Under the pieces are notes generated by a model. The model was not told the DNA's origin. It made no database searches and saw only the letters and a program-made list of their open reading frames with translations. A DNA stretch of 64,000 nt from Desulfobacterales bacterium (GTDB taxonomy: Bacteria > Desulfobacterota > Desulfobacteria > Desulfobacterales > JADGBH01). Location: the NCBI GenBank assembly GCA_015231595.1, contig JADGBH010000001.1, positions 1,108-65,107 on the forward strand, written 5' to 3'. The position numbers and the translations under genes were made by a program. Of this stretch, positions 1-64,000 are shown in pieces; positions within the stretch are counted from its first letter, which is position 1; every line of letters starts with the position of its first letter.

Positions 1-59
1 AATGAATAAGCATATTTTCCATTCAACTTTTAACCATACTCGTAAAATAATATCCAAAA

Positions 60-1583
60 ATGAATGCAAAAAGTTATTTATTAATTTTTATTGTCTTTAT
101 CTTTTGTCAATCATTTCAAATTGCTAATTCTAATACTATTACTGAAATAGTTAATCGTGGAATCGAAGAATACAAACAAGAAAATTATGAAGAAGCTATT
201 GAGCTTTTAAAAAAAGCAAATGAACAAAATCTTAAATCTTCTTTATCTGCTTTTTTTTTAGGCATGGCTTATAAACAAACATCTAATTATCCAAAGGCAC
301 TTGTCCATTTAAGGGAGGCTGTTACTATTGAACCTCCTATTAAAGAAGCATTGATAGAATTAATTGATACTTTAATTAATCTATCTGATATGAACTATTT
401 AGATGAAGCTCAAAAATGGATTAATAATGCTGAAAAAGAAAAAATTTTTCCGGGGCAAACAGCTTTTTTAAAAGGCTTATTCTATCATAAAAAAAATGAG
501 TTTGAATTAGCTATAGAATCATTTAACAATGCAAAATTAAAAGATACATCCCTTATTCAATCATCGGATTTTCAAATCGCTTTATGTCTTCTTAAGCTTC
601 AAGAGCTTAACAAAGCTAAAAACGTTTTTAAAATTGCATCCATGTATAATCCTAAAACTGAAATAGCTGAATTTGCCCGTAACTATGAAGACGCGATAGA
701 TAAAAAATTATTTTTTGAGCGTCCTTTAAAATTCACAGCAGGTATATTTGGTCAATACGATACAAATATGCTTTTAAAACCAAATGACGATACAGCAGCG
801 AGCGGAGTTACTGACGAAAAAAGTTTAGCAATACTATTAAATTTTAGAGCTAATTGGATCCCAAAAATTGAAGGCCCCTTTATTTTTAGCCTTGAATACA
901 ATGGCTCTTTTAATCCCCATCAAAAAAATTCTACAACCCATGATTTAATATCTAATAGTATTTCTATCCAGCCCGGATATTTAACAGATAAAATGAGTTT
1001 TAATTTTTTTGCAAAATACAATCATTATTTACTTAGGGATAAGGAATATAAAGGTTATTTAGGTCAAGTATCTGCCGGACCTTTGATGCGTTTCTTTTTT
1101 ATTCAATCCCATTTGATTGAGTTATTTGCTGGATATGATTCAAAAGAATATTTTCAGGATTTTTTGAGCGAAGAAGAAGATAGAAATTCAAATGCTTGGA
1201 ATACATATATTAATTGGATATGGCAGTTTAATTCATCTTTATTTATTAATCCAAAATATGAATACATTCTTGAAAAAACTGACGGAGCAAATTGGGATAA
1301 CACAGGTCATAAGTTTACAATTAATTCAGTATTTTATATTTTAAATAATATTCAACTTCAATTAAGCATAGATGAATTTATACAAAATTATAAAAATGTT
1401 CATACCGTATTTAATGAAAAAAGATGGGATCATATTAATACTGCAAGTATAGGTATTTTATGGGATGCTTCTAAAAATTTAAATCTAATCTTTCAATACA
1501 GCCGTATAAGATGCAATTCAAATATAGGATTATACGATTACAACCGTAGCCTATATTCATTAGGTGTTGAATTAAAATTTTAA
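60..1583 (+). CDS. Outer-membrane protein: N-terminal TPR region + C-terminal beta-barrel (Slam/DUF560-like architecture)
   Basis: 507-aa ORF. Signal-like N-terminus (YLLIFIVFIFCQSFQIANS). TPR-like helices (EEYKQENYEEAIELLKKA, YPKALVHLREAV). Second half is alternating beta-strand-type sequence (FGQYDTNML...) ending YSLGVELKF, with the terminal Phe typical of OM barrels. Confidence 0.6.
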   Translation: MNAKSYLLIFIVFIFCQSFQIANSNTITEIVNRGIEEYKQENYEEAIELLKKANEQNLKSSLSAFFLGMAYKQTSNYPKALVHLREAVTIEPPIKEALIELIDTLINLSDMNYLDEAQKWINNAEKEKIFPGQTAFLKGLFYHKKNEFELAIESFNNAKLKDTSLIQSSDFQIALCLLKLQELNKAKNVFKIASMYNPKTEIAEFARNYEDAIDKKLFFERPLKFTAGIFGQYDTNMLLKPNDDTAASGVTDEKSLAILLNFRANWIPKIEGPFIFSLEYNGSFNPHQKNSTTHDLISNSISIQPGYLTDKMSFNFFAKYNHYLLRDKEYKGYLGQVSAGPLMRFFFIQSHLIELFAGYDSKEYFQDFLSEEEDRNSNAWNTYINWIWQFNSSLFINPKYEYILEKTDGANWDNTGHKFTINSVFYILNNIQLQLSIDEFIQNYKNVHTVFNEKRWDHINTASIGILWDASKNLNLIFQYSRIRCNSNIGLYDYNRSLYSLGVELKF

Positions 1584-1602
1584 TTCAAAAAAGAGGAAAC
1601 AA

Positions 1603-3432
1603 ATGCGCTTAAATCTACTTTTAATATTCAGCATTATTTGCGTTTTCACCGTTAATGGAAACTGTGAAATAATAGGAAACTTAACCAAAGTAGAAGGGAC
1701 AGTTGATATAACTCGAAAGGATAAGTCAATTATATTTCCTAAAAAAGGAGATGCTGTATTTGCCGGTGATATTATTCGCACAAAGAGCAATGCAATAGCT
1801 GAACTTTTATTCATTGATAAAAGTGTAATAAAAATTGCTCCTAGCTCTCGAATTGAAGTTAGTAACTATTTTATGAACAAAAAAGAAACAAACGGAATTA
1901 TTAATTTATTTAGAGGTAAAATTCAAAGTATTATAACAAAAAAAGCATGGTCATTTTTTTCCAGAAGCAGGGGGAAAAGGTTTGAAATACATACGCCAAC
2001 TGCTGTTTGCGGTGTTAGAGGCACCAACTTTGTTACCTATTTTCAAAAAGGTATAAGTGGTTCGATATTTATCGAGGGTGAAGGTTATGGTTATAATAAA
2101 AACCAACCCGATAAAATAAGTTTAATAAAAGCAGGACAAAGTATGCTTGTTTTATCCCAAACTTCTATTCCTCTTATCAGGCCAGTAACTTCATTTGAAA
2201 TTGAACAACATTTAAAAGATATTAACACTTCAAAAGCCGGCAGCGAAGAATTAACTAAAAAAAATGGTAAAAACGATGCTACAAGGCCAAAAATACAAGG
2301 ACATAGCGGAAATATAGAATCTGAAAATGGCGGATTGTTTTCTAAACCCGGATCAATGGCTTTAACTTCTTTGCTTACAAACAAATCCGATTATGGAGAA
2401 TCTATCAAAGAATATTCTTATTCCATAGATATTGCTGGATTTAATCGAGAACAAAATTTTTTTTATGATTTAAGACTTGATAATAAACAAAATGCTGGAG
2501 TCTTTGTTTACGATAAAAATTTATTTATACCTTTAACATTTAATACCGGCATTTTTCAAAATGATATTAGCAAATATGTTGATGATATATGGAACCTTTA
2601 TGTTGGCAATACATCTGGATATTTTTTTGATGGAACTTCGTATGGAGGAAACATTTATATAAGTCCTATCGTTAGAGAAGATTTACATTTGCAAAAAACC
2701 AATTGGACTATAAGTAAAATATTAAGCACAGGATTTTACGTTGAATTTAATAATTTTATATATGACAAATGGTTTATTGGCATTGATTATGAAGAAAATT
2801 TTTTAAGAAATTTTATTAGATATGATGGTTCTAAGTGGTCAGAAGGAAAAATAGAGGCTAAAGGTGTCTCAGCATGGGTTAATTGGCATGAATGTTATAC
2901 AGGGGTTGGTTTTGGCGATGTATCTGGAGTATATTCTCCTGAAGACAAAAAATGGCTGGCTTCTGAACGTTGGGTAATGATGGAAACCAATAAATTCATT
3001 CAAATGGCTGCTAATGAAAAAAACAAATTAAAAGAATTAGGCATTCCTTTTGCCGAAATTGGCAAAACTAATCTATATGGAAACGGAAATAATATTAATG
3101 TTAGTTTAAAGGATATAACTTTTTTTGCATTTAAAACAGGTGATAACCCATTAATATGGGCTACAAATAATGTGTCTGGAACTTTTACAGATTCGCCCTT
3201 AACAGGTGTTCCGATATCACTTTCAGGTGAAGGTATTAGCGCTAATTTTGAAATAAAAACATGGCAAAATAACCAATGGGCGGCTTTTATAACTAATGGT
3301 ACTGGAAATATAGCTCGAATAGATAATGGAAATAGCATTGGTGTAAATTTTGAAGGAGGATCCGCCGGAACATATCAAATAAATAACGGTGTTTTTGAAG
3401 GGACGGCTTCAGGGGTGATATCTTTAAAATAA
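1603..3432 (+). CDS. Secreted FecR-domain protein
   Basis: 609-aa ORF 20 nt after the previous stop, with an AGAGGAAAC RBS. Signal peptide (LLLIFSIICVFTVNG). FecR-type pattern GDIIRTKSNAIAELLFIDKSVIKIAPSSRIEV ... FEIHTPTAVCGVRGTNF. Confidence 0.7.
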   Translation: MRLNLLLIFSIICVFTVNGNCEIIGNLTKVEGTVDITRKDKSIIFPKKGDAVFAGDIIRTKSNAIAELLFIDKSVIKIAPSSRIEVSNYFMNKKETNGIINLFRGKIQSIITKKAWSFFSRSRGKRFEIHTPTAVCGVRGTNFVTYFQKGISGSIFIEGEGYGYNKNQPDKISLIKAGQSMLVLSQTSIPLIRPVTSFEIEQHLKDINTSKAGSEELTKKNGKNDATRPKIQGHSGNIESENGGLFSKPGSMALTSLLTNKSDYGESIKEYSYSIDIAGFNREQNFFYDLRLDNKQNAGVFVYDKNLFIPLTFNTGIFQNDISKYVDDIWNLYVGNTSGYFFDGTSYGGNIYISPIVREDLHLQKTNWTISKILSTGFYVEFNNFIYDKWFIGIDYEENFLRNFIRYDGSKWSEGKIEAKGVSAWVNWHECYTGVGFGDVSGVYSPEDKKWLASERWVMMETNKFIQMAANEKNKLKELGIPFAEIGKTNLYGNGNNINVSLKDITFFAFKTGDNPLIWATNNVSGTFTDSPLTGVPISLSGEGISANFEIKTWQNNQWAAFITNGTGNIARIDNGNSIGVNFEGGSAGTYQINNGVFEGTASGVISLK

Positions 3433-3490
3433 ATATATTTGTTCTAATTAAAATATAGTTTTAGAACTAAAAATAAAGAGGAGGGGAAAA

Positions 3491-3793
3491 ATGAATTTTA
3501 GCTTTAAAGCCTTTATTTTAAGCCTTATTGCAATTTTTTTATTGTTTGAACCAAGTTTTGCAAATGAAGATTCAATAAAGATACCAAAGTTTAAAAAATC
3601 TTACGCATCTAAACGAAGCTGTTTTGGCTCTCCGATTGTTAATTCAAAAAGTTCATACATTAATATAACCTCTACCCATCAAAAAAAAATCAATCCAGTA
3701 ATTATAAAAACAAAAAAACAGCTTCGTAATAAAAACAAAGGATTTAAGCAGTATAAAAAACATATCCTTTTAAAACACGGTCGTAATAAGTAA
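3491..3793 (+). CDS. Small secreted, very basic protein (hypothetical)
   Basis: 100-aa ORF with a strong RBS (AGAGGAGGGG) just upstream. Signal peptide ending PSFA-NE. Remainder is Lys/Arg-rich. Confidence 0.5.
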   Translation: MNFSFKAFILSLIAIFLLFEPSFANEDSIKIPKFKKSYASKRSCFGSPIVNSKSSYINITSTHQKKINPVIIKTKKQLRNKNKGFKQYKKHILLKHGRNK

Positions 3794-3813
3794 TCTTTCG
3801 AGGTTTATATTCT

Positions 3814-6800
3814 ATGAAAAAAAATTTAAAGATATATTTGATTTGTATAATTGTTTTATTCCAAGCGAATATAATTTTTGCTGCAGATTCTCTTTTGGTT
3901 GGAGTCACAAATCTTGAAAAAATAATAGATGTTTCTAAAATTAACTATGAAAATTTTAAGGATTATTTTATAAATAACAGCCCTACCTTGCCTTCTGTAA
4001 CTATATCTTCAGATGTATCTGCTCAAATTGGAGTTATCTGGATTCATCAAGGTGATGATATGGGATTAATAAGAGTTGTTATTGATTCTAATAATGATGG
4101 AAATTTTTCCCAAATTGATTGGGATGATCCGATTCATCCTTGGAATCCTCCTGACAACGATGATTCAATTTACTGGAACTATACTTATCCAGATAGCTAT
4201 CCTGATGTTAAATTAAAAAATACAACAATTACAATGCACTGGGATGATGAATGCGAATGTGTTCAAGGTTTTCCATTCGAAAGTTTTATTTGGGACTGGT
4301 ATTTAGGATCTTACGATATAAATAATGAATTATGGATAGAGCCCTATAAATTAGCCAGTATAACTTGGGATGGAAGAGACTCAAAAGGCGATTTTATTCC
4401 GAATGGACAATACAAGGTTCTTATTTGGTTAGATACCGATGAAAATTATAAATTTTCACCGGACGAAATTAATCAGCAAATAATTGTTAAAATAGAAACA
4501 GCGTCTATTACTGGAACAATAGTTGATGAAAGTGGAAACTCTATGTCACATATATTTGTAGAAGCCTCTTCAAGTGTCGCATGGGGTAAAACTATGACAG
4601 ATAAAGAAGGCAAATTCATAATATCAGGATTGATGCAAGGCGGTCCTTATCAAATTAAAGCATCAAGTGAAGGAAGTATGGGTGCTTTTATAGACAATGT
4701 TAACATAGAGCCTAATAATCTTGTTAAAGATGTCGGTATAATTAAATTATCAAGTATGGCGGTTATTTCTGGTATAATTAAGCTGGATTTAAACGCAAAT
4801 GGAATATTAGATGAATCGGATGATGAATTTAAGTCATTCACAGATAAATGGGGTTGGATAGAAGAAGAACTTGATGTAGAAATTGAAGCTTTTAATATAG
4901 ATGGGCCAGGTTTTAGCCACGCACTTTTAAAATTTAAAGTTGGCGAATCTTCCGTAGAATTTATGCTGCAGATTCCAGAAAAAAATAATGCTGTGTATTC
5001 AGTTTCAGCTGAGGTTGATGGGTTTGCTTCTAAGGAAAATAAGGTTAACATAATAAATGGTAATGGAGTTTGTGAGCCTATAATTTTAACAAAAGCGTCT
5101 AAATTATTCGGGAAAGTAAAATTACCAGGTCTGATAACCGAGTATAAAGAAATTGCAGTTATGGCTGTAAACACTGAAAATCAGGCTGAAAAATATTCTG
5201 GATGGGGACAGATTATACCCTATGAAAAAATAAAATATTGTTCAAATATCAATTATTCTGATCAAACGTCTTGTGAAATTTCTGGAGAAGAATGGATAAC
5301 AAAATATGATCAAAATACTATTAAACCTTCTGATTCAGGCAAGTTTGACTTTAACGGGGTTCCTCCAGGAATTTATAACTTAGAAATCAGAATTGACGGC
5401 TACAAAGTTAAGCATATTAATGGAATTAAGATTGAAAAAGGTAAATATACAGACTTAGGAGAGATTTTCATTGATCAAGGTTCAAAAATTTATGGCAAGA
5501 TTGTGGTTAGAGGAAATACTATCAATGATCAAATGCTTGATGAAGAAGATGCTAAATTAAGAATACCAATATGGATTGAAGCATGGTGCCCAGCAATGGA
5601 TATATCGAGCGGAACAACTGTTTTTATTAACAAAGGACTAAATCAAATCGGTTCTTACATCATAGGAGGTTTAGAAAAAGGAGTATATGAAATTAGTACT
5701 CAGTTTAAAGAAGGGTATGAATTAACAGATGAAAACGGGGAATCTCCTGTTATTGTTAATGTTGAAGATTCAGTAGTTAAAAATATCGTTTTAAAACCAT
5801 CGTCTGGTATAATAAAAGGAACTATAACTGGAAAGGATATTAATATTGATTTATCAAAAGTAATTGTAGAACTTAAAATGTCGGATAATTTTGAATTCAC
5901 TAAATTTGCTTCGGTAGCAAATAAAGGTATTGATCCAACTACAGGTGACTTTACCATTGATGGACTTCCGACAGGAGATTATATTTTTAAAGCTGGAATG
6001 TATATAAATTCTTTAAATTACGATGGAAAAATGAATTTATTTTCAGACCCAAATGTTGGAATTCAATGTAAGAGAGTTTTTGTTAAAAATTCTAATACTC
6101 CAACTATTATGGATATTAGTCTGGAGAAAGGATATTCAATATCTGGAAAGATATATTTGAGTTCAACAGATCCTCCGTGGCATGATTTTGGAGATGGGCG
6201 TGGAGGCTCAGCAAACGGGATTAAGGACATATCCAATGATAAGTTTGATGAACGAATTTCTATTGCAAATGACATAGCCGGGTCGTTTGTGGCTGCATTA
6301 CCTTTAGATCTAATGCTAATGGAAGAATCAAATGAGACAAAAGATTCCATAATAGGTTACATAAAAGACAATGGAGATGGCACAGCGTCTTATAAGATTG
6401 ATGGTTTAAATTTGGGAGCTTATCTTATAATTCCTCCTTTTGGATCCGAGCGCATAAAAAAAATAATAGATGATGAAAGTTTAGAAACAGAAGGATCTGA
6501 AGATGAGCCTGTTTTTTTTGATGGAGGTGAAGAAGTTCACCATTGGACAACTTCTGCAGAGTTGATAGTTGTTCCTCCAAATGTTTCATTAAATAAAGAT
6601 TTTACTTTCGCAAATGGTTATAAAGTTTCCGGCCGTATTACTTTACCTGAAATTCAAATGTTAAATAAGAATTTTCTCCAGGATAAATGGGCATGGATAG
6701 GTCATTTAGAAATAGAATCAGCTATGCAGCAATTTTTAGGGCATGGCAGACCTTTATTTAAAAATGATTTTAATAATTCTACTTTTTATGATTACAGTTT

Positions 6801-9111
6801 TGACCATGTTGCTAATGGAAAGTATATAATTCATTTCTTTACGGATCAATACATAAGTGAAAGTGCTCAAATAAATGTCGATAATGCTGATGTAATATCA
6901 AATATAAGTGTAAGTAAAGGTGTCAATATTGTCGGGAATTTAATCGATGCTGAAACAAGTAATCCTGTTACTTCAAAGGAAGGAATAAAAGTTTTATGTA
7001 TGTCCGATCCTTTTGTAGAAGGAAGTTACAGAGAAACCATAAATGAGCCATGGTCGAGTTCTTATATTGAAGATAATTCAGGTATAAAAGAGGAAATGTT
7101 TGCTCCAGAAAATTTTGGCCAAAAAGATAAAAGAAATATATCACCAGGCAAATTTCATTTAAGTTCAGTTATTCCAGGATATTATTATATAATTGCAATT
7201 GAGAGTAGTGGAGATCCTAATTTACAAAAAAATAAAAATTATATTAATCATCAAGTTGTTGCGAATATAAAAATTCCTGAAAATGCATCAGGAGATGTAA
7301 ATATAGGAACTATTTATGTAAAAAAGGGCGCCGTAATAAAAGGTAGATTAGTAGATGAAAATAATGAACCAATTCCAGGAGTTAATGTAGTAGCATTTCC
7401 ATCTGATTCAAATGAAGGTGAAAACGAATTACGCTCAGAATCGGATGATCAAGGGTATTATACAATTTTAGGAGTCAACCCAAAAATAAGTTATTACGAC
7501 ATAATTGCCGCAAAAAGTGCTTGGATGTTTGATGATTGGAAAAAAGAAAGACAATGGGGCGAAAAAAGACGTCACAGCGTTAAAATTTCAAATATTGATT
7601 CTCAAACAGGTCTTACAGTTGGAGCTTCTTTTGTCCTTAAGCCTGCTACTGCAAGTTTATCTGGTTTAATTACACTTCCTGATTCTTCTCAATTTATGCT
7701 TCCCTTTGTGTCAGACTTTGGAGAAGGCCTTCCAGCGAGCTATATTCTTCTTCAACAAAAAGGCGTTCTATATAAAGATATGCTTGATGGAATAGAAGGT
7801 ATTACTGCACCTCAGCCTCAAAACACCAGGATAGCTCCCTATAAAATTGATAGTATTGAACCAGGCTTGTATCGTGTAATTTTTATGAATTATGGCCTTC
7901 CGAGAGCTGTTATTGATAATGTTTCATTCAAAGCAAATGAGGATAAAATAATTAATGTTTCATGGGATAATAATTTTTATAAAATATACGGAAAATGCAC
8001 CTTATCATCAGGAAAATATCCGACTTTTGGGGATATAGACGGAGTTGTATGTATTAATACTGTTGATCATACCATTATTTTTGGACGTCTGCGGCGTGAA
8101 GCAGATGGAACATACACTTCCTATGAAGTAGCCGGTCTTGCTGGCAGTGACACTTATCAGCTTGTATTTTTTAAAGATTCAATATACGATGAAGCTCCAG
8201 ATATAATTAATGCCGGAGAACCTTTTAATCTGGCATATTCAGATAAAAATTATGATGCAGTTATTGATAAAAAAAAGGATCCGATATTAATTCTAAGGAC
8301 AGTTCAAGATGATAACAATAAAATCTTATTCGATATTTTTAGTAGCTCTTATTTTTCTAATGAGCAAATTGAGATCGTATCATCTGAACCAACAGAAAAT
8401 ACAAAGCGAGGTTCTATTTATCTGAAATATGGAAGTGGAAATTTAAAGGATGTTGAAATTTCAGAAAATCAGCTAAAAATGAGTGGCGTTTATAAAAAAT
8501 CGTCAAATGATAAAATTATTAAAATGGTCGTAGCACTTCATTACGGAACAGAGTTATCTACAAAATTGCAGGAATTTATTTTTGATTCTGAACAAAAAAT
8601 AATCAACACAAAAATAATTAACCGTTATATATCAGGACAAATAAATCTTGGTTATGGTGACAGCAGCGGCATATATATCCCTTCAGATTCTATGGATATA
8701 AAAAATGATAAATATTTAAATGTCAAAGTTATTTTACAAAAAAGTGGCAATAAATCCTTAGACTCTTTTCCTGATAAAATTATTCCAGTTAGTGAAAAAT
8801 ACGAATTTTTAGCGGAATCTATAGATACTGGAGAAAGCTTATCGTGTAAAATACCTGTAATAGTTCAGCTTAAATATGATTCTAAGGATGTTTCTAACTC
8901 GGATTTTCTAAATATTTATCGAAAAGAAAATAATACATGGCATAAGGAATCGGCAAGCCTCACTATTGATACTGAAAATAATACCATTGCTGCAGAGGTT
9001 GACACTTTAGGAGTTTTTGTTGTAGGCTATGGGCAAGAAGAGGAGGTAAAAAAAAATGTTATAGGTGGAGGAGGTTCAAGTGATTGTTTTATTTCAACCG
9101 TAATGAAATAG
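3814..9111 (+). CDS. Giant (1765 aa) secreted surface/adhesin-like protein with multiple carboxypeptidase-regulatory-like beta-sandwich repeats
   Basis: Signal peptide (IYLICIIVLFQANIIFA). Recurrent segments such as ITGTIVDESGNSMSHIFVEA..DKEGKFIISGL and IKGRLVDENNEPIPGVNVVAF..DDQGYYTILGV. Gly-rich, Cys-containing C-terminal tail GGGGSSDCFISTVMK. Confidence 0.75.
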   Translation: MKKNLKIYLICIIVLFQANIIFAADSLLVGVTNLEKIIDVSKINYENFKDYFINNSPTLPSVTISSDVSAQIGVIWIHQGDDMGLIRVVIDSNNDGNFSQIDWDDPIHPWNPPDNDDSIYWNYTYPDSYPDVKLKNTTITMHWDDECECVQGFPFESFIWDWYLGSYDINNELWIEPYKLASITWDGRDSKGDFIPNGQYKVLIWLDTDENYKFSPDEINQQIIVKIETASITGTIVDESGNSMSHIFVEASSSVAWGKTMTDKEGKFIISGLMQGGPYQIKASSEGSMGAFIDNVNIEPNNLVKDVGIIKLSSMAVISGIIKLDLNANGILDESDDEFKSFTDKWGWIEEELDVEIEAFNIDGPGFSHALLKFKVGESSVEFMLQIPEKNNAVYSVSAEVDGFASKENKVNIINGNGVCEPIILTKASKLFGKVKLPGLITEYKEIAVMAVNTENQAEKYSGWGQIIPYEKIKYCSNINYSDQTSCEISGEEWITKYDQNTIKPSDSGKFDFNGVPPGIYNLEIRIDGYKVKHINGIKIEKGKYTDLGEIFIDQGSKIYGKIVVRGNTINDQMLDEEDAKLRIPIWIEAWCPAMDISSGTTVFINKGLNQIGSYIIGGLEKGVYEISTQFKEGYELTDENGESPVIVNVEDSVVKNIVLKPSSGIIKGTITGKDINIDLSKVIVELKMSDNFEFTKFASVANKGIDPTTGDFTIDGLPTGDYIFKAGMYINSLNYDGKMNLFSDPNVGIQCKRVFVKNSNTPTIMDISLEKGYSISGKIYLSSTDPPWHDFGDGRGGSANGIKDISNDKFDERISIANDIAGSFVAALPLDLMLMEESNETKDSIIGYIKDNGDGTASYKIDGLNLGAYLIIPPFGSERIKKIIDDESLETEGSEDEPVFFDGGEEVHHWTTSAELIVVPPNVSLNKDFTFANGYKVSGRITLPEIQMLNKNFLQDKWAWIGHLEIESAMQQFLGHGRPLFKNDFNNSTFYDYSFDHVANGKYIIHFFTDQYISESAQINVDNADVISNISVSKGVNIVGNLIDAETSNPVTSKEGIKVLCMSDPFVEGSYRETINEPWSSSYIEDNSGIKEEMFAPENFGQKDKRNISPGKFHLSSVIPGYYYIIAIESSGDPNLQKNKNYINHQVVANIKIPENASGDVNIGTIYVKKGAVIKGRLVDENNEPIPGVNVVAFPSDSNEGENELRSESDDQGYYTILGVNPKISYYDIIAAKSAWMFDDWKKERQWGEKRRHSVKISNIDSQTGLTVGASFVLKPATASLSGLITLPDSSQFMLPFVSDFGEGLPASYILLQQKGVLYKDMLDGIEGITAPQPQNTRIAPYKIDSIEPGLYRVIFMNYGLPRAVIDNVSFKANEDKIINVSWDNNFYKIYGKCTLSSGKYPTFGDIDGVVCINTVDHTIIFGRLRREADGTYTSYEVAGLAGSDTYQLVFFKDSIYDEAPDIINAGEPFNLAYSDKNYDAVIDKKKDPILILRTVQDDNNKILFDIFSSSYFSNEQIEIVSSEPTENTKRGSIYLKYGSGNLKDVEISENQLKMSGVYKKSSNDKIIKMVVALHYGTELSTKLQEFIFDSEQKIINTKIINRYISGQINLGYGDSSGIYIPSDSMDIKNDKYLNVKVILQKSGNKSLDSFPDKIIPVSEKYEFLAESIDTGESLSCKIPVIVQLKYDSKDVSNSDFLNIYRKENNTWHKESASLTIDTENNTIAAEVDTLGVFVVGYGQEEEVKKNVIGGGGSSDCFISTVMK

Positions 9112-9154
9112 GCTAAAAGATTAACACTAATTCAAAAATTAAAGGTGGTTAATT

Positions 9155-9355
9155 ATGGGGAAAAAGTTAAAGGAGTATCGCCTTAATAGGGACTGGTGTA
9201 AAGGTTGCGGAATATGCGTATATTTTTGCCCCAAAAAAGTTCTTATAATGGACGAAAGCGGTAAAGCAAAGGCGGAAAATATTGAAAATTGCATTGTATG
9301 CAGGCTTTGTGAAATTAGATGTCCTGACCTTGCAATAGAAATATTTGAAGAATAA
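9155..9355 (+). CDS. 2-oxoacid:ferredoxin oxidoreductase delta subunit (2x[4Fe-4S] ferredoxin-like, OorD/KorD type)
   Basis: 66 aa with two CxxCxxCxxxCP motifs (CKGCGICVYFCP, CIVCRLCEIRCP). First gene of a delta-alpha-beta-gamma set. Confidence 0.8.
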   Translation: MGKKLKEYRLNRDWCKGCGICVYFCPKKVLIMDESGKAKAENIENCIVCRLCEIRCPDLAIEIFEE

Positions 9356-9405
9356 CCGTCTGAAATTTTTCACTTTCAATATCAAAAAATTATAAGGTAT
9401 TTATC

Positions 9406-10551
9406 ATGAGCGAATTAAAATTTTTACAAGGCAATGAAGTTTGTGTAGAAGCAGCGCTTTATGCGAATGTTGATTTTTTTGCGGGCTATCCTATAACGCC
9501 TTCGACCGAGATAGCTGAACACATGGCGTCAAAGCTTCCTCAAAAAGGGGGGCATTTTATACAAATGGAAGATGAAATCGCTTCGATGTGCGCTATTATA
9601 GGAGCGTCTCTTACTGGCCATAAAGTTATGACAGCAACGAGCGGGCCTGGTTTTTCCCTTATGCAAGAAGCTCTTGGTTATGCAGTCATGACCGAAATTC
9701 CATGTGTTATAGTTAATGTTCAAAGAGGAGGCCCTTCTACCGGTCTTCCGACAAGCGTTGGACAAGGTGATGTAGGACAGGCTTTAAGAGGAACCCACGG
9801 AGATCATGCTATTATAGCTCTTACCGCTTCCAATCATCAGGATATTTTTTCAATTACTGTTGAAGCTTTTAATATGGCTGAAACTTATAGAACTCCAGTT
9901 ATTCTCCTTTTTGATGAAGTTATAGGTCATATGAGAGAAAAAGTCCTAATACCTGAAAAAGACGAACTTCCTTTAGTTGAAAGATTAAAAACTTCTGTAA
10001 AGGGAGAGGTTGATTATCACCCTTATCTTCCAAGGGAAGACGGACGTCTTCCAATGTCTGATTTTGGTGGGGTTAATCGTTACAATGTAACAGGGCTTTA
10101 TCATGATATGTGGGGATTTCCATCAAATAACCCTAAAATTGTTCATGACCTCATCCGTCATTTGGTAGATAAAATCAATAGTAACACCTACATTATAGCA
10201 AGATATAAAGAATACTATCTTGATGATGCTCGAGTTATTTTTATATCTTACGGGAGTTCCGCTAGATCAACCCGTCATGTAGTTGAAAGTGCAAGAAAAC
10301 GTGGGGAAAGAATAGGACTTTTGGAACTTCAGACTCTTTGGCCATTTCCATTTGGAATTGTTCGGGAGAAATGTTCAAAAGCTCGATATGTTATTGTTGT
10401 TGAAATGAATATGGGACAGGTACTTTTACCTGTTAAAATGGCTGTAGAAAAGTCAACAAAAGTATTTTTAGCTAATCGTATTGATGGAGTGCTTATAACT
10501 CCGACTGATATACGAAATATGCTAAGAATGATTCAAGGAAGGGGGATGTAG
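9406..10551 (+). CDS. 2-oxoacid:ferredoxin oxidoreductase alpha subunit
   Basis: 381 aa. N-terminus LQGNEVCVEAALYANVDFFAGYPITPSTEI is typical of KorA/OorA/PorA alpha subunits. Confidence 0.85.
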   Translation: MSELKFLQGNEVCVEAALYANVDFFAGYPITPSTEIAEHMASKLPQKGGHFIQMEDEIASMCAIIGASLTGHKVMTATSGPGFSLMQEALGYAVMTEIPCVIVNVQRGGPSTGLPTSVGQGDVGQALRGTHGDHAIIALTASNHQDIFSITVEAFNMAETYRTPVILLFDEVIGHMREKVLIPEKDELPLVERLKTSVKGEVDYHPYLPREDGRLPMSDFGGVNRYNVTGLYHDMWGFPSNNPKIVHDLIRHLVDKINSNTYIIARYKEYYLDDARVIFISYGSSARSTRHVVESARKRGERIGLLELQTLWPFPFGIVREKCSKARYVIVVEMNMGQVLLPVKMAVEKSTKVFLANRIDGVLITPTDIRNMLRMIQGRGM

Positions 10552-10554
10552 CTT

Positions 10555-21448: not shown

Positions 21449-22606
21449 TTAAACATGTATTTTATATTTTACTACTTTAGGACAATCTGGGTCAGGATAA
21501 AAAATACTTCCTTTAACAAATTGGGCTACTGCATGACACCCACCCTTACATACATAAAGATAGGCACAGCTTTTACAAGGTTCTTTAGCTAAATTTGTCC
21601 ATGATAAAAAATTTTTAAAATATTTTTTGCTACTATATCCAGAATTAAAATCAAATACAGATATATCAGTCTGGCTTAAAAAAGAACATCCGCTTACACT
21701 ACCGTTACTTCTTATTCCTAACAATACATTTCCAGCTTCACATCCATAAGTTGCCATTTTATCTATCATTTCATGGGGAGGATTATGATAACAAAACATA
21801 GGAACAAATGAACAGTCTATTTTAGCTGTAATATCATACTTAGCCGATAAACTTGATAAAAGCGGTGTAAGGATAATATTTTGTTTATACGTTGTTTTTT
21901 CCTTGTAATAAAGCTCACTGCATCGTCCTGAAGGTTTTAGTCTTAAAAATTCAATCTCATTAAGCTGCTTTTGAGCGGCATAACTAAATATTTTAGGAAT
22001 ATGCTCAAAATTATTTTTGCCAACAACACAGTTAATGCCTGTCGGAACACCGGCTTGAATCAGATAATCCAATGCTGTATCTGCAATTTTAAAGAAATTT
22101 CTTCCTCTAAAAACACCATAATACTCTTCTAAACCGTCCATTGAAATATTCACTTGACCAAAACAGCGCATTTTTTCAGCTATATTGGGTGTTACATGAA
22201 GGCCGGATATAGTCAAGTTCGGAACTATTCCAACTTTTCTTGCATAATCCGCAATTTCAAATAAATCTGGCCTTTCAAGGGCTTCTCCACCACCAAGAGC
22301 GGCATGAAAAACTTTCATATCCGAAAGAATTTTAAGCGCTTGCTTAATTGATTCTGTGCTAAGTTCTCCTTTTTCATTATCCCCAGCAGACATATAACAA
22401 TGGGGGCAAGATATTGAGCATTTATTAGTAATTGCAAAGTGAACTTCAGTAGGTGCTGATAAAATATTAACTGAAATGTCATCAGTTTGCCATAATAGCG
22501 ATTCAGGCAAGTCAAGAGAACGCATATAATCTCTATCAACATAAGCTAAAAATGCCGGAGATTCACTCGATATAATTCCACCAAAATTTTCGTAACGATA
22601 TTTCAT
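21449..22606 (-). CDS. Radical SAM/SPASM-domain enzyme with RRE-like N-terminal pre-domain
   Basis: 385 aa. CSISCPHC (CxxxCxxC). C-terminal GCEAGNVLLGIRSNGSVSGC ... CKSCAYLYVCKGGC ... CP (SPASM 7-Cys pattern). N-terminal YENFGGIISSESPAFLAYVDRDYMRSL precedes the rSAM core. ATGA overlap with the upstream gene. Confidence 0.85.
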   Translation of the reverse strand: MKYRYENFGGIISSESPAFLAYVDRDYMRSLDLPESLLWQTDDISVNILSAPTEVHFAITNKCSISCPHCYMSAGDNEKGELSTESIKQALKILSDMKVFHAALGGGEALERPDLFEIADYARKVGIVPNLTISGLHVTPNIAEKMRCFGQVNISMDGLEEYYGVFRGRNFFKIADTALDYLIQAGVPTGINCVVGKNNFEHIPKIFSYAAQKQLNEIEFLRLKPSGRCSELYYKEKTTYKQNIILTPLLSSLSAKYDITAKIDCSFVPMFCYHNPPHEMIDKMATYGCEAGNVLLGIRSNGSVSGCSFLSQTDISVFDFNSGYSSKKYFKNFLSWTNLAKEPCKSCAYLYVCKGGCHAVAQFVKGSIFYPDPDCPKVVKYKIHV

Positions 22607-23595
22607 AAATTTAAAGTAAAAGACAAACTTCCTCTATAATAATGCAGTACATTCGTTGAATAGGGTTCAAATTCGCATATTCCATCACAATAATAAATAT
22701 AAAAGTGAACTAACAACGCTGTAAATATTATCCAAGCGAATAAATAATTAGTAACAGATCTGAGTTCTTTGTTTTTAATCAAAGTTGTTCCGATAACAAA
22801 TAAATATATTCCTAAAATTCCAATTAACCCATATATAAATAAAATTGCTGCTATTTCAGAACCAGCGCTAAATGGTGTAGCATAAACGGTAATTATATTT
22901 TTAGGATTTTGTTCCATAGCTTTTTTTTCGATAAGCTCAATCTTATTTCCAAAATAATAAAATACTATAAAAAAAATAACTGTCCAAAATAAAATAAAAA
23001 ATAATCCTAAAACAATATGCTTACGTTTGATCCAACACCAAGGTTGTGCAAAATAAAACAAAATCAATGTAGTGAAGCTTAAAAAAAACAAAACAATCCA
23101 AGTAATTGATTTAATAATATAACGAACCCATTTTTTATGGGCATTTTCAATGTTTAATAAAATCGGCAAAAATAAATGACAAGCAGGTTTAAGTTTAAGA
23201 GCTTCATTAAAAGATTTATAAGCGGACTTGTATTCATCAATACGCATGTAGCCGATGCCTATGGTATAAAAAACTTCAAATAGCCTATAATATTCTGGAT
23301 AGTTTTTAAGCAAATCTTGTAATTGATTAATAATAGTTTCAGTTTCATATTTTGACAAATCTTTTCCAATTTCAGATCGAAACATATTTAAAGAGTTGTC
23401 TTGCTCCTGAAATTTTTTCTTTAGCGCTAAAATTCTTTCGATATTTTTTTTATCAAGTGTAGATTCATAATACTTAAGGGCTGCTTCATAGTCACCTATA
23501 GATTCTTCGTGAAATTTTGCGGATTCTAAAGTGTCAACCGCTGCAGCGTTTGAAAAAATAAAACAAACTGAGATAAATAATAAGAGCATTTTCAT
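22603..23595 (-). CDS. Signal peptide + TPR repeats + C-terminal polytopic membrane domain (hypothetical)
   Basis: Probable start MKMLLLFISVCFIFSNAAA at 23595; the ORF track's longest start is 23703. TPR-like helices (GDYEAALKYYES, EYKSAYKSFNEALKL). Followed by several hydrophobic helices. Confidence 0.6.
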   Translation of the reverse strand: MKMLLLFISVCFIFSNAAAVDTLESAKFHEESIGDYEAALKYYESTLDKKNIERILALKKKFQEQDNSLNMFRSEIGKDLSKYETETIINQLQDLLKNYPEYYRLFEVFYTIGIGYMRIDEYKSAYKSFNEALKLKPACHLFLPILLNIENAHKKWVRYIIKSITWIVLFFLSFTTLILFYFAQPWCWIKRKHIVLGLFFILFWTVIFFIVFYYFGNKIELIEKKAMEQNPKNIITVYATPFSAGSEIAAILFIYGLIGILGIYLFVIGTTLIKNKELRSVTNYLFAWIIFTALLVHFYIYYCDGICEFEPYSTNVLHYYRGSLSFTLNL

Positions 23596-23750
23596 AAGTG
23601 ACCAAGCCTTTTCAGAATAAAATAAAAAACATAGTATATTCTTAAAATACAATATATTTAAATGCGTATAGCTTCTATATCTAATAATTTTAGCCTTAGT
23701 CATTTTATGCTATTTTGATATATGCTATATTTAGAATATATAGATTCCTT

Positions 23751-23957
23751 TTATTTGTCTGAATCCTTTTTTTCATCTTCTTCTTGTTTAATAAAATAAG
23801 AAAAAATAATGCTCGAAATAACCCCAAAGCCCATAGCAGCACCAAACAGCGCAACTGGAAGTGCGAAAATAACGGATCCAACAGAACTTGAATTGGGGTT
23901 ATAACCATGTTTGACTTTAAGGATTTTACCCTTTGTCGGCTGAATATTTGATTCCAT
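23751..23957 (-). CDS. Small (68 aa) membrane peptide with conserved N-terminus KGKILKVKHGYNPNSSSVGS
   Basis: Start MESNIQ at 23957, inside the longer track ORF 23751..24047. One hydrophobic helix and an acidic tail (KQEEDEKKDSDK). A paralogue at 27876..28061 shares 19/20 residues despite 10 synonymous codon changes. Confidence 0.6.
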   Translation of the reverse strand: MESNIQPTKGKILKVKHGYNPNSSSVGSVIFALPVALFGAAMGFGVISSIIFSYFIKQEEDEKKDSDK

Positions 23958-24036
23958 TAACTCCAACCTAAAATTAAATAAAATAACAAATAGCAGGGGC
24001 ACGTAAGCACTTAATGACCGACCATGCATACATTTT

Positions 24037-24942
24037 TTATTGAGCATATTGAGCTAAAACATCAGTAAATTCATCAATGTCTTTGCATCGTATAGCATAC
24101 TTAAGAAGCTTTTTAAGTATATCCCTATAATTAATCGCTTTAATTTTTTCAGCTATGTCTTGTGAAATATTTCCATATTTTGCCTCAATAGCTTCCATAA
24201 CCATTTCTTGCGCTTCATTAAGCATTCCTTTCTCCATTCCTTTTTCCATTCCTTCCTCGAATATCTGTTTGCCTGCTTTGGTATCCATTAAATCAAAATT
24301 TAGCATAGCAACTACCTCCTCTCTTGATAAATTTTTAAAACGGTTCAATATAAAAAGCGCTATTAAATCTTGCGCTTGTTTTTTTAAATCAACCTCATAA
24401 TGTTTTTCAATTTCAGACTTCCACACACGACTTTTTTCAGCTAATTCTGACTGCTTCTTAACCGTAAATGGAGCTAAAACAACTAATCTTGGATCAATTA
24501 ATAGTAATTGTTCTTCTGCATAATCTGTTAAAACAATTTCTGTAATGCTAACAGAATTTTTAATTTCTAATACATCTATATCATTAGCAGCTATTTTATA
24601 TTTTTCATCAGTATAAATAATATAGGCTAAAGCATCTCCGCTATAATTTTCATTAGCACACCCAAGTAAAGCTTTAGAAACTAATTTATACCTTATAAAT
24701 GGGTCCATGTAACCTTGAAATTCAATATAAATAGGCTTATGACCTGGTAATAGTGGAATAGCTTCAATATCAGGCTCAAGTCTTTTTGTTTTTAAAACTA
24801 TTGAACGAAATTTGTATTGTTTAGCCTCATCATCTGATAATCCTAAAAGCTTTAGTAGAGCATCACCACTTATTTTTGTTAATTGTAAAAATAACTCATC
24901 TGTTCCACGTTTAGCCGATCTTGTTATTTTTTTAGATTTCAT
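24037..24942 (-). CDS. Rpn-family / DUF2887+DUF4351-type PD-(D/E)XK putative recombination nuclease (transposase-like)
   Basis: 301 aa. N-terminal TDELFLQL..YKFRSIVLKTKRLEPDIEAIP..PIYIEFQGYMDPFIRYKL pattern. C-terminal EEGMEKGMEKGM...YGNISQDIAEKIKAI..LKKLL pattern typical of this family (from memory). Confidence 0.6.
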   Translation of the reverse strand: MKSKKITRSAKRGTDELFLQLTKISGDALLKLLGLSDDEAKQYKFRSIVLKTKRLEPDIEAIPLLPGHKPIYIEFQGYMDPFIRYKLVSKALLGCANENYSGDALAYIIYTDEKYKIAANDIDVLEIKNSVSITEIVLTDYAEEQLLLIDPRLVVLAPFTVKKQSELAEKSRVWKSEIEKHYEVDLKKQAQDLIALFILNRFKNLSREEVVAMLNFDLMDTKAGKQIFEEGMEKGMEKGMLNEAQEMVMEAIEAKYGNISQDIAEKIKAINYRDILKKLLKYAIRCKDIDEFTDVLAQYAQ

Positions 24943-25059
24943 TCATTGCCTCATACGTCTATTTCCATGTGATGCTTTATTATAATTAAGAAAAAATAAT
25001 TTACAAACATAAATTTATGATTTAAGTTGCTTTGCAAAAATAAATTTTTGATAAATATT

Positions 25060-25088
25060 TGTTTGCCTGCTTTGGTATCCATTAAATC
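25060..25088. repeat. 29-bp exact direct copy of an internal segment of the Rpn-like gene (partner at 24266-24294)
   Basis: TGTTTGCCTGCTTTGGTATCCATTAAATC occurs at both positions. The second copy overlaps the stop codon of the 770-aa ORF, and similarity extends a few nt further (encodes DLMDTKAGKQIF in both). Confidence 0.9.
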
Positions 25089-27394
25089 CACCCTAAATTG
25101 AATAACATAACGAATGTCATTGTTAAATAAAAAATCACATGGAGCGCTTTAACCCCCGCCATATAATATGAACTTTTCACCATCTTGCTAAATGTAACCC
25201 CAAAGAATGCAAGTATGAAAACAAGAATTAAAGGTATAATAAATGCTAAATTATATATGATTAAATAATAAAAAGCAGTTAACCTGTGTCTTGGTTCGGC
25301 AACCATCGCCACGATAGGAATATAAACTTGACCTGTGCAAGTAAGCTCTAAGCCTGAAATAAATACTCCTAATAAGAAAGGAGCTATAGTCATGGCTGCT
25401 TTTTTGTTGGCAAATTGTCTAATTTTATCCTGAATTTTTAGTTTCAGCACATTTGGAAGCTGTAAAGTAACTTCCGCTGTTTTTCCTTGAAGACAACGAA
25501 TAAAATCAATAAACGAAATTGCTGATAGCAATGCAACCAAAGCGAGTAAAGCTGTATATATAGCCGTAATAATAAATTGATGCCTAAATAAATACTTGAG
25601 ATAATGATAAAAGAGCAACCCGATGCCCAAATAAGTCAAAAAAACTCCTAAAATAAACAAGCAGCCGATATAAATCATTTGTTTTGAGCCGATTCCAAAT
25701 AGATTTAAGTAAGAAATTAAAAAAATCAAAGTTGCAAAAGCGCAAGGATTAAGGCCGTCCAAAAGTCCTGCAGAAGTCACAATTCCAAAAGTAAGAGAAT
25801 TAAATGTGTTTTCACTTATTGTTTTTGTATCAAAAGATTGCTGAAACGGGATTATCATTTTATCCTGATAAACTTGAGGATTCTTGAGATAGCTTTCAAT
25901 TTCTCCTGCAAGTCCTTTTTCAATTTCTATTTGGCCTCCATATACAGAATTACCAATAAACACAGCAGGCAAATCCGATCCTTGCCTGCCGAATTCTTCG
26001 CCTGCATTTAAAAAAAGATTATAGCTTTCCTTTAGGCTTAAATCAAAATAGAGAACTCTTAATGTTACTTTGTATTTCTTTGCGAGTTGAGGCAGCTCTA
26101 TATTCAATAGCCTTCGGCAATAACTGCAATCATAGGAAAAAAGATGCAGTGGTATAATAGGATAATTTTCTGACTTATTAATAAAGATCTCTTTTTGAAT
26201 GCGTTTTGATATATTTAAACTTTTAGTAGAAGTATCATCACTGCTTGTTTTTGGAGTTAAAATAATTTCGTCCAAGACCGTTCCATCTATTCCTATACTG
26301 CGAATTTTCATAGCATCAGACTGGACATCAACTCGGCAAAAATGATAAGCATTAGCTTCCGCCTGAGCACTATAATTTGAATCAAGAGCAGCCCAAATTA
26401 ATTCTGCTCCAGCTCCTCCGCTAATAATATAAGTTACACCTTGATAATGGGAACGCTCATAAAGATGCCAGCTTGCAAACACTACATCCACTTTATATTT
26501 TTGAAAAATAGGCGATAGTATTCTTTTTAAAACCTCAGAAGATTTTCCCCTTGAAATATAAACAGGATCATGCATAAACACTATTCTAAACGGAGCTTTC
26601 TGAACTTCATCTTTTTGCAATTCAGCTTTAAGCCATTTTACTTGTTCACTTTGAGCATCAAAATCGGAACTATTTTGTCCTCCGCGAGTATCCCAAGTGT
26701 TTAATGCAAGAAATTGAACACCTCCCCATTCAAAACGATAAAATCCTTTTTTAAACATCGGAAAAAAATCAGCAAAAACACCTTTACCTTGGACATAATC
26801 ATTATCTCCAAAAACAGGATAAATAGAAGTTCTCCTAAGCAATTTTGATTCAATCTTAAAAAAATCCTCCCACAGCTTTTTATCAGCACCATTATCCACC
26901 ATATCCCCAAGCACTAATGCAAATGCAGGGTCGTGGTAAACCATTTGATCTATAATGTTTTTATGATAACGATCAGTGCCATTATCACCGGGCCTTGAAT
27001 CTCCATAAACAGTAAAAATAAAAGATTTTCCAGGTAGAGATGATGTTTTAATTTGGTAACTTGGATCTTTCAGAAACTCATAATTCTCGCCAATACGGAC
27101 TTCATAAGTATAAGTCATATTCGGAGAAAGACCTGTTATCTGGATAAAATGGGAAAGCTTAGACGAAGATGAAAAATCTTGTGTTCCGCTGGGAAAAAAA
27201 ACTTTTACAGTTGCTCGCAAAGGCTCTTTAAGATGAAATGAAACAGTAGCCGAATACGAAGTTGCTTGCAAAATATAAGGTTCTACGCGAAAAACTGACT
27301 TTATAGCTGCTAATGAAATATCGGCACTAAAGAAAAGAAGTTGCATGAAAAGCAAAAAATAAATCCAAGATCGTTTATGAATAAATGTCATCAT
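25082..27394 (-). CDS. Fusion protein: purple-acid-phosphatase-like metallophosphoesterase + thioredoxin-like CxxC module + CcdA/DsbD-type membrane domain
   Basis: 770 aa with a signal peptide. FN3-like PAP N-domain (HFIQITGLSPNMTYTYEV). Phosphoesterase motifs GDSRPGD, GDMVDNG, GDNDY, MHDP, WHLYERS. CSYC Trx-like segment. TM region with GLNPCAF and TCTGQVYIP motifs typical of CcdA/DsbD. Confidence 0.75.
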   Translation of the reverse strand: MMTFIHKRSWIYFLLFMQLLFFSADISLAAIKSVFRVEPYILQATSYSATVSFHLKEPLRATVKVFFPSGTQDFSSSSKLSHFIQITGLSPNMTYTYEVRIGENYEFLKDPSYQIKTSSLPGKSFIFTVYGDSRPGDNGTDRYHKNIIDQMVYHDPAFALVLGDMVDNGADKKLWEDFFKIESKLLRRTSIYPVFGDNDYVQGKGVFADFFPMFKKGFYRFEWGGVQFLALNTWDTRGGQNSSDFDAQSEQVKWLKAELQKDEVQKAPFRIVFMHDPVYISRGKSSEVLKRILSPIFQKYKVDVVFASWHLYERSHYQGVTYIISGGAGAELIWAALDSNYSAQAEANAYHFCRVDVQSDAMKIRSIGIDGTVLDEIILTPKTSSDDTSTKSLNISKRIQKEIFINKSENYPIIPLHLFSYDCSYCRRLLNIELPQLAKKYKVTLRVLYFDLSLKESYNLFLNAGEEFGRQGSDLPAVFIGNSVYGGQIEIEKGLAGEIESYLKNPQVYQDKMIIPFQQSFDTKTISENTFNSLTFGIVTSAGLLDGLNPCAFATLIFLISYLNLFGIGSKQMIYIGCLFILGVFLTYLGIGLLFYHYLKYLFRHQFIITAIYTALLALVALLSAISFIDFIRCLQGKTAEVTLQLPNVLKLKIQDKIRQFANKKAAMTIAPFLLGVFISGLELTCTGQVYIPIVAMVAEPRHRLTAFYYLIIYNLAFIIPLILVFILAFFGVTFSKMVKSSYYMAGVKALHVIFYLTMTFVMLFNLGWI

Positions 27395-27915
27395 CGCATT
27401 ATTCCTAATAGATGTTCTATTTTCCTTTTAATATGATGCAGAATAGTTTGATTATAACCATATTCTATAAGACTAACAGCTCTATTTTGATCAATGATAA
27501 TGATAGTAGGAAATCCCCTTAATCTGTATTTTTTATAAATTTTAGCGTTATTATCCAAAATAATCGGATAACTGATATTTAATTGCTGAACAATTCTTTT
27601 TACATCATCCATGTTTTCAGGGTCAGAACATACTCCAGCAAATAACACCTTTGAAGTTTTGTATTGAGCGATCAGTTGATTTAACTCAACTAAAGCAATT
27701 TTACATTGCTCACACCAAGTTGCCCAAAATATAAGAACAACTATCTTTCCTTTTTCTTGATTCAAAAAAAATCTATCATGGTGCAAAGTATTCAATTGAA
27801 AATTCGGAGATAAGCTTCCCTCTTTTATTGCTTCATTATCACTCATACATCCTTGAATAAGCAAAAAAAATAAGATTAACCAGATTTGAGTTGATTTTTT
27901 CGTTTTTGAATCCAT
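27391..27915 (-). CDS. TlpA/ResA-like thiol:disulfide oxidoreductase lipoprotein
   Basis: 174 aa. Lipobox LLIQGC and WATWCEQCK (CxxC) motif. ATGA overlap with the downstream fusion gene. Confidence 0.75.
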   Translation of the reverse strand: MDSKTKKSTQIWLILFFLLIQGCMSDNEAIKEGSLSPNFQLNTLHHDRFFLNQEKGKIVVLIFWATWCEQCKIALVELNQLIAQYKTSKVLFAGVCSDPENMDDVKRIVQQLNISYPIILDNNAKIYKKYRLRGFPTIIIIDQNRAVSLIEYGYNQTILHHIKRKIEHLLGIMR

Positions 27916-28061
27916 TCGTCAATAAAATTAATTAATTGAGTAATCATTATAGTCATAACCCCTGACCCTAAGCCAACTATTAAAAATGCAGGAATCTGAC
28001 TTCCTACAGAGCTGGAATTTGGATTATAACCAGATTTAACTTTTAATATTTTACCTTTCAT
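27876..28061 (-). CDS. Small (61 aa) membrane peptide, paralogue of 23751..23957 (MKGKILKVKSGYNPNSSSVGS...)
   Basis: The conserved 20-residue N-terminus is followed by one hydrophobic helix and a basic tail. Purifying-selection codon pattern relative to the paralogue. Overlaps the TlpA-like gene start by 40 nt in another frame. Confidence 0.6.
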   Translation of the reverse strand: MKGKILKVKSGYNPNSSSVGSQIPAFLIVGLGSGVMTIMITQLINFIDEWIQKRKNQLKSG

Positions 28062-28173
28062 TCCATCCTACCAAATGTATTGTAAAGAATGACATACCGT
28101 TTCTATTTTTTAGAAATAAAATATGAATTGCCTTTATTTTTAGCCTTAATCACCTGAACTGCGTATCAGTTAT

Positions 28174-28986
28174 TTATCTTAATTTAATGCCTGATAATCC
28201 CAAATTAAGATTTTCTTCTAAAATTTTTGCATTCATTGTTTCATAACTTCTATTTAACATATTACTAATCAATTCATCTGAAGATGGGCTGCGTTTTTTT
28301 ATTTTTGCTTGAATGACACGATAAAATACCAATGCTTCCATTCTTTTAACATCGCAGTCTGAAATTTTAGAATCACGCAGAGATTCAATTTCAAGAACTT
28401 CAAAAAGAACGGACAGAGCATAAGTTCTTGTCAAAACACTTTCAAGCTCCATGCGAGCTGTTAGATAGTTCTTAGTATCTTTGTTAAGTAATATTTTTAT
28501 TGCTTGTTCTGCTGATGCTTCAAGGTTTTTTTTATCTTTAAAAAAATCACTATCCCTGCGAGCAAAAGTAGGTCTAATTCCTTCAAAAAAAGCAGCTATC
28601 TTTTGAGAAGCATCGTGGGATTTCTCAACTTTTTTTAATTCATCTTGAATAGCCATTACAGATATATGTTGAAGCCCTTTAGCAATAATTTGCTGATTCA
28701 CTTTTGAGTTTTCATTTGCTTCGCAATTTTTTAATGCTTCACGAATTTCAGTATCGTAATTCATTCCATATTTAGACTCAATTTCTTTAACTATCGGAGC
28801 AGTTATCTCATATTGTTTAGTTATTTGGCTCCAATTGACTTCTTTTTGTTTACGTAGTTGTTCGATAGTAATTTGAGCCTTTGCATAAGCTTTAATTGAT
28901 TCTATCCCCATGTTAGAATCTCCATAAGCAATATTTATGGAAATTAAAATTAAAACTGATGTTAACCAATTAACCCATTTTTTCAT
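28174..28986 (-). CDS. Secreted helical protein (hypothetical)
   Basis: 270 aa. Signal peptide (WLTSVLILISINIAYG). Predicted all-helical, charged sequence with no motif recognised. Starts 17 nt downstream of the 676-aa gene. Confidence 0.55.
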   Translation of the reverse strand: MKKWVNWLTSVLILISINIAYGDSNMGIESIKAYAKAQITIEQLRKQKEVNWSQITKQYEITAPIVKEIESKYGMNYDTEIREALKNCEANENSKVNQQIIAKGLQHISVMAIQDELKKVEKSHDASQKIAAFFEGIRPTFARRDSDFFKDKKNLEASAEQAIKILLNKDTKNYLTARMELESVLTRTYALSVLFEVLEIESLRDSKISDCDVKRMEALVFYRVIQAKIKKRSPSSDELISNMLNRSYETMNAKILEENLNLGLSGIKLR

Positions 28987-29002
28987 AAAAATATCCTTAT
29001 TT

Positions 29003-31033
29003 TTATAATTGAAAAGATAATAAATAATGAATATTAACGCTATAAATTATAATATATAGGCCTGAAATAAAATAACAAAATCCAACAAGTATGCTGCAAA
29101 TTATTCGACTGAATAATCGACTCGACTTAGAAGACATCTTATTCCAAATGGATAAATTATTACTACAACATAAAGAAATCCATGAACTGAACCATACCAT
29201 AATTGAAATTCCGAAAATAAGTAGATACATTTCTTTATTGGATGAAAATTGTTCCCGAATCAAGAATCCATAAATATAAAGCACAACCATAACAACCAAA
29301 GCTAAAATTGTAATTAATTTAAGTCTTTTTCTATCTATTTGAAAGGGTTTTAAAAATAATCCCATCAGCGTAAAAAAAATAAAGATACTTAAAGCAACAT
29401 AAAACAATCTATCGCGTAAAATATTTCTATTACATCTTTTAATTTGATTCGTGATAGTTTGATTCAATTCTGACAGTTCTATTAAGGCTTTTTGGTAAGT
29501 TAATAAAGATTTTTGATATTTTCCAGCCTGATAATAAGCATCTCCAATATCAATCATAACTTCTTTTGAATTCTGGTAATCGGGATAATTCTGTCGTAAT
29601 TTTAAATATGAGTTGACCGCTTTTTCCAACGATATTTGACGATATTGATTAGCTAACCAATAAAGCATAACTGGAGCTAATTTGCAATTGGGGTAAGTCT
29701 CAATAATTGTTTCAACCTGTTTTAATAGATTTTCCTGAGCCTTAATATTTTGTATTTGCCTTCCGAATTCGACTTTTTTTATTCGCTCAAACCGGGATAA
29801 AGGCTCAAAATTATATTCATTATATTCCATCAAATAATCTACACGCTGCTTAGCTAAACTTGATAGAGTTCCTTCTGGATATTCTTCAATTAATCTTTTA
29901 TACCAAGACAAAGCTTGTTTAAACTGAAACAGTTTTTCATCGTAAATTGAAGCAATGGCATAATAAGCATCTTCGATTTGAAAATGACCTTTATGGTTTT
30001 CAATAAAATCTTTATACGCTCGAATGCTTTCTTCATAAGCACCCTTGTCCGCCAGTCTCCTGCATTCTTCGCAGGTTCGTTTTTGCTTTAATGGAGGCGA
30101 TTTTAAAAATACTTCTTTACCTTCATTAATGAAAGTAGCTTTTATCCATTCAGTATCTACGTCAACCCTTATTGCTTCCGCAGATTTAATATCAGAAGAA
30201 ATAAAGGCATACTTGATTCCATCCTTATCCGATGTTTCTGAATAACTACTCAAAATTAAAACAAAAACAACGACGTTAGAAGCTTTTTTCAGATTATGCT
30301 CTACTAATATAGCATGTATATCAGGAGGCATAGATTCAAAATTTGTCATAATGCCAATTGTATGAGCGCTGGATTGATTTAAAAAAGCTTTAATTTCGTT
30401 AAAATCTGTAAGGGTTTTGTTTAATATAATTATATCTAACCCTCCCCATTGAATGAGCCATAAAGGCTTTATAATATTGTCTTCTACAGCTTTAAAAAAA
30501 TTAGCATCTGCTCCATTCATATTAAATATTGGTAAAAAAGATCTAATTTCATTGAAAGAATCTAAATTTTTGTCTGAAATTGAATTCGTATAAAATATAA
30601 ATTCTGGAAGTTCAGATACAATTAGTTCTTTTATATCAAAGCCTAAAACATTTCCAGATAGCAAAATAAAAGAAAAAGGAGTAGTAGCGCTTGGCTGAGT
30701 CTGAAATTGAAAATACATATTAGATTTATCAATCCAATATGTGTATCTTGTAGATGGATTGAGACCCGTAAGAATAATTTCATGCTGGTAAGAACCTGCT
30801 ATTGATTCTTCAGATAGCAACGGATTCGTATCATCTTTTACAGGATGATAATAAATTCGTCCTTTATATAAATTATTGCTTTGCCATGCCACTGTAGCTT
30901 CAAAAGGCTTAATATTAACGATTTCTGGATAAATATCAATATTTGAAGTTTTTTTGTATAAACTGACTCCATAAATGCTTAAACCTATAATAAGCAAGAT
31001 TAGAGCAGTGATATAAACTAAAATTCTCTTCAA
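29003..31033 (-). CDS. Membrane protein: N-terminal anchor + PAP-N/FN3-like domain + degenerate phosphoesterase-like region + TPR repeats + C-terminal polytopic domain
   Basis: 676 aa with a TTG start after AAGGGGGG. HEIILTGLNPSTRYTYWI (PAP N-domain pattern). No GD/GDxxD/GNH motifs in the following region. TPR-like helices (GAYEESIRAYKDF, GKYQKSLLTYQKAL). Several C-terminal TM helices. Confidence 0.65.
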   Translation of the reverse strand: MKRILVYITALILLIIGLSIYGVSLYKKTSNIDIYPEIVNIKPFEATVAWQSNNLYKGRIYYHPVKDDTNPLLSEESIAGSYQHEIILTGLNPSTRYTYWIDKSNMYFQFQTQPSATTPFSFILLSGNVLGFDIKELIVSELPEFIFYTNSISDKNLDSFNEIRSFLPIFNMNGADANFFKAVEDNIIKPLWLIQWGGLDIIILNKTLTDFNEIKAFLNQSSAHTIGIMTNFESMPPDIHAILVEHNLKKASNVVVFVLILSSYSETSDKDGIKYAFISSDIKSAEAIRVDVDTEWIKATFINEGKEVFLKSPPLKQKRTCEECRRLADKGAYEESIRAYKDFIENHKGHFQIEDAYYAIASIYDEKLFQFKQALSWYKRLIEEYPEGTLSSLAKQRVDYLMEYNEYNFEPLSRFERIKKVEFGRQIQNIKAQENLLKQVETIIETYPNCKLAPVMLYWLANQYRQISLEKAVNSYLKLRQNYPDYQNSKEVMIDIGDAYYQAGKYQKSLLTYQKALIELSELNQTITNQIKRCNRNILRDRLFYVALSIFIFFTLMGLFLKPFQIDRKRLKLITILALVVMVVLYIYGFLIREQFSSNKEMYLLIFGISIMVWFSSWISLCCSNNLSIWNKMSSKSSRLFSRIICSILVGFCYFISGLYIIIYSVNIHYLLSFQL

Positions 31034-31057
31034 AACGCCCCCCTTACTTTTTATATT

Positions 31058-31089
31058 ATTCTGCTAATTCTATAATTCTGAAAATTCTG
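31058..31089. repeat. Four tandem ATTCT(G/A) units at about 9-bp spacing in the promoter region of the 676-aa gene
   Basis: ATTCTG at 31058, ATTCTA at 31067, ATTCTG at 31075 and ATTCTG at 31084. On the coding (minus) strand these read CAGAAT-N3 repeats, 25-56 nt upstream of the start. Confidence 0.5.
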
Positions 31090-31145
31090 ATTCAGACATT
31101 TTCCGATTTATTTTTTTGAAATACTGTAGATCTAAGTATGTCAGT

Positions 31146-32528
31146 CTAAATTGATTGCTGCAAAATTTTTGGAAGTTTATCATATACTTCTATTGGAGAA
31201 ACAATTGATCTTCGTCTATCGATAACTAAATTTTTCTTCTTAGCGATTTCATCTTCTACATTAACCGGATGTTCGAGTTTATTCAGAGTGACTTCTCTAT
31301 TATCCGTAAAAGGCAAAATTATTGGACCTTTGCTATCAAGAATATAAGCCATTTGCCCATTTGTTAAATGAACAACGCTGCCAGTAGGGTATATACCTAC
31401 TACTTTAACAAAAGAATGCAGTACAAATTGCAGCATACGATCTTTATCTGCATATTTTCGAAATAACTCCGTTACGACGCCTACTGGATTTAAGGCTTCT
31501 TTATAAGAACGCTTAGTTGTCATAGCATCATAAATATCTGCCAGCTTGCATACCTTAACGTAAGGAGGTATCTCAATTGGTATTTTTGTATCTGGATAGC
31601 AATTAGTTTCACCCATGAATAAAGGGCTATGATGGTAGCATATTATGTTTTTTATAACTGTATTATACAATTTATTTTTTTCGAGTATTTGAATACCTTT
31701 TTCAAATGTATGGGTTTTTACCATATCAAATTCTTCGTCAGTCAGCCGGCCTTTTTTATTTAAAATATCATCAGGAATAAGAACTTTACCAACATCGTGA
31801 AGAAAAAATCCAATAGATATATCGTATAACTCTTCAGGAAGATAAAACATAAATGACGTTTCCGGAAGATCGTTTTTCGAAAGTTCTGAAGTTTGAAAAG
31901 AAAAATTAAATACTTGCTTGTTGATAAGTTCACTAAAATGATCGTTAAATTTTTTTAAAACAGCAGTTCCAATAGTGCAAACATCAATAGAATGGTTATA
32001 TAGATAGTCATCATAGGAAAAAATTTCTTTAGTTATATATGAAAATGCAGTCTCACTTTTAGTCATAAAATTAAATACATCAGAAACTGTTTCTTGCAAT
32101 AAGTGTGTATCAAATTCGCCTCCTGTCTCCTTTATACTCGTAATTATTTTTTTTATATTATTCTTTGCATTCTGATATTTAATGCTCGCTTCTTTTTTTA
32201 ATTCATATATTTCTTTAATTCTTCTTCCGATTTCAAGTTTGTTTAAACTATCTTCATATATGTTTGAATTATCTTCTTTTGTTGGAGAGTCAAGTCTAAT
32301 TTCCTTTAACTGTTTATCCCATAATCCACCTTTTTCTTCGACATCAATTGGAATACGTCTAAGTCCATATTTTTTAACGATCAATAATGAGCTTACTTTA
32401 TTGATAATTACATTTTTTTCTAACAAAAGGGCGCCACTTTTATTATAAACATCTATTCCAGTCCTAACGCTTCCTCCATTTGCAACAATTTCAATAAGAT
32501 TATCAATATTTACATAAAGTTTTTCCAT
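31146..32528 (-). CDS. HD-GYP-type c-di-GMP phosphodiesterase (variant GYP)
   Basis: 460 aa. FFLHDVGKVLIPDDILNK...DEEFDMVKTHT...YHHSP...ADIYDAMTTKRSYK. The GYP position reads NCYP. Confidence 0.75.
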   Translation of the reverse strand: MEKLYVNIDNLIEIVANGGSVRTGIDVYNKSGALLLEKNVIINKVSSLLIVKKYGLRRIPIDVEEKGGLWDKQLKEIRLDSPTKEDNSNIYEDSLNKLEIGRRIKEIYELKKEASIKYQNAKNNIKKIITSIKETGGEFDTHLLQETVSDVFNFMTKSETAFSYITKEIFSYDDYLYNHSIDVCTIGTAVLKKFNDHFSELINKQVFNFSFQTSELSKNDLPETSFMFYLPEELYDISIGFFLHDVGKVLIPDDILNKKGRLTDEEFDMVKTHTFEKGIQILEKNKLYNTVIKNIICYHHSPLFMGETNCYPDTKIPIEIPPYVKVCKLADIYDAMTTKRSYKEALNPVGVVTELFRKYADKDRMLQFVLHSFVKVVGIYPTGSVVHLTNGQMAYILDSKGPIILPFTDNREVTLNKLEHPVNVEDEIAKKKNLVIDRRRSIVSPIEVYDKLPKILQQSI

Positions 32529-32672
32529 AAATATAAAGCTCCTATATTATATTACATACAGAGATCGACTTTAAATATTTCCATTATTTTATTTCAAAAA
32601 AAATTGCAACATTTGAATCCTTTTGAAATTTTCGCAAATTACTTACATGGTTATAGATCCTTAACGTTAGAC

Positions 32673-32701
32673 TTGACATATCAAATAAGCCATAATATAG
32701 A
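32673..32701 (+). promoter_or_regulatory. Sigma70-like promoter candidate for ndk operon
   Basis: TTGACA (32673-32678), 17-nt spacer, TATAGA (32696-32701). About 90 nt upstream of ndk. Confidence 0.35.
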
Positions 32702-32791
32702 GCAATGTTTCAGGTGTTTTTCTTGCCCTGATATTGAAAAATTGATTCTACCTATAAAAATATAAAAAATTTAAGAAAGGAATTTAAAACT

Positions 32792-33214
32792 ATGGAAAGA
32801 ACTTTATCTTTAATTAAACCTGACGGAGTTAGAAAAAACATTATCGGAGAAGTAATAAAGAGATTTGAAAGTAAAGGCATAAAAATTGCCGCAATGAAAA
32901 TGCTGCATCTTACAAAGGCTCAAACTGAAGGCTTTTATGCTGTTCATAAAGAAAGACCTTTTTTTGCAAGCCTTACTGATTTTATGACATCAGGACCAAT
33001 TGTAGCTATGATTTTAGAAGGAGACGACGTTATTAAAAAAAATAGGGAAATCATGGGAGCTACAAACTATAAAGAAGCTGCCGAAGGAACAATAAGAAAA
33101 GATTTTGCAACAGATATTGAAAAAAATGTTGTTCATGGATCAGATTCACCTCAAACCGCTGCATTTGAAATATCCTATTTTTTTAATTCTTTTGAAATCG
33201 TAAAAAATATCTAA
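32792..33214 (+). CDS. ndk: Nucleoside diphosphate kinase
   Basis: 140 aa. [14 protein letters not shown]-terminus and NVVHGSDS active-site His motif. Confidence 0.95.
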
Positions 33215-33216
33215 AA

Positions 33217-33978
33217 ATGTCAGTCCTTGAAAATATATCAATCGTTTTAACAAGACCTAAATATTCTGAAAATATAGGTGCTGCAGCAAGAGCCATGAAA
33301 AACATGGGGTTTAGCAAACTTATTGTTGTGTCTCCCCAGAATTATGATTTTGATAATGCAAACAAAGTGGCAACTCATGAATCGGTTGATATATTGAACA
33401 AGGCTGAATTTACTGACAGTTTAAAAGAGGCTCTATTAAATTTTAACTATATAATCGGAACGACTGCAAGGTTAGGCAAAAACAGGCAAGGTGTTTATAA
33501 TCCTTCTGAAATGGCTGAAAAGCTGAGATCAATCTCTAAAAAAAACCTTGCGGCTATTGTTTTTGGGCCCGAAGATAAAGGGCTCCAAAACGATGATTTA
33601 CAATTATGCGATGCTATTATTAACATCCCTACATCATCACACCTTTCATCTATAAACCTTGCTCAATCTGTTATGATTATTTGCTATGAACTTTTTAAAA
33701 CAAGTCAAGAAACTATCGAAAAACCAATACCTCAACTCGCAAGAAGATATGAGCTTGAAGGAATGTATTCTCAATTAAAAGAGATTCTTATTAAAATTAA
33801 TTATATCCGACCAGACAACCCTGATTACTGGCTAAATAATTTTCGGCATTTTTTTAATAGATTTTGTTTATATTCAAGGGAAGTTTATATAATTCGGGGG
33901 CTTTGTCGGCAAATAGAATGGTATGGAAATAAACGATATAATGACGCATTAAAAGAAAGAAATGAGGCTGAAAAATGA
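33217..33978 (+). CDS. trmJ: SpoU/TrmH-class RNA 2'-O-methyltransferase (TrmJ-like)
   Basis: 253 aa. ISIVLTRPKYSENIGAAARAMKNMGFSKLIVVSP and IVFGPEDKGL...INLAQSV patterns of group-1 TrmH-family enzymes. Confidence 0.65.
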   Translation: MSVLENISIVLTRPKYSENIGAAARAMKNMGFSKLIVVSPQNYDFDNANKVATHESVDILNKAEFTDSLKEALLNFNYIIGTTARLGKNRQGVYNPSEMAEKLRSISKKNLAAIVFGPEDKGLQNDDLQLCDAIINIPTSSHLSSINLAQSVMIICYELFKTSQETIEKPIPQLARRYELEGMYSQLKEILIKINYIRPDNPDYWLNNFRHFFNRFCLYSREVYIIRGLCRQIEWYGNKRYNDALKERNEAEK

Positions 33979-34820
33979 GATTAATTAGATTCTTTAATAA
34001 TAATGGAGAAATTAGACCTGGAATTTTACAAGGAAATTTAATTATTGATTTAAAAAAAGTTTTTCCTGATATTCCTGATATTTCTGAAACGTTTTTCAAA
34101 GAAGGTTGGATTGAAACTATAGCGTCGGCTACATTGCCGAAAGCTTCAAAATTGGATGTTCATATATCCTATCCTGTATGCTGCCCTTCTAAAATAATTT
34201 GTCTTGGAAAAAATTATATTGAACACGCAAAAGAAGGCGGATTTGATTTACCTAAAAAACCTTTAATTTTTTCCAAAAGTGCTAACACTTTAACAGGTCC
34301 ATTTGATCCAGTTATTATGCCCAAAACAAGCAGTCAAGTAGATTGGGAAGTTGAGCTTGCTGTAATCATCGGTAAACAAGGAAAAGGCATAAGTAAACAA
34401 GATGCTCATAGTTATGTGGCTGGATTTACTGTTATGAATGATGTTTCAGCTCGCGATGTTCAATTTTCAGAATCCCAATGGTTTAGAGGCAAATCCTTTG
34501 ATACATTCGCTCCATTAGGCCCATCGATAGTTACGCCAGATGAAATAGGAGGTTTAGATAAAGCTCAAAATTTAAGACTCACTGCAAAAGTAAATGGAAA
34601 AATAATGCAGGATGGAAATACAAAGGATATGATTTTTGATATCCCAAGCATAATAGAAGATATAAGCCAAGATATGACTTTGATGCCAGGAGATATTATA
34701 TCCACAGGAACTCCCGCTGGAGTAGGAATATTTAGAAATCCTCCTATTTTGTTAAAAAGTGGAGATATAGTCGAATGCGAAGTTGAAAAAATTGGAATTA
34801 TACGAAATGTTTTTAAATAA
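33975..34820 (+). CDS. Fumarylacetoacetate hydrolase (FAH) family protein
   Basis: 281 aa. KIICLGKNY..., WEVELAVIIGK and GDIISTGTPAGVG motifs. Confidence 0.8.
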   Translation: MRLIRFFNNNGEIRPGILQGNLIIDLKKVFPDIPDISETFFKEGWIETIASATLPKASKLDVHISYPVCCPSKIICLGKNYIEHAKEGGFDLPKKPLIFSKSANTLTGPFDPVIMPKTSSQVDWEVELAVIIGKQGKGISKQDAHSYVAGFTVMNDVSARDVQFSESQWFRGKSFDTFAPLGPSIVTPDEIGGLDKAQNLRLTAKVNGKIMQDGNTKDMIFDIPSIIEDISQDMTLMPGDIISTGTPAGVGIFRNPPILLKSGDIVECEVEKIGIIRNVFK

Positions 34821-34881
34821 ACACTCATTCATTTTTTTGAAACAGATCTAAAGGGTGTGTCCCATCTTTTACACAAAGATC

Positions 34882-34957
34882 TGTAGGGGCGACCGGCTGG
34901 TCGCCCAAATGCTATGTTCAGCAATTTCCAAAGGGCGACCAGCCGGTCGCCCCTACA
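34882..34957. repeat. GC-rich nested palindromic element (REP/MITE-like); probable bidirectional terminator
   Basis: Perfect 25-nt inverted arms TGTAGGGGCGACCGGCTGGTCGCCC (34882-34906) and GGGCGACCAGCCGGTCGCCCCTACA (34933-34957), separated by 26 nt. Each arm is itself a hairpin (GGCGACC-GGCT-GGTCGCC). Lies between the convergent FAH gene and dsrP. Confidence 0.9.
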
Positions 34958-35219
34958 ATATCTAAATTTTAGAACTTAACAGCCATGCCTTTTTTAAAAG
35001 GGGGGAATGTTTAGGCTTAATAAATCTATGCTCAACAAAAAACTTGATAATCGAGTTATAGGTTCTTGAAATTATAACTTATCTACCTAAGAGCAGGATG
35101 TGTGAAGCTTAACAGATCGGGAATAACTTCTGTAGAACTATCGAAGATATCCTAAAATCATATTTTAGTAGGACAGATAAAAAAATAACCTGACCTACTA
35201 AATATATAGATTTATTTTA

Positions 35220-36383
35220 TTATGATACAAGTTCTTCTTTTACGCTTACAGCTATTTTAAACAGAACTGTAAGAATAATAAAACCTAACGCATATACCCC
35301 AAAAGTAATCATTATTTCTTTTAGAGTAGGAACGTATTCATTAAAATGATGAAGCGGAGATGGAACAAAACCACCGGATACAAGACCTAATCCCTTATCA
35401 ATCCACATCGCCACAAATACCATTACACAAGTAAATGGTAGAATTTTTTCATTTTTACGTGTAGCTGGATTAATAAGCAAAAATATAGACAATAATGCTA
35501 AAGCAGCAGACGTCCACATCCATGGAACTAAAACTCCATGCCCATCATGACCGGCATAAAGATATTTAAAATGTTCCATATGTTCAGGAATGCCACTATA
35601 AAAGACTACAAAAACTTCACAAAGAAGAAAGAATACATTTATAATAAGTCCATAAGTAACGATTTTAGCTAATGTTTGAATCTGAACTGTTCCTGGATCA
35701 AACTTAGTTAATTTACGAACAATAAAGCATAAAACAATTAAAAAAGCTGGACCTGAAGCAAAGGCAGATGCAAGAAATCGAGGAGCAAGAATTGCTGTTA
35801 GCCAAAAGCCTCTACCAGGTAAACCGCAGTATAAAAATGCGGTTACTGTGTGAATACTGACAGCCCAAGGAATTGAAAGGTATATCAATGGTTTTACCCA
35901 TTTTGGAGGAGCTATTGAACTTCTTTCAGCTTCAAGAATTTTCCATCCAATAACTATATTCAATAATAGATAACCATTCAATACGATAGTATCCCAAAAT
36001 AAAACTGATCCAGGAGTAGGATGCAGCCATACATTTAAAATTCTTTGAGGTTGACCAAGATCAACTATTATGAAAAAAAGACACATGGATACAGATGCAA
36101 CCGCTAAAAATTCGCCTAATATTGTTATTCTTCCAAATGCTTTGTAATCATGCAAATAGTATGGAAGAACGAGCATTACCGCTGATGCAGCAACTCCTAC
36201 AAGAAAAGTAAACTGGGCAATATAAAATCCCCAAGTAACATCTCTGTTCATCCCGGTTATACCTAAACCAAAACTCAACTGGTTTAAATACACCAAAAAG
36301 CCTAAGCAAAAAACAGCAGCTAAACCTGCCAGCCATAACCAATAATTTCTACTTCCTTTTATCGCAGTTTCAAGCATAACCAC
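35220..36383 (-). CDS. dsrP: DsrP, NrfD/PsrC-like integral membrane subunit of the DsrMKJOP complex
   Basis: 387 aa polytopic membrane protein. Last gene of an M-K-J-O-P ordered set. Confidence 0.85.
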   Translation of the reverse strand: MVMLETAIKGSRNYWLWLAGLAAVFCLGFLVYLNQLSFGLGITGMNRDVTWGFYIAQFTFLVGVAASAVMLVLPYYLHDYKAFGRITILGEFLAVASVSMCLFFIIVDLGQPQRILNVWLHPTPGSVLFWDTIVLNGYLLLNIVIGWKILEAERSSIAPPKWVKPLIYLSIPWAVSIHTVTAFLYCGLPGRGFWLTAILAPRFLASAFASGPAFLIVLCFIVRKLTKFDPGTVQIQTLAKIVTYGLIINVFFLLCEVFVVFYSGIPEHMEHFKYLYAGHDGHGVLVPWMWTSAALALLSIFLLINPATRKNEKILPFTCVMVFVAMWIDKGLGLVSGGFVPSPLHHFNEYVPTLKEIMITFGVYALGFIILTVLFKIAVSVKEELVS

Positions 36384-36389
36384 CTCTCA

Positions 36390-37178
36390 TCATACAATGT
36401 AATAAACTGATGGCCCTGTACCGAGAGCCGGTTTACGTCTAATGGTATAGTTTTCCTTTAATACTTGCCTTATTTCTGATTCTGGATCATTCAAATCTCC
36501 AAAAACAATTGCACCGTTTGCCGCTTCAACGCAGGCGGGTATTTTTCCAACAGCAAGCCTTTCTGCGCAAAAATTACATTTTTCCACAACACCTTTCATC
36601 CTTGTAGGAAATAAAGGATTAGTTTCCTCAATAAAAGGTCTTGGATTTTCAAAATTAAAACTTCTTGAGCCATAAGGACAGGCTGCCATACAAAAACGAC
36701 AACCAATGCATCTATGGAAATCCATTAATACAATTCCATCATCCCTTTTAAAAGTCGCCTTTGTAGGACAAGCTCGAACACAGGGAGGATTATTACAATG
36801 ATTACAAAAAACAAGAAATTTCAAATTTTCAACTCGTTCATTTAAAAAATCATGATTTACAGTCGGAAAAGCGTGCTTAAATTCTTCTTCCCATATCCAT
36901 TTTACTTCATGTTTTTTATTATCAATATTAGGAACATTATGAGCTTTATGGCAGGCTTCAATAATACTTGGAACATTATCTTCAGACAATTCTTTTGTAT
37001 TTATTATCATTCCCCATCTTTTAGCTTGTAGAGTGCTTTCATTCTTTACATAGCTCCCTTCCACAGTATGAGATACTTGGGATTCAGCAAAAGAATTTAA
37101 TACAGGAGCTGCTCCACTAATTCCCAATAAGGAAATTCCAGCTACTTTAAAAAAACTTCTTCTACTACTTTTTTCCAT
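36390..37178 (-). CDS. dsrO: DsrO, periplasmic Fe-S (ferredoxin-like) subunit
   Basis: Tat-type signal SRRSFFK. Cys clusters CNHCNNPPCVRACP, CIGCRFCMAACP, CNFC...C. Confidence 0.85.
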   Translation of the reverse strand: MEKSSRRSFFKVAGISLLGISGAAPVLNSFAESQVSHTVEGSYVKNESTLQAKRWGMIINTKELSEDNVPSIIEACHKAHNVPNIDNKKHEVKWIWEEEFKHAFPTVNHDFLNERVENLKFLVFCNHCNNPPCVRACPTKATFKRDDGIVLMDFHRCIGCRFCMAACPYGSRSFNFENPRPFIEETNPLFPTRMKGVVEKCNFCAERLAVGKIPACVEAANGAIVFGDLNDPESEIRQVLKENYTIRRKPALGTGPSVYYIV

Positions 37179-37582
37179 TATTTGTTCTCCTTCGGCTCAA
37201 TATGGCAATCCCAACAATATGGAGTAACAGAAGCATAGTTATGACATTTATCACAAAAATCTGCCTTGCTTCCGTGACATCCCATACATGATTCTTCACC
37301 ACTTGATAAGCTAATGTTATAATCTTTTCCATTTGTACTTTTATACTGCCGCATTCCTTCTCTTACTACTTTATCTCTCCACGTATTTAAAAGCTGCATA
37401 TGTCCAGTTTTCATAAATTCTTTTGGTTCAACGCATGTTTTTGCATCTTTCGCTGTTTGAGATAAAATAGGTTCTGGCGCAGGAGAAGCTTTAAGCTGAT
37501 TATACCAAAAAGGAAAAGTAAATATCACCGCAAATATTATCAATCCTAAATATATTATTTTTTTATCATTCATCTGCTTCAT
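37178..37582 (-). CDS. dsrJ: DsrJ, membrane-anchored trihaem cytochrome c
   Basis: 134 aa. N-terminal anchor and three haem-binding motifs: CMGCH, CDKCH, CWDCH. Confidence 0.85.
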   Translation of the reverse strand: MKQMNDKKIIYLGLIIFAVIFTFPFWYNQLKASPAPEPILSQTAKDAKTCVEPKEFMKTGHMQLLNTWRDKVVREGMRQYKSTNGKDYNISLSSGEESCMGCHGSKADFCDKCHNYASVTPYCWDCHIEPKENK

Positions 37583-39197
37583 CCTCCATTCCTAAAAGCG
37601 GTTCACCCCTTAAATCTGTAGTGCGTTTATTTTCTCCTGGAAAAATTAACGCATTCGCAACTAACTCATGAAGACCAATTACGCCAACTCCAGGTACCCA
37701 ATAATCCATTAATGGGGGTAACGCAGCTCTGTCTATAGCACATACACACCCTAGCATGTTAACTCCAAATTTATCATGGACATATTTTACTGCATTAGCC
37801 CTTGGCAAGCCTCCAGCTAATCGCTGCTCCATATTTTCTCCAGCATTTAACCCAGCACCACTTCCACAGCAAAAAGTCTGTTCGCGTATAGTATTAGGAG
37901 GCATTTCATAAAAATGATTACATACATTTTGAATTACATATCTTGGTTCATCAAGCAAGCCCATGCCTCTTGATGGGTTACAGGAATCATGGTAAGTTAA
38001 TTTTATATGATCATTTCTGCTTTTATCTAAATCAAGCTTTCCATGCTTTATTAAATCAGCTGTGAATTCAGCAATATGAACCATTTTAGTAGATTTAGCA
38101 TTTTCAAACTTAGTTCCAGTTATTGGAGACACGGGTTCTTCTAAAAAGTCTGCAGGTCCATTCATTGTGCCCATATACTGATGTATTACTCTCCACATAT
38201 GTCCGCATTCACCGCCTATAATCCATTTGACACCAAGTCTTTTAGCTTCTGCATACATTTTTGAGTTTAAACGTTTCATCATTTCATGGGAAGTAAAAGA
38301 ACCGAAATTACCGCCTTCAGAAGCATAAGTACTCCATGTAACATCCAAACCATATTTTTCTTTCAGGTAATGGAAGAGCATAAGATAGCCCATACATGTA
38401 TAAGTTCCAGGGTCAGCAAAAACGTCCCCGGATGGAGTAATAAATAAAATATCAGCTCCTTTTTTGTTATAATTAGGAGCTACATTAATTCCTGTTAATT
38501 CTTCTATATCTTCAACAAAAAAGTCAAGCATATCTTTAAAAGCATGGGGTTGGATACCAAGATGATTTCCTGTTTTATAACAATTTGAAACAGGGGTTGC
38601 TATCCAGTCAATATTGAGTCCTAATAAATTTAAAAGTTCTCGACCCATCATTGTTATTTCAGCAGTATCAATGCCATAAGGACAAAAAACAGAACATCTT
38701 CGACATTCAGTACATTGAAATAAGTAATACCACCACTCCTTTAAAACATCTAAAGTAAGCTTCCTTGCGCCTGCAAGCTTACCTAAAATTTTTCCAGCTG
38801 TAGTAAAATCATTTCTATATACAGACCTAAGCAATTCAGCCCTTAAAACAGGCATATTTTTAGGATCACCTGTTCCTATATAAAAATGACATTTATCAGC
38901 GCAAGCACCGCATCTTACACAAATGTCCATAAAAATTTTAAAAGAACGAAAATTTTCTAACCTTTCTTTGAATCCATTATGGATAATCTCCTGCCAATTT
39001 TCAGGTAACTTCCAGTCTTCATCAAGGGGATTCCATTGTCGTGCATTGGGAAAGCCTACAGTTTCAAGGCTTTTTGGATTACCTGCATAACAATACATTC
39101 CTTTTCGTATTGTTGTAGGAGTATCCATCCAACCTTTTTTAGGTAACTTGTAATTTACATTGTCAATTAATTCTTTTGATGTTGGATAATCTGCCAT
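37566..39197 (-). CDS. dsrK: DsrK, HdrD-like Fe-S/CCG-domain catalytic subunit
   Basis: 543 aa. CVRCGACADKCH and CTECRRCSVFCP cluster motifs, plus a CCG motif (FCCGSGAG). Confidence 0.85.
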   Translation of the reverse strand: MADYPTSKELIDNVNYKLPKKGWMDTPTTIRKGMYCYAGNPKSLETVGFPNARQWNPLDEDWKLPENWQEIIHNGFKERLENFRSFKIFMDICVRCGACADKCHFYIGTGDPKNMPVLRAELLRSVYRNDFTTAGKILGKLAGARKLTLDVLKEWWYYLFQCTECRRCSVFCPYGIDTAEITMMGRELLNLLGLNIDWIATPVSNCYKTGNHLGIQPHAFKDMLDFFVEDIEELTGINVAPNYNKKGADILFITPSGDVFADPGTYTCMGYLMLFHYLKEKYGLDVTWSTYASEGGNFGSFTSHEMMKRLNSKMYAEAKRLGVKWIIGGECGHMWRVIHQYMGTMNGPADFLEEPVSPITGTKFENAKSTKMVHIAEFTADLIKHGKLDLDKSRNDHIKLTYHDSCNPSRGMGLLDEPRYVIQNVCNHFYEMPPNTIREQTFCCGSGAGLNAGENMEQRLAGGLPRANAVKYVHDKFGVNMLGCVCAIDRAALPPLMDYWVPGVGVIGLHELVANALIFPGENKRTTDLRGEPLLGMEDEADE

Positions 39198-39204
39198 ATT
39201 TTAT

Positions 39205-40209
39205 TTACTCCTTTTCAACTGGGAGCCCAGCTTCTATCATTTTTTCTCTGAAATCATCTTCGTACTCTGCATAACTATGAACTTTAACTGGGTAATTCCA
39301 CGGATTAATATGACGAGTTGCTCGATTATTATTTGCCATATTTCTTGTTGGACTCATAAAAATTCCGCCCATGTGCATGAGTTTACTGAAAGGAATATAA
39401 GCCACAAGAAGACTTACTAAAAATAAGTGAACATAAAAAATAGTACTAATTCCTGCTGGAATTTGCGGACTTAGCGTTATAATTCCCATTGTTAGCGCTT
39501 TTACTCCAACGATATCCACTTTTTCAAAATAACGCATATAAATGCCTGTAAATGCTATTCCCATTATAAGAAAAAGCGGGAAATAATCGGCAACTAAAGA
39601 AACGTATTTTACTTGAGGGATAATTACACGCCTGACTAAAAGATAAGTCGCTGCTAATAAAAGCATAAAACCCGAAATAAGAACACCTGGAACACCTACT
39701 TGGAAAATTCCGTCTATTTTTTCGAGTAATTGAACGAAAAATGGGACAGGCTCCGCAAAAAATCTTAAATGCCTTGTTAACACTACAAAAAATGAATAGT
39801 GAAATACAAGTGCAGCTAACCATAGCCATAACTCCCATTGAAACGTTATTTTTGGACCATTTTCCGATTTATGGAGCTGCATTTTAGTATTCCGAAATAA
39901 CGATCTGAATAAAAAAATTTCAAGCGCCATTCTTGCGATAACACCTACGGTTGTAGATGGATTATCAATTTTGGCCTGCTTGAACCAAGGCAAAGATTTT
40001 TGCTGGCCACAAGTGGTTGGAATTCTAAAGGGAACTGGAGAACGAGACCATGATACAATTCGATTGATAACACCAACGAAAAATACCGCAAATGCTAAAT
40101 AAGGAATTACAATTCCAAAAAGCATTTTTAGCCCCGCATCAATTCCAAAATACGGAACAAACGATAGAGCAACAACCACTACAAGGGAAACTAAATAATT
40201 TACATTCAT
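39205..40209 (-). CDS. dsrM: DsrM, NarI-like dihaem cytochrome b membrane subunit
   Basis: 334 aa with multiple TM helices. First gene of the dsrMKJOP order. Confidence 0.8.
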   Translation of the reverse strand: MNVNYLVSLVVVVALSFVPYFGIDAGLKMLFGIVIPYLAFAVFFVGVINRIVSWSRSPVPFRIPTTCGQQKSLPWFKQAKIDNPSTTVGVIARMALEIFLFRSLFRNTKMQLHKSENGPKITFQWELWLWLAALVFHYSFFVVLTRHLRFFAEPVPFFVQLLEKIDGIFQVGVPGVLISGFMLLLAATYLLVRRVIIPQVKYVSLVADYFPLFLIMGIAFTGIYMRYFEKVDIVGVKALTMGIITLSPQIPAGISTIFYVHLFLVSLLVAYIPFSKLMHMGGIFMSPTRNMANNNRATRHINPWNYPVKVHSYAEYEDDFREKMIEAGLPVEKE

Positions 40210-40258
40210 TTTTATTTACCTCTCTCCTTCCAAAATTAAAATTCTAATATATAATTTG

Positions 40259-40780
40259 TTACTCATTATTACATTCACATAATAAATTTGCTTTTTCCAA
40301 AAGTTTCATTGTCTGGCTTCTTTCATGGTTTGCCTTTAATTGATATATTTTTTCTTTACAGTTCATATAAATATCAAATCCTATTAAGGCTATTTCATCT
40401 ATCATTCTTTCAAGTTGATAAAGGCTTTTACCGCCATCTTCATCTTTAAAGTCAAAATTATTTCTGATAATTTCTTTCAAGGAAAAAACAAATTTGACTG
40501 ATTCAGAAGCTCTAAAATTTTGAACAGCCCTTGTTCTAATTAGAGGATCAATTCCTGATGCTATTTTCTCTTTATCGAAGCTATCTAATAATTCCTTATA
40601 TATTGTTTCGATAGTATTCCATATATTTTGCCCAACTGGATTAGCAAAAGCATCTTTCTCTCTTTTTAAAAAGTATGCCATATCATCGGGGTAAGCATGA
40701 ATAACTACCTCGAACCACTCTGACAGTATTTTATCTTTTTTTTCTTGTAAGACTTTTTTTAAAGTTTTAGACAGATTCAT
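40259..40780 (-). CDS. RsbRD-N-terminal-domain-like cytoplasmic protein (hypothetical)
   Basis: 173 aa. ILSEWFEVVIHAYPDDMAYFLKREKDAFANPVGQ and RTRAVQNFRASESVKFVFSLKE resemble stand-alone RsbRD_N proteins of Desulfobacterota (from memory). 49 nt upstream of dsrM on the same strand. Confidence 0.5.
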   Translation of the reverse strand: MNLSKTLKKVLQEKKDKILSEWFEVVIHAYPDDMAYFLKREKDAFANPVGQNIWNTIETIYKELLDSFDKEKIASGIDPLIRTRAVQNFRASESVKFVFSLKEIIRNNFDFKDEDGGKSLYQLERMIDEIALIGFDIYMNCKEKIYQLKANHERSQTMKLLEKANLLCECNNE

Positions 40781-41051
40781 AAATTTAATTTCATTTTCCT
40801 TTTTGTAGGCTTTAAGTATAAGGTGCTATACCTAACTAAATGTTTTTTTTTTGTCAAGAATAAATATTTGAAAATTCTAACATCTCCTTTATTTAAAGTT
40901 TGCTCTAAATTTACATAGTCTATATAAAGAATGGATATGTGTGGAGTTTTTTAGATTAAATAATGTCATACTATTAAGTTTTATCTTGAAACTATATCTA
41001 CTTTTGACTTAAATGGTATATATTATAATAATTAAATTAGGAGGCATTTTC

Positions 41052-42065
41052 ATGAATGAATTTATTGAGAGAGAATCTTTAGTGGAACAATGTATTTCAG
41101 AAAATAATATTGAAAAAGCAGTGAAACTATTGTTTGATTTAATTGTGTTTTACGCAAAAAATAAAAATTTTGTTAAAGCGAATGCTTTAAGGGAAAAATT
41201 AATAGAAGTTGATAATATGGCATTAACTGAAATTATTAGTACCGGCGAAATCATCGAAGACGAAAAAAGAGGACTTATCGATAAAGACCATTTAAAATTA
41301 TGGACGCCTCTCTTTTCAATGCTCAATGAAGACGAAGCTAATGCCCTTTATTATGCTATGAATGAAAGTAATTATCTTCCTGATCAAACTATTTTTAAAC
41401 AAGGAGAGTCCAATTCAAATTTATATTTTATAAACAACGGTGAAGTAAAGATAGTTTATCTCAAGAATAATAAAGAGACACTTTTAAAAGTTTTATCTCC
41501 AGGCCATATCGCTGGAGACGATTCATTTTTTTCAATTTCAGTATGCACGACTTCAATGATAACCTTAACAGGAGCTCAAATTGACATGCTAAGCCGAGAT
41601 GTTCTAAAAAAATGGGAAACTGAATTTCCAGCTCTTGCTCCTAAAATTCAAGATTTTTGTTTAAAAACTCAAAGGCCTAAAATTCTTGAGTTAGTAAAGA
41701 AAAAAGGTCTTGAACGAAGAACTCAAACAAGAACGAAAGCTTCCGGACAAGTAATGATTCAATTGATCGGAAGTAAAGACGAACCTATCGGAAAGCCCTT
41801 TAAAGGAGATTTATCTGATCTATCAATAGGTGGAGTTTCATTTTACATAAAAACCTCAAAAAAAGAAACCGCACGATTATTACTTGGACGAAAAATGGCA
41901 ATAAAATTTATTGTTTCGGATGATTCTGAAAAAAAATTTATAAAAAAGGGAACTGTAGTAGGTGTTGGTTACCATCTTTTTAATGATTATTCTATTCATG
42001 CTAACTTTGAAAAAGAAATCACAGAGATGGGATTGTTAAATATAATTTCTGCTATTGGCAAATAA
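41052..42065 (+). CDS. Cyclic-nucleotide-binding-like domain + PilZ domain protein (c-di-GMP receptor candidate)
   Basis: Likely start MNEF at 41052, 7 nt after TAGGAGG; the track ORF starts at 41013. FKQGESNSNLYFINNGEVKIV (cNMP-binding-like). PilZ motifs RRTQTR and DLSDLSIGG. Confidence 0.75.
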   Translation: MNEFIERESLVEQCISENNIEKAVKLLFDLIVFYAKNKNFVKANALREKLIEVDNMALTEIISTGEIIEDEKRGLIDKDHLKLWTPLFSMLNEDEANALYYAMNESNYLPDQTIFKQGESNSNLYFINNGEVKIVYLKNNKETLLKVLSPGHIAGDDSFFSISVCTTSMITLTGAQIDMLSRDVLKKWETEFPALAPKIQDFCLKTQRPKILELVKKKGLERRTQTRTKASGQVMIQLIGSKDEPIGKPFKGDLSDLSIGGVSFYIKTSKKETARLLLGRKMAIKFIVSDDSEKKFIKKGTVVGVGYHLFNDYSIHANFEKEITEMGLLNIISAIGK

Positions 42066-42090
42066 ATTAAATATAGTTTTTAAAAATTTT

Positions 42091-42585
42091 ATGAATGATA
42101 TAAGCATAAAAGAAGAACTTAAAGAAACATTAGCTAAATATAGAATAATTGAGCAAGAATTAGAAAATTTGGAAAAGCAAAAACAAATGTTGCGGTCAAA
42201 AATTCAGCTCTTGCTTGAAAATTTAGGACAAACCTCTTACAACACCGTTATTGAGGAGAAACCGATTGCGTTACAATTGAAGTATCAAACAGATATAAAA
42301 TACAATGAAGAACTGTTAAAACACAGACTTGGCGATAAATATATCCATATTTTGGAACCAGATTTAAAAAAGATAAAACAGCACCTTCATGAAATTACGC
42401 CAGCGTTAGCTCATTATATGGAAACAATCGGTTCTCCATCGCGGGATAAAATCAAAGAATTAATTCTTGGCGGAGAATTTGATAAACAAGATTTTAGTGG
42501 CGCATTTAAAAAAATACATAAAACAACTTTATATGTAAAAAAACAACCTCTCTACATTAAAACTGACGAAAAAACACCTTGGTGA
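42091..42585 (+). CDS. Coiled-coil hypothetical protein
   Basis: The ORF has a first ATG at 42091 and an alternative TTG at 42055. Heptad-like sequence (ELENLEKQKQMLRSKIQLLLENL). No recognised motif. Confidence 0.45.
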   Translation: MNDISIKEELKETLAKYRIIEQELENLEKQKQMLRSKIQLLLENLGQTSYNTVIEEKPIALQLKYQTDIKYNEELLKHRLGDKYIHILEPDLKKIKQHLHEITPALAHYMETIGSPSRDKIKELILGGEFDKQDFSGAFKKIHKTTLYVKKQPLYIKTDEKTPW

Positions 42586-42596
42586 AATTAAAATAC

Positions 42597-43166
42597 ATGA
42601 CATTGCGAATAATTGCAGGTGCATTAAAGGGGAAAAAACTTGATACAATAGATGGGAAAAAAGTAAGGCCCACTTCTGGCAAAGTTAGGGAAGCGGTTTA
42701 CAGCATAATTTCTACACAAATAAGTGATGCAATCGTATTAGATCTTTTTGCAGGAACTGGTGCAATGGGGATTGAGGCTATAAGCAGAGGTGCAAATAAG
42801 TCTATATTTATTGATAACTTTACAAATTCTCTATCTACAATCAAAAAAAATGTAACTAAATGTCGTATTGAAAATCAATCTTCAATCATTAAATGGGATA
42901 TCCTTAGAAATTTAAGCTGTATTTCCTATGATAAACCTCTCTTTGATATTGTATTTATTGATCCTCCTTATGGAAAAAATATTGTTAATCAAGTTCTTAC
43001 AAATCTACATATGAGTAAATGCCTTAAACCAGAAGCTCTTATAATCGTGGAACATTCTAAAGAAGAAAATATTTTAAATGAGTATATTGATTTTAAGCGT
43101 TATGACCAACGAAAGTATGGGCAAACGTTTGTTTCATTTTATAATATTGAACTTAAAAAACAATAA
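42597..43166 (+). CDS. rsmD: 16S rRNA (guanine966-N2)-methyltransferase RsmD
   Basis: MTLRIIAGALKGKKL N-terminus, LDLFAGTGAMGIEAISRGA SAM-binding motif, FIDPPYG motif. The track start at 42579 is an alternative. Confidence 0.85.
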   Translation: MTLRIIAGALKGKKLDTIDGKKVRPTSGKVREAVYSIISTQISDAIVLDLFAGTGAMGIEAISRGANKSIFIDNFTNSLSTIKKNVTKCRIENQSSIIKWDILRNLSCISYDKPLFDIVFIDPPYGKNIVNQVLTNLHMSKCLKPEALIIVEHSKEENILNEYIDFKRYDQRKYGQTFVSFYNIELKKQ

Positions 43167-43168
43167 TC

Positions 43169-44644
43169 TTATTGAGTTGTCCTTATTGTTATTAAATCTT
43201 TTGACAAGGAAATTCCGTTACGGATAGCATAATCTTCGTAAAATTTTTGAATTCCAGATGCATTATAAAAAAGTTTTCTCATTCCAAAAAATTCGGTTGT
43301 TTCACCAGGAATTTCAGGTAAAAATTTATCAGAAGCATAAACAATGACTATTTCATTGCCTAATTCACCTCCTATAGTAAAATTAAGCTGCGAATAATCT
43401 TTATTCGGAATAGCAACGACATTACCTGGGTTTATCATTATTTTGCCGTCATCAAAAGTATTTGGATAAATTTGATAAATATCTCCGTTTGACCATCGGT
43501 TAATTATTCTAATATATGACGATTTATTAACTTTAAGAAGAAAAATAACTGACTCGCCCGATCTAAAATTCAAATTATCCCTTCCTTTTTGAGTTGATAT
43601 TTCTACTCTAAGATTATCGGAATATTCATTAGGTTTAAATGCAGAAAGGTCACTCATAAATTGATCATCTTTTTTTTGGGGAATATCAAGCAAAGCTGGA
43701 TTTACAAATTTTTTTTCAATCTTAATAGAACTCCATGCTAAAGCATCTCCTTGGGCACTAATAAGTTCCGCTTTAATTTCTATTTCATGTTCTGAAACAT
43801 CCCAATAGCTTCCTGATATAAAATAATCAGCTCCTGAAACAATAGCGGCAGTAGCTCCAGGTTTTTGAGAAGGTAAAATTCCCCTTGTTTTTTCCATACC
43901 TCTTTTTCCAGTTTTTTTTACATCTTCAAGGTATTTTTCAACGTCTGCTTTTAAATTAAGAAAATTACTCATAGTGAAATATTCATAACTAAACTGGCTG
44001 ATATAGTCTGAAAAAGGGCTATATAATTTGGTATCTTGATATTTAAATTTATTCACAAGAACTGAAGGCCTTTTTTTTGTTAAAAACTTATCACAGCCTT
44101 TATTTTCAAGGCTATTCATAAGAAAAAGCATTTTATCTTTCACATCTTCTTTAAACCATTCTGTAGGAAGATATTTTTTACTTATAGATGTTGTGCTTGA
44201 CGATATATCAGACAATGCTTGAATACCATTTTCTGATATTTGTTTCATGCCCCTTAATCTTGCGTGTAAAACAAGCTTGTCTCCTTCAAAATAATAAGAG
44301 CCAATTATAAAAACATTGGTATCAATAGAAAGATTTGTAATAACATCAAAAAGACCTGTATTACTTAACTTACCACGTAAATGCTCACAAAGATAAGCAG
44401 AAAATGGAAAATTATTTCCGATATGCGGATCTATAAAATAATTTCGGCTAATAAACACTGGTAGCTTTTTACCAGATGCGTCATAGAATTCGGTTTTTTT
44501 TAAACCGTTTACAATGTCTTTGGATATTAAGTTAACAGCTTCATCAAGATTTTTTGATTCCTTTGATTGAACCTCAAAACTCCTACAACACATTAAAATA
44601 CAGCTTAAAATTAAAATTAAACTATAAATACCTTTTAATTTCAT
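43169..44644 (-). CDS. Secreted protein with LpoB/FlgO-like N-terminal region and DUF4384-like C-terminal domain
   Basis: 491 aa with a signal peptide. C-terminal YIRIINRWSNGDIYQIYPN pattern typical of DUF4384 (from memory). Confidence 0.55.
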   Translation of the reverse strand: MKLKGIYSLILILSCILMCCRSFEVQSKESKNLDEAVNLISKDIVNGLKKTEFYDASGKKLPVFISRNYFIDPHIGNNFPFSAYLCEHLRGKLSNTGLFDVITNLSIDTNVFIIGSYYFEGDKLVLHARLRGMKQISENGIQALSDISSSTTSISKKYLPTEWFKEDVKDKMLFLMNSLENKGCDKFLTKKRPSVLVNKFKYQDTKLYSPFSDYISQFSYEYFTMSNFLNLKADVEKYLEDVKKTGKRGMEKTRGILPSQKPGATAAIVSGADYFISGSYWDVSEHEIEIKAELISAQGDALAWSSIKIEKKFVNPALLDIPQKKDDQFMSDLSAFKPNEYSDNLRVEISTQKGRDNLNFRSGESVIFLLKVNKSSYIRIINRWSNGDIYQIYPNTFDDGKIMINPGNVVAIPNKDYSQLNFTIGGELGNEIVIVYASDKFLPEIPGETTEFFGMRKLFYNASGIQKFYEDYAIRNGISLSKDLITIRTTQ

Positions 44645-44691
44645 ATTTTTTTCCTCATTTCTAAAACTTAGAAATCAACACATGGGCCGCC

Positions 44692-45363
44692 TCAGGTACA
44701 GGCTTCAGCAGTAAAAACAAAAATAGCAGGTGTAATATCCTCCAAACCATCCGTATCAACAGCTAATACAGTAAAAGTGTATTCCCCTGATTTATTAATG
44801 CAAATAGGTTCACTTTCAGTATTTGCTGTTTCAATCCATTCGCCTTCATAGGCTGAGCTTTCTAATTTATATTTAAAAAAAAGATCCCCCCCTTCCGGGT
44901 CAACTCCTATCCAAGTAAATCTGACAAAATGGTTATCTGAAAAAGAAACAGGAGGCGTATTTATTAAAATAGTATCTGGCGGTTTATTAACATAAGGTGA
45001 TGAGATGAATATTTTTATGCTATAGGTATCAATTATGTTTTCGTTTTGATAAACAGAAAGATTTATAATATGAATGCCGGATGGCAAATCATCAACTATA
45101 ACTTCTGCCCCCTCCCCTATATTTCCCCAAACATCTGATGTCCAAATATATGTCTCCAAACCATTTGAAGCTTTAAAACTACCTTTGAATATAATTTCAT
45201 CTCCTACATTAAAAGTGGCGCCATTTTGAGGAAAGTTAATTTCAACAGAATTAGGCTGCTCAGGATTTTTACCATTACAGCAATCATCATTATATGAGCA
45301 CCCATAAAACCCTATAAATAAAATAATAAAGAATAAAATTAATTTTTTTTGAAATTTCACCAT
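44692..45363 (-). CDS. Lipoprotein with Ig-like/beta-sandwich repeats (hypothetical)
   Basis: 223 aa. Lipobox FYGC. Two similar beta-rich halves. Confidence 0.55.
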   Translation of the reverse strand: MVKFQKKLILFFIILFIGFYGCSYNDDCCNGKNPEQPNSVEINFPQNGATFNVGDEIIFKGSFKASNGLETYIWTSDVWGNIGEGAEVIVDDLPSGIHIINLSVYQNENIIDTYSIKIFISSPYVNKPPDTILINTPPVSFSDNHFVRFTWIGVDPEGGDLFFKYKLESSAYEGEWIETANTESEPICINKSGEYTFTVLAVDTDGLEDITPAIFVFTAEACT

Positions 45364-45389
45364 AAAAATATTCCCAATTTCATGTTGTA

Positions 45390-46790
45390 TTAAAATTTTA
45401 TATTTAGTTCAGTTGTTACAACATGGGCATCAAATTCGTTTGTTTTATCGTTTGCATCTTTATTGTTCATATATTGATATTTAATTTCAAGATAGTTATT
45501 TTTTGCAATTTCATAACTTGCTTGAACAGTTCCAGAATATATGAGAATATCCTTGTCTAAGGCTTTATTTTCGGCATCTCGCTTTTGTTTATCCCATAAT
45601 CCTCTTAACCTTATTGTAACATTTTTTTCAGGAATAAATGAAATACCAGCGCTCAAGCTTAAAAAAAATTCAGCATCTCCTTTTATTTCTTGTTCCACTT
45701 CTTCCAAATATTTAACAAAAAAATCTATTGATAACATATCGTCTTGACGGGTCCATGAAGAGCTTATTCTTCCACCTTTTCTATTTTGAGTATAAGTCAA
45801 AGCGCTATATAATGAATCAAAATCATTACTTCTATAAAGATACGCTAACTGGGAATTAAATCCATTTGGCCAAATAATATTTAGTCCAGTTGTAAAAGCA
45901 TTACCGCTATGCTCATCTGTTATTGGATTAGAAACACAAATAAGTTTTTGGGTTAATTTTGATATTGCAAATTCTCCAAATAAAGTAACGGATCTTAATG
46001 CAGGATAAAACAGATATATACTTCCAACATGATTTTGTAAGGGGCTATAATCTGGAAGGCTTTCAACAGAACAGCCTTCGTCATCATGATATAAATATTG
46101 AAAACTTACAATAAAATCATCTTTAGAAGTTTTTATATAATTTCTATATAATGCCCTTACTCCAATTGTATGACGCTTGTAACGTTCAGATTCTACAGAT
46201 TTTTGAGACCTTGCATATAATATAGTAGTTTCGAAATTATCACTTAAAAAAGAATTAATTTTTCCACCCTCAAATGTAAGTTTTTCGTCAACATCTTCAA
46301 GGAGTGAGCCGCCAATAAGCCCACCCCTTGATGAACAAGAAGAACAACCTGTCGAACCACCTAATTCTGGTAAATCTTTCTTATCAAACCGCATCAAAGT
46401 CAATGGAGTAAAGTAAACATCATAATAGCCAACTCTCGCATCAAACCAGTCATTAGTAAATCTTGCAAAAATACTTCCATAGGGGCTTTTAAGATATACC
46501 GGACCATTTAGAAGAACTTCATCTTCTTCACTTGAAAGACGAAGTAACGCTCCAACCTGAAAATTAGGATTTATTGCTGTAGCTCCTTCTAAAAAAAACC
46601 GATGGTTTACACTTGTTGTTTCCTTTAAATCCTCTCCATATAATCCAGAAATATCTTCTTTGGAAGCAGAAACATCATCAAGCCTTATTTTTCCCCATCC
46701 ATGCAGTACAATATCTGAAGAAAAAGCTTGCTGTTTAAAACAAAACAAAACAATAAATAATATAATAATGATTGAAAAAATTTTTTTCAT
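45390..46790 (-). CDS. Outer-membrane beta-barrel protein (hypothetical)
   Basis: 466 aa with a signal peptide (FCFKQQAFS). Alternating strand pattern throughout. C-terminal ELNIKF. Confidence 0.6.
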   Translation of the reverse strand: MKKIFSIIIILFIVLFCFKQQAFSSDIVLHGWGKIRLDDVSASKEDISGLYGEDLKETTSVNHRFFLEGATAINPNFQVGALLRLSSEEDEVLLNGPVYLKSPYGSIFARFTNDWFDARVGYYDVYFTPLTLMRFDKKDLPELGGSTGCSSCSSRGGLIGGSLLEDVDEKLTFEGGKINSFLSDNFETTILYARSQKSVESERYKRHTIGVRALYRNYIKTSKDDFIVSFQYLYHDDEGCSVESLPDYSPLQNHVGSIYLFYPALRSVTLFGEFAISKLTQKLICVSNPITDEHSGNAFTTGLNIIWPNGFNSQLAYLYRSNDFDSLYSALTYTQNRKGGRISSSWTRQDDMLSIDFFVKYLEEVEQEIKGDAEFFLSLSAGISFIPEKNVTIRLRGLWDKQKRDAENKALDKDILIYSGTVQASYEIAKNNYLEIKYQYMNNKDANDKTNEFDAHVVTTELNIKF

Positions 46791-46813
46791 AAAATTCTAA
46801 ATCGCCTTTTCAT

Positions 46814-47326
46814 TTATTTTGGTAATGCTTCTATAAGCTTTTCTAAAAGGTAATCAATAATTTTAGGGTCCTTATCAAAATGAATATCCTTTATGATACC
46901 CTTTTTATCTATAATAAAACTACTGAAGCTGTAGTCTGAACAGCTATAGGCATTAGTAGCAGTTCCAAGCTTATCCATCAAAATTGGAAAATCAATTTGT
47001 TCTCCTTTAATAAACGATTTTATTTTATTAGTGTTTTCAGTATCATTATTTATTCCAATAATTTGAGCAGAAATATTAGAATTTTGCATCAATAAAGGAA
47101 GCTCTTTAAGGCGCGCAAACGTATCCATGCATTCATCACATTTACTATTGAAAAAAACAAGTATAGTAAAATCCTTTTGAAATAGCACTTCAGATAGTTT
47201 TAAGGATTTTTTCCCTTTAAGATAAGGAAGCTCAAAGTCGGGCGCTAAACGATCAGATGCATAGACATTTTCAAAGAAAAGTAAAATCAATACTGAAAGA
47301 ATAAATTTATTTTTTAATTTTTTCAT
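46814..47326 (-). CDS. Periplasmic thioredoxin-fold (TlpA/peroxiredoxin-like) protein
   Basis: 170 aa with a signal peptide. FFNSKCDECMD (CxxC). Confidence 0.7.
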   Translation of the reverse strand: MKKLKNKFILSVLILLFFENVYASDRLAPDFELPYLKGKKSLKLSEVLFQKDFTILVFFNSKCDECMDTFARLKELPLLMQNSNISAQIIGINNDTENTNKIKSFIKGEQIDFPILMDKLGTATNAYSCSDYSFSSFIIDKKGIIKDIHFDKDPKIIDYLLEKLIEALPK

Positions 47327-47558
47327 TAATAGTTCTCCTTAAAATTTTTGATAGATATGTACATAATTTGATTCCAAATTTGAATCAATAAAAATTTTCA
47401 AATAAAAAACACTAGAATCGTTATTTTAAGGTTTTATAAAGTAAACACCGTTATATTTTTCTTTATCGATAAAAAAATAAAGTTATATTCCATTTATAGG
47501 GTAATTACGTTAGTTTCTACAGTATACATAAGCATGAACATAAGTAGGCACAAATGTA

Positions 47559-47587
47559 TTGACATTTATAAAAACTAATGTTATTAT
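47559..47587 (+). promoter_or_regulatory. Sigma70-like promoter candidate for hydrolase/acyltransferase cluster
   Basis: TTGACA (47559-47564), 17-nt spacer, TATTAT (47582-47587). Confidence 0.4.
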
Positions 47588-47667
47588 CTTTGTAAATTCA
47601 TAATTACTGCTACCTGTATTGATATATGTTCTATTTAAGTAAAAATAAAGATTTTTTGGAGGCAAAA

Positions 47668-48687
47668 ATGACATTATATAATCCACCTATGGACAATGAA
47701 ACCCAACCTGAAAATGAAATAAATAACAAAGAGGTATTCCCAATCGAGGTTCTAATCTCGAAATATTTTAACGCCCATTCCAAATTTATAACGATCGAGA
47801 ACATGAACATTCATTATAGAGATGAAGGAAGTGGCCCAATCCTCGTTTTACTCCATGGAGTATGCTCATCGCTTCATACATGGGACGCATGGGTAAAACA
47901 CCTTAAACCATATTATCGCGTAATTCGCATTGACATACCTGGTTTTGGATTCTCTGGACCTTTCAAAAAAGAAATATACGATCCTGATAAAGGAGTTCAA
48001 CTCATTCATCAAATAATATCCGCACTAAACATTGAAAATTTTTATTTAGCTGGCAATTCAATCGGAGGTTTTTTTTCTTGGAGATACACTCTAAAATATC
48101 CAGAAAAAGTGGATAAATTAATATTGATTGACCCAGTTGGCTATAATCAAGCATTACCGTGGGTTGTTAAGTTCGCAAGCCATCCAGCTATCAGGCCTTT
48201 AGCAAAATTTATAATGCCTCGATTTTTCTTTCACATGGCGGCTAATCAAGTATATGGAGATAAATCAAAATTAACCAAAGATATCAAAGCGAGATATTTT
48301 GATTTAGCCATGTATAAGGACAACAAAAAAGCCTATGTAAATTTTTTTACAGTTATGAGAAATTTATGCGATTCACCCGATCTTCCTAAAGGAATAACCG
48401 AAATCAAGACTCCAACTATGGTCATGTGGGGAACAAAAGATGAATGGGTTCCACTCAAGTATTGCAAACAATGGAAAAATGACCTTCAAAATGGAACATT
48501 TGTTATATATGAAGGCGCTGGACATACGCCTAATGAAGAAATACCTGAAAAAACCGCTCAAGATGCCTGTCTTTTTCTCGAAGGAAAATTTTTATCAGAC
48601 AAAATAATTCCAGATTTTATCGAAAATAAAATAAGATCGAATTTCAAAATTCATACAAAGACACCATTAGCCGTTGCGACAGCATAA
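47668..48687 (+). CDS. Alpha/beta-fold hydrolase
   Basis: Likely start MTLYNPP at 47668 after GGAGG; the track start is 47626. HGVCSS (oxyanion region), GNSIGG nucleophile elbow, GAGHTP near the C-terminus. Confidence 0.8.
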   Translation: MTLYNPPMDNETQPENEINNKEVFPIEVLISKYFNAHSKFITIENMNIHYRDEGSGPILVLLHGVCSSLHTWDAWVKHLKPYYRVIRIDIPGFGFSGPFKKEIYDPDKGVQLIHQIISALNIENFYLAGNSIGGFFSWRYTLKYPEKVDKLILIDPVGYNQALPWVVKFASHPAIRPLAKFIMPRFFFHMAANQVYGDKSKLTKDIKARYFDLAMYKDNKKAYVNFFTVMRNLCDSPDLPKGITEIKTPTMVMWGTKDEWVPLKYCKQWKNDLQNGTFVIYEGAGHTPNEEIPEKTAQDACLFLEGKFLSDKIIPDFIENKIRSNFKIHTKTPLAVATA

Positions 48688-48750
48688 GTTATCACTTTAA
48701 AAAAATAAATACTTAACGAAAAATTACTTAAACCAAGGAGTTAAAATAAA

Positions 48751-49593
48751 ATGGCAGTAGCATATAATTTACCAATAAATAACGTAAACATCTTTACTGA
48801 TGAAAACAATAATTTTCAAAACGGTAGTGGAAAAGGGGTTCATATGAAAAGCTTTAAACCTTATACCGATTTTGTTTTAAATTACCTCGTTAAACAAGCT
48901 GAACTCATAAATGGAGAAGCAGTGCTTCCAACAGATGGCAGGCCAGTAATTGCAATTGTAGCCCACGGGCCTGGTTTTTCTTGGGTTCCACTTCCAGCCT
49001 TAATTGGAAAACTTTATATGGATAATGGATTTGGGAACATTATTGGTGGAATGTTTCCCCATAAAGCTATGTTTTTGATACCTGGATTAAAAAATTATTA
49101 TAAAAAAATATTAGGTGCTCCAACCAAGATAAAAACCGTAGAAGACATCGTTAACCTTCTAAAAAATAAAGAAATAGGACTTACAGGCACAGCTCCTGAA
49201 GGAGCTAATTGTCTTTTGTCTTTTGACGAATATGTCACTCCTTTTAGATCAAAAGGTATGATAGCAGCAGCTATTAAGGCTGATGCAAATATATGTCTTA
49301 TAGCTCATCAAGGAGCTGAAGCTTGGAATATTACTATCAATTTACCTTTTGGATGGACCGTTCCTTTTTCAAATGGTTTAAAAGGGTTTAATATTACATT
49401 ACCACCTTATAAAAAAATTCCTCAGTACATTGCTCTATGTGAACACTATACACCTTCAATAAGCTCTGAAGATCTTTCAGGTAAATCACAAAGAGAGTCT
49501 CGATTGCTTTTGCATGTGGAAATTGAAAGGATTAGAGCTCAAATGAACTTGATGACCGATAAAGTCAAAAAAATGATGAAAAAAAATAATTAA
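48751..49593 (+). CDS. Lysophospholipid/glycerolipid acyltransferase-family protein (divergent)
   Basis: 280 aa with an AAGGAG RBS. VAHGPGFSW and GTAPEGAN segments resemble the HxxxxD and PEG blocks of PlsC-like acyltransferases. Confidence 0.5.
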   Translation: MAVAYNLPINNVNIFTDENNNFQNGSGKGVHMKSFKPYTDFVLNYLVKQAELINGEAVLPTDGRPVIAIVAHGPGFSWVPLPALIGKLYMDNGFGNIIGGMFPHKAMFLIPGLKNYYKKILGAPTKIKTVEDIVNLLKNKEIGLTGTAPEGANCLLSFDEYVTPFRSKGMIAAAIKADANICLIAHQGAEAWNITINLPFGWTVPFSNGLKGFNITLPPYKKIPQYIALCEHYTPSISSEDLSGKSQRESRLLLHVEIERIRAQMNLMTDKVKKMMKKNN

Positions 49594-49616
49594 ATTAAAT
49601 TTATAGGAGATAAATT

Positions 49617-50582
49617 ATGAATATTAGAATGATGATGGAAACAATAAATGGCATAAATAACACGATACCATATCCAAACTTCGATGTGGATAAAATAGAT
49701 AAAATGTATTATAGGGGTGAAAAAAAATATACTAAAACAGTAACACCTGAAATTAGAGAAATAATAAAAAATCGGACAGAAACATGGTCTGTCTATGGAC
49801 AAAACCTTGATTTGATGAGAAAGCAGGAAAAATTTTGGGATTTTTTATTAGATTATTATTTTCGATGCGAAATGACTGGTTGGGATAACATCCCTGATAG
49901 CCCCAGTTTGTTTATAGGAATTCATTCTGGAACATGGTTAACAATGGATGCATGGACTTTCTGTTCAGCATGGTGGCGCAGATATCACGGATCTCGCGTT
50001 CTTCATGGAACTGCCCATGACGTATTAATGGCTTTGCCTGTTATCGGAAATTATTTTCGGAATGTCGGAGTAATACCTGCGAAACGTGATGCAGTCGGAG
50101 CGGCATTTAAAGCTGGTCACGATGTAATAATTTGGCCTGGAGGAGAGGTAGATGCTATGCGTGCTTGGTCAAAACGTGATGAAGTTGTGCTTGGAGGACG
50201 GACTGGCTTTGTCCGACAAGCTATTCGTTCTGGCGTTCCAATTGTGCCAGTTGCAACCATTGGTGGAACGGATACGGTATTTGTTCTTTCTGAATGCAGG
50301 AATCTTGCAAAGAAGCTTGGTTTAAAAAAATTATTAAGAAGTGAAATTTGTCCTCTCGTGCTTGGATTTCCTTTTGGAATAACTTTGGAGGCTTTTCCTA
50401 TGCATATTCCTCTTCCTGCCAAAATTCGTACGGAAATACTTGAACCAATCGAAATTGATTCAAATCCTGATAGAGAACACGATGAGGAATATATTGACAA
50501 GATATATAAAAAAGTTGAAAGTAGCATCCAAGAAGGTGTTAATCGTTTAGCAGCCCTTAGAAAATTTCCGGTTATGGGATAA
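49617..50582 (+). CDS. Acyltransferase-family protein (PlsC/MGAT-like, divergent)
   Basis: 321 aa. IGIHSGTWLTMD and IWPGGEVDAMR blocks. Confidence 0.5.
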   Translation: MNIRMMMETINGINNTIPYPNFDVDKIDKMYYRGEKKYTKTVTPEIREIIKNRTETWSVYGQNLDLMRKQEKFWDFLLDYYFRCEMTGWDNIPDSPSLFIGIHSGTWLTMDAWTFCSAWWRRYHGSRVLHGTAHDVLMALPVIGNYFRNVGVIPAKRDAVGAAFKAGHDVIIWPGGEVDAMRAWSKRDEVVLGGRTGFVRQAIRSGVPIVPVATIGGTDTVFVLSECRNLAKKLGLKKLLRSEICPLVLGFPFGITLEAFPMHIPLPAKIRTEILEPIEIDSNPDREHDEEYIDKIYKKVESSIQEGVNRLAALRKFPVMG

Positions 50583-50643
50583 TAATATAGTAAATAATTG
50601 CTTAATGCTTAATAAAACACATTGAAAAACAAGGAGAATAATA

Positions 50644-51300
50644 ATGGCCTCCCGTGATGAACTTAAAGAACAGAAAGAAAAAACAAGTAAAATTCTAATT
50701 CAAGCAGCTCTTGAATTGATTTCAGCAGATGGATACGCAAGTTTAACGCTTAGGTCTGTAGCAAGAAAAGCCGGAATTGCTCCGACATCGTTTTATCGTC
50801 ATTTTAGAGATATTGATGAATTAGGCTTATCCATAGCGGAACAGGCAAAAATGTTTCTGATAGAGTGCATGGAACAGATTCAAAAAAAAATGAAATCCCC
50901 AGTTATCAACAAAAATGACTCAGTATCCCAAAAGATGAAGTCGATTGAACAGTTAGCTCGTCCTTTTGTTGAAATATTCTTAGACTTTTTTGAAACACAT
51001 AGTCATTTATTTCGCTTATTTTTTCAGGAGCAGTCAGGAAGCTCAAGCATATTACAAACGGCAATTTCAAAAGAACTAAAAAATTTAACTAATAGCTTGG
51101 CTGAAGATATTGGAAAGATTGCTCGTAAAGCAAATATAAATTTATCAGAGCCTCAAATGATTGCTGAAGTTATGATGACTATGGTATCAGTTAATGGTAT
51201 GAAAATGCTAATAAACCCAGAACTAAAACAAACAGAAATTGCAGAACAGTTAATTCGAACAATTCAAATTTTTGTTCTTGGCTGCTTAACGACTGACTAA
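50644..51300 (+). CDS. TetR-family transcriptional regulator
   Basis: 218 aa. N-terminal HTH LTLRSVARKAGIAPTSFYRHF. Confidence 0.85.
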   Translation: MASRDELKEQKEKTSKILIQAALELISADGYASLTLRSVARKAGIAPTSFYRHFRDIDELGLSIAEQAKMFLIECMEQIQKKMKSPVINKNDSVSQKMKSIEQLARPFVEIFLDFFETHSHLFRLFFQEQSGSSSILQTAISKELKNLTNSLAEDIGKIARKANINLSEPQMIAEVMMTMVSVNGMKMLINPELKQTEIAEQLIRTIQIFVLGCLTTD

Positions 51301-51317
51301 TATAAGGAGAATATAAC

Positions 51318-52340
51318 ATGAATAATCTTGCCACAACATTGCTTGAAGCTCATATTGAACATGAACTAAGCAGATTCAAAAACGGAGCCTTTAAACAAAC
51401 TGTTGAAGAAGAAGTTAAGTCTGCATTTTTATGGATTAAGGATTTGAAGCTCAAAGATTTTGTAACGCCTGAAATGATATTAGGCCATATAGATAGAATT
51501 GTAGTTAAAATGCCTATTCCAGGAGGAGTTCCAGAATTAGCTGGAGAAACAAGTCGTAAAGTTCTAACATCTTCTCAAAATAATGAAACCACCTTGGAAG
51601 ATATTATTTTGCCTAAAATGGTTGATGATATTGTGGATAAAGCAGTTAGCCTCGAAAATGCAAGAAATGAACTGATACATCATGTTCTTTCAAGCTCGGC
51701 TTATTCCTATCTAATTTCAGAAGTAATGTATGATGGAATCAAACAATATATATTTGAAGAAAATATTTTTGCTCAAAAACTTCCAGGAATTTCATCAATG
51801 ATAAAGATGGGAAGAGCTGCAGTCAGTAAAGCTGCACCAAAACTTGAGGCAAAAATTGAAAATCAAATCAAAAAATTTATTGAAAGCAATATTCAAAATA
51901 CAGTTGAGCAAAGTGAAAAGTTTCTCACAAAATTCCTTGATGAAGACAGAATTTATGAAATGGGAGATGAGATTTGGGGCTCGATAAAAAATAAATCATT
52001 AGCTTATTATTTCAACAGTATTGATGTTAATGATATGGAAGATTTTATTATTATCGGGTATGAATATTGGCTTAATTTTAGAAAAACAAAGTATTTTAGA
52101 GAAATTTACAAGGAAATAGTTTACTTCTTTTTTGAAAAATATGCGGATAAAGAAATTGATGTAATTATAGAAGACATGGCTATTTCAAAGGAGATGATCA
52201 TTCATGAAGTTAATGAACTTATATTGCCTGGAATTGAAACAGCCCTTGAAACCGGATATCTTGAGCAACGTATTAGGGCAAGGCTTTCATCTTTTTATCT
52301 TTCTGAAACAGTAGCGTCCTTAACCAATACCAAAATGTAG
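51318..52340 (+). CDS. Hypothetical cytoplasmic protein
   Basis: 340-aa ORF with an AAGGAG RBS, 18 nt after the TetR gene. No motif recognised. Confidence 0.5.
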   Translation: MNNLATTLLEAHIEHELSRFKNGAFKQTVEEEVKSAFLWIKDLKLKDFVTPEMILGHIDRIVVKMPIPGGVPELAGETSRKVLTSSQNNETTLEDIILPKMVDDIVDKAVSLENARNELIHHVLSSSAYSYLISEVMYDGIKQYIFEENIFAQKLPGISSMIKMGRAAVSKAAPKLEAKIENQIKKFIESNIQNTVEQSEKFLTKFLDEDRIYEMGDEIWGSIKNKSLAYYFNSIDVNDMEDFIIIGYEYWLNFRKTKYFREIYKEIVYFFFEKYADKEIDVIIEDMAISKEMIIHEVNELILPGIETALETGYLEQRIRARLSSFYLSETVASLTNTKM

Positions 52341-52487
52341 GATAGGCTCGGTCATTTTAAGAAACCCAATTTTAAAAAAGGAAAATAAAGACTGATTATA
52401 ACGCTTTTTGGGGAGGATTACGAAAGCCTCCCAAGGACTCTGAAATTTGAAGATTCTGCAACCAATTATCATGATATCGAAATTGGT

Positions 52488-52724
52488 TTAGACGTTCAGC
52501 CGGACTTTGAAGTCCACCGTATATTTTTTAATAGTTTCAGGATTTGAAGGTGCAAAATTCAGTATAAGTGCCCACCCTCTGGTACTCAGTTCCGCTGAAT
52601 TCATAAATCCTTTAAAATATTGGATACTGAAAAGATGCCGATCCATCCGTTGCATAAGTCTGTCAAGCATGTTACTCGTTCGACGAGATTCAGGATAATT
52701 ATAGGCATCTTTAGCATAAACAAT
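52488..52724 (-). pseudogene. C-terminal remnant of a DDE transposase (ISKra4-like, from memory)
   Basis: The open frame reads IVYAKDAYNYPESRRTSNMLDRLMQRMDRHLFSIQYFKGFMNSAELSTRGWALILNFAPSNPETIKKY... The RTSNM.DRLM...QYF.G...AE...WAL..NF.P motif resembles transposase C-termini. No N-terminal part is present; the frame is cut 8 nt from the atpG stop. Confidence 0.45.
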
Positions 52725-52731
52725 TTACACA

Positions 52732-53622
52732 TTATTTCTCCTCTTCACTTAGAGCTTCGAAACCGGAGATGACATCGAACAGTTCCTCGTCAATGACACT
52801 CTGGCGTAAACGATGGAATGTCCTGTTAAGGGTCTCCAGCAATTCGTTGATATTTTTGTCGGCGCGTTGCATCGCCGCCAGTCGGCTTGCATTCTCGCTC
52901 GCAAGGGATTCAGCGCAGGCCCGAAAGAGCGATACGAAAAGATATTCGCGGATGAGCACCCGCAAGGTCGCGGTACCGTCACCCATAACCTCGGGCAAAC
53001 TTCCCTCAGGCCATGGAAGTCCTGCCAACCTGTGTCGCCAGTTTTCGTCCAGCGGCAGCAGCCTCTGACCGAAGGGCGCATAAACAGATCCGGACATGGG
53101 GCGATTGTAAAAGATGTGAAGTTCGGTAATCTTGCCCTGACTTTGGCGCGTTTCGTTCTCCACGAGAATTTGCCCGACAAGCGGGGTGATGGCCTTGACG
53201 GAGTTGGGCACAGCAAAGAGCCCTATCACCGGAAGCCCAGCGTCCGTTAGGCGTGCTTGAACGCGCTCACCGACGGCCCATACCTCAGGTTTGACCGGCA
53301 AAGCAGCCAGTATCTTGATCACATAATCAACCACCACATCATTAAACTGCCCCACCAACCCCTGGTCTGAACCGAACACGACCGCACCAATCGCACCTGT
53401 AACTGTTTTTTTTCGTTCTGCAATCAAGGACGCCGACCCGCTTTTTCGAAAGCATGCGCTGAGCCCCAACTCCACAGAGCGATAGTAGTCGGCCAGCGCA
53501 GCCACTGATTTCTCGTATTGTCCGATGCTCGAAGCGGCCACGGCCTTCATCGTGCGGACAACGGATTGGAGATCCCCAGCGCTGTCGATCTTTCGTCGCA
53601 GGCTCGCTATGGTATCGCTCAT
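52732..53622 (-). CDS. atpG: N-ATPase gamma subunit
   Basis: About 296 aa of gamma-like sequence, with a C-terminal RQSVIDEELFDVISG helix. ATG at 53622 overlaps the upstream stop (TGATG); the track starts at GTG 53625. GC-rich. Confidence 0.85.
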   Translation of the reverse strand: MSDTIASLRRKIDSAGDLQSVVRTMKAVAASSIGQYEKSVAALADYYRSVELGLSACFRKSGSASLIAERKKTVTGAIGAVVFGSDQGLVGQFNDVVVDYVIKILAALPVKPEVWAVGERVQARLTDAGLPVIGLFAVPNSVKAITPLVGQILVENETRQSQGKITELHIFYNRPMSGSVYAPFGQRLLPLDENWRHRLAGLPWPEGSLPEVMGDGTATLRVLIREYLFVSLFRACAESLASENASRLAAMQRADKNINELLETLNRTFHRLRQSVIDEELFDVISGFEALSEEEK

Positions 53623-54971
53623 CACGCCTCCGGGAGTTTCTGTTCGGGTGAAAAGAACGATTCGAGTGCTTCGCGCACACGCCTCAGTCGGCTTTCAAAT
53701 CTTGTCCAGTCGTATGGAGACTCTATGGAGCGTTCTGCCAATTCGGCGATACATTCCACTCTTTCATGTATTGCCCGTCGCCGGTTTGAGTCGGATGTCA
53801 GGCTGGCGATGGTTTGAAATGCGCAAAGTATCCGCGACATTATAGCGATGTTGCCAACTGCATTCTGCCGGATTTGGTCGAAGGCTTCTGATAGCAGGCT
53901 CTCGAAGCTTGGGCCTTGGGCAAGCACTCGAAGATCCCCCTGATCAAAACGGTGGTAGGTCGCAATCCGGCGAGCCGCAAGCCGAACCAAGATAGCCGCC
54001 AGGTAATCTACACAAATTACTGCGGTTGTGGTATCGTTAATGCTTGGAGAAAGTGCTTTCATGGCGATATCCACAATCTGCCGGATCCCGAACGCGACAT
54101 CTGTTTCCACCGTGCGCTGACGGCTGATGACATAGGCTGAGTTCAGCTCGACAGCCGTATCGTCGTCCAGACCGTCCGGGTTGATCACTGAAACCAGTGG
54201 CGTGCCCTCGATGACAAACTCCCCGATGCAGCATTCCATCCGCAGAATGGTCCCGTGTTTTCTGGCCACACCCACGAGCACGTTTATGTCAATATTTTCG
54301 ATGTAACCGGTTTTCAGGGTCGTAACGGCGGACCAAGGTTGATTTGCAAGAGATGCCCGGAGATTGTCGTGCCCGTCTTCGTCTTCGTTTTCATCCATCT
54401 CTTTGGGAAATAAATGATCCACAGCCGCGATGGTCTCCTGAGCGGCCTTGGCTATAATGCTCGACGCCTGGATGGACATCGAGAGGTAGTGAATGAAGTA
54501 GATCAGAAAAGCGATCCCAACGAAAGCAAGGATCAGACCGGCCAACACCGCAAGCGCCGGAACGAACGCCCCTTCGTCACCACCACGAATCGTCCGCAGC
54601 ACCACCAGGCAGTAGGCGAAGATGCTGACAAACACGCCGAGCACCATCTGATTGACACGGTCTCGCATAAAATTGCGAATGACCCGTGACGTGTACTGAC
54701 TGGACGTCAGCGAGAGGGCAACGAGGGTGATTGAGAACACCACCCCGGCCACCGTGATCATCGAGCCTGCGACTGCCGTGAGCAGACCGCGGGCACCTGC
54801 CGCACCAGCTCCGAATACCAGCGGCCAGCGCGCGACAGGATTTAGATCGACTGTCGCATCCACAGTGATCAGGACGGTGGCGAGCACCACTACGTCCAGA
54901 ACCATCAAGGCAGGTACGAACCAGAAGCTCGACCGTTTTTCCTGCCACCAATGGTGTAGTTTCGTTAACAT
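53622..54971 (-). CDS. DUF2254-family integral membrane protein embedded in the N-ATPase operon
   Basis: 449 aa. FWFVPALMVL..., GARGLLTAVAGSMITVAGVVFSITLVALSLTSSQYTSRVIRNFMRDRVNQMVLG match the DUF2254 signature as I remember it. Same GC-rich composition as the atp genes. Confidence 0.75.
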   Translation of the reverse strand: MLTKLHHWWQEKRSSFWFVPALMVLDVVVLATVLITVDATVDLNPVARWPLVFGAGAAGARGLLTAVAGSMITVAGVVFSITLVALSLTSSQYTSRVIRNFMRDRVNQMVLGVFVSIFAYCLVVLRTIRGGDEGAFVPALAVLAGLILAFVGIAFLIYFIHYLSMSIQASSIIAKAAQETIAAVDHLFPKEMDENEDEDGHDNLRASLANQPWSAVTTLKTGYIENIDINVLVGVARKHGTILRMECCIGEFVIEGTPLVSVINPDGLDDDTAVELNSAYVISRQRTVETDVAFGIRQIVDIAMKALSPSINDTTTAVICVDYLAAILVRLAARRIATYHRFDQGDLRVLAQGPSFESLLSEAFDQIRQNAVGNIAIMSRILCAFQTIASLTSDSNRRRAIHERVECIAELAERSIESPYDWTRFESRLRRVREALESFFSPEQKLPEA

Positions 54972-55074
54972 TTCCAGTTATACCTCCATTATGATGTTGG
55001 ATCTTTCGTCTGTTTATCAGTGGTAAAAGTCCCGGAATCAGCCGGCAACAAATTCTCCTCGTTTTTGGGCATTA

Positions 55075-56643
55075 TCAAGTAACTTCGGTCTTTTGTCCCG
55101 GCTTTGACTTGGAGTCCTGTTCGGGCAAGAACCCTTTGATCGCTTGACGGGCGATTTGAATTATCGTTTCACGATCCGCATCACTCAACTTGTCAGCGGT
55201 ATCCAATCTCTCACGCACGTCCGGTGGAATATTCACAGCCGCCTCTCGCAGGGCTTGCTCGGCGTCCATCATCAGGTCAATCGGCACGTGGTCGAAGAGT
55301 TCCTTGGTCAATGCCAGCAGCACGGCGATTTGCGCTGGAACGGACACCGGGGAAAATTCCGGCTGTTTGAGGCAGGAGCGAATTCGACGTCCGTGCTCGA
55401 TGATTTTGCGGGTATTTTCATCCAGTCGTGCGCCGAACCGTGAAAAGGTTTCGAGTTCCTCGAACTGCGCATAGGCGAGTTTAAGATCTCCGGCCACCGA
55501 GCGGTAAGCTGCCCGCTGAGCCTTGCCACCCACACGCGAAACGGATTTGCCGACATCGACTGCGGGCAAAACACCCAATTCGAACAGCGACGGCGAGAGG
55601 TAAATCTGTCCATCAGTTATGGAAATCAGATTGGTCGGAATATAGGCGGAAATGTCCTGTGCTTCGGTTTCGATGATGGGCAAGGCTGTGAGGGTGCCGC
55701 TGCCGAGTTCCTTGCACAAGTGCGTCGAGCGTTCCAACAGCCGCGAATGGATATAAAAGATGTCACCTGGAAATGCTTCGCGACCGGGTGGACGGCGCAG
55801 CAACAGAGAAAGTTCGCGGTAGGCGCGCGCGTGATGGGTCAGGTCGTCATAAACGATCAGCACATCCCTGCCCGCTTCCATGAAAGACTCCGCGATGCTG
55901 GTTGCTGCATAAGGAGCGACGTAAGTCAGACCAGGCGGGTCGTTGCCCTCGGTTACGACAAGGACGGTATAATCCATCGCTCCCTTTTCCCGCAAGGTTG
56001 CTACGGCCTTCGCAACGGCGGACGCACGCTGACCGATGGCACAATAGACACACAGGACATTCTCGCTACGCTGATTCAAGATGGTGTCGATCGCAATGGC
56101 AGTCTTGCCCGTCTGGCGGTCGCCGAGAATCAACTCGCGTTGACCGCGCCCAACTGGAATGAGTGCATCAATGACTTTAAGGCCGGTCTGGAGAGGCGCC
56201 GTAACAGGCGCACGGTCCATGATGGGCGCGGCAGGACGTTCGACGGGAAGGCGCCTGCTTGAGGCCACCGATCCTCTACCATCGAGCGGCCGGCCAAGCG
56301 GGTCGATGACCCGACCCAGCAATCCATCACCCACTGCCACATCCATGACCCGTCCAGTGCGATGCACTTCATCTCCTGCGTGGAGATGCCAGTATTCGCC
56401 GAGCAGAACAACGCCGATTTCGTCCTCGTCCACATTGAACGCAATGCCGGGCACATCGCCTGGAAACGTCACCAATTCATCAAAACCTACGCCGGGAAGA
56501 CCCGAAACTTTGGCAATACCGGTACCGACACTGGTGATCGTGCCCACCTCCCGTAGACTTAATTGCGACGTAAAAGCTTCCCGCACCTGGCTTATCCCGG
56601 CAAACATGTTGTCGAAAACGTTTTGAAGGCTCTCAGGTTCCAT
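55075..56643 (-). CDS. atpA: N-ATPase alpha subunit
   Basis: Walker A GDRQTGKT and typical alpha sequence. ATG at 56643 is 9 nt after AAGGAG; the track uses GTG at 56649. Confidence 0.9.
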
Positions 56644-56645
56644 GT

Positions 56646-57485
56646 TCACTGACTCCTTGTTTCGTGTTTGATTTTTTTATGTTCAGCTTTGGTTTTTGAA
56701 TCTGGTTCGGTTTTAGCCTCCGGCTTGTCCTTCTCTTTCAGAAGTTCGTCGATGCCTTTTTCTATCGACGCCAGATAATCCGCAATGCTCCACACCACCT
56801 TTCGTCCATTTGTAGACAGTTCAATGCCGCTGATCAGATCTGGAGCAGTCTCGAACCGGATGTTGACTTCAGCAGAGAAGGTTTCGTTGATCGCATTTTG
56901 TATTGCCGCACATTGTGCCGCAGACAGTTCAAATGCGCTTCGAACGAGCGCGGGTTCAGACGATGTTTTAAGTGCCACGACGAGGCTTTCTTTTGCCTGG
57001 CCGTCCATCTCTCTCAATCTACGGGTGAATACCTCACCCATTCGTTCTTCCAAACTTGTCGAGGCAAGATCCTTCAGTGCCTTTCGCGCGATGGCAAACA
57101 CTTCCTTCACAGTCCGACGGCTGATGGCCTGATTCAAGTTACTGACGTCGTTTCTCAGCGTTTCCAGTCGCTTGGCACTCAAGTCATCGGCCGCTTTCCG
57201 TGCTTCGTCGAAAAGACGTTTACGTTCGGCCAGGGCATCTTCTGTAGCTTTGCTAAAGAGCGCGGCACGCTGATCATCAAACTTCTTATTTTTGTGATTG
57301 AACTCGTCACTCTCTTTTTGGGCTTCGGCCTTTTTCTTGTCGGCGCTAGATAGTTCCGTGGCAATCCGTTTCTCCCGCTCATCGATGGCGTTAAGAATCG
57401 GTTTGTATAGAAAACGCTTCATCAACCACACCAGGCTGAGAAAGTTGAGCACCTGCGCAACGATGGTGAACCAATCGATTAACAT
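56646..57485 (-). CDS. atpF: N-ATPase long b subunit (b with delta-like C-terminal region)
   Basis: One N-terminal TM helix ([21 protein letters not shown]), a long coiled coil, an extra C-terminal domain and a K/E/P-rich tail. No separate atpH. The preferred start is 57485; 57518 is the alternative. Confidence 0.8.
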
Positions 57486-57489
57486 AGGC

Positions 57490-57771
57490 TTATTTTCCTG
57501 TTGTTTGGGCAATGACATGGTTCCAGAATGGGTTGGCGAAAACGAGAATCATCGAGACCACAAAACAATAGATGGCCGTTGACTCGATCATCGCCAGGCC
57601 TACGAACAATGTCCGGGTGATGGTGGCGGATGCATCGGGCTGCTGGGCCAGCGAACTCAATGCCGTTGCGACAGCTTTACCTTCTGCCAGGGCAGGCCCC
57701 AAACAGCCGAAACTGATTGTGATTCCGGTGATGACAATGGATGCTACTGCGATAATTGTCATGTTATCCAT
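57490..57771 (-). CDS. atpE: N-ATPase c subunit with Na+-type (two-carboxylate) ion-binding motif
   Basis: Start MDNMTII at 57771, 6 nt after AAGGAG. Hairpin with loop QQPD. Helix 1 ALAEG and helix 2 MIESTAIY. Confidence 0.9.
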   Translation of the reverse strand: MDNMTIIAVASIVITGITISFGCLGPALAEGKAVATALSSLAQQPDASATITRTLFVGLAMIESTAIYCFVVSMILVFANPFWNHVIAQTTGK

Positions 57772-57804
57772 AATTTCTCCTTTGTTAAAATTTAGGTTCA
57801 TACT

Positions 57805-64000: not shown

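Follow-up and report, generated by a model that had tools for sequence, protein, structure and literature searches.

The window (i.e., the whole 64,000-nucleotide stretch of DNA that was analysed) carries an island of ~54% GC within a 31% GC background, which by composition extends from about 52.73 to 61.15–61.33 kb and which is occupied by a complete N-ATPase operon in the order atpD-C-Q-R-B-E-F-A-[DUF2254]-G. N-ATPases occur widely as second rotary ATPases, and their physiology is so far poorly defined. The features of this region, all on the minus strand, are as follows (locus numbers such as L140 refer to related loci used for comparison):

52735..61153, minus strand: foreign GC-rich island, with only the N-ATPase operon and the DUF2254 gene inside (homology to L140 and L001, and composition)
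52732..53622, minus strand: atpG, N-type gamma subunit (TIGR03323 alt_F1F0_F1_gam, 430 bits vs. a cut-off of 282)
53620..53624, minus strand: one-base TGATG stop/start overlap (DUF2254 TGA at 53624–53622, atpG ATG at 53622–53620)
53622..54971, minus strand: DUF2254 (PF10011) gene, an ORF of 449 aa with an ATG start
54972..55074, minus strand: 103-nt atpA–DUF2254 spacer, free of terminator-like sites and of significant structure
55075..56649, minus strand: atpA, N-type alpha subunit, maximal ORF extent (TIGR03324, 923 bits vs. 750)
56646..57518, minus strand: atpF, long b subunit with a delta/OSCP-like C-terminus (TIGR03321, 323 bits; PF00430 and PF00213)
57490..57801, minus strand: atpE, c subunit (TIGR03322)
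57805..58500, minus strand: atpB, a subunit (TIGR03306, 386 bits)
58481..58861, minus strand: atpR, the N-ATPase hallmark (PF12966, E 9.2e-32; TIGR03165, 104 bits vs. 55.5)
58794..59147, minus strand: atpQ (PF09527; TIGR02230)
59125..59601, minus strand: atpC, epsilon subunit, maximal ORF in which the family match begins near residue 29 (TIGR03166, NF004871)
59504..61000, minus strand: atpD, N-type beta subunit (TIGR03305, 883 bits vs. 752)
60990..61118, minus strand: conserved 42-codon upstream ORF overlapping the atpD start (alignment with L001 and L140)

All nine ORFs flanking the DUF2254 gene pass the NCBIfam "alternate F1F0 ATPase" or AtpR/AtpQ models, and since alpha, beta, gamma, a, b, c, and epsilon each exceed their own "alternate F1F0" cut-off, the cluster is of the N-type and not of the F-type. 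The 42-codon ORF upstream of atpD was found only in the window's clade. The published layout of such operons is atpDCQRBEFAG (Dibrova, Galperin & Mulkidjanian 2010, PMC2881411), in which AtpR is always present and atpG comes directly after atpA, just as a preceding sequence-only reading of this DNA had described it; as that reading also observed, the DUF2254 gene of the window sits between these last two genes. As AtpE has all of the Na+ ligands, with a Glu in helix 1 (LAEGK) and an ESTxxY motif (MIESTAIY), the criteria of PMC2881411 predict a Na+ site in this subunit, and the N-ATPase of the window is predicted to be Na+-translocating.

The family assignment of the 449-aa protein held in an HMM search (PF10011, E 5.3e-118, 394.5 bits vs. 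a gathering cut-off of 28.8), with residues 13–386 spanning profile positions 1–367 of 368, and with the N- and C-terminal halves each matching PF10011 when searched separately; neither half revealed a secondary Pfam family at E up to 10. The motif quoted in the sequence-only reading (SMITVAGVVFSITLVALSLTSSQYTSRVIRNFMRDR) corresponds to residues 70–105, and the four or more N-terminal TM helices and soluble C-terminal half that it had proposed agree with an AlphaFold2 model (pLDDT 84.5, pTM 0.77) containing four TM helices (18–40, 57–89, 105–127, and 139–166) followed by a soluble part made up of an alpha/beta domain and a helical domain (~260 aa), which is probably cytoplasmic. The protein thereby displays the hallmark of PF10011, i.e., an N-terminal multi-TM block and a soluble domain with a conserved ALSPxINDTTTA helix-loop-helix, in which S308, N312, T316, and A317 were invariant among 71 aligned sequences. 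Conservation was best in TM2, the 90–104 helix, TM3, and the 128–138 loop (top-residue frequency of 0.82–0.87). Homologues at 83–88% identity align from residue 1, dN/dS amounted to 0.19–0.22 (vs. 0.18 for atpG), and the ORF is a genuine gene that is selectively maintained (purifying selection). When the model was searched against the PDB with Foldseek, nothing emerged at E<0.001. The sole good local superposition (~90 residues, rmsd of 2.1–2.7 Å) was with the alpha/beta-hammerhead C-domain of thymidine/pyrimidine nucleoside phosphorylase, a similarity that would indicate a fold but no function.

At its 3′ end, the DUF2254 gene overlaps atpG as TGATG at 53620–53624, in line with the sequence-only reading, and the GGAGG ribosome-binding site (RBS) of atpG lies ahead of this overlap within the 3′ end of DUF2254. 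The junction thus reads GGAGGCGTGATG: the stop and start codons overlap, and the RBS of the second gene is contained in the first. An identical junction (ccggaggcgtgatgagcgatacc) is found in L140, the atpG leader of L050 reads ggaggcgtgatgag, and DUF2254–atpG overlaps recur in six loci (L013, L014, L017, L025, L029, and L140), those in L013, L014, L017, and L025 being of the ATGA type, which is seen in Chromatiaceae. Because the last codons of DUF2254 contain the atpG RBS and its stop overlaps the atpG start, atpG appears positioned for translational coupling to DUF2254; of the co-translation claimed earlier, the arrangement thus stands as seen, and the coupling itself we infer from it. At the 5′ end of the gene, a GGAGG at 54987–54983 is located 11 nt ahead of the DUF2254 ATG, and this RBS, like the start region, is conserved in L140. 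A consensus scan (12 promoter-like sites vs. 9.1 ± 3.2 after shuffling, and 5 terminator-like sites vs. 11.3 ± 3.9, i.e., at or below expectation) placed no terminator in either DUF2254 junction that would isolate the gene from the atp genes, and no stable RNA structure was found in the 103-nt spacer (RNA fold z = +0.52). One weak 9-of-12 promoter-like match at 55016–54988 was not counted as evidence for an independent promoter in this spacer. Since the spacer holds neither a terminator-like site nor a stable structure, DUF2254 is most likely co-transcribed with the operon, as judged from the sequence.

The GC-rich composition that the sequence-only reading had attributed to the gene is borne out by its GC3 of 0.62, which falls within the range of the atp genes (0.53–0.64) and not within that of the host genes (0.17–0.28). 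As to the host itself, a divergent lineage of low GC content, the ClpX encoded in the window is only 74–77% identical to its nearest relatives, of which the named ones are all Desulfobacterales or "Deltaproteobacteria" MAGs. By blastn, the island shares 79–84% nucleotide identity with L140 and 87–90% with L001. L140, L141, and L142, which come from three different samples, share the atpDCQRBEFA-DUF2254-atpG layout of the window, its TGATG junction, and its RBS and start region, and the DUF2254 protein of L140 is 83% identical to that of the window. Because the composition of DUF2254 matches that of the atp genes and the same arrangement and junctions are found in L140–L142, the gene arrived together with the horizontally acquired operon, as had been proposed. 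In L001, the closest atp relative, a 29-codon atpG fragment is kept right after a relocated DUF2254, and the atpA-DUF2254-atpG junction is therefore ancestral in the window's clade. Whereas operon GC tracks host GC in the operons of PMC2881411, that of the window departs from its host, which suggests a recent transfer. It is extremely improbable that the island is an assembly chimera and its context artefactual: the GC content does jump abruptly from 31% to 54%, and none of the public sequencing runs holds the island for a check of read support (maximum word share of 0.09, metagenomes only), but host-like AT-rich sequence lies on both sides of it within one contig, and its internal arrangement is independently reproduced in L140, L141, and L142, which makes the atpA-DUF2254-atpG order independent of the window's assembly.

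Linkage of DUF2254 to N-ATPase operons, on which the sequence-only reading depended, does occur elsewhere. Among 55 loci gathered around close DUF2254 relatives, 20 were N-ATPase-linked, comprising 12 with the A-DUF-G layout (falling in three separate AtpA clades on neighbour-joining trees without support values), four with DUF2254 just after atpG, three with DUF2254 just before atpD, and one with DUF2254 beside a decayed operon; the other 35 had no atp gene in the flank examined. The decayed case (L026, Thiocapsa imhoffii) displays intact DUF2254, baeRF3, and HPF-like genes among decayed atp fragments. Cultured strains with the A-DUF-G layout include Thiocapsa bogorovii, Lamprocystis purpurea DSM 4197, Thiorhodococcus mannitoliphagus DSM 18266, and Desulfogranum marinum DSM 2058. 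When loci from JGI metagenomes were anchored on atpG instead (the best 80 AtpG relatives among the matches listed, 71 of them informative), DUF2254 was found in the atpA–atpG junction in 0 of the 71, a count from the best 80 matches that sets a rough upper bound of ~4% and is no exact frequency. In 64 of these 71 loci atpA directly adjoined atpG, and in three of the best 80 DUF2254 was located downstream of atpG. DUF2254 was also absent from the N-ATPase operon of Acaryochloris pREB4 and from the examined region of a Hymenobacter psoromatis plasmid, on which "RloA", considered as a hidden DUF2254, showed no similarity. DUF2254 is thus neither present in all or most N-ATPase operons nor found only together with the ATPase, as would be expected of a subunit. 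No paper linking DUF2254, COG4325, IPR018723, or PF10011 with ATPases was retrieved from the searchable literature, and the DUF2254/N-ATPase association has not previously appeared there.

Other genes can occupy the same position. An HPF-like gene, with or without baeRF3, was present in the atpA–atpG junction in 7/71 of the atpG-anchored loci and additionally in L002, L012, L015, L031, and L051, and duplicated 5′ and 3′ fragments of atpG flank such cassettes in L001, L076, and L051. As a general hot spot for insertions, the atpA–atpG junction takes up stress-related genes. The single-gene insertion described in PMC2881411 was considered as a further DUF2254 case and ruled out, since the insert in Acaryochloris pREB4 is a cation:proton antiporter gene between atpQ and atpR; a two-gene insertion is on record for Cyanothece.

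The DUF2254 subfamily also has partners other than N-ATPases. In 13–14 of the 55 loci, a gene for a BON-MscS channel is located directly upstream of DUF2254 (gaps of –4 to 17 nt), including L143, whose DUF2254 is 88% identical to that of the window, while on a Hymenobacter plasmid a Na+/H+ antiporter gene lies 13 nt upstream, and CDF, P-type ATPase, and PPK2 genes were found as further immediate partners. These neighbours change often along the DUF2254 tree (again neighbour-joining without support values). The surrounding islands hold dormancy and energy-reserve genes (i.e., those for HPF-like proteins, baeRF3, Usp, PPK2, glycogen phosphorylase, and glycolysis), and the baeRF/HPF company points to a dormancy or stress regulon. 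A role in anti-phage defence was rejected, as neither DUF2254 nor baeRF3, the HPF-like protein, or BON-MscS gave a PADLOC match.

The sequence-only reading had proposed DUF2254 as an unrecognised accessory, regulatory, or assembly component of this ATPase class. A narrower version, in which it is a dedicated subunit of a subset of N-ATPases that binds the membrane sector (a/c/b/AtpR/AtpQ) or the gamma stalk via its cytoplasmic domain, would fit the linkage of 20/55 close homologues in three positions (suggesting repeated selection for linkage), the recurrent stop/start overlaps with atpG, the fact that DUF2254 stayed with the operon when nothing else moved into the window's host, and the highly conserved TM core, which could be an interaction surface. 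Nevertheless, we consider even this version quite improbable, and the class-wide claim does not survive the census: DUF2254 is missing from all 71 junctions and lies downstream in only 3/80 among the closest AtpG relatives listed, its other partners are as frequent, members of the same subfamily with up to 88% identity accompany BON-MscS or other transporters without atp genes within 10 kb, the gene outlives operon decay in L026, and unrelated genes take the same junction. Moreover, a nine-gene N-ATPase construct of B. pseudomallei that includes no DUF2254-like gene assembles an N1No complex in the membrane (PMC5376962). DUF2254 might, on the contrary, be a functionally unrelated passenger that entered a permissive junction by cassette-like recombination and that shares stress or dormancy regulation with the pump, but not its ion physiology. 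The unrelated HPF-like genes (with or without baeRF3) in the same junction, the atpG fragment duplications around such cassettes, the frequent changes of neighbour on the DUF2254 tree, and the different insert in Acaryochloris pREB4 are all consistent with this possibility, which we regard as unlikely because the immediate partners are overwhelmingly cation transporters rather than random genes, because N-ATPase linkage occurs in three positional forms and three AtpA clades, and because the purifying selection and the conservation of the overlaps speak for a role that has been kept within the operon.

Finally, the only PDB sequence matches of DUF2254 were NaK-type pores, raising the question of whether it could itself be a cation channel and distant kin of tetrameric NaK/K+-channel pores, with the 128–138 loop (GGDEGAFVP) as filter and TM4 as inner helix. 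The NaK filter and M2 region align to residues 131–181 ("GDGNFSP...FIHKLAVNVQLPSIL" in NaK vs. "DEGAFVP...FIHYLSMSIQASSII" in DUF2254), with marginal E-values of 0.049 for the single sequence (phmmer) and 0.011 for the profile (hmmsearch), and the 128–138 loop together with F136, P138, F159, H161, and Q168 is invariant or nearly so. All the matches are, however, to variants of a single protein and lie in a region biased by TM segments, Foldseek finds no channel in the PDB, and Pfam Ion_trans_2 gives no signal at E up to 10. Compared with the NaK and other two-TM P-loop cation channels (PDB 2AHY and 3E83), the likeness is a weak local one over the loop and one TM helix, whereas the AlphaFold2 model combines a full TM3, a 10-residue loop, and TM4 without a re-entrant pore helix or any structural match. 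A channel of this type therefore seems highly doubtful.

Our preferred explanation, to which we assign a probability of roughly 0.55, is that DUF2254 belongs, as a membrane protein in its own right, to a mobile set of cation-homeostasis and dormancy genes, and that it is co-expressed with the pump without being a core subunit of it. The subfamily (60% identity or more) would move among operons of cation-transport devices, i.e., N-ATPases (in three positions), BON-domain MscS-like channels, Na+/H+ antiporters, CDF transporters, and P-type ATPases, and in the window it would be carried within a horizontally acquired, predicted Na+-translocating N-ATPase operon. As an autonomous inner-membrane protein, it may sense or conduct cation flux through its conserved TM2–TM3 core and its cytoplasmic domain, and it could act as a regulated leak, a counter-ion path, or a regulator, complementing the co-expressed pump or channel under salt, osmotic, or energy-limitation stress. 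Linkage alone cannot separate a protein that works beside the pump from one that binds it, and a true accessory subunit would likewise be expected to overlap atpG tightly and to stay with the operon when nothing else was transferred. More speculatively, the subfamily might be a portable auxiliary module for N-ATPases, BON-MscS channels, and Na+/H+ antiporters, which physically or functionally gates or balances Na+/cation flux in dormancy or salt stress; we offer this as a tentative and rather unlikely possibility.

For the DUF2254 family, a first clue to function that can be put to use comes from one of its subfamilies, which is found repeatedly and in tight coupling beside Na+ pumps, MscS-like channels, antiporters, and P-type ATPases; the islands concerned carry genes of ribosome hibernation and energy reserves as well. 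It also reveals that an N-ATPase operon regarded as "strictly conserved" has a hot spot at atpA–atpG, which matters for the question of when these pumps are expressed, and why. Should the portable-module proposal prove true, it would give a first function to a family of more than 11,000 clusters (11,407 clusters at 50% identity match at E<=1e-3), and N-ATPase operons would come in accessory-gene "flavours" (DUF2254, HPF-like, and baeRF3). In practice, these data offer a hypothesis together with organisms in which to test it, and do not demonstrate a mechanism.

With regard to known systems, the operon of the window resembles the N-ATPase operons of PMC2881411 in its same nine genes and their order, in the presence of AtpR and AtpQ and the lack of a separate delta subunit, in its long b subunit with an OSCP-like end, in its c subunit with the helix-1 Glu and ESTxxY, and in its signature of lateral transfer, and it differs from them by its tenth gene. 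The baeRF-1/HPF gene pairs of Burroughs & Aravind (2019, PMC6514570), a paper whose main text contains neither "ATP synthase" nor "F1F0", occupy the same atpA–atpG junction or flank DUF2254 in related loci, but unlike DUF2254 these proteins are soluble and ribosome-associated, and they are unrelated to it. Like the small membrane assembly factors of the AtpI/AtpR type, DUF2254 is a membrane protein within an atp operon and outside the catalytic and rotor core. In contrast to AtpR, however, it is found in a small minority of operons, is much larger (449 aa), and has a probably cytoplasmic domain of ~260 aa, and it occurs as often with non-ATPase partners. The DUF2254 family (PF10011/IPR018723, "predicted membrane protein") has been described, on the basis of AlphaFold models only, as having knotted and unknotted members (PMC11184937), and the searchable literature on PF10011/IPR018723 offers no published function or genomic context for it. 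The protein of the window matches this family over its full length and shares its N-terminal TM block and soluble domain, and compared with the family at large, its subfamily stands out by a specific operonic association with cation transporters.

Ten ORFs follow one another on the minus strand of the window, from 61000 down to 52732, in the order atpD, atpC, atpQ, atpR, atpB, atpE, atpF, atpA, DUF2254 and atpG, and nine of them scored above curated NCBIfam cut-offs ('alternate F1F0 ATPase' or AtpR/AtpQ models). The remaining ORF, which a sequence-only reading had placed between atpA and atpG and assigned to DUF2254, indeed matched Pfam PF10011 across the whole model (E 5.3e-118); the motif cited in that reading corresponds to residues 70-105. 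The relevant features are as follows.

53622-54971, minus strand: DUF2254, the tenth ORF (449 aa), between atpA and atpG
TGA 53624-53622 and ATG 53622-53620, minus strand: overlap of the DUF2254 stop and the atpG start, as read from the sequence
103 nt from the atpA stop to the DUF2254 ATG, minus strand: spacer, with GGAGG 11 nt 5' of the ATG
60990-61118, minus strand: 42-codon ORF with its own GGA-rich RBS, ending in the atpD start region (…CATGGGCGATAA)
~54426-54617, minus strand: DUF2254 residues 119-182, marginally resembling the selectivity filter and M2 of NaK channels

The proposed overlap of the DUF2254 and atpG ORFs was thus found, and the GGAGG Shine-Dalgarno of atpG sits within the final DUF2254 codons, a placement that would suit translational coupling of atpG. 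No terminator-like site was found in the atpA-DUF2254 spacer, where RNA structure did not rise above shuffled controls (z = +0.52), and we infer that DUF2254 is co-transcribed with the operon. Since the c subunit carries a Glu in helix 1 (LAEGK) and an ESTxxY motif (MIESTAIY), a Na+-binding rotor is predicted by the criteria of PMC2881411.

The operon, DUF2254 included, is the entire gene content of a GC-rich island (~52.73 to 61.15-61.33 kb; ~54% GC vs. a 31% GC background). GC3 is 0.62 for DUF2254 and 0.53-0.64 for the atp genes, whereas host genes lie at 0.17-0.28, which upholds the earlier proposals that DUF2254 shares the island's composition and arrived together with the operon, so that DUF2254 and a predicted Na+-type N-ATPase were acquired jointly. 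The host ClpX is 74-77% identical to its nearest relatives, the named ones all being Desulfobacterales or 'Deltaproteobacteria' MAGs, and no public sequencing runs containing the island were found. The dN/dS of DUF2254 (0.19-0.22) is comparable to that of atpG (0.18), and purifying selection acts on what is a real and conserved gene; that the arrangement is an assembly artefact is hardly credible. A second GC-rich gene (19969-21108, minus strand; 379 aa, GC 0.52, GC3 0.58, in the 31% GC host) had no Pfam/NCBIfam match; it, too, is probably of foreign origin.

Close DUF2254 relatives are numerous (66-88% identity to the window protein), and the window atp proteins were mapped onto all 55 DUF2254-anchored loci (one genome per GTDB species; 52 loci plus three look-ups). 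Linkage to N-ATPase genes was found in other genomes: the atpA-DUF2254-atpG layout in 12/55 loci, in Chromatiaceae (Thiocapsa, Thiorhodococcus, Lamprocystis, Thiodictyon), Desulfobulbales (Desulfobulbus, Desulfogranum) and others; DUF2254 after atpG in four (Competibacteraceae and one Pseudomonadota MAG); upstream of atpD in three; and beside a decayed operon in one (L026, from Thiocapsa imhoffii). The atpA-DUF2254-atpG layout recurs in at least three lineages. ATGA overlaps of the DUF2254 stop and atpG start recur in Chromatiaceae loci, while Desulfobulbales loci have a 57-nt spacer instead. In another Thiocapsa, T. bogorovii (L002), an extra gene with a faint 23S_rRNA_IVP match lies between atpF and atpA, and an 84-aa DUF2254 fragment adjoins IS elements downstream of the operon (7567-8136 and 13665-13919).

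The closest relatives with this layout, metagenome loci L140, L141 and L142 from three independent samples, have a DUF2254 83% identical to that of the window, share its junction string ccggaggcgtgatgagcgatacc and the RBS/start region 5' of DUF2254, and read glgP, small ORF, atpDCQRBEFA, DUF2254, atpG, followed in L140 and L141 by baeRF3 and/or glycolysis genes. In the nearest atp-gene relative (L001; 87-90% nt), atpA directly adjoins atpG and DUF2254 lies 3.7 kb upstream, where 29 codons from the atpG 5' end still trail it; the DUF2254-atpG junction is therefore ancestral to the clade and underwent a later rearrangement in L001. Against L140, synonymous divergence is 0.40 for DUF2254 (53625-54971) and 0.70-0.95 for the flanking atp genes; against L001 it is about 0.22-0.38 for all genes. 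The history of the island is thus mosaic. The 42-codon ORF is kept in L001 and L140-L142 and not in other N-ATPase loci; it had no Pfam/NCBIfam match and may be a leader peptide or small regulator. L001 also carries a second copy of its 3' half upstream of baeRF3. In a neighbour-joining AtpA tree, operons with DUF2254 at the junction occupy three distinct clades scattered among uninterrupted operons, and in the DUF2254 tree junction, post-atpG and MscS-linked copies are intermixed (both without support values); both trees indicate repeated gain, loss or relocation.

A converse survey started from N-type AtpG proteins encoded on JGI metagenome contigs and took the best 80 loci among the matches listed (a sample, not a census; AtpG 72-86% identical to that of the window). 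Among the 71 showing a gene upstream of atpG, this was atpA in 64 and an HPF/YfiA-like gene, in some cases alongside a baeRF_family3 gene, in seven; DUF2254 occupied the atpA-atpG junction in 0/71, and lay just downstream of atpG in 3 of the 80. On this sample, DUF2254 is not a general N-ATPase component. The nine-gene N-atp operon of B. pseudomallei, expressed in B. thailandensis, yields a membrane-assembled N1No (PMC5376962).

Other partners emerged from flanking-ORF clustering and Pfam annotation. A BON-domain MscS-like channel gene lies directly 5' of DUF2254 (gaps -4 to 17 nt) in 13-14 of the 55 loci (L003, L005, L006, L016, L018, L021, L022, L027, L033, L042, L049, L051 and L143, the last holding one of the two closest DUF2254 relatives, at 88%), a conserved two-gene module as frequent as the ATPase linkage. 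Elsewhere DUF2254 directly adjoins genes for a CDF transporter (4-nt overlap), P-type cation ATPases, PPK2 or Usp; a Hymenobacter plasmid has a Na+/H+ antiporter gene 13 nt 5' of it, and an 87% identical DUF2254 (L139) is flanked by pyruvate:ferredoxin oxidoreductase genes on one side and a P-type ATPase on the other. Less similar homologues (<57% identity) are mostly found on their own. In T. imhoffii (L026 7870-11726), all that is left of the N-ATPase is pieces of atpQ, atpA (C-terminus) and atpG (N-terminus), beside full-length baeRF3, HPF-like and DUF2254 genes, i.e., the accessory genes outlive the pump. This DUF2254 subfamily repeatedly shares tight operons with other cation transporters and outlasts the loss of the ATPase.

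Further out, the islands also include genes for glycogen phosphorylase, glycolysis, ADP-forming acetyl-CoA synthetase, phosphoketolase, Usp and SpoIIAA-like proteins. In L140/L141 (1-17347), L001 (5446-21344) and L137 (a Hymenobacter psoromatis plasmid), N-ATPase operons sit amid genes for glycogen phosphorylase, phosphoglucomutase, GAPDH, aldolase, pyruvate kinase and ADP-forming acetyl-CoA synthetase, neighbourhoods suggestive of a supra-operon running from 'glycogen to ATP to ion pumping'.

The atpA-atpG junction is itself a hot spot for inserted genes. In many operons it holds a gene for a 123-aa HPF/YfiA-like protein that overlaps the start of atpG with its stop codon, frequently with baeRF3 5' of it (L056 13-1514; L076 4254-6001; L051 1269-2825; L012 1354-2499; also L071, L073, L084, L015, L031 and L002). 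The baeRF-HPF pairing is published (PMC6514570), and searching the main text of that paper for 'ATP synthase' and 'F1F0' gave no match; ribosome-hibernation genes within an ion-pump operon appear previously undescribed. Cassettes that were inserted or relocated are bordered by short duplicates of atpG 5' or 3' sequence (L001 11344-11430; L076 4254-4358; L051 5078-5320), suggesting recombination through atpG ends as the route of accessory genes into and out of the junction. The single-gene insertion noted in an Acaryochloris N-ATPase operon by Dibrova et al. in 2010 (PMC2881411) was considered as a DUF2254 case and rejected, being a cation:proton antiporter between atpQ and atpR (A. marina pREB4, L136 3877-5106); it is a further instance of an ion transporter gene inside such an operon.

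An AlphaFold2 model of DUF2254, built with a 71-sequence alignment, was confident (pLDDT 84.5, pTM 0.77). It shows two domains, one alpha/beta (~residues 210-285) and one helical, besides four TM helices and an amphipathic helix; the positive-inside rule would put the N-terminus, the C-domain and the helix at 90-104 (RVIRNFMRDR) on the cytoplasmic side. Conservation peaks in TM2, the 90-104 helix, TM3, the presumably periplasmic loop 128-138 (RGGDEGAFVP) and helices 286-335 (containing ALSPSINDTTTA); the membrane part is therefore functional and more than an anchor. Foldseek found no PDB structural relative at E<0.001, its sole local match being the alpha/beta-hammerhead domain of nucleoside phosphorylases, and PADLOC gave no matches. 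PDB sequence searches returned marginal matches only, to the NaK channel filter and M2 region (E 0.011-0.05). The model lacks a re-entrant pore helix and gives the likeness no support, so that the resemblance is kept as a weak lead and a NaK-like channel is very improbable.

The best reading, to which we assign a confidence of 0.55, is that DUF2254 is an autonomous membrane module for cation homeostasis, co-transcribed with the operon. It would act under salt, osmotic or energy-limitation stress, could sense, regulate or conduct, and would complement whichever pump or channel accompanies it. A passenger gene, sharing regulation alone with the pump, is unlikely. The sequence-only reading had favoured a component of this ATPase class, which was not borne out given the absence of DUF2254 from the junction in the 71 informative loci among the best 80, the other transporter partners and the persistence in L026; a dedicated N-ATPase accessory subunit is accordingly unlikely as well. 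The linkage to transporters is a good functional lead, drawn from gene context, for a large DUF family (11,407 clusters at 50% identity, E<=1e-3), and cultured strains carrying the layout exist as test organisms.

Searches of the literature returned nothing on DUF2254 function, the family being treated solely for predicted knots (PMC11184937). Both the N-ATPase operon type and the family are already known; the searchable literature has neither their association nor the three positions of DUF2254 relative to the operon, its pairing with BON-MscS or the hot spot at the junction. Set against the N-ATPase layout of Dibrova et al. 2010, atpDCQRBEFAG (PMC2881411), the window operon matches it gene for gene, with DUF2254 added between atpA and atpG.
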